Origin: Chthoniobacteraceae bacterium | Lineage (GTDB): Bacteria > Verrucomicrobiota > Verrucomicrobiia > Chthoniobacterales > Chthoniobacteraceae | Direction: 5' to 3' | Length of the DNA stretch: 22,352 bases | NCBI GenBank assembly: GCA_031409655.1 | Contig: JANNXQ010000271.1 | Coordinates: forward strand, 1 to 22,352 | Shown: positions 1-22,352 of the stretch, one piece after another | How the letters are laid out: the number at the start of each line of letters is the position of its first letter | Position numbering within the stretch: the first letter of the stretch is position 1 | Program-made: the position numbers and the translations under genes | Notes under the pieces: model-generated | Database searches by the model: none | Seen by the model: only the letters and a program-made list of their open reading frames with translations | What the model was told of the DNA's origin: nothing

Positions 1-1
1 G

Positions 2-172
2 CCAAAGCGGGTGTTGATCCTCGTCGGGCCGGAGGGTGATTTTACCCCGGCGGAAATCTCCCTCGCGCGCAGCCACGGCTGTCGCCCGATCACTTTGGGG
101 CCGATCATCCTGCGCACCGAGACGGCGGCGATCTACTGCCTCAGCGTCCTCGGGCATGAACTCTTTGCGTGA
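2..172 (+). CDS. rsmE: 16S rRNA m3U1498 methyltransferase RsmE, C-terminal fragment (5' truncated by window edge)
   Basis: Frame 2 translates to PKRVLILVGPEGDFTPAEISLARSHGCRPITLGPIILRTETAAIYCLSVLGHELFA*; contains the RsmE SPOUT motifs GPEGxF and LGxxILRxETA. Confidence 0.93.
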   Translation, partial: PKRVLILVGPEGDFTPAEISLARSHGCRPITLGPIILRTETAAIYCLSVLGHELFA

Positions 173-283
173 GTGAAACACGCCGCGTGCTCTTTCTTTT
201 CCTCTGGTGCCCCTACTCCTTGAAGCGACGCCTCGGGCGAGTGGGCGAGCACACCTCGGTCTGGTAGCAAAGTTCGATCAACG

Positions 284-1189
284 ATGAATCCACAGCGCAT
301 CAGCGTTTGCATCCCGGCTTACAAAGCGGAGCGGTATCTGGGGGAAACGTTGGAGACGGTGCGGGAGCAGGAGTTCACGGACTGGGAATTGATCGTCGTG
401 GAAGATGGTTCGCGGGATCGCACCGAGGAGATCGTGCGTGGCTTTGGCGCGAGAGTATCGCAGTCGGTCCGGTATCTCCGGCACGAGACCAACCGTGGAC
501 TTACTGTCACCCGTAACACAGGTATCGCCCAAGCGCGTGCTGAGTGGGTAGCTATCCTCGACAGCGATGATCTTTGGACGCCCGACCATCTGACCAAGTG
601 TGTTGATCGCGCGGATGCTGGCGATGTCGATGTTGTCCACGGCTGGACGATGCTGTTCGATAGCGAAAGTGGTCGCGAACTCGAACTACGCGCGCCGGAT
701 GCGCGGGCGGTCGCAGACTTTCCATGTTCGCTCTTCGACAACCGTTATGTCATCCAGCCCTCATCCGTGATCATTTCGAAATCCCTCTGGAATGGGGTCG
801 GCGGTTTTAACCCCAACTTCCAGCATGTCGAAGACCGTGAGATGTGGCTGCGTTGCGCACGAGCGGGCGCCCGATTCGCCTCCACCGGCCAGGAAACCTG
901 CCGCTATCGGAAGCACGGAACCGCAATGTCCTCGCAGAGCGCGGAGATGGCTGAGGCTTCTGCGCGCGTTCTCGACCAGCATCTTGATTGGGCAGTGGTG
1001 CCAATAGAAGTGCGCCGCCGAATTACTGCGGAAGCTTGGGCTGCCGCCGCGCGTCTGCGTTGGAGGGGCGAGCCAACCGTGGCACGCGCGCATTTCCGCC
1101 GTGCCAACGCGATTGAGTGGCGGCTGCGCTGGTGGCTCCATGGTGCCTTGTGCGCGCTGCTGCCCGGTCGGGCGGCGACCAAGACTTAG
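284..1189 (+). CDS. Glycosyltransferase family 2 (GT-A fold)
   Basis: ISVCIPAYK, ELIVVEDGSRD, NRGLTVTRNTG, LDSDD (DxD) and EDREMWLR motifs. Confidence 0.92.
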   Translation: MNPQRISVCIPAYKAERYLGETLETVREQEFTDWELIVVEDGSRDRTEEIVRGFGARVSQSVRYLRHETNRGLTVTRNTGIAQARAEWVAILDSDDLWTPDHLTKCVDRADAGDVDVVHGWTMLFDSESGRELELRAPDARAVADFPCSLFDNRYVIQPSSVIISKSLWNGVGGFNPNFQHVEDREMWLRCARAGARFASTGQETCRYRKHGTAMSSQSAEMAEASARVLDQHLDWAVVPIEVRRRITAEAWAAAARLRWRGEPTVARAHFRRANAIEWRLRWWLHGALCALLPGRAATKT

Positions 1190-1224
1190 CAGCCACGCCG
1201 GGAGCCGGGATGGCGCAGAAGGTG

Positions 1225-1316
1225 AACCACAGATTGCATAGATGGAGACATGATGGTCTCAACCTTTCCTTCTCATCTGTGAAATCTGTCCTTCAAGCTT
1301 CTGTGAAATCCGCGGT
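1225..1316. repeat. Inverted 9-mer tandem repeat hairpin (ACAGATTxC / ATCTGTGAA type)
   Basis: ACAGATTGCATAGATG (1229-1244) pairs with CATCTGTGAAATCTGT (1274-1289) at 14/16. Inner GAGAC-N6-GTCTC hairpin. A further copy TCTGTGAAATCCGCGGT lies at 1300-1316. Confidence 0.65.
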
Positions 1317-2144
1317 GGCAATCCACGATGCGCGAAGTTCGTCTGGCGTCCGGCCTTGCGCTCGCAGGGTGCGCAGACTGAGTGAGTCGCTGCGTTTCGC
1401 GAGGCGGGTGCCGTCGGCATCGGTGACGAGTGGGCAGTGGTAAAATGCCGGCGCTGGCGAGCCAAGCGCCCGGAAAAGCAGGAGCTGGCGAAAGGTGCTC
1501 GTGATGAGGTCCGCACCCCGCACGACCTCGGTGATCTGCATCGCCGCGTCGTCTGCAGTGCAGGCGAGTTGGTAACTCGGCAGATCATCCTTTCGCCAAA
1601 CGAGGAAGTCACCGAAGTCCACGCCAGGGACCGCCCGCTGGGGCCCGAAGCGACCATCGCAAAACTCCACGGACTCTCCGTCCGGGACACGGAATCGCCA
1701 GTTCACGCCGGCACGATGGTCTTGGGAAATTCCCGCCAAAGTCGGGCGGCAGGTGCCGGGGTAGAGCGGCTCTTCGACGCCTTGATGCGGCGCACTGAGG
1801 GCGCGCAAAACATCCTGCCGCGAGCAGGTGCAGGGATAGATGAGACCGCTGGCGCGCAAGCGCTCGAAGGTCGCGACGTAATGATCGCCGCGCGCACTTT
1901 GATCGTAAGGCGCGAAGGGTCCGCCGACATCCGGCCCTTCACTCCAGTGAAGCCCAAACCAGCGCAAATCCTCGTACGTCGCCTGGATAAACTCTGGGCG
2001 ACAGCGGGCGGCGTCGAGGTCGTCATTGCGCAGCAAGAGGGCGCCGCCGACTTGCTCCGCACGCTGCTGCGCGATCCAAAAAGTGCGCGCGTGACCGAGG
2101 TGAAGATAGCCAGTGGGTGAAGGAGCGAGTCGGCCGCGATACAC
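1293..2144 (-). CDS. gluQ: Glutamyl-Q tRNA(Asp) synthetase GluQ-RS
   Basis: YRGRLAPSPTGYLHLGH (HIGH), CTCSR...Y.GTC zinc motif, YQLA..ADD, VVRGADL and RLAKR (KMSKS-like); 283 aa with no anticodon-binding domain; GTG start. Confidence 0.92.
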   Translation of the reverse strand: MYRGRLAPSPTGYLHLGHARTFWIAQQRAEQVGGALLLRNDDLDAARCRPEFIQATYEDLRWFGLHWSEGPDVGGPFAPYDQSARGDHYVATFERLRASGLIYPCTCSRQDVLRALSAPHQGVEEPLYPGTCRPTLAGISQDHRAGVNWRFRVPDGESVEFCDGRFGPQRAVPGVDFGDFLVWRKDDLPSYQLACTADDAAMQITEVVRGADLITSTFRQLLLFRALGSPAPAFYHCPLVTDADGTRLAKRSDSLSLRTLRAQGRTPDELRASWIATADFTEA

Positions 2145-2164
2145 GACAAGCGCGGGTCACTGCC

Positions 2165-3574
2165 TTACTTTTTCACGAGGTCGGTGTCGTATTCGACGAC
2201 CTTCCCGATCTTCTCGAGTTCCGGCCGTACTTCCTTGGCTTCGCCGACCACGATGATCGCGGTGTTTTCGAGGCTCAGATATTTCTTCGCCAATTCCTGC
2301 ACGCGCTCGGCGGTCGTGCCGGCCATGCGGCTGGCGTAGTTTTTGTAGAAGTCGGCGGCCATCCCGTAGAGTTCGATGTCTTGGACGCGGCCGGCGGTTC
2401 GGCTGGTACTTTCGAGACTGAGAAGATAGTTACCGACGTTATATTGGCGCTGGAGTTCGAGTTCGGCGGCGGGCACGGGCTCGTCGCGGAGGCGCTTCAT
2501 TTCGGCGAGGATTTCGCGGATCGCCGGAGCGGTTACTTCGTTCCGCGTTTCGGCGCTTGCCTGAAAGGTGCCGCCGAATTTGTTCGGGCCAAAGGCGGAG
2601 TAAGCGCCATAGGTCCAGCCGTGTTTTTCTCGGAGATTCTGAAAGAGACGACCACTGAAGCCACCACCGAGCGTGCCGTTGAGGACGTTTAGTTCGGGGA
2701 GGTCAGAGACGTTCTTGGCGGGGCCGGGTTGAGCGACGACGACATTGCTCTGCACCGAGCCCGGACGATCCACGAGGTGGATCGTGACGCCGCGCATCTC
2801 CGGGGGCGCTCCCGTCTTCTCAGCGGGCACGTCGCGGCGTTCCCAAGCGGCGAAGGCTCTTTCGATGATCGGCAAAATGGTGTCGGCTTTGAGGTCGCCG
2901 ACGACGGCCAGCGTGGCGTTATTCGGCGCGAACCAGGTCTTGTGAAACGCCACAAGATCTTCGCGTTGGATGGCCTTGACGCTCTCCTCGGTGGCGTAGC
3001 TGCCGTAGGGGTGATCGCCGAAGACAACCTTGTCGAGGAGCTTGCCGGCGAGGGCCTCGGATTCCTGCTTTTCGGAAGCCAATCTTGAGAGCGTCTGCCG
3101 ACGGAGTTTCTCGAGTTGCTCCGCGGGGAAGACGGGGTGCAGCAGCGCGTCGGTGAGGAGATCGAGCACCTGATCGGTGTACTTCGTGAGGCCGCTCGCG
3201 CCGATGTTCAGCGCATCTTCACTGGAACTCGCCTCGACCTTGACGCCGATGGCATCGGACTCGGTGGCGAAGGTGGAGGCATCACGCTTGGCGGTGCCGC
3301 GATTGAGCAGCGTCGCGGTGAAGGCACTGAGTCCCGACTTGGGGCCGTCGTGGAGCGATCCGCCTTTGATGAGGAGGCGGAAAGTGACGGTTGGCTTGCG
3401 GTCGTCCTCAATCACGAAAACCTTCAACCCATTCGGGAGCGTTTTCTCGATGTAGTCCGGGAAGGACGCAGCGGGCGCGGGGCCGGGTTCGGGCTTTTTG
3501 GTGCGATCGACGGCGGCGTGGAGCGGGCCAGCGGTGCAGGCGACGAGGCAGGCGAGAGAAAGAGAGAGGCGCAT
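2165..3574 (-). CDS. M16 family peptidase, non-catalytic subunit with signal peptide
   Basis: LPNGLKV, LLNRGT in place of HxxEH, LGGGFSGRLFQNLREKHGWTYG. Start moved to ATG at 3574 (MRLSLSLACLV), 1 nt after the upstream gene's stop. Confidence 0.9.
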   Translation of the reverse strand: MRLSLSLACLVACTAGPLHAAVDRTKKPEPGPAPAASFPDYIEKTLPNGLKVFVIEDDRKPTVTFRLLIKGGSLHDGPKSGLSAFTATLLNRGTAKRDASTFATESDAIGVKVEASSSEDALNIGASGLTKYTDQVLDLLTDALLHPVFPAEQLEKLRRQTLSRLASEKQESEALAGKLLDKVVFGDHPYGSYATEESVKAIQREDLVAFHKTWFAPNNATLAVVGDLKADTILPIIERAFAAWERRDVPAEKTGAPPEMRGVTIHLVDRPGSVQSNVVVAQPGPAKNVSDLPELNVLNGTLGGGFSGRLFQNLREKHGWTYGAYSAFGPNKFGGTFQASAETRNEVTAPAIREILAEMKRLRDEPVPAAELELQRQYNVGNYLLSLESTSRTAGRVQDIELYGMAADFYKNYASRMAGTTAERVQELAKKYLSLENTAIIVVGEAKEVRPELEKIGKVVEYDTDLVKK

Positions 3575-3575
3575 A

Positions 3576-4967
3576 TTACTTGGAGGCGGGGACTGGAACG
3601 GAGGTTTCGGCGGCCTTTGGGGCAGCGGGCGGAAAGCGCAGGACATTGGCGCCTTCCTTGGTGAAATATTTCTGCGCGACGCGCTGGAGATCGCCACGGG
3701 TGACGGCGAGGTAGCGATCGAGCTCGGTATTGATGAGGTTCGCGTCGCGGTAGAAGACATAGTACCGCGCGAGGTTTCGGGCGCGTTGCGACATGGAACC
3801 AAAAGCCGTGGCGAATTCCGCCTCGCGCTGGTTGCGCGCCTTTTGGAACTCCTCCTCGGTCACGCCCTCGGCCTTCACCTTCGCCACTTCCTCGCCGATG
3901 AGCGCGTCGAGTTTGTCGAGCGGCACGCCTTTCTGGCCGATCACGTAAACGCCGAGCATACCGGCTTGTTCCATGAGATAGGGGAAGGCTTCGACTTCCA
4001 TCGCGACCTGCTCCTTCTCCACGAGGCGGCGATAGAGCCGTGAACTGCGACCGGTGGACATGATATTGCCGAGTAACTCGAGCGCGTAGGCGTCGGGATG
4101 CGTCTCGGTCGGCGCGCGCCAGGCGTGGAGCGTCGCGGGCAGTGGGGTGTTTTCCTTCTCCACATCTTTGCGCGCGCCGGGTGCGTCCGTCTGCCAATCG
4201 ATCGTCGGCCGCTTTGGCGATTCGCCGCGCGGGATGTCGCCGAAGTAGTCCGCGATGAGTTTCTTCACCTCGTCGATCTGAAAGTCACCAGCCACCGCGA
4301 GCGTGGCGTTATTCGGCATGTAGTAGGTTTTGTAGAAGTCGCGGAACTCTTCGATCTTCGCGTCGTCGATGTATTGGAAGGAGCCGATCGGCACCCAGGA
4401 GTAGGGGGTGCCGGCAAAGACGAGTTTCGCGAGTTCCTCGAAGAGCGTCCCGTAAGGCCGATTGTCCACGCCGCGGCGCTTTTCTTCTTTCACCACCTGG
4501 CGCTGCGTCTCCACGCCGGTCTCGTCGATCTTCGCGTGCAGCATGCGTTCGCTCTCGATCCAAAGGGCGAGCTTGAGCTGATTCGCGGGCACATTGAAGT
4601 AGTAGTCCGTCTGGTCGAACGACGTGCTCGCATTGAGATTCCCGCCGGCCCCGGAGATGTATTTGTCGATCGTGCCGCGCGGAATGTTGGCGCTGCCTTC
4701 AAACATCAGATGCTCGAAGAAATGCGCGAAGCCGGTTCGGTCAGGTCGCTCATTTTTGCTGCCCACATGATAGAGCACATAGGTCGAGACGATCGGGACG
4801 GCGTGATTTTGATGCAGGATGACGTGCAGACCATTCGGCAGGTCGTATTCGATGAATTGGATCGGCTTGAGTTGCAGGCGCGCCGGGGGTGCGGAGTCCT
4901 TCGCCCCGGCGGTGATCAGGGGAAGAAAGAGGGCGGCGGTGAGGGCGGCAATTTTGGCAGGGGTCAT
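3576..4967 (-). CDS. M16 family zinc metallopeptidase, catalytic subunit with signal peptide
   Basis: LPNGLHV, GFAHFFEHLMFEGS (inverted HxxEH), NASTSFDQTDY, VVKEE. Start assigned to ATG at 4967 (MTPAKIAALTAALFLPL). Confidence 0.93.
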   Translation of the reverse strand: MTPAKIAALTAALFLPLITAGAKDSAPPARLQLKPIQFIEYDLPNGLHVILHQNHAVPIVSTYVLYHVGSKNERPDRTGFAHFFEHLMFEGSANIPRGTIDKYISGAGGNLNASTSFDQTDYYFNVPANQLKLALWIESERMLHAKIDETGVETQRQVVKEEKRRGVDNRPYGTLFEELAKLVFAGTPYSWVPIGSFQYIDDAKIEEFRDFYKTYYMPNNATLAVAGDFQIDEVKKLIADYFGDIPRGESPKRPTIDWQTDAPGARKDVEKENTPLPATLHAWRAPTETHPDAYALELLGNIMSTGRSSRLYRRLVEKEQVAMEVEAFPYLMEQAGMLGVYVIGQKGVPLDKLDALIGEEVAKVKAEGVTEEEFQKARNQREAEFATAFGSMSQRARNLARYYVFYRDANLINTELDRYLAVTRGDLQRVAQKYFTKEGANVLRFPPAAPKAAETSVPVPASK

Positions 4968-5065
4968 GGGAGAGCGGGATGAGACAGGCGGGACTGTGGG
5001 GCGTTCGGAATACGGCGGCAAGCGTGGGCTGGATTTGTGTCGAGGAGGCGCGTAAGTGCGGCGGT

Positions 5066-5180
5066 GGAATGAACATCGAACGTTGGACATCGAACATCGA
5101 ACATCGAACACGGCGAGGCGTCTTTCGCTGCTCTTCCGTTCGACGTTGGATGTTCGACGTTGGATGTTCGATGTTCTTCC
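5066..5180. repeat. Inverted heptamer tandem repeat hairpin (GAACATC / GATGTTC)
   Basis: Left arm gaacatc-gaacgtt-ggacatc-gaacatc-gaacatc-gaac (5071-5109); right arm gttc-gacgttg-gatgttc-gacgttg-gatgttc-gatgttc (5138-5176); 28-nt loop. Confidence 0.9.
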
Positions 5181-6148
5181 TGCTTTTCCTCGCGAACGCG
5201 CTGCTGGCTGCCGAACTCCAGCGCTTTGCCTACGAAAAGGCGGCAATGGGCCTGCCGTTTCGCATCACCCTTTACGCGCCGGATGAAGCGGCCGCGGACG
5301 CTGCGGCGAATGCGGCGTATGACCGGATCGCGCTCCTGAACTCCATCTTCAGTGACTACGACCCAGACTCCGAACTCAGCCGGCTCTCGCGGACGTCGGG
5401 GCAGGGGAGGGCGGTGCCGGTGAGCGGTGAGCTGTGGCGAGTGCTCGAGCGGGCGCAAGGTCTCGCCGAACGCACGGATGGGGCCTTCGACATCACCTGC
5501 GGTCCGCTGGTGAATGTGTGGCGTCGGGCGCGGAGGAAGCAGGAACTGCCAGCGGAGGCTTTGCTCGCGGAAATGCGCGGGCGCGTGGGCTTTCGTAAAA
5601 TGCGGCTCGATCCGGCGGGGCAGAAGGTGGAGTTGCTCGTGCCGGAGATGCGGCTCGACTGCGGGGCGATCGCCAAGGGCTACGCCGTCGATGCGGCGCT
5701 GGCGGTGCTCACGGGGCGCGGCATTGCGAGTGCGCTCGTCGCTGGCAGTGGCGACATGGCAGCGAGCGGCGCGCCGCCGGGCGCAGCAGGCTGGCGCATC
5801 GAAGTTGCGGCGCTCGACGTGGCTGCTGCACCACCGGCGCAGATCATCTTCCTGCGCGACGGCGCCATTGCGACGAGCGGCGATGTCTTTCAGTACGTGG
5901 AAATCGACGGGCGCCGCTATTCGCACATCGTCGATCCGCGGACCGGTCTCGGGCTTACGGATCACAGCCTCGTGACCGTGCTCGCGCCCGATTGCCTGAG
6001 CGCCGACAGCCTCGCCACGGCCGTGAGCGTGCTCGGTCCAGACCGCGGGCTGGCACTCATCGAGGAAACTCCAGAGGCCGCTGCGCACTTTGCGCGGATC
6101 CCGGCGGATAGGATCTCGATCGTCGAGTCCAAGCGCTGGCCGCGCTGA
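5171..6148 (+). CDS. apbE: FAD:protein FMN transferase (ApbE family)
   Basis: MG..F.I, FSDYDPDSELSRL, TDGAFDITCGPLVNVW, LDCGAIAKGYAVD, IATSGD, YSHIVDPRTG and ADSLATA motifs. Start is uncertain: in-frame alternatives lie upstream inside the repeat, e.g. ATG 5069. Confidence 0.92.
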   Translation: MFFLLFLANALLAAELQRFAYEKAAMGLPFRITLYAPDEAAADAAANAAYDRIALLNSIFSDYDPDSELSRLSRTSGQGRAVPVSGELWRVLERAQGLAERTDGAFDITCGPLVNVWRRARRKQELPAEALLAEMRGRVGFRKMRLDPAGQKVELLVPEMRLDCGAIAKGYAVDAALAVLTGRGIASALVAGSGDMAASGAPPGAAGWRIEVAALDVAAAPPAQIIFLRDGAIATSGDVFQYVEIDGRRYSHIVDPRTGLGLTDHSLVTVLAPDCLSADSLATAVSVLGPDRGLALIEETPEAAAHFARIPADRISIVESKRWPR

Positions 6149-6161
6149 CCTCTGCGCCGAC

Positions 6162-6956
6162 TCAGGCCGTCGGCGGCAGGAGCGCGATCTTGCCTTCAGG
6201 TGAGGGGGAAATGTCCAGATCGAGCGCGGGGTGGCGCATGTCTTCGGGGCGGAATTGACGGCCATACATCTTGTAGAGTGCAGCGACGATGCGGCGTAAC
6301 TTTTCGGCAGAGATGCTCTCGTCATTTTCCCGTCCCACGTTGCGGAGCAAGAGCTGGAAGGGCACGGGCTTTGGTCCGCCACTCGCGTCGATCTCCACGG
6401 TGGAGCGGAAGTCTGGCTGATGATACCGCACGACGCTCGGGTCCACTTTCTTAAACCCGGCGCGACCGTAGGCGTTGAGCCGTACCTCGCCTCTGGGATC
6501 TTCCGGGAAAGCGAACTCCATCTCCGCCACGAGTGTGATCGGCGCGCCGGGCAGCAGCTCGCGGGCGGTGAGCAGGGGCAGCGCGCGCATCCAGCCCGCG
6601 AGGCCGCTCCGGCGCCAGTCGGGCAGCACCAGATTGTGCGAAAGGTGGACGACCACTTCGGCGCCGGCGGCGATCGCGGTGTGGTCGCGGACCGCGGCCG
6701 GAGTGCCGTCTTTTTGCACGAGCACGAGCTCGTAGAGCATTTCGGGAGCGAGGGCGAAACGCTGCTCGAGGGTGTCGCGCAATTCCATCTCGTGCTTCCA
6801 GCCAAACTCCTCCCAGAGCAAGCCGTAGGCGGTTTCGAAAAGCGGGTCGTCGATCGAACGGATGCGCGTGATCTCGAAGGTCGAGAGATCGAGTTCGGCG
6901 GAGCGGAGGTCGCCAGGGGAGAGGTCGCGGGGGCTGATGGGCAGTGGAGCGGGCAC
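6162..6956 (-). CDS. Hypothetical protein, probable divergent GNAT-fold acyltransferase
   Basis: VLPDWRRSGLAG resembles GNAT motif A (R/QxxGxG/A), AYGRAGF resembles FYxxxGF, followed by YHQP; 264 aa ORF with normal composition filling the gap between apbE and the aminotransferase. Confidence 0.65.
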   Translation of the reverse strand: MPAPLPISPRDLSPGDLRSAELDLSTFEITRIRSIDDPLFETAYGLLWEEFGWKHEMELRDTLEQRFALAPEMLYELVLVQKDGTPAAVRDHTAIAAGAEVVVHLSHNLVLPDWRRSGLAGWMRALPLLTARELLPGAPITLVAEMEFAFPEDPRGEVRLNAYGRAGFKKVDPSVVRYHQPDFRSTVEIDASGGPKPVPFQLLLRNVGRENDESISAEKLRRIVAALYKMYGRQFRPEDMRHPALDLDISPSPEGKIALLPPTA

Positions 6957-6976
6957 GCGAATATGGATAGCGAGGA

Positions 6977-7033
6977 GAACGCCGAATGACGAATGACGAA
7001 TGCGTGAGGCGAGAGGTGCATTCGTCGTTTGGC
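6977..7033. repeat. Short inverted heptamer repeat hairpin (GAATGAC type)
   Basis: gaacgcc-gaatgac-gaatgac-gaatgc (6977-7003) opposite gcattc-gtcgttt-ggc (7018-7033). Confidence 0.65.
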
Positions 7034-7063
7034 AAGGCTCGCGCGGAGTGGTTGATTGCAGGC

Positions 7064-8425
7064 ATGAGCACTTCTTCTCCCGAACAGCTCGCGCGGCTTG
7101 ATGCGCAGCACCACCTCCACCCCTTCACGAATCACGAAGACATGCACGTCGCGGGGACGCATGTGATGGTGCGCGGCGAAGGCGTCTATCTCTGGGACGC
7201 TCGCGGCCAGCGACTGCTGGATGGTCTGGCCGGATTGTGGTGCGTGAATGTGGGCTACAGTTGCCGGGAGATCGCCGATGCGGTGGATGCCCAGATGCGA
7301 CGCCTGCCGTATTACTGCTCCTTTTTTAATACGACCACGGAGCCGGCGATCGAACTGGCGGCCTACATCGCGAGGCTGGCCCCGCCAAGTCTCGGGCATG
7401 TGATGTTTTGCAACTCGGGCTCGGAGGCCAATGAGACGGCGCTGAAATTGATCCGCGGCTATCTCAAACTGCGCGGCCAGTCGCAGCGGACGAAGATTCT
7501 CTCCCGGGAATTTTCCTATCATGGCGTGACCCTCGCGGCGACGAGCATGACGGGGCTGCCGAGCTGCACGAAGCCCTTCGATCTCCCGCTGCCGGGCTTC
7601 ATCCACGTGCCGGCGCCGAATGCCTATGCGGCCAATCGGGAGGACAATCCCGCGGCCTACGGTCAATGGTGTCTGGAAGAGACGGAGCGGATCATCCTGC
7701 GCGAAAACCCCGAGACGATCGCGGCACTTTTTGTGGAGCCGATTCAGGGTGCGGGTGGCGTCATCGTGCCGCCGCCGGGGTACTTGAAGAGCCTGCGGGC
7801 ACTCGCGCGGAAGTATGGGATTCTCTTTGTCGCGGATGAAGTCATCAGCGGCTTTGGGCGTTTTGGCGCTTGGTTTGCGAGTGGCTTGTGGGAGCTGGAA
7901 CCGGACTTCATCACCCTGGCGAAAGGGCTCACCAGCGGCTACCTCCCGCTCGGCGCGACGCTCGTGAATGAAGGCATCGCGGAGGTGCTGACGCACGGCG
8001 GCTATCTGGCGCACGGCTTCACTTACAGCGGCCATCCCACCACGTGCGCGGCGGCGCTGGCCAATCTGCAGGTCATCGAACGCGACGGACTCGTGGAGCG
8101 CGTGCGCGACGAATCGGGCCCCTATTTTCAGCAAAAGCTGCGCTCCTACTCCGGGCATCCGCTGGTTGGGGAAGCGCGCGGGCACGGGCTCATCGGCGCT
8201 CTCGAATTACTCCCGCCGGATCGCGATAAGGCAAAGCTCACGGGTGCGCTCGGCGCCAAGGCATCGAAGATCGCGCGGGAGGAAGGCGTGATCATCCGCG
8301 GCATTCGCGACCTCATCGCGCTGTCGCCGCCGCTGATCATTTCGCACGCGGAGATCGATGAGCTTTTCGCCGGAATCGACCGGACGCTGGCGCGAATGGA
8401 GCAGGCCGCTGGCGCCGTCAGGTGA
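7064..8425 (+). CDS. Class III PLP-dependent aminotransferase (putrescine/omega-amine:pyruvate, SpuC-like)
   Basis: HHLHPFT, GEGVYLWD, GLWCVNVGY, NSGSEANE, SYHG, EPIQGAGG, DEVISGFGR, AKGLTSGYLPLG (PLP lysine), HGFTYSGHP. Start assigned to ATG 7064. Confidence 0.93.
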   Translation: MSTSSPEQLARLDAQHHLHPFTNHEDMHVAGTHVMVRGEGVYLWDARGQRLLDGLAGLWCVNVGYSCREIADAVDAQMRRLPYYCSFFNTTTEPAIELAAYIARLAPPSLGHVMFCNSGSEANETALKLIRGYLKLRGQSQRTKILSREFSYHGVTLAATSMTGLPSCTKPFDLPLPGFIHVPAPNAYAANREDNPAAYGQWCLEETERIILRENPETIAALFVEPIQGAGGVIVPPPGYLKSLRALARKYGILFVADEVISGFGRFGAWFASGLWELEPDFITLAKGLTSGYLPLGATLVNEGIAEVLTHGGYLAHGFTYSGHPTTCAAALANLQVIERDGLVERVRDESGPYFQQKLRSYSGHPLVGEARGHGLIGALELLPPDRDKAKLTGALGAKASKIAREEGVIIRGIRDLIALSPPLIISHAEIDELFAGIDRTLARMEQAAGAVR

Positions 8426-9098
8426 CGCGCTCAGGGAAGTCCGTGAAGAGGCCATCCACGCCCCAATCGCGCAGGCGGGCGATGTCGCCCGGCGCGTTCA
8501 CGGTATAGACGAAGACCCTCAGCCCGCGCCGGTGCGCCTCGTCGATGAAGGGCTTGCTGGCGTAACGCAGCGCGGGATGCACGGCGGATGCGCGCACCCG
8601 CCGGGCATTGAACCAGCAGAGCCGCGAAGGGCGGGCGAGCAGGAGACCGATGGGGATGTGCGGGTCAGCGACGTTGCGCAGTTCGCGGCGACTGAAGGAA
8701 GAGACGAGGAAGTCTCCGTAACTCCAGCCCTGCTGGGTGACGAACTCACGGATCAGCGCGGAGACCGGCGCGGCGGTGCGCGGGCCTTTCAACTCGATAT
8801 TGATCACGGCTCGGCGGGCGACGGTCTCGCACACTTCGCGCAGGGTCGGGATGCGTTCTCCGTGACCAGCGTCGAGGGTGCGGAGATGGGCGAAAGTTTT
8901 CCGCGAGAGCTGGCCGTGGCCATTCGTGGTGCGGTCGAGTTTGGCGTCGTGGAAGACGACCAGTTCGCCATCCACAAACCAGACGTCGATCTCGATCCCG
9001 TTGGCGCCGAGTGCGAGGGCGCGGCGGATCGAGCGGAGCGTGTTTTCAGGCTCGTGACCGCGCGCGCCCCGGTGGCCAAAGCAGAGGAACGGTGCCAC
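8418..9098 (-). CDS. Glycerophosphodiester phosphodiesterase
   Basis: GHRGA, PENT, IEIDV, VVFHD..LDRTT, IPTL, NIELK, YTVN and TDFP motifs. Probable GTG start at 9098; 3' end overlaps the convergent aminotransferase by 8 nt. Confidence 0.9.
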   Translation of the reverse strand: MAPFLCFGHRGARGHEPENTLRSIRRALALGANGIEIDVWFVDGELVVFHDAKLDRTTNGHGQLSRKTFAHLRTLDAGHGERIPTLREVCETVARRAVINIELKGPRTAAPVSALIREFVTQQGWSYGDFLVSSFSRRELRNVADPHIPIGLLLARPSRLCWFNARRVRASAVHPALRYASKPFIDEAHRRGLRVFVYTVNAPGDIARLRDWGVDGLFTDFPERVT

Positions 9099-9106
9099 GC
9101 CTCGAG

Positions 9107-9964
9107 CTACGATATGGGCAGGGAAGTCGCCAGCGCCGTGGCCTCTTGCGCGATGTCTTTTGCCGTGACGGGGTAGAGGCCGAATTCGTGGCGGATGGCT
9201 TCGGTCACCACTGCGGGCCGATACTTTAGCGCTTTCTGAATCAGCCGAGGGAGCGCTGGGCTCAAAATTTTCCGCCAGAGACTGCGCTGGATGTGCGAGG
9301 TGGTGTCGGCCGTCATGTAAATGTTGTCGCCGTTGGCAATGCTGTAGATCGCGCCCGGAAAGGGCAGTGGGACCAGCGGAGCACGATCGAAGCAATGCGC
9401 GTAAAAGTCGGGATTTTCGAACTGGAGATGCCGCTGATCAAAGCGCACCAACGCGGAGCTGCCGCACGCCTGGTTGAAGTTTTTTCCATTGAGATACAGG
9501 CACTGCCCGCCTTCGGGATAGATGAACCCTTTCTGGAAAAACCAGCCCGGAACCTCGGGGTGTGTTGCCACAAATTCGACGAGTCGATGACTGACGCAAT
9601 CGTCGGCATCGACCACCATGCTGTGGGTCGGGTGATAGCGCGTGCCGTAGTCGAGGCCGGCGCGCACTTTGCGAGCTTTGTCCGCATTTTTACGGGCCAT
9701 CTCCACGCTCAAGGCATAGTCGTAGCCGGTGGCCAGCACTTCGTCGGGTCGGCGTTGTTCGGGTGCTGGAAAATCCACCTCGAGGTATTCCAGGTGCGGG
9801 TGCGTAAAGCCGGTCGGTGGGCGCTCATTGCAGACCACGACCACGCGGAAGTCAGCCACCGTCTGCGCACAGACGGACCGGACGCAGCGCTCGAACAGGC
9901 GTCCGGCGAGCAGCCAATTGCGCGAGAGCTTTGGGCTTTTGACTGGGATGACGAAAAGAATCAT
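9107..9964 (-). CDS. GT-A fold glycosyltransferase (family 2-like)
   Basis: FVIP, SVCAQT..DFRVVVVC, DK..K, MVVDADD (DxD) and CGSS motifs. Confidence 0.78.
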   Translation of the reverse strand: MILFVIPVKSPKLSRNWLLAGRLFERCVRSVCAQTVADFRVVVVCNERPPTGFTHPHLEYLEVDFPAPEQRRPDEVLATGYDYALSVEMARKNADKARKVRAGLDYGTRYHPTHSMVVDADDCVSHRLVEFVATHPEVPGWFFQKGFIYPEGGQCLYLNGKNFNQACGSSALVRFDQRHLQFENPDFYAHCFDRAPLVPLPFPGAIYSIANGDNIYMTADTTSHIQRSLWRKILSPALPRLIQKALKYRPAVVTEAIRHEFGLYPVTAKDIAQEATALATSLPIS

Positions 9965-10016
9965 TAGGCTGCGCAGATCAAAGGAGCACGATCAAAGGCC
10001 ATTTGCGAAGTGCTCA

Positions 10017-10721
10017 TCAACGGGAAAGACGGTCGGTGGGTTGGATGAATTCTTCAAGCGTCTGCAGCGAAGCAATCGCTCTTTCGGCATCCTCTCCGGG
10101 CGCGGAGCGGTAGTCGGTGTGTTCCCCTCCCTCCCGCTGGATGCGCACGGTGCGCCAGCCGAGCGCGCGCGGTGCGAGGAAGTCTTTCCGGGGATTGTCG
10201 CCCACATACACGAATCCCTCCGGACTCCCGGGAAAATGCCGCATCACCCGGAGGTAGGGTTCCGGGCTGGGTTTCCAAAATTCCCGTCCGAGTTCATCGG
10301 TGACGATGCGACAGGGGATGTGCGGCTCCAGGCCGAGCGCGCGAATCTTGCGCCGCTGCACCGCGGCGTATCCATCCGTGATCAGGCCCAGGCGATACCC
10401 GCGCGCGGCCCAGACGAGCGCCGCGACGGCATCTGCTGGCAAGCTGAGGGCAGGCTCATGGTCGCGATAGACGGCGACGAGGCGCTCGATCGTCGCGGGT
10501 GTCGCCGCGACGCCGAGTTCTGCGAGTGCCGCATCAAAGACCCGGCCCCGAAGCCCCCCGGCAAAGATCCGCCCGGCGCGCTCGGCAAAACCGCTGACGC
10601 CCTTTTCGCTCGTCAGCCAGCGATCCGCCGCCGCGAAGCCGCTGAGCACGAAATCGCGCTCGAGGTAGAGAGTGTCGTCGAGATCGAAGACGACGGTATG
10701 CACCCGCCATGGCTCACTCAT
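10017..10721 (-). CDS. HAD family hydrolase
   Basis: VVFDLDDTLY, LITDG, KP and YVGDN..KDF motifs. ATG at 10721 overlaps the ATP-grasp stop (ATGAGTGA). Confidence 0.92.
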   Translation of the reverse strand: MSEPWRVHTVVFDLDDTLYLERDFVLSGFAAADRWLTSEKGVSGFAERAGRIFAGGLRGRVFDAALAELGVAATPATIERLVAVYRDHEPALSLPADAVAALVWAARGYRLGLITDGYAAVQRRKIRALGLEPHIPCRIVTDELGREFWKPSPEPYLRVMRHFPGSPEGFVYVGDNPRKDFLAPRALGWRTVRIQREGGEHTDYRSAPGEDAERAIASLQTLEEFIQPTDRLSR

Positions 10722-11673
10722 CGACGAAAACCGCGGCGTCATAGCGCAGCATCATCACCCCAGCCCGCCAGTCATTGTGGGCGGAAAGCGGTCGGCCACA
10801 CGCCTCCTCCAGCAGCCACTGCGACATCCGCGCTCCAGCGCGATGCGAGAGCGGAAAGCCCCCGCCAAAACGCCCGTTGATTTCAAACACCGCAATCTCG
10901 CCGGACGGCGCGATGATCGCCTGAAAACAGAGCGGCCCGCGCGCTCCGGGGAGTGCCGCAGCCAGCTTTTGCGCCGCGTCTTCGAGCGCAGGAATACGCT
11001 CGGTGACGCCCTTGCTCACTTCTCCGGCGCGCACTTCCAAGCGCTCATGGGGAACCGCGCAATGCAATCGTCCAGCACGATCAAAGAAGACATTTACCGT
11101 GTATTCGCGGCCTTGCCAGAGCTCCTGCACGATGTAGCCCTCTGGATGCAAATCGGCCAGCGCGCTGGGGTGCTGGGGGCGGACGATTCCGACGGAGGCG
11201 CTGCCGGAGTTTGGCTTGGCGATCACCGGCTGCGGCAGGGCCGAAGGGTCGCGCAGATAGTCCGCCAAGGTGAGCGTCTGCGGCGTCGGAATCCCAGCCG
11301 CCACGAGACGTGCAGCGGTGCCGAGCTTATCCTGGCAGAGGGCGACGACATCCGGCATGGAAACGACGACGTGGGTGCCGAGGGCGGCAAATTTCGCCCG
11401 CTGCTCAGCCAGCACCACCAGTTCGGGGTCGATCGTCGGAATCAGCAGGCTGACCTCCTGGTCCGCACAGATCTCGAGCAGACGCGGCACGTAACCGGGG
11501 TCGGTGCAGGGAGGAACGGCAAAGCGCGCATCGGCCTGGAGACAGGCAGGGCTACTTTCCGGTAGGTGGTCCGCGGCCAGGACGCGCAGGGGGATGCCGA
11601 GCCGCACCGCATCTTCCCGGAAGCATTCGATCAAATGGTTGCGGCGCCCAGCCGAGGTGACGATCAAGTTCAT
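10714..11673 (-). CDS. ATP-grasp domain protein (carbamoyl-phosphate-synthase-like, polysaccharide-locus type)
   Basis: TSAGRR, LIPTIDPEL, CQDK, IAKP..GSASVG, IVQE...GREYTV and FEINGRFGGGFP motifs. Confidence 0.9.
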   Translation of the reverse strand: MNLIVTSAGRRNHLIECFREDAVRLGIPLRVLAADHLPESSPACLQADARFAVPPCTDPGYVPRLLEICADQEVSLLIPTIDPELVVLAEQRAKFAALGTHVVVSMPDVVALCQDKLGTAARLVAAGIPTPQTLTLADYLRDPSALPQPVIAKPNSGSASVGIVRPQHPSALADLHPEGYIVQELWQGREYTVNVFFDRAGRLHCAVPHERLEVRAGEVSKGVTERIPALEDAAQKLAAALPGARGPLCFQAIIAPSGEIAVFEINGRFGGGFPLSHRAGARMSQWLLEEACGRPLSAHNDWRAGVMMLRYDAAVFVDE

Positions 11674-11710
11674 GTCTTCAGGGAGTCGAACAGATCACAG
11701 AAAACGGGCG

Positions 11711-11737
11711 ACTATATATTTCAGATTTGGGTCTCAA
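11711..11737 (-). promoter_or_regulatory. Possible sigma70 promoter for the ATP-grasp cluster
   Basis: Minus-strand TTGAGA-N15-TATAGT in an AT-rich patch about 40 nt upstream of the ATG; the spacer is short. Confidence 0.3.
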
Positions 11738-11923
11738 GCGCGGAAGGGTCTCAGTTCCCGCGTGGACGGTGCCGGAGCCGCCGCTCTCGCGGGCGCCCCG
11801 CCACAAGACGCGAGAACCCTTGCCAAAGCACCTCGTGAGCCACTTCGAAGCGCCCCCCTTTTCCGCCTCGGGCGGACCGCAGTGGAAGCCAGAAGGTCAG
11901 CCACTTCGCGAGACATCGTGAAG

Positions 11924-12000
11924 TGGCGGAGCCTACGGGACTCGAACCCGCAACCTCCGCCGTGACAGGGCGGCGCTCTAACCAATTGAGCTAAGGCTCC
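11924..12000 (-). tRNA. tRNA-Asp(GTC)
   Basis: Reverse complement is GGAGCCTTAGCTCAATTGGTTAGAGCGCCGCCCTGTCACGGCGGAGGTTGCGGGTTCGAGTCCCGTAGGCTCCGCCA: 77 nt cloverleaf, GTC anticodon, TTCGA T-loop, encoded CCA. Confidence 0.98.
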
Positions 12001-12017
12001 TTTGAAAGGAGGGCGGG

Positions 12018-12046
12018 AGACTAGGGCGCGTGCCTGGGAGCGGCAA
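12018..12046 (-). promoter_or_regulatory. Sigma70-type promoter of tRNA-Asp
   Basis: Minus-strand TTGCCG-N17-TAGTCT followed by a GC-rich discriminator (CCCGCCC), 17 nt upstream of the tRNA. Confidence 0.65.
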
Positions 12047-12160
12047 CGACTTTTTCGGGGAAAATTTGGCCGCAGCTCCCGCCGCCAAATCGTCGTCCGA
12101 AAGGTGATGATTCCGCTCGGCAATTCGGCGGCGAGGGCCTCCTCAGAGAGCCAGCTTCCG

Positions 12161-15100
12161 CTACGGTGGAGCCTTGGTCTTGAAGGCAATCTTGTTCGCC
12201 TGGCAAAATTCCCGCGCCCTCGGGTCGCTCTTTTCCGCGGCGCGGATCATGAGATCACGAGCTTCCGCGGGCATGGATGAGGGGGAACTTGTACCCTTCA
12301 AATAGACGGCATAATTGTACATGCACGAGGGCTCGCCCCGCTCTTTCCCTTCCTTGAAATACGCGATGGCTTCCTTTTCATCCTTCTTCCCCCCGACGCC
12401 CGCGAGTGCGGCTCTCGCGAGTTGCTGGTAGGCGACGATGCGGTCGCTTTTCGCCTCCGTCAGGAGTTGCCGGATTCTTTTTCCGTGATCGATGGTCTTC
12501 GCTTCCTCCCGATACCACGCTGGGCGGTCGGCAGCCGGTGCGGTTTCCAGATCCAGGTAGAAGGTGGCGAGTGCGACCTTTGCGCTGTTCGGCCGAGTCT
12601 CTCCGGTATCGGCGCGTCCAGCGTCCGCGTGCGCTTCCGGCACCGTGGAATCGCTGACCGTGGCCACCACTTCCTCGAGCAGCTTCACACCCCGAAGTTC
12701 GTCTCGCTCTAATCCTTGCACTGGCTTGGGTGGATCGCCCATCGTTCCGTAAAGATAGCATTCGGAAGCGGAGATCTTCCCGTCCAAGTCTCCCGCGTTC
12801 GCGGCGGTGAGGAAGTGTTGCCAGGCCTTTTTGAGGTTGTCGGGCGTGGGGCTCATCTTTGCGAGCACGAGGCCGATGCGGGTGTGGGCCTTCGGCGTCA
12901 ATGGGCTCGCCTTTTCATACCAGCCGATGGCTTTGCCCCAATCGCTGTCGGTGTAATGCTGGCCGAGGAGCATCATCGCCGCCGGCACGCCGAGAGTCGC
13001 GGCGGCTTCGGCTTCATCTACGAGCGCCTCGACTTGCGTTCTCGTGACTTGCGTCAGGCGATCCGTGCGTGGGGTGTAGTGCCAGCGGATTTCCCGGAAA
13101 AGGCGCTCAAGGTCGAAGATCGCGGCGGATTTGAATTCCGGAAAGTCACGGGGCAAGGCAACGAGCAGCTTGGCGGCATCTTCCCAAAGCTGTTTCTTGC
13201 GGAGATCGTCAGCTTGGTCCGATCGCTGGCGCGCTATCTCCGTCCGACTGGGACCAGGAGGTGGCGTCGCCGGGGGCGGTGTGGCGGGTGGCGGCGTGGC
13301 GACAGGCGCGGGCGGGGGAGTGGCGGGGGCGGGCTTTGGGGCGGGCTTTGGGGTGGGCACCGGAGTGGCTTCCGGGGTGGTGACGGCAATTTTTGAGGAA
13401 GGCTCCGCCAGCGGAGTTGCGGGCGGAGCGCTCTCCTCGGAAGGTTTCTGCGGAGCGGGCTGGGTGCGGTAATGATAGAACCAGGCAGCACTAGCGGTGA
13501 GGACGGCGAGGGTGGCAGCGGCGACTAAACCACGGCCCCGGGAGCGCGACGGGAGCTGCCACTCCCCAGATGCGACCGGCGATTCCACAGCAGCACTCTC
13601 TTCTGGCACGATCGCGGGTTCCTCTGGGGGAAGAGCAGGTGTTTCATCCCCCAATTCCTGAGATGGAGTCGCGGGTTCCGCCGAGATGCCGCTCGCCTCC
13701 GATCCTACGGTTGAGGCAGCGCGCGGCGGTTCGTTTGCTTGCGTGCCGAGCGCCTTCCGATCGGCTGGCAGCGTGGGTGCGCGAAACGTCGGAATCGGCG
13801 CGGCCTCCGTTTGCCCGCGGATGATTTGCTCGATGAGCGCGGTGGCCGTGGGGAATTGCCCGGGGTCGCGCAGCGCAGTGCGCAGGACTTTGTTTGCGAC
13901 TTCCGAAAGGGCGGGGAGCGGGGGGAAGCCGGGGGCGGTGGTGATGCCACCCAGAGTTTCGTAGGCGACTTCGGCGAGGCTGCGGATCGCGCCAGAGACG
14001 CCGGTGATCGGACTCCCGGCGCCGCCAGCAAGGGTGCCGTCGCCGACCCACGTGGCGTCATTTGAAAGCGAGCGCAGGACGCCGAGCGGCGACACTTTCA
14101 CGTTCGTGGGCGGAGCATCGGGCGTCGGCGCTTCGCACCACAAGCCAGCGAGCGTGACATCGGGCTGGTCGATCTTCGCCGCGAGGATGGCGTCGATCCC
14201 GCGGGCGGCTTGCGCGAGCAGGGGAAGGGCAGCGGCGGGTTCCAGTTCGCGCCGGCGGCGGAGGAGCTCGCGCCAGGGATAACCTTCACTCCACGCCATC
14301 ACGATCCGCAGGCCATCGCCATCGGTCTCCAGCGCATGCACTTTCCAAACTTGCTCGTGCTCAATCTGCCGCGCGCAGGCGATCGTCTCCCGCAGATGCA
14401 CCAGCGAGGCGTCGTCGAGTTCCCGTTGGGCACCGAGCCGCAGGATGGCGAAATCCGTGCCAGTGGTCCGCTCACGGGCGCGGCAGAGCTGGCCAAAGCC
14501 AAACTCCGCGACGGTGTCGGCGGCATCGAATTGCGACTCGCCTGGGGTGAAACGCACCTCGGGAGCGATGATCGTCTCGGCTGTTTCGACGACGCTCGGT
14601 TGCGGAGGCGTGGCCGGCACGGATTTCCGCTCGGCCCGCGCCTCCGTCCCGGGGAGATCTTCTTCGCAACGCTCGAGGTCGTGCCGCAGATCGAGCGCGG
14701 ACTGCGGACGCGCCGCTGGATTTTTCGCCAGCATCCGCTCCAGGATCTGCCGCGTGGCCGGGCTCACCACGCCATCGAGTTGCTCGAAAGGCGGCGCCTT
14801 GTGCAGATGCTGCGAGAGTACGCTGACGACCGAGCCTGTGAAAGGCACGCGCCCCGTGAGCAGGAACCAGAGGGTGACGCCGAGCGAGTAGATGTCGGAA
14901 CGGATGTCGAGTTCGTGCTGCTCGAGCTGCTCGGGGCTCGCGTAGTAGGGCGTGCCGACGAAACCGCTGTGCGTGACCGCAGCGAGATCTTCATCGCTCT
15001 CGTCGCCTTTGAAAGTGCGCGCGAGACCGAAGTCGATGACCTTCAGTTGCCACTCGTCGCTGTCCCGCGCGAGCATCAGATTCGACGGCTTGATGTCGCG

Positions 15101-15514
15101 ATGCACGAGACCGAGCGCGGCGGCGGCATTCAGCGCGCGGGCGGCTTGGATGGCGAGGGTGAGGACGGTCGGCTCGGGCAGGGGACCCTCGCATTTCACG
15201 AGCGCCTCGGCAGTGTCGCCGTCCACAAATTCCATCGCGTAAAACCAGTTCTCACCCTCCTGGCCGAGATGATAGACCGCCGCGATATGCGGGTGCCGCA
15301 GCCGCGCTGCCGCCCGCGCTTCGCGGACGAATCTTTGCGCGACGAGTTCGCTGTCGAGCTGGCGCGGATGGATGACCTTCAGCGCGACCGGGACGCGCAG
15401 GTTCTTGTCGAGCGCTTTGTAGGTGACGCCCATCGCGCCGCGACCCAGCTCCCACGGCGAGCCATCAGCGCGCACGAGCACTTCGTAGTGCTGAAAGGTG
15501 ATCGTCGCGGGCAT
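12161..15514 (-). CDS. Hanks-type Ser/Thr protein kinase with a second degenerate kinase domain, TM helix, Pro-rich linker and Sel1-like repeats
   Basis: LGRGAMG, VALK, HRDIKPSN, DFG, YASPEQ and DIYSLG motifs; TM GLVAAATLAVLTASAAWFY; ATPPP repeats; AMMLLG..Y/AIGWYEKA and CMYNYA..L Sel1-like motifs. Start assigned to ATG 15514. Confidence 0.9.
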   Translation of the reverse strand: MPATITFQHYEVLVRADGSPWELGRGAMGVTYKALDKNLRVPVALKVIHPRQLDSELVAQRFVREARAAARLRHPHIAAVYHLGQEGENWFYAMEFVDGDTAEALVKCEGPLPEPTVLTLAIQAARALNAAAALGLVHRDIKPSNLMLARDSDEWQLKVIDFGLARTFKGDESDEDLAAVTHSGFVGTPYYASPEQLEQHELDIRSDIYSLGVTLWFLLTGRVPFTGSVVSVLSQHLHKAPPFEQLDGVVSPATRQILERMLAKNPAARPQSALDLRHDLERCEEDLPGTEARAERKSVPATPPQPSVVETAETIIAPEVRFTPGESQFDAADTVAEFGFGQLCRARERTTGTDFAILRLGAQRELDDASLVHLRETIACARQIEHEQVWKVHALETDGDGLRIVMAWSEGYPWRELLRRRRELEPAAALPLLAQAARGIDAILAAKIDQPDVTLAGLWCEAPTPDAPPTNVKVSPLGVLRSLSNDATWVGDGTLAGGAGSPITGVSGAIRSLAEVAYETLGGITTAPGFPPLPALSEVANKVLRTALRDPGQFPTATALIEQIIRGQTEAAPIPTFRAPTLPADRKALGTQANEPPRAASTVGSEASGISAEPATPSQELGDETPALPPEEPAIVPEESAAVESPVASGEWQLPSRSRGRGLVAAATLAVLTASAAWFYHYRTQPAPQKPSEESAPPATPLAEPSSKIAVTTPEATPVPTPKPAPKPAPATPPPAPVATPPPATPPPATPPPGPSRTEIARQRSDQADDLRKKQLWEDAAKLLVALPRDFPEFKSAAIFDLERLFREIRWHYTPRTDRLTQVTRTQVEALVDEAEAAATLGVPAAMMLLGQHYTDSDWGKAIGWYEKASPLTPKAHTRIGLVLAKMSPTPDNLKKAWQHFLTAANAGDLDGKISASECYLYGTMGDPPKPVQGLERDELRGVKLLEEVVATVSDSTVPEAHADAGRADTGETRPNSAKVALATFYLDLETAPAADRPAWYREEAKTIDHGKRIRQLLTEAKSDRIVAYQQLARAALAGVGGKKDEKEAIAYFKEGKERGEPSCMYNYAVYLKGTSSPSSMPAEARDLMIRAAEKSDPRAREFCQANKIAFKTKAPP

Positions 15515-15678
15515 CGAGAAGGAGAAGTTAGCCAAGGACGCCCGACGTGCGCCAGCACGGAGCTGGGAGCGCCGCCGTCCCGTGCGGCCGCGAAACCTCC
15601 GCGCTTTTGCGCCTCTTCAAATGGAGGTGCGGCTTCGCCGATAGAAGAACTCCCGCGCGCGGACGGCGGCGCTCCCGG

Positions 15679-16326
15679 CTAGTAAGTCGTCGAGCCCACG
15701 TAGCGCACCGTGCTCGTATCAAACTTCACCGTCTCGCCGGGCTGCGGCTCGTCCTCGATGTCGTACACTTCATTGCCCACGATGCGGCGCGCTTGCACGT
15801 CGTAGATCATCACGGCGGCTTCCGCATTTGGGGCGGTCTTGTCATCCTTCACGGTGCGCACGGCGATGCGGGCCGGGAGCTTCTTCTTTGGCTTGGTCGG
15901 CTCGGGCTCGGGCTCCGGTTCGGGTTCAGGCACCGCTGCCACCTTCTTCTCAGGAGCCTTGTCCTTCGATCCCGAGGTCCGCTTTGCCGGCGGGGAAACG
16001 CTGGCCGTCTTCTTCCGAGGAGCGGACTTTTTCCGCGGCACGGTCTTCGGCTTCTCGGTTGCGATCTGACGTTCGAGCGCCGCCACGGCCCGCTCGGCAT
16101 TTCGCTCGGCTACCGCCCGCTGTTGCGGCGTCGCCTGATGCCGCGCAAGGATAACCACCGCACGCACCAGCGCGGCACCTTGGAAGCCCGTGCCTTCCCC
16201 CGCCGCGGAGTCGTCAAAGAGCTCCGCAAACGAGGGTCCGCCCGCGCAACCCGCGAGCGAGCCGCAGACCGCGAGCGACAGCGCCACCCGCCACACTTTC
16301 CGCACCGCGCTCGCGAGCCGGCGCAT
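15679..16326 (-). CDS. Putative lipoprotein of unknown function
   Basis: MRRLASAVRKVWRVALSLAVCGSLAGC (lipobox LAG-C), Lys/Pro/Glu-rich linker with (PE)n, compact C-terminal beta domain; starts 4 nt after the upstream gene's stop. Confidence 0.75.
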   Translation of the reverse strand: MRRLASAVRKVWRVALSLAVCGSLAGCAGGPSFAELFDDSAAGEGTGFQGAALVRAVVILARHQATPQQRAVAERNAERAVAALERQIATEKPKTVPRKKSAPRKKTASVSPPAKRTSGSKDKAPEKKVAAVPEPEPEPEPEPTKPKKKLPARIAVRTVKDDKTAPNAEAAVMIYDVQARRIVGNEVYDIEDEPQPGETVKFDTSTVRYVGSTTY

Positions 16327-16330
16327 GGCC

Positions 16331-17167
16331 TTAGAATTTGAACCCAAGGCCAACCCCGCTGTACAGGCCGAGTTCTTTTTCGTTGCCGTTCTGGATCATC
16401 GCGACGCTCAGGTTTACGGCTTTCAGGCGCCATTGGAGACCGAAGGCATAGGGGAGACGCTTCAGATTGCCGGTCGGGCTCTTGCCTTGCGTGGCGATTT
16501 CACCCACGACGTAGAGCCGCGCCGGGAGCTGAAATTCACCGCCAAAGTACCCGTCCACGGAATTCGATTCGGCGGCATCTTCATGGAACCACGAGGCCCG
16601 CACGCCCGCGTGAAAGCCGATCGACCGCAGGAACCCCGTGTCCGAAATCGCGAAGCGCTCGTAGGCAGCGAGGAAGGCGGTGGTCTGCCCGAGGATGTTC
16701 GTGCCGTACTTGCCGTAGGCGCCGATGCTGAGTTGCGGCACCCAGCCTTCGTTCTTGAGCAGGCGGATGCGGACGAGCGGTCCGCCTTGACCAAACTCGC
16801 GTTCGTTCAGCGAGTCCCGGTTGGCGTCGATGTAGTTGCCGATCGCACCCACTTCCAGCCAGTCCGTGAAGCCGTAGCTGGTCATCACGCCATTGCCGAT
16901 CGTCTCGCTGTCGGTGTTTGGGAAGAAGAGGCAATATTGAAAAGTGTAGGCACCCTTGGGCAGCGTCGCCGAAGTGGGGTTGATGAACATGCCCGAGGGA
17001 CCTTCGAGCGTGATGAGGCCGCGTCCGGCTTCATATTGCTCCATGACGACAGGCTCTTTGCTTACTTTGCCATCCGAAGAGCTCTGGCCTGCGGATGCTG
17101 AATGAGAGATGGCGATGGCCGCAAATGCTGCGCCGACGAGGGGGAGGAAACGAGTGGTGGGTGTCAT
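16331..17167 (-). CDS. Putative outer-membrane beta-barrel protein
   Basis: Sec signal peptide, DGKVSKEPVV low-complexity motif, EGPSGMFINPT (YjbH-like start), alternating amphipathic strands, C-terminal GLGFKF. Confidence 0.75.
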   Translation of the reverse strand: MTPTTRFLPLVGAAFAAIAISHSASAGQSSSDGKVSKEPVVMEQYEAGRGLITLEGPSGMFINPTSATLPKGAYTFQYCLFFPNTDSETIGNGVMTSYGFTDWLEVGAIGNYIDANRDSLNEREFGQGGPLVRIRLLKNEGWVPQLSIGAYGKYGTNILGQTTAFLAAYERFAISDTGFLRSIGFHAGVRASWFHEDAAESNSVDGYFGGEFQLPARLYVVGEIATQGKSPTGNLKRLPYAFGLQWRLKAVNLSVAMIQNGNEKELGLYSGVGLGFKF

Positions 17168-17353
17168 GTCTCGGCCAATTCAGACTTCCGGGAAAAGTTG
17201 TCAAGCCTCGGCTGCGCCCAGTTCCCTCGCGGAAAACGTCTCAATGCCGCCCCATCATCCCACGCAGAACGAAGCGGAGGAGAAGCTCTCAGGTCTTCTT
17301 ACTCAGCCGTGGCCTCGCCCGCCAAAACGATGCGGCCGCCGTCGAACGCTGAG

Positions 17354-17490
17354 TTTTGAAAACGCAGAGGCGCAGAGACGCGGAGGACGAAGAGAAAGAG
17401 AACGCGCGCACTATTCCATTCACCCTTCGAGGAAAGTGGGAGGATTTTTCTCTGCGTCCTCTGCGCCTCCGCGTCTCCGCGTTTTCAAAA
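17354..17490. repeat. Inverted octamer tandem repeat hairpin (CGCRGAGR), REP/MITE-like
   Basis: 44-bp arms at 17354-17397 and 17447-17490, 38/44 complementary, each made of 4 CGCRGAGR units capped by TTTTGAAAA; 49-nt loop. Confidence 0.9.
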
Positions 17491-17496
17491 AAGTCT

Positions 17497-18753
17497 TCAC
17501 CGTCGTCGCCCGCCACCCCCACGCCCACCGCCGCCGCCGCCGCGCGATCCTCCTCCGCCACGCTGCCGACCGGCCTCATACCGTCGCTCGTCGCGATCCG
17601 GCTCCGTCTGCATCGGCGCCGGCAGATTGTAGTCAAATCCCTCCGCCTTTTTCCGCACCACGCCGCGCCCGATGAACCGCTCCAGCGTCCGCAGCGCCGC
17701 ATGATCTTCCGGCGTCACAAAGCTGATCGCATCGCCGATCGCCTGCGCCCGTCCGGTGCGCCCGATGCGATGCACGTAGTCCTCCGAGTGCATCGGAAAG
17801 TCGAAATTCACGACGTGTGAAATGCCGTCCACATCGATCCCGCGCGCCGCGATATCCGTCGCCACCAGCACCCGCACCACCCCGGACTTAAAGTCGCGCA
17901 GCGCCCGCAGCCGCTGATTCTGCGAGCGATTCGAGTGCAGCGTCCCCGTCGTGATCCCGCTGCTCTCCAGCTTCCGCGCCACGCGATCCGCCCCATGTTT
18001 GGTGCGGGTAAAGACGAGCACCGTATTCAGCGATGCATCCTTCAAAAGATGCGCAAGCAGCGCCGGCTTGAGATGCTTCGGCACTTCATAGGCGAGTTGC
18101 GTCACCGTCTCCGCGGGATTCGCGCGACGCCCGATCTCCACGGTCTTCGGCGAGCGCTGAAATTGATGCGTGAGCGTTTGGATCTCGTGCGACATCGTCG
18201 CCGAGAAGAGCAGCGTCTGCCGCTTCACGGGCAGCGCTTTCACGATCTGCCGGATGGAAGGCAGGAAGCCCATGTCCAGCATCCGGTCCGCTTCATCCAG
18301 CACCAGAAAACTCAGCGGGGAAAAATTCGCAAAGCGCATCAGATCGAGAAGCCGCCCCGGCGTCGCGATCACGATATCCGTGCCCGACTTCAGCGCCTCG
18401 ATCTGCGGCCGCTCGCCGACTCCGCCAAAGACCGTCGCCATCCGCAGCGGCAGATGTTTGCCGTAAGCGCGCACATTTTCCTCGATCTGCACCACCAGTT
18501 CCCGCGTCGGCGCCACGATCAGCGCCCGAGTCCCGCGGCGCGTCCCATCCCCGAGCATCCCCCCGAGTTTCGCGAGGATCGGCAGAGTGAATGCGGCCGT
18601 CTTCCCCGTGCCCGTCTGCGCGATCCCGATCAAGTCATGCCCCGCGAGAATCTCCGGGATGGCCGCCAACTGAATGGGCGTCGGCTCCGTGTAACCAGCT
18701 TCCTGGATAGCTTTGAGAATAGAGTCGCCGAGACCAAGGGTACGAAATGGCAT
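17497..18753 (-). CDS. DEAD-box RNA helicase (RhlE-like)
   Basis: Q motif PTPIQ, AQTGTGKT, PTREL, TPGRL, DEADRMLDMGF, SAT, ARGID, HRIGRTGRA and an RGG-rich tail. Confidence 0.96.
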   Translation of the reverse strand: MPFRTLGLGDSILKAIQEAGYTEPTPIQLAAIPEILAGHDLIGIAQTGTGKTAAFTLPILAKLGGMLGDGTRRGTRALIVAPTRELVVQIEENVRAYGKHLPLRMATVFGGVGERPQIEALKSGTDIVIATPGRLLDLMRFANFSPLSFLVLDEADRMLDMGFLPSIRQIVKALPVKRQTLLFSATMSHEIQTLTHQFQRSPKTVEIGRRANPAETVTQLAYEVPKHLKPALLAHLLKDASLNTVLVFTRTKHGADRVARKLESSGITTGTLHSNRSQNQRLRALRDFKSGVVRVLVATDIAARGIDVDGISHVVNFDFPMHSEDYVHRIGRTGRAQAIGDAISFVTPEDHAALRTLERFIGRGVVRKKAEGFDYNLPAPMQTEPDRDERRYEAGRQRGGGGSRGGGGGGRGGGGRRR

Positions 18754-18938
18754 AGCCCGCCACTATGGGGCCGCGTCGTGGAATGGCACGCACCATTGTC
18801 GGGCAAAGTGGCGGGGGAATTCGGAGCGAGCGGAGAACGACGGGCCCTGGGGGAAAAAGGCCGCCCTCGTCCTGCGCAGGAATAAAACGGCCCGCCGTTC
18901 GTCGCATCATCGCAGTCCTCAACCTCCACACTACCACC

Positions 18939-19556
18939 ATGAAATCATCCTCCGCACTCGCTGCACTCCTCGCCAGTCTCATCCCCGCCACCGTCTTCGC
19001 CATGGACGCTGAAACGCCGTCCCTCCTAACCGCCGCTTCCACCAGGAGCGCCGCCTTCTCCCTCAGCTCCGTCCCGGCTTCGCTCCCCTCGGCGGACGAC
19101 CCGATCATCGCCCTCGCCACCGCGCCCTATGCGCGCGCCGGCTGGCGGGCGACGCTCTCCACCCGCGCCCACGGCGTCCGCGGCACCGTCACCATCGTCG
19201 ATGCCGACACCTTTCGCGTGGATGACTTCTTCTACGACGGCGGCGGCATCAATGTTCACTTCATCCTCGCCGCCCTCGACGACAACGCCACCTTCCGCAC
19301 CACCCGCCTCGTCACCGATCTGAATCTCCTCGGCTCCCCGCAAAACGGTGGCTCCCTCACCATCGACCTCCCCGCCGGCACGAACTTCGACGGCTACAAC
19401 GCCATTTCCCTGTGGTGCCTGCCGGCGCAGGCCAACTTCGGTTCCGGCACGTTCGCCAATCCGGTGCCTGAGCCCGCCAGCGCCGCCCTGCTCACGCTCG
19501 GCGCCCTCACCCTCGGCTCCCGCCGCCGGCGCCAGGCGGTCGAGCAAAGATCGTAG
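18939..19556 (+). CDS. DM13 domain protein with PEP-CTERM sorting signal
   Basis: Signal peptide MKSSSALAALLASLIPATVFA; HGVRGTVTIVD...F.YDGGG...ISLWC....ANFG (DM13); C-terminal PVPEPASAALLTLGALTLGSRRRR. Start assigned to ATG 18939. Confidence 0.88.
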   Translation: MKSSSALAALLASLIPATVFAMDAETPSLLTAASTRSAAFSLSSVPASLPSADDPIIALATAPYARAGWRATLSTRAHGVRGTVTIVDADTFRVDDFFYDGGGINVHFILAALDDNATFRTTRLVTDLNLLGSPQNGGSLTIDLPAGTNFDGYNAISLWCLPAQANFGSGTFANPVPEPASAALLTLGALTLGSRRRRQAVEQRS

Positions 19557-19807
19557 AACCCCAGCCCCTCAGCTTCTCCGGCCGCACGATCAGCGAATCC
19601 CATTCAGGCAAACATCCTACCCACCTACCGCGCAACCCAGTGGCCCCGCGCCCTGGCCTGCCCAAACTCCGCAGTTTGGGCACGAGGAAAAAAGGCCTAC
19701 TCCAGCCCCGCCAACCGCTTCGTCCGCCTCCGCGTCGTCCGCCACCCCTGACGGGACGAGCGGTTAAAATTCCACGGCGAAGGCGCGCCGCCGGTGCCTC
19801 CGGACTT

Positions 19808-19861
19808 GTTCAACAAGGGTTGCTTGCCGGCTCCGCGGCAAAGCAACCTTCCGGGTTAGGC
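19808..19861 (-). other. attC-like recombination site
   Basis: Minus strand GCCTAAC-ccggaaGGTTGCtTTGCCG-cggagc-CGGCAAGCAACCctt-GTTGAAC: RYYYAAC...GTTRRRY ends around an imperfect palindrome with one extra base. 54 bp with non-canonical spacers. Confidence 0.55.
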
Positions 19862-19883
19862 GTTGCGGGTGTTGCGAAAGAGT

Positions 19884-20165
19884 TCATGGAGTCGGATTCC
19901 GATTAGACCGGTTCGCATCAGAAATGCCCCGGAACAAAAGCCAACCAACGAGCCCGGACGCGAGCATGATGCAACCGAAGTAAGTCCCAACATCGTGGCT
20001 GCCACCGAAAAAGGGCTTCCAGCCGGAGTAAGCACAGCCCACACATGCGAGCAGGGACGTGGCTACCGAGCCGATGCGAAAGTAGATGGTTGTATTCGTG
20101 ATCGCGCCCCAAAGACCAAGACCTATGGCGGCAGCAATTCCGACGAGGGCGATTGTATCGTTCAT
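19884..20165 (-). CDS. Small membrane protein (about 3 TM helices), probable gene-cassette ORF
   Basis: 93 aa with three hydrophobic stretches; A-rich leader CAAACAAAACAAAC-ATG; visibly lower GC than its neighbours. Confidence 0.7.
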   Translation of the reverse strand: MNDTIALVGIAAAIGLGLWGAITNTTIYFRIGSVATSLLACVGCAYSGWKPFFGGSHDVGTYFGCIMLASGLVGWLLFRGISDANRSNRNPTP

Positions 20166-20201
20166 GTTTGTTTTGTTTGGGAGCGGCCTCCGAGGCGCGT
20201 A

Positions 20202-20228
20202 GCGACGCCTAACTTGTTAATATACGAC
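20202..20228 (-). other. Cassette core site / attI-like site
   Basis: Minus strand GTCGTATATTAACAA-GTTAGGC-GTCGC: a GTTRRRY core preceded by an AT-rich half-site, 11/12 complementary to the GCAACGCCTAAC end of the cassette. Confidence 0.5.
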
Positions 20229-20495
20229 TGCGACTTTCGAGCCAGGGGCATTGTGGGGCCAGCGCCAGTCATTTATTGAAGGGGGGGCGGCTGGGCGCAT
20301 GGGGCTATGGGTTAGTGGGCTCGGGGGCGGGGGTCAATGAAGTTCGCCCGAGCCTGCGGGAAAGGGTGAAGCGCCCTCGGGTGGCGGGTGCGGGCGGGGA
20401 TGCGGGGGGTGGCCGGGGGTAAGTTCCGGGGCGCTGCTGGCTCTCAAGGGGGGCGGGGTATGATCTGTCTTCGAAAAGGTGGACAGGGCTAATGG

Positions 20496-21377
20496 TTATT
20501 TGATGGAGGTTAGAGGTGGATGGTTCGGGGGGAACATTTCTTTTTCGAACTGGAGCGGAGAGCGGTAGCCCAGCGCGCTGTGGCGGCGGTGCGGATTGTA
20601 GAAGGTCTCGATGTAATCGAAGATCCGCAGTTGTGCGGCGGCGCGGGTGGGTGGGATCTGACCGCGGAGGCCTTCGGTCTTGAGCGTGGCCACGAAGCTT
20701 TCGGCCAGGGCGTTGTCGTAAGGATTGGCCGTGCGGCTCATGCTGCGGGTGACGCCCCAGGCGGCGGTGAGTTGCACGAAGTCGGCGGCGGCGTATTGCA
20801 CGCCGCGATCGCTGTGGTGGAGCAGGCCGGGTGGTGGCGGCTGGCGTTGGGTAGCCAGCGTGAAGGTGGTGGTGGTCAGCTCCACGCGCATGTCCTCGCG
20901 GCAGTGGTGAGCGACGCAGCAGCGCGTGCAGCCATCGAGAGTAAAGGCGAGAAAGAGCCAGCCTTCGCCGGTTTCGATGTAAGTAAAATCGCTCTGCCAG
21001 ACCATGCCGGGCCGATCGGGCGCGGGCACTTTGGCGAGCCAGTTTTCGGCGATCCTGTGCGGATGGCGGCTGTCGGTCGTCGTGGGCCGGAAGCGCCGTT
21101 TTTGAGCGGGTCGCAGGCGCTGCTCGCGCATGAGCCGGGCGATCCGGTTCTTGCCGCAGCGCTCGCCGAGATCGCGCAGATCGGCCTGCACCCGCAGCGG
21201 CCCGTAGGTCTCGCGGCTACGCTCGAAGCTCTCGGCGATGAGCGAGCCGAGCACCGCATCACGCTGGCGCCGGGCTCGGCGCGGCTTGTGGCGATGGGCG
21301 TGGAAGCCGCTTTTGCTGACCTCGAGCGCCTCGGCCAGCGCGCCCACCGGAAATTGCTGACGGAGCTTGTCCATCAC
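20496..21377 (-). CDS. IS3-family transposase OrfB (DDE catalytic domain)
   Basis: YG..RV...L, WQSDFTYI, HHSDRGVQY, DNALAESF..TLKTE and FYN..RRHSALGY.SP motifs; DDE triad intact. Confidence 0.95.
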   Translation of the reverse strand: MMDKLRQQFPVGALAEALEVSKSGFHAHRHKPRRARRQRDAVLGSLIAESFERSRETYGPLRVQADLRDLGERCGKNRIARLMREQRLRPAQKRRFRPTTTDSRHPHRIAENWLAKVPAPDRPGMVWQSDFTYIETGEGWLFLAFTLDGCTRCCVAHHCREDMRVELTTTTFTLATQRQPPPPGLLHHSDRGVQYAAADFVQLTAAWGVTRSMSRTANPYDNALAESFVATLKTEGLRGQIPPTRAAAQLRIFDYIETFYNPHRRHSALGYRSPLQFEKEMFPPNHPPLTSIK

Positions 21378-21697
21378 CGTGAAACGTGGGCGGGCACCTC
21401 GGCCGACAAGATGCCCAACGCTTTTTTTAAGATATCACGCTGCTGGCGCAGGTAATCGTTTTCCGCGCGCAGCCGGCGCAACTCGCGCTGCTCCGGGCTC
21501 TCTGCATCGAGGGTTTTCGGCTGAGCCAGCCCCTGGCCGGCCCTGGCCTTCTTGACCCATTCCCCCAGCGACCAGAGCGAGACGCCCAGATCGCGAGAGA
21601 CCTCGCTCTGGCTGCGTCCGCCCGTGACCAGGGCGACGGCGTTTTCCTTGAACTGCCGGTCGTAACGCCGACCGGATTTGATGCTGTGATCTGACAT
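21374..21697 (-). CDS. IS3-family transposase OrfA (HTH)
   Basis: RRYDRQFKENAV, HTH VSRDLGVS..SL..W, coiled coil ELRRLRAEN..L...RDILKKA. Start assigned to ATG 21697. Confidence 0.93.
   Translation of the reverse strand: MSDHSIKSGRRYDRQFKENAVALVTGGRSQSEVSRDLGVSLWSLGEWVKKARAGQGLAQPKTLDAESPEQRELRRLRAENDYLRQQRDILKKALGILSAEVPAHVSR
21392..21428 (-). promoter_or_regulatory. Programmed -1 ribosomal frameshift signal (A AAA AAA plus hairpin)
   Basis: TTA AAA AAA G in orfA, then 5 nt, then GGGCATCTTG-TCGGC-CGAGGTGCCC; the -1 frame is open into orfB. Confidence 0.85.
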
Positions 21698-21781
21698 GGC
21701 TTTGCTTTTCGTCTTTGAAAGCCCTGTCCGCAAAATCGAAGACACTCCAGTATGAGGTTGGCTGGGGTGCCCCGGACGCGC

Positions 21782-22070
21782 GGGGGCGATCCCATTTCTG
21801 CGGGGATGCATCTCGGGCGGGAGGGGATGGACCCCGGAAGGTTTGGGGCACTATCTCGGGACGTGCGGGAGCTATCCCGGGACTTATGGGGAAGCATCTC
21901 GCGGCCCGCGGGGCGCATCTCGCGGGCGGCGGGATGGCTCCCTCCTTCGTGCGGGATGGATCGCGGGAGAAATGGGGAGCATCCCGCACGGCGCGGGATG
22001 GTACCCCGCGGCTTGCGGGATGCAGCCCGCACGCCGCGGGATGCGCCCCGCACGGCGCGGGATGGCACGC
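21782..22070. repeat. Array of 14 degenerate 12-bp palindromes (consensus GGGATGCATCCC) with 21/22-bp period
   Basis: Cores start at 21782, 21803, 21824, 21846, 21867, 21889, 21910, 21931, 21953, 21974, 21995, 22017, 22038 and 22059; linkers are 9-10 nt and variable. Confidence 0.85.
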
Positions 22071-22118
22071 TTCCACCTCAAGCAAGCACCTGTAACCTGG
22101 CAGCTTCCTCCCAAACCC

Positions 22119-22286
22119 ATGCCCAATCCCTGGCCACCCCATTTCGATGATCCCGCCGTGCGGTGGGACGCGGGTTGGACGTGGATGAGCGCGGCGGAAG
22201 CGGCCGCGATCACTAAGGAACCGCTGATTAACTCGAACGGCGCAAATGGCCCGTTCTGCGGTGCGAGGGCGGCGGTTTTTCAATGA
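22119..22286 (+). CDS. Putative 55-aa Trp-rich micro-protein (possibly a truncated gene)
   Basis: MPNPWPPHFDDPAVRWDAGWTWMSAAEAAAITKEPLINSNGANGPFCGARAAVFQ*. C/A-rich leader CCTCCCAAACCC-ATG resembles the leader of the DM13 gene. Confidence 0.45.
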   Translation: MPNPWPPHFDDPAVRWDAGWTWMSAAEAAAITKEPLINSNGANGPFCGARAAVFQ

Positions 22287-22352
22287 TGGCTGGTCGCGAT
22301 TTTGGGTCTTTTGCGCGGTGCTGAGCGGTGGTTGATGTTCTTGGCGGTCGGT

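Follow-up and report, generated by a model that had tools for sequence, protein, structure and literature searches.

The window examined here, a stretch of 22,352 nucleotides from a Chthoniobacteraceae bacterium, very probably holds a decayed integron head, in which a stub of intI is followed by an attI site, a single gene cassette and the stump of an IS91-family element that targets attC sites. The 54-bp imperfect hairpin behind the cassette, which the original prediction had taken for a short variant attC, is, judged from related copies, the R'' box of the cassette fused to the ori-side end of such an element, inserted backwards. The cassette is real and so is its attI; there is no new class of attC. 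The features of the locus are as follows.

19693–19751, + strand: a 59-bp piece of the 3' end of a gene flanking the sister locus C69 (94% identity of 19693–19868 to C69:22650–22825)
19752–19854, + strand: ori-side end of an IS91-family element, about 100 nt, opposite to the cassette (58/60 identical to two-ended inserts); its parts are an inner box GTTCAAC (19808–19814), a 3-nt spacer, a stem-loop (19818–19848) and a 6-nt spacer
19855–19861, − strand: R'' box of the cassette attC, GCCTAAC, with the IS91-like element inserted at its AAC
19856–20212, − strand: cassette body (TT of R' through AA of R''; 357 bp), with complementary ends; the rest of the attC is gone
19884–20165, − strand: ORF of 93 aa, hydrophobic, family unassigned
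20213–20230, − strand: attI core of a second integron class, with the crossover G|TT between 20213 and 20212, placed from copies and relatives
20231–20336, no strand: attI upstream region, containing degenerate repeats of a motif (alignment of 10 copies)
20337–20400, + strand: decayed 5' end of intI, with a start codon and a stop after 10 codons; assigned from its position, with an approximate 3' limit
20461–21750, − strand: IS3-family element, a bystander in the flank common to C69 (rve and HTH_21 Pfam matches)

The hairpin was found at 19808–19861, with the unpaired spacers of 6 and 3 nt (8 and 5 counted from the box) that had been described for it. On the cassette strand it is framed by GCCTAAC and GTTGAAC, which are imperfectly complementary. 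Nine copies occur in the source genome, and in eight of these the conservation continues past the G/TT at 19814. Since the sequence beyond it is conserved, this G/TT is not where cassettes end, and the cassette boundary originally placed there had to be given up. The copy on contig C226 departs from the consensus directly after G/TT, as an IntI crossover would have it. Nearly all the copies from 32 metagenome loci and family genomes were likewise conserved past the supposed R'. Read on the opposite strand, the conserved stretch lies behind the C terminus of a Y2 transposase (355 nt from the PF04986 match at locus L151), and the same stretch follows a Y2 fragment, 57% identical, at C29:6220–6393 of the source genome. 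The type of hairpin tracks the transposon subfamily and not the cassette. About 100 nt of the element is kept in the window; the remainder of the element and of the attC appears to have been deleted.

Local attC sites matching the pattern were 91–172 bp long, the spacing being 5/8 in 15 of 20 and 5/7 in 4 of 20. The hairpin has the 5/8 geometry only on the element strand, and its asymmetry is reversed on the cassette strand. The bulged base of the hairpin is missing from three members of the family (L015, L156, and L016). By definition, a SALIN has a single attC and no other att site or integrase nearby; here an attI is present, and the hairpin is not the attC of the cassette. Nor is the element an IS1111-attC element or a group IIC-attC intron, the linked gene being that of a Y2 transposase. 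An Rfam scan of 19500–20500 gave a single chance match and no RNA family.

A group II intron end was considered as the source of the hairpin and rejected; no reverse transcriptase was found in the assembly, and the hairpin does not have the look of domain V/VI. Remnants of group II intron 3' ends do occur in the source genome, but at the left junctions of other cassettes (C45:2264–2372 and C41:2168–2276, both on the − strand; C41:3270–3357; C226:1470–1556; and C29 near 7310). Two of them scored above the cut-off for RF00029, and others were seen in L041, L043, and L051. In contrast to IIC-attC introns, they have the same sense as the cassettes and adjoin the cassette starts, at the position of R'. 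In a separate observation, collapsed attC sites of about 36–45 bp, seemingly deleted between L'' and L', lie between cassettes of small arrays (C41 near 5119 and 4342 and C45 near 1689 in the source genome; also L073). At L158 (G203:C15, near 1506 and 1986), an L'-like box and the start of another cassette come no more than about 60 nt after a hairpin of the IS end; the arrangement looks as though the stump had been remade as a site resembling attC.

The transposase is absent from the window, and the IS91 assignment comes from homologous elements, in which it scored 322 bits on NF033538 (cut-off 125) and a PF04986 match was obtained. Two complete copies, L175 (2584 nt) and L177 (2553 nt), encode a tyrosine recombinase and then a Y2 HUH transposase. 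In both, the hairpin end is at an R'' box, and beyond the other end come AAC, 5 nt, and an L''-like box. Two-ended derivatives of 462 and 470 nt (L039 and L058, respectively), 58/60 identical to the end in the window, sit between GCCT and AAC of attC sites that are otherwise complete; without its insert, L039 is an attC of 118 bp with the R boxes paired. In complete or near-complete copies a subterminal palindrome, the putative oriIS, lies about 270–360 nt behind the tnp stop. The ter ends read GTTC and then AAC, resembling the IS91-type terIS 4-mer (GTTC or CTCG) in sequence. The best NCBIfam match of the element recombinase was TIGR02249, but at 176 bits against a cut-off of 265, and all three recombinases that were aligned have a gap of 31 columns, lacking the IntI-specific insertion before the W-x-FP motif.

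A protein search with a piece of the Y2 transposase matched at 12 more positions, spread over 9 of 150 genomes. At eight of these there is a GGGCTTGTTCAAC-like box, followed by a short spacer, a stem-loop, a spacer and, in reverse, the R'' box of a cassette; of the others, L163 shows no end of this kind within 700 nt, one reaches the end of its contig, and two gave no alignment. Between subfamilies, stem pairs are altered on both sides, and 39 of 54 raw candidates retain the 6/3 register. Complete elements were recovered from other subfamilies but not from that of the window, so the link between the window and the element rests on fragments and mini-derivatives. The source genome (assembly 94.9% complete) yielded transposase fragments, no ter end and no matching recombinase; two matches to the ter pattern, on C257 and C298, lacked the flanking stem and were rejected. 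It may be noted that C148:21250–21895 of this genome carries the N-terminal half of an IS91-family transposase, interrupted by another element near the contig end. In several genomes, the left end of an element that we call IS110-like from the look of its N terminus joins cassette starts at the R' position (C29 near 62770 in the source genome, L014, L151, L156, and L032), a further att-targeting element.

Comparison of the copies indicates that the element goes into the R'' box in reverse orientation, at its AAC; each junction then carries an AAC, and what remains of the attC is displaced by 2.5 kb. Because insertion is at this AAC, the junction in the window is at 19855/19856 and not at 19814; the 399-bp circle once predicted, together with its junction, found no support. 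The candidate ends numbered 72, or 54 when made non-redundant, and 51 after three without the motif had been dropped (one on C66 and two on C270 of the source genome). Forty-five of the 51 (43 by script and 2 that the script had mis-registered) come after GCCT, GCCG, GGCT, or GGCG, against a background of 3.3% of AAC in the source genome, and six come after different 4-mers; the copies are related by descent, and these counts are inflated and do not represent independent events. A complementary cassette start was seen upstream of 32 ends, about four of them doubtful. For the metagenome subset, where the search pattern began at AAC, an R''-type 4-mer preceded 18 of 21 ends. Some of the BLAST queries included a few R'' bases, which biases them towards R'' matches; the set found through the transposase protein is free of this bias, and in it all eight ends abut an R''-like box. 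Among 13 ter-like ends outside the source genome, an L''-like box comes next in nine, is doubtful in one and has no attC remainder in three. A few ends lie outside attC (L013 and L054). The RYYY-AAC target of attC breaks the IS91 rule (CTTG, GTTC, or GTCC), for which a T at position 2 has been reported (PMC13181058), and the element is a variant and not a typical member of IS91. The literature searched held hints of the R'' targeting rule and no statement of it; subscription papers, IS databases and supplements may hold one.

The 93-aa ORF has a GC content of 0.56, compared with 0.64 for the window, and its 19-residue Kyte–Doolittle peaks are 2.07, 1.28, and 1.52, in keeping with the lower-GC membrane ORF first described. 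It gave no significant Pfam match. Three homologues with 43–83% identity were found among 5.8 billion proteins and none in the 150 family genomes, and the Atlas search gave no informative match. That the ORF forms an integron cassette is borne out by the ends: GTTAGGCGTCGC begins at 20213 (− strand) and GCAACGCCTAAC stops at 19855 (− strand), and they are complementary at 11 of 12 positions, as had been noticed. Such a complementary partner within 150–1500 nt was found by chance at 18 of 3000 sampled GTTRRRY sites of the source genome. There are no L'', L', or ter motifs within 18700–19860 of the window, and the cassette has probably lost its normal mobility. Elsewhere in the window, 18765–19556 (+ strand) encodes a DM13 domain protein with a PEP-CTERM tail, which is missing beside the helicase in two genomes of the same genus, and a tRNA-like stretch adjoining a kinase gene was noticed in the ORF listing at 11950–12030 (− strand).

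Copies and relatives identify the upstream site as an attI, as its likeness to one had led the original prediction to suspect. Five copies occur in the source genome, with a different cassette behind each. The site had been described as no hairpin; it proved to be the right arm of an imperfect inverted repeat, which is clearest in the copies on C41 and C124. In the 150 family genomes, 20 of 26 non-self matches to a 16-mer of the attI run on into an R'-type box. Allowing one mismatch, the 16-mer is present in 15 of the 150 genomes, and the reversed control in about as many, so that the bare count is no evidence and only the context counts. In eight loci of relatives, the first cassette at the attI ends in R'', 5 nt and GCTGCAG, the left arm of a canonical attC. 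Six of eight named records matching the upstream motif are labelled Chthoniobacteraceae; together with the PEP-CTERM gene beside the locus, they point to a verrucomicrobium of that type as the probable host.

Intact IntI-like genes with a homologous attI upstream, in divergent orientation, were found at 7 of 14 loci with lower-scoring TIGR02249 matches (six clear and one diverged); the other seven loci have no such attI. The seven IntI-like genes (L135–L141) encode proteins 42–44% identical to the IntI on C132, and the L136 protein reaches 269.5 bits, the cut-off for integron integrases being 265, and carries the IntI insertion. A homologous attI is missing upstream of all 30 best-scoring IntI loci, and the site is therefore assigned to a second integron class. 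The source genome has an intact intI on C132 (389 bits against the same cut-off) and no intact intI of the second class. Hence, the description of the locus as solitary and free of integrase stands in that no intact integrase adjoins it, but not for the genome, which has the C132 gene along with the nine copies of the hairpin and five of the attI.

An ATG at 20337, followed by decayed sequence, lies 124 nt from the crossover, the same offset as in homologues. It has the same GTCAATGA context and offset as the recognizable IntI N termini in L050 and L065; the peptide of the window itself is too decayed to match, and the stub is identified by position. Decay of the intI of an integron head explains the window better than the earlier supposition of a stand-alone site that had always depended on an integrase in trans. 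In the upstream region of the C41 copy, the repeated motif is found three times in direct and once in inverted orientation. In the attI regions of L135–L141, and at 20231–20336 of the window, a 12-nt motif in three to four copies runs up to the intI start, and one inverted copy adjoins the core; these may be sites for the integrase or a regulator. Pieces of the C-terminal part of intI, 98% identical to C132, lie at contig ends of the source genome (C275:10831–10965 and C66:70625–70759) and are either further copies or a collapsed repeat. The attI of the C132 integron, which is of another type, is likewise present without its intI on C140 near 2100, with a cassette behind it, and heads cassettes in L034, L035, and L064.

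The sister locus C69 matches the window over 270 bp at 91%, over 181 bp at 94% beyond the IS3 insertion and, past the cargo, over 176 bp, again at 94%; the cargo ORF of C69 is a different one. The IS3-family element has many end copies in the source genome, and the homology with C69 picks up again at 21756. The 19693–19751 junction is bridged by contigs in metagenome runs X3 and X4. Among contigs of four runs from one study, which may be the source of the assembly, the loose ends listed cluster at 19862–19868 and 19799, and none of the 24 ends listed (there were 67 further ends) is at 19813–19814. The summed depth of the X1 contigs was about 950 over the hairpin against 7 over the ORF, in that one study. 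The joints 19865–20206 and 19868–20195 in X1/X4 contigs were rejected as excision events, having unknown letters between them and side lengths of 25–33. No empty site, with the attI joined to the downstream segment, was found in the source genome. The neighbouring helicase gene has different neighbours in two genomes of the same genus, and hence an empty allele is not definable by synteny. The difference in cargo between the window's contig (C271) and C69 could be explained either by a deletion from the stump to an upstream R'' or by recombination between the shared flanks. Inversion of the cargo between attI and stump was rejected, the longest ORF being in the cassette sense in all eight cassettes of the source genome. 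A regular-expression search of this genome for canonical attC gave eight candidates, with only that on C132 convincing.

By analogy with IS91, the element would move as a single-stranded circle. In IS91, only the bottom-strand circle is reported to insert (PMC13181058), and the strand that folds here would be that of the bottom-strand circle. The joined ends of the circle may fold into a mimic of attC, with the GTTCAAC and GTTGAAC boxes paired, the sequence of the stem variable and the spacing fixed. The circle junctions, as predicted, fold with these boxes paired, and the start of the element is complementary to its inner end box. The element would then recognize the folded attC and not a bare tetranucleotide. 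A later deletion may have taken the genes, the ter end and the remainder of the attC, and loss of the latter probably froze the cassette against normal excision by IntI. The AAC shared by the junctions fits a tyrosine recombinase crossover and, equally, a cut by TnpA after NAAC. Our guess as to the catalyst leans, with rather less than even confidence, to the element recombinase acting on a circle made by TnpA; TnpA alone is nearly as likely, and the host IntI is unlikely. It is also possible, and put forward tentatively, that two enzymes divide the work: the HUH transposase would make the attC-mimic circle, the element's own IntI-related recombinase would insert it at the top-strand R'', and the leftover ends would stay reactive. 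These ends would be inverse att sites, and an end re-attacking an upstream R'' would delete the DNA between. If true, this route would explain how C271 and C69 share a platform with different single cassettes between the same attI and stump, as well as the many one-cassette, integrase-free loci of the lineage. It is undescribed in the papers searched.

Three other readings were weighed against insertion by an attC-targeting element. That the hairpin is the cassette's own short variant attC, crossed over at 19814/19813 and captured by an integrase in trans, would agree with the R''- and R'-like boxes framing it, with the intact intI of the genome and with the C226 copy. It is hardly credible given the conservation past G/TT in eight of nine copies, which leads into the Y2 transposase. 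The attC sites of relatives, with their 91–172 bp and 5/8 or 5/7 spacing, argue against it too, as do the reversed asymmetry, the bulged base missing in several members of the family and the presence of the true attC remainder beyond the other end of the insert. L039 and L058 have already largely refuted it.

More can be said for the element being a gene cassette with its own attC and with the recombinase and transposase as its cargo, reverse-integrated at R'' of the top strand by the host IntI, its own enzymes taking no part; we nevertheless consider this improbable. The element does start with GTTGAAC, complementary to the inner end box as in cassettes. Its strand has the 5/8 geometry of local attC, AAC is common to both junctions, the predicted circle junctions fold with R-like boxes paired, and ISShvi3 beside an attC has been described as a cassette-like structure (PMC9229058). 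Against this, in the loci examined it lies in reverse at R'', and no case of normal orientation at R' or attI was seen; it has neither the L''/L' sequence nor the conserved bulge of local attC, and complete copies carry two intact DNA-cutting enzymes. Lastly, a pure IS91 rolling-circle insertion at a short NAAC, with the preference for attC due to sampling or to attC being single-stranded and tolerant of insertions, would account for the shared AAC without a recombinase through cuts after NAAC at the target, ori and ter. The GTTC at the ter end is the ter cleavage 4-mer of IS801 and IS1294 (PMC13181058), and the few ends outside attC would fit as well. A tetranucleotide rule, however, predicts about 3% R''-type contexts where 45 of 51 were seen, and 8 of 8 in the protein-ascertained set, making this reading very unlikely. 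TnpA may still be the catalyst, but with structure-specific targeting.

If the locus is read as the stump of an attC-targeting element behind a genuine cassette, a short hairpin behind a lone cassette, such as is counted as a SALIN, can be the end of a transposon. Genomes of the Verrucomicrobiota type join the evidence for a third attC-homing family, after IS1111-attC elements and group IIC-attC introns, and the tyrosine recombinase found ahead of some IS91 transposases gains a testable role. With just two genes and insertion at a single base of a folded DNA site, so compact a system would be interesting both mechanistically and as a tool. The copy in the window is a dead remnant.

ISShvi3 is a member of IS91 with a tyrosine recombinase upstream, as in the present element. 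ISSod25 is another IS91 member with an upstream tyrosine recombinase, and in 2008 it was reportedly seen with attC sites in Shewanella oneidensis. The IS91 family proper (IS91, IS801, and IS1294) resembles the element in its Y2 HUH transposase (NF033538, PF04986), polar insertion, subterminal palindrome downstream of tnp and GTTC at the upstream end (PMC13181058). It lands at any CTTG or GTTC, whereas the element lands at the R'' box of attC; the element also differs in having ends that are complementary like those of cassettes and a tyrosine recombinase in place of orf121. The accessible part of PMC7923331 adds nothing on IS91.

SALINs and CALINs, like the window, have isolated cassettes far from an intact integrase, and SALINs arise by insertion at attG sites (bioRxiv 10.1101/2022.09.11.507474). 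The left junction in the window, in contrast, is a true attI with an intI stub and not a random attG, and the downstream hairpin is not the attC of the cassette. ISCR28 beside sul4 is similarly IS91-like, with an attC at or directly after its end (PMC12772301). In the accessible text of that report, the attC is read as possible passive cassette cargo, and neither an R'' rule nor a recombinase gene is stated. IS1111-attC elements and group IIC-attC introns, like the element, lie near the 5' end of attC in antisense and part the gene from its attC (PMC3001079). Their enzymes are different, an IS110-type transposase and a reverse transcriptase, respectively, and in the accessible text of that source their ends are not reported as mimics of attC, which those of the present element are predicted to be.
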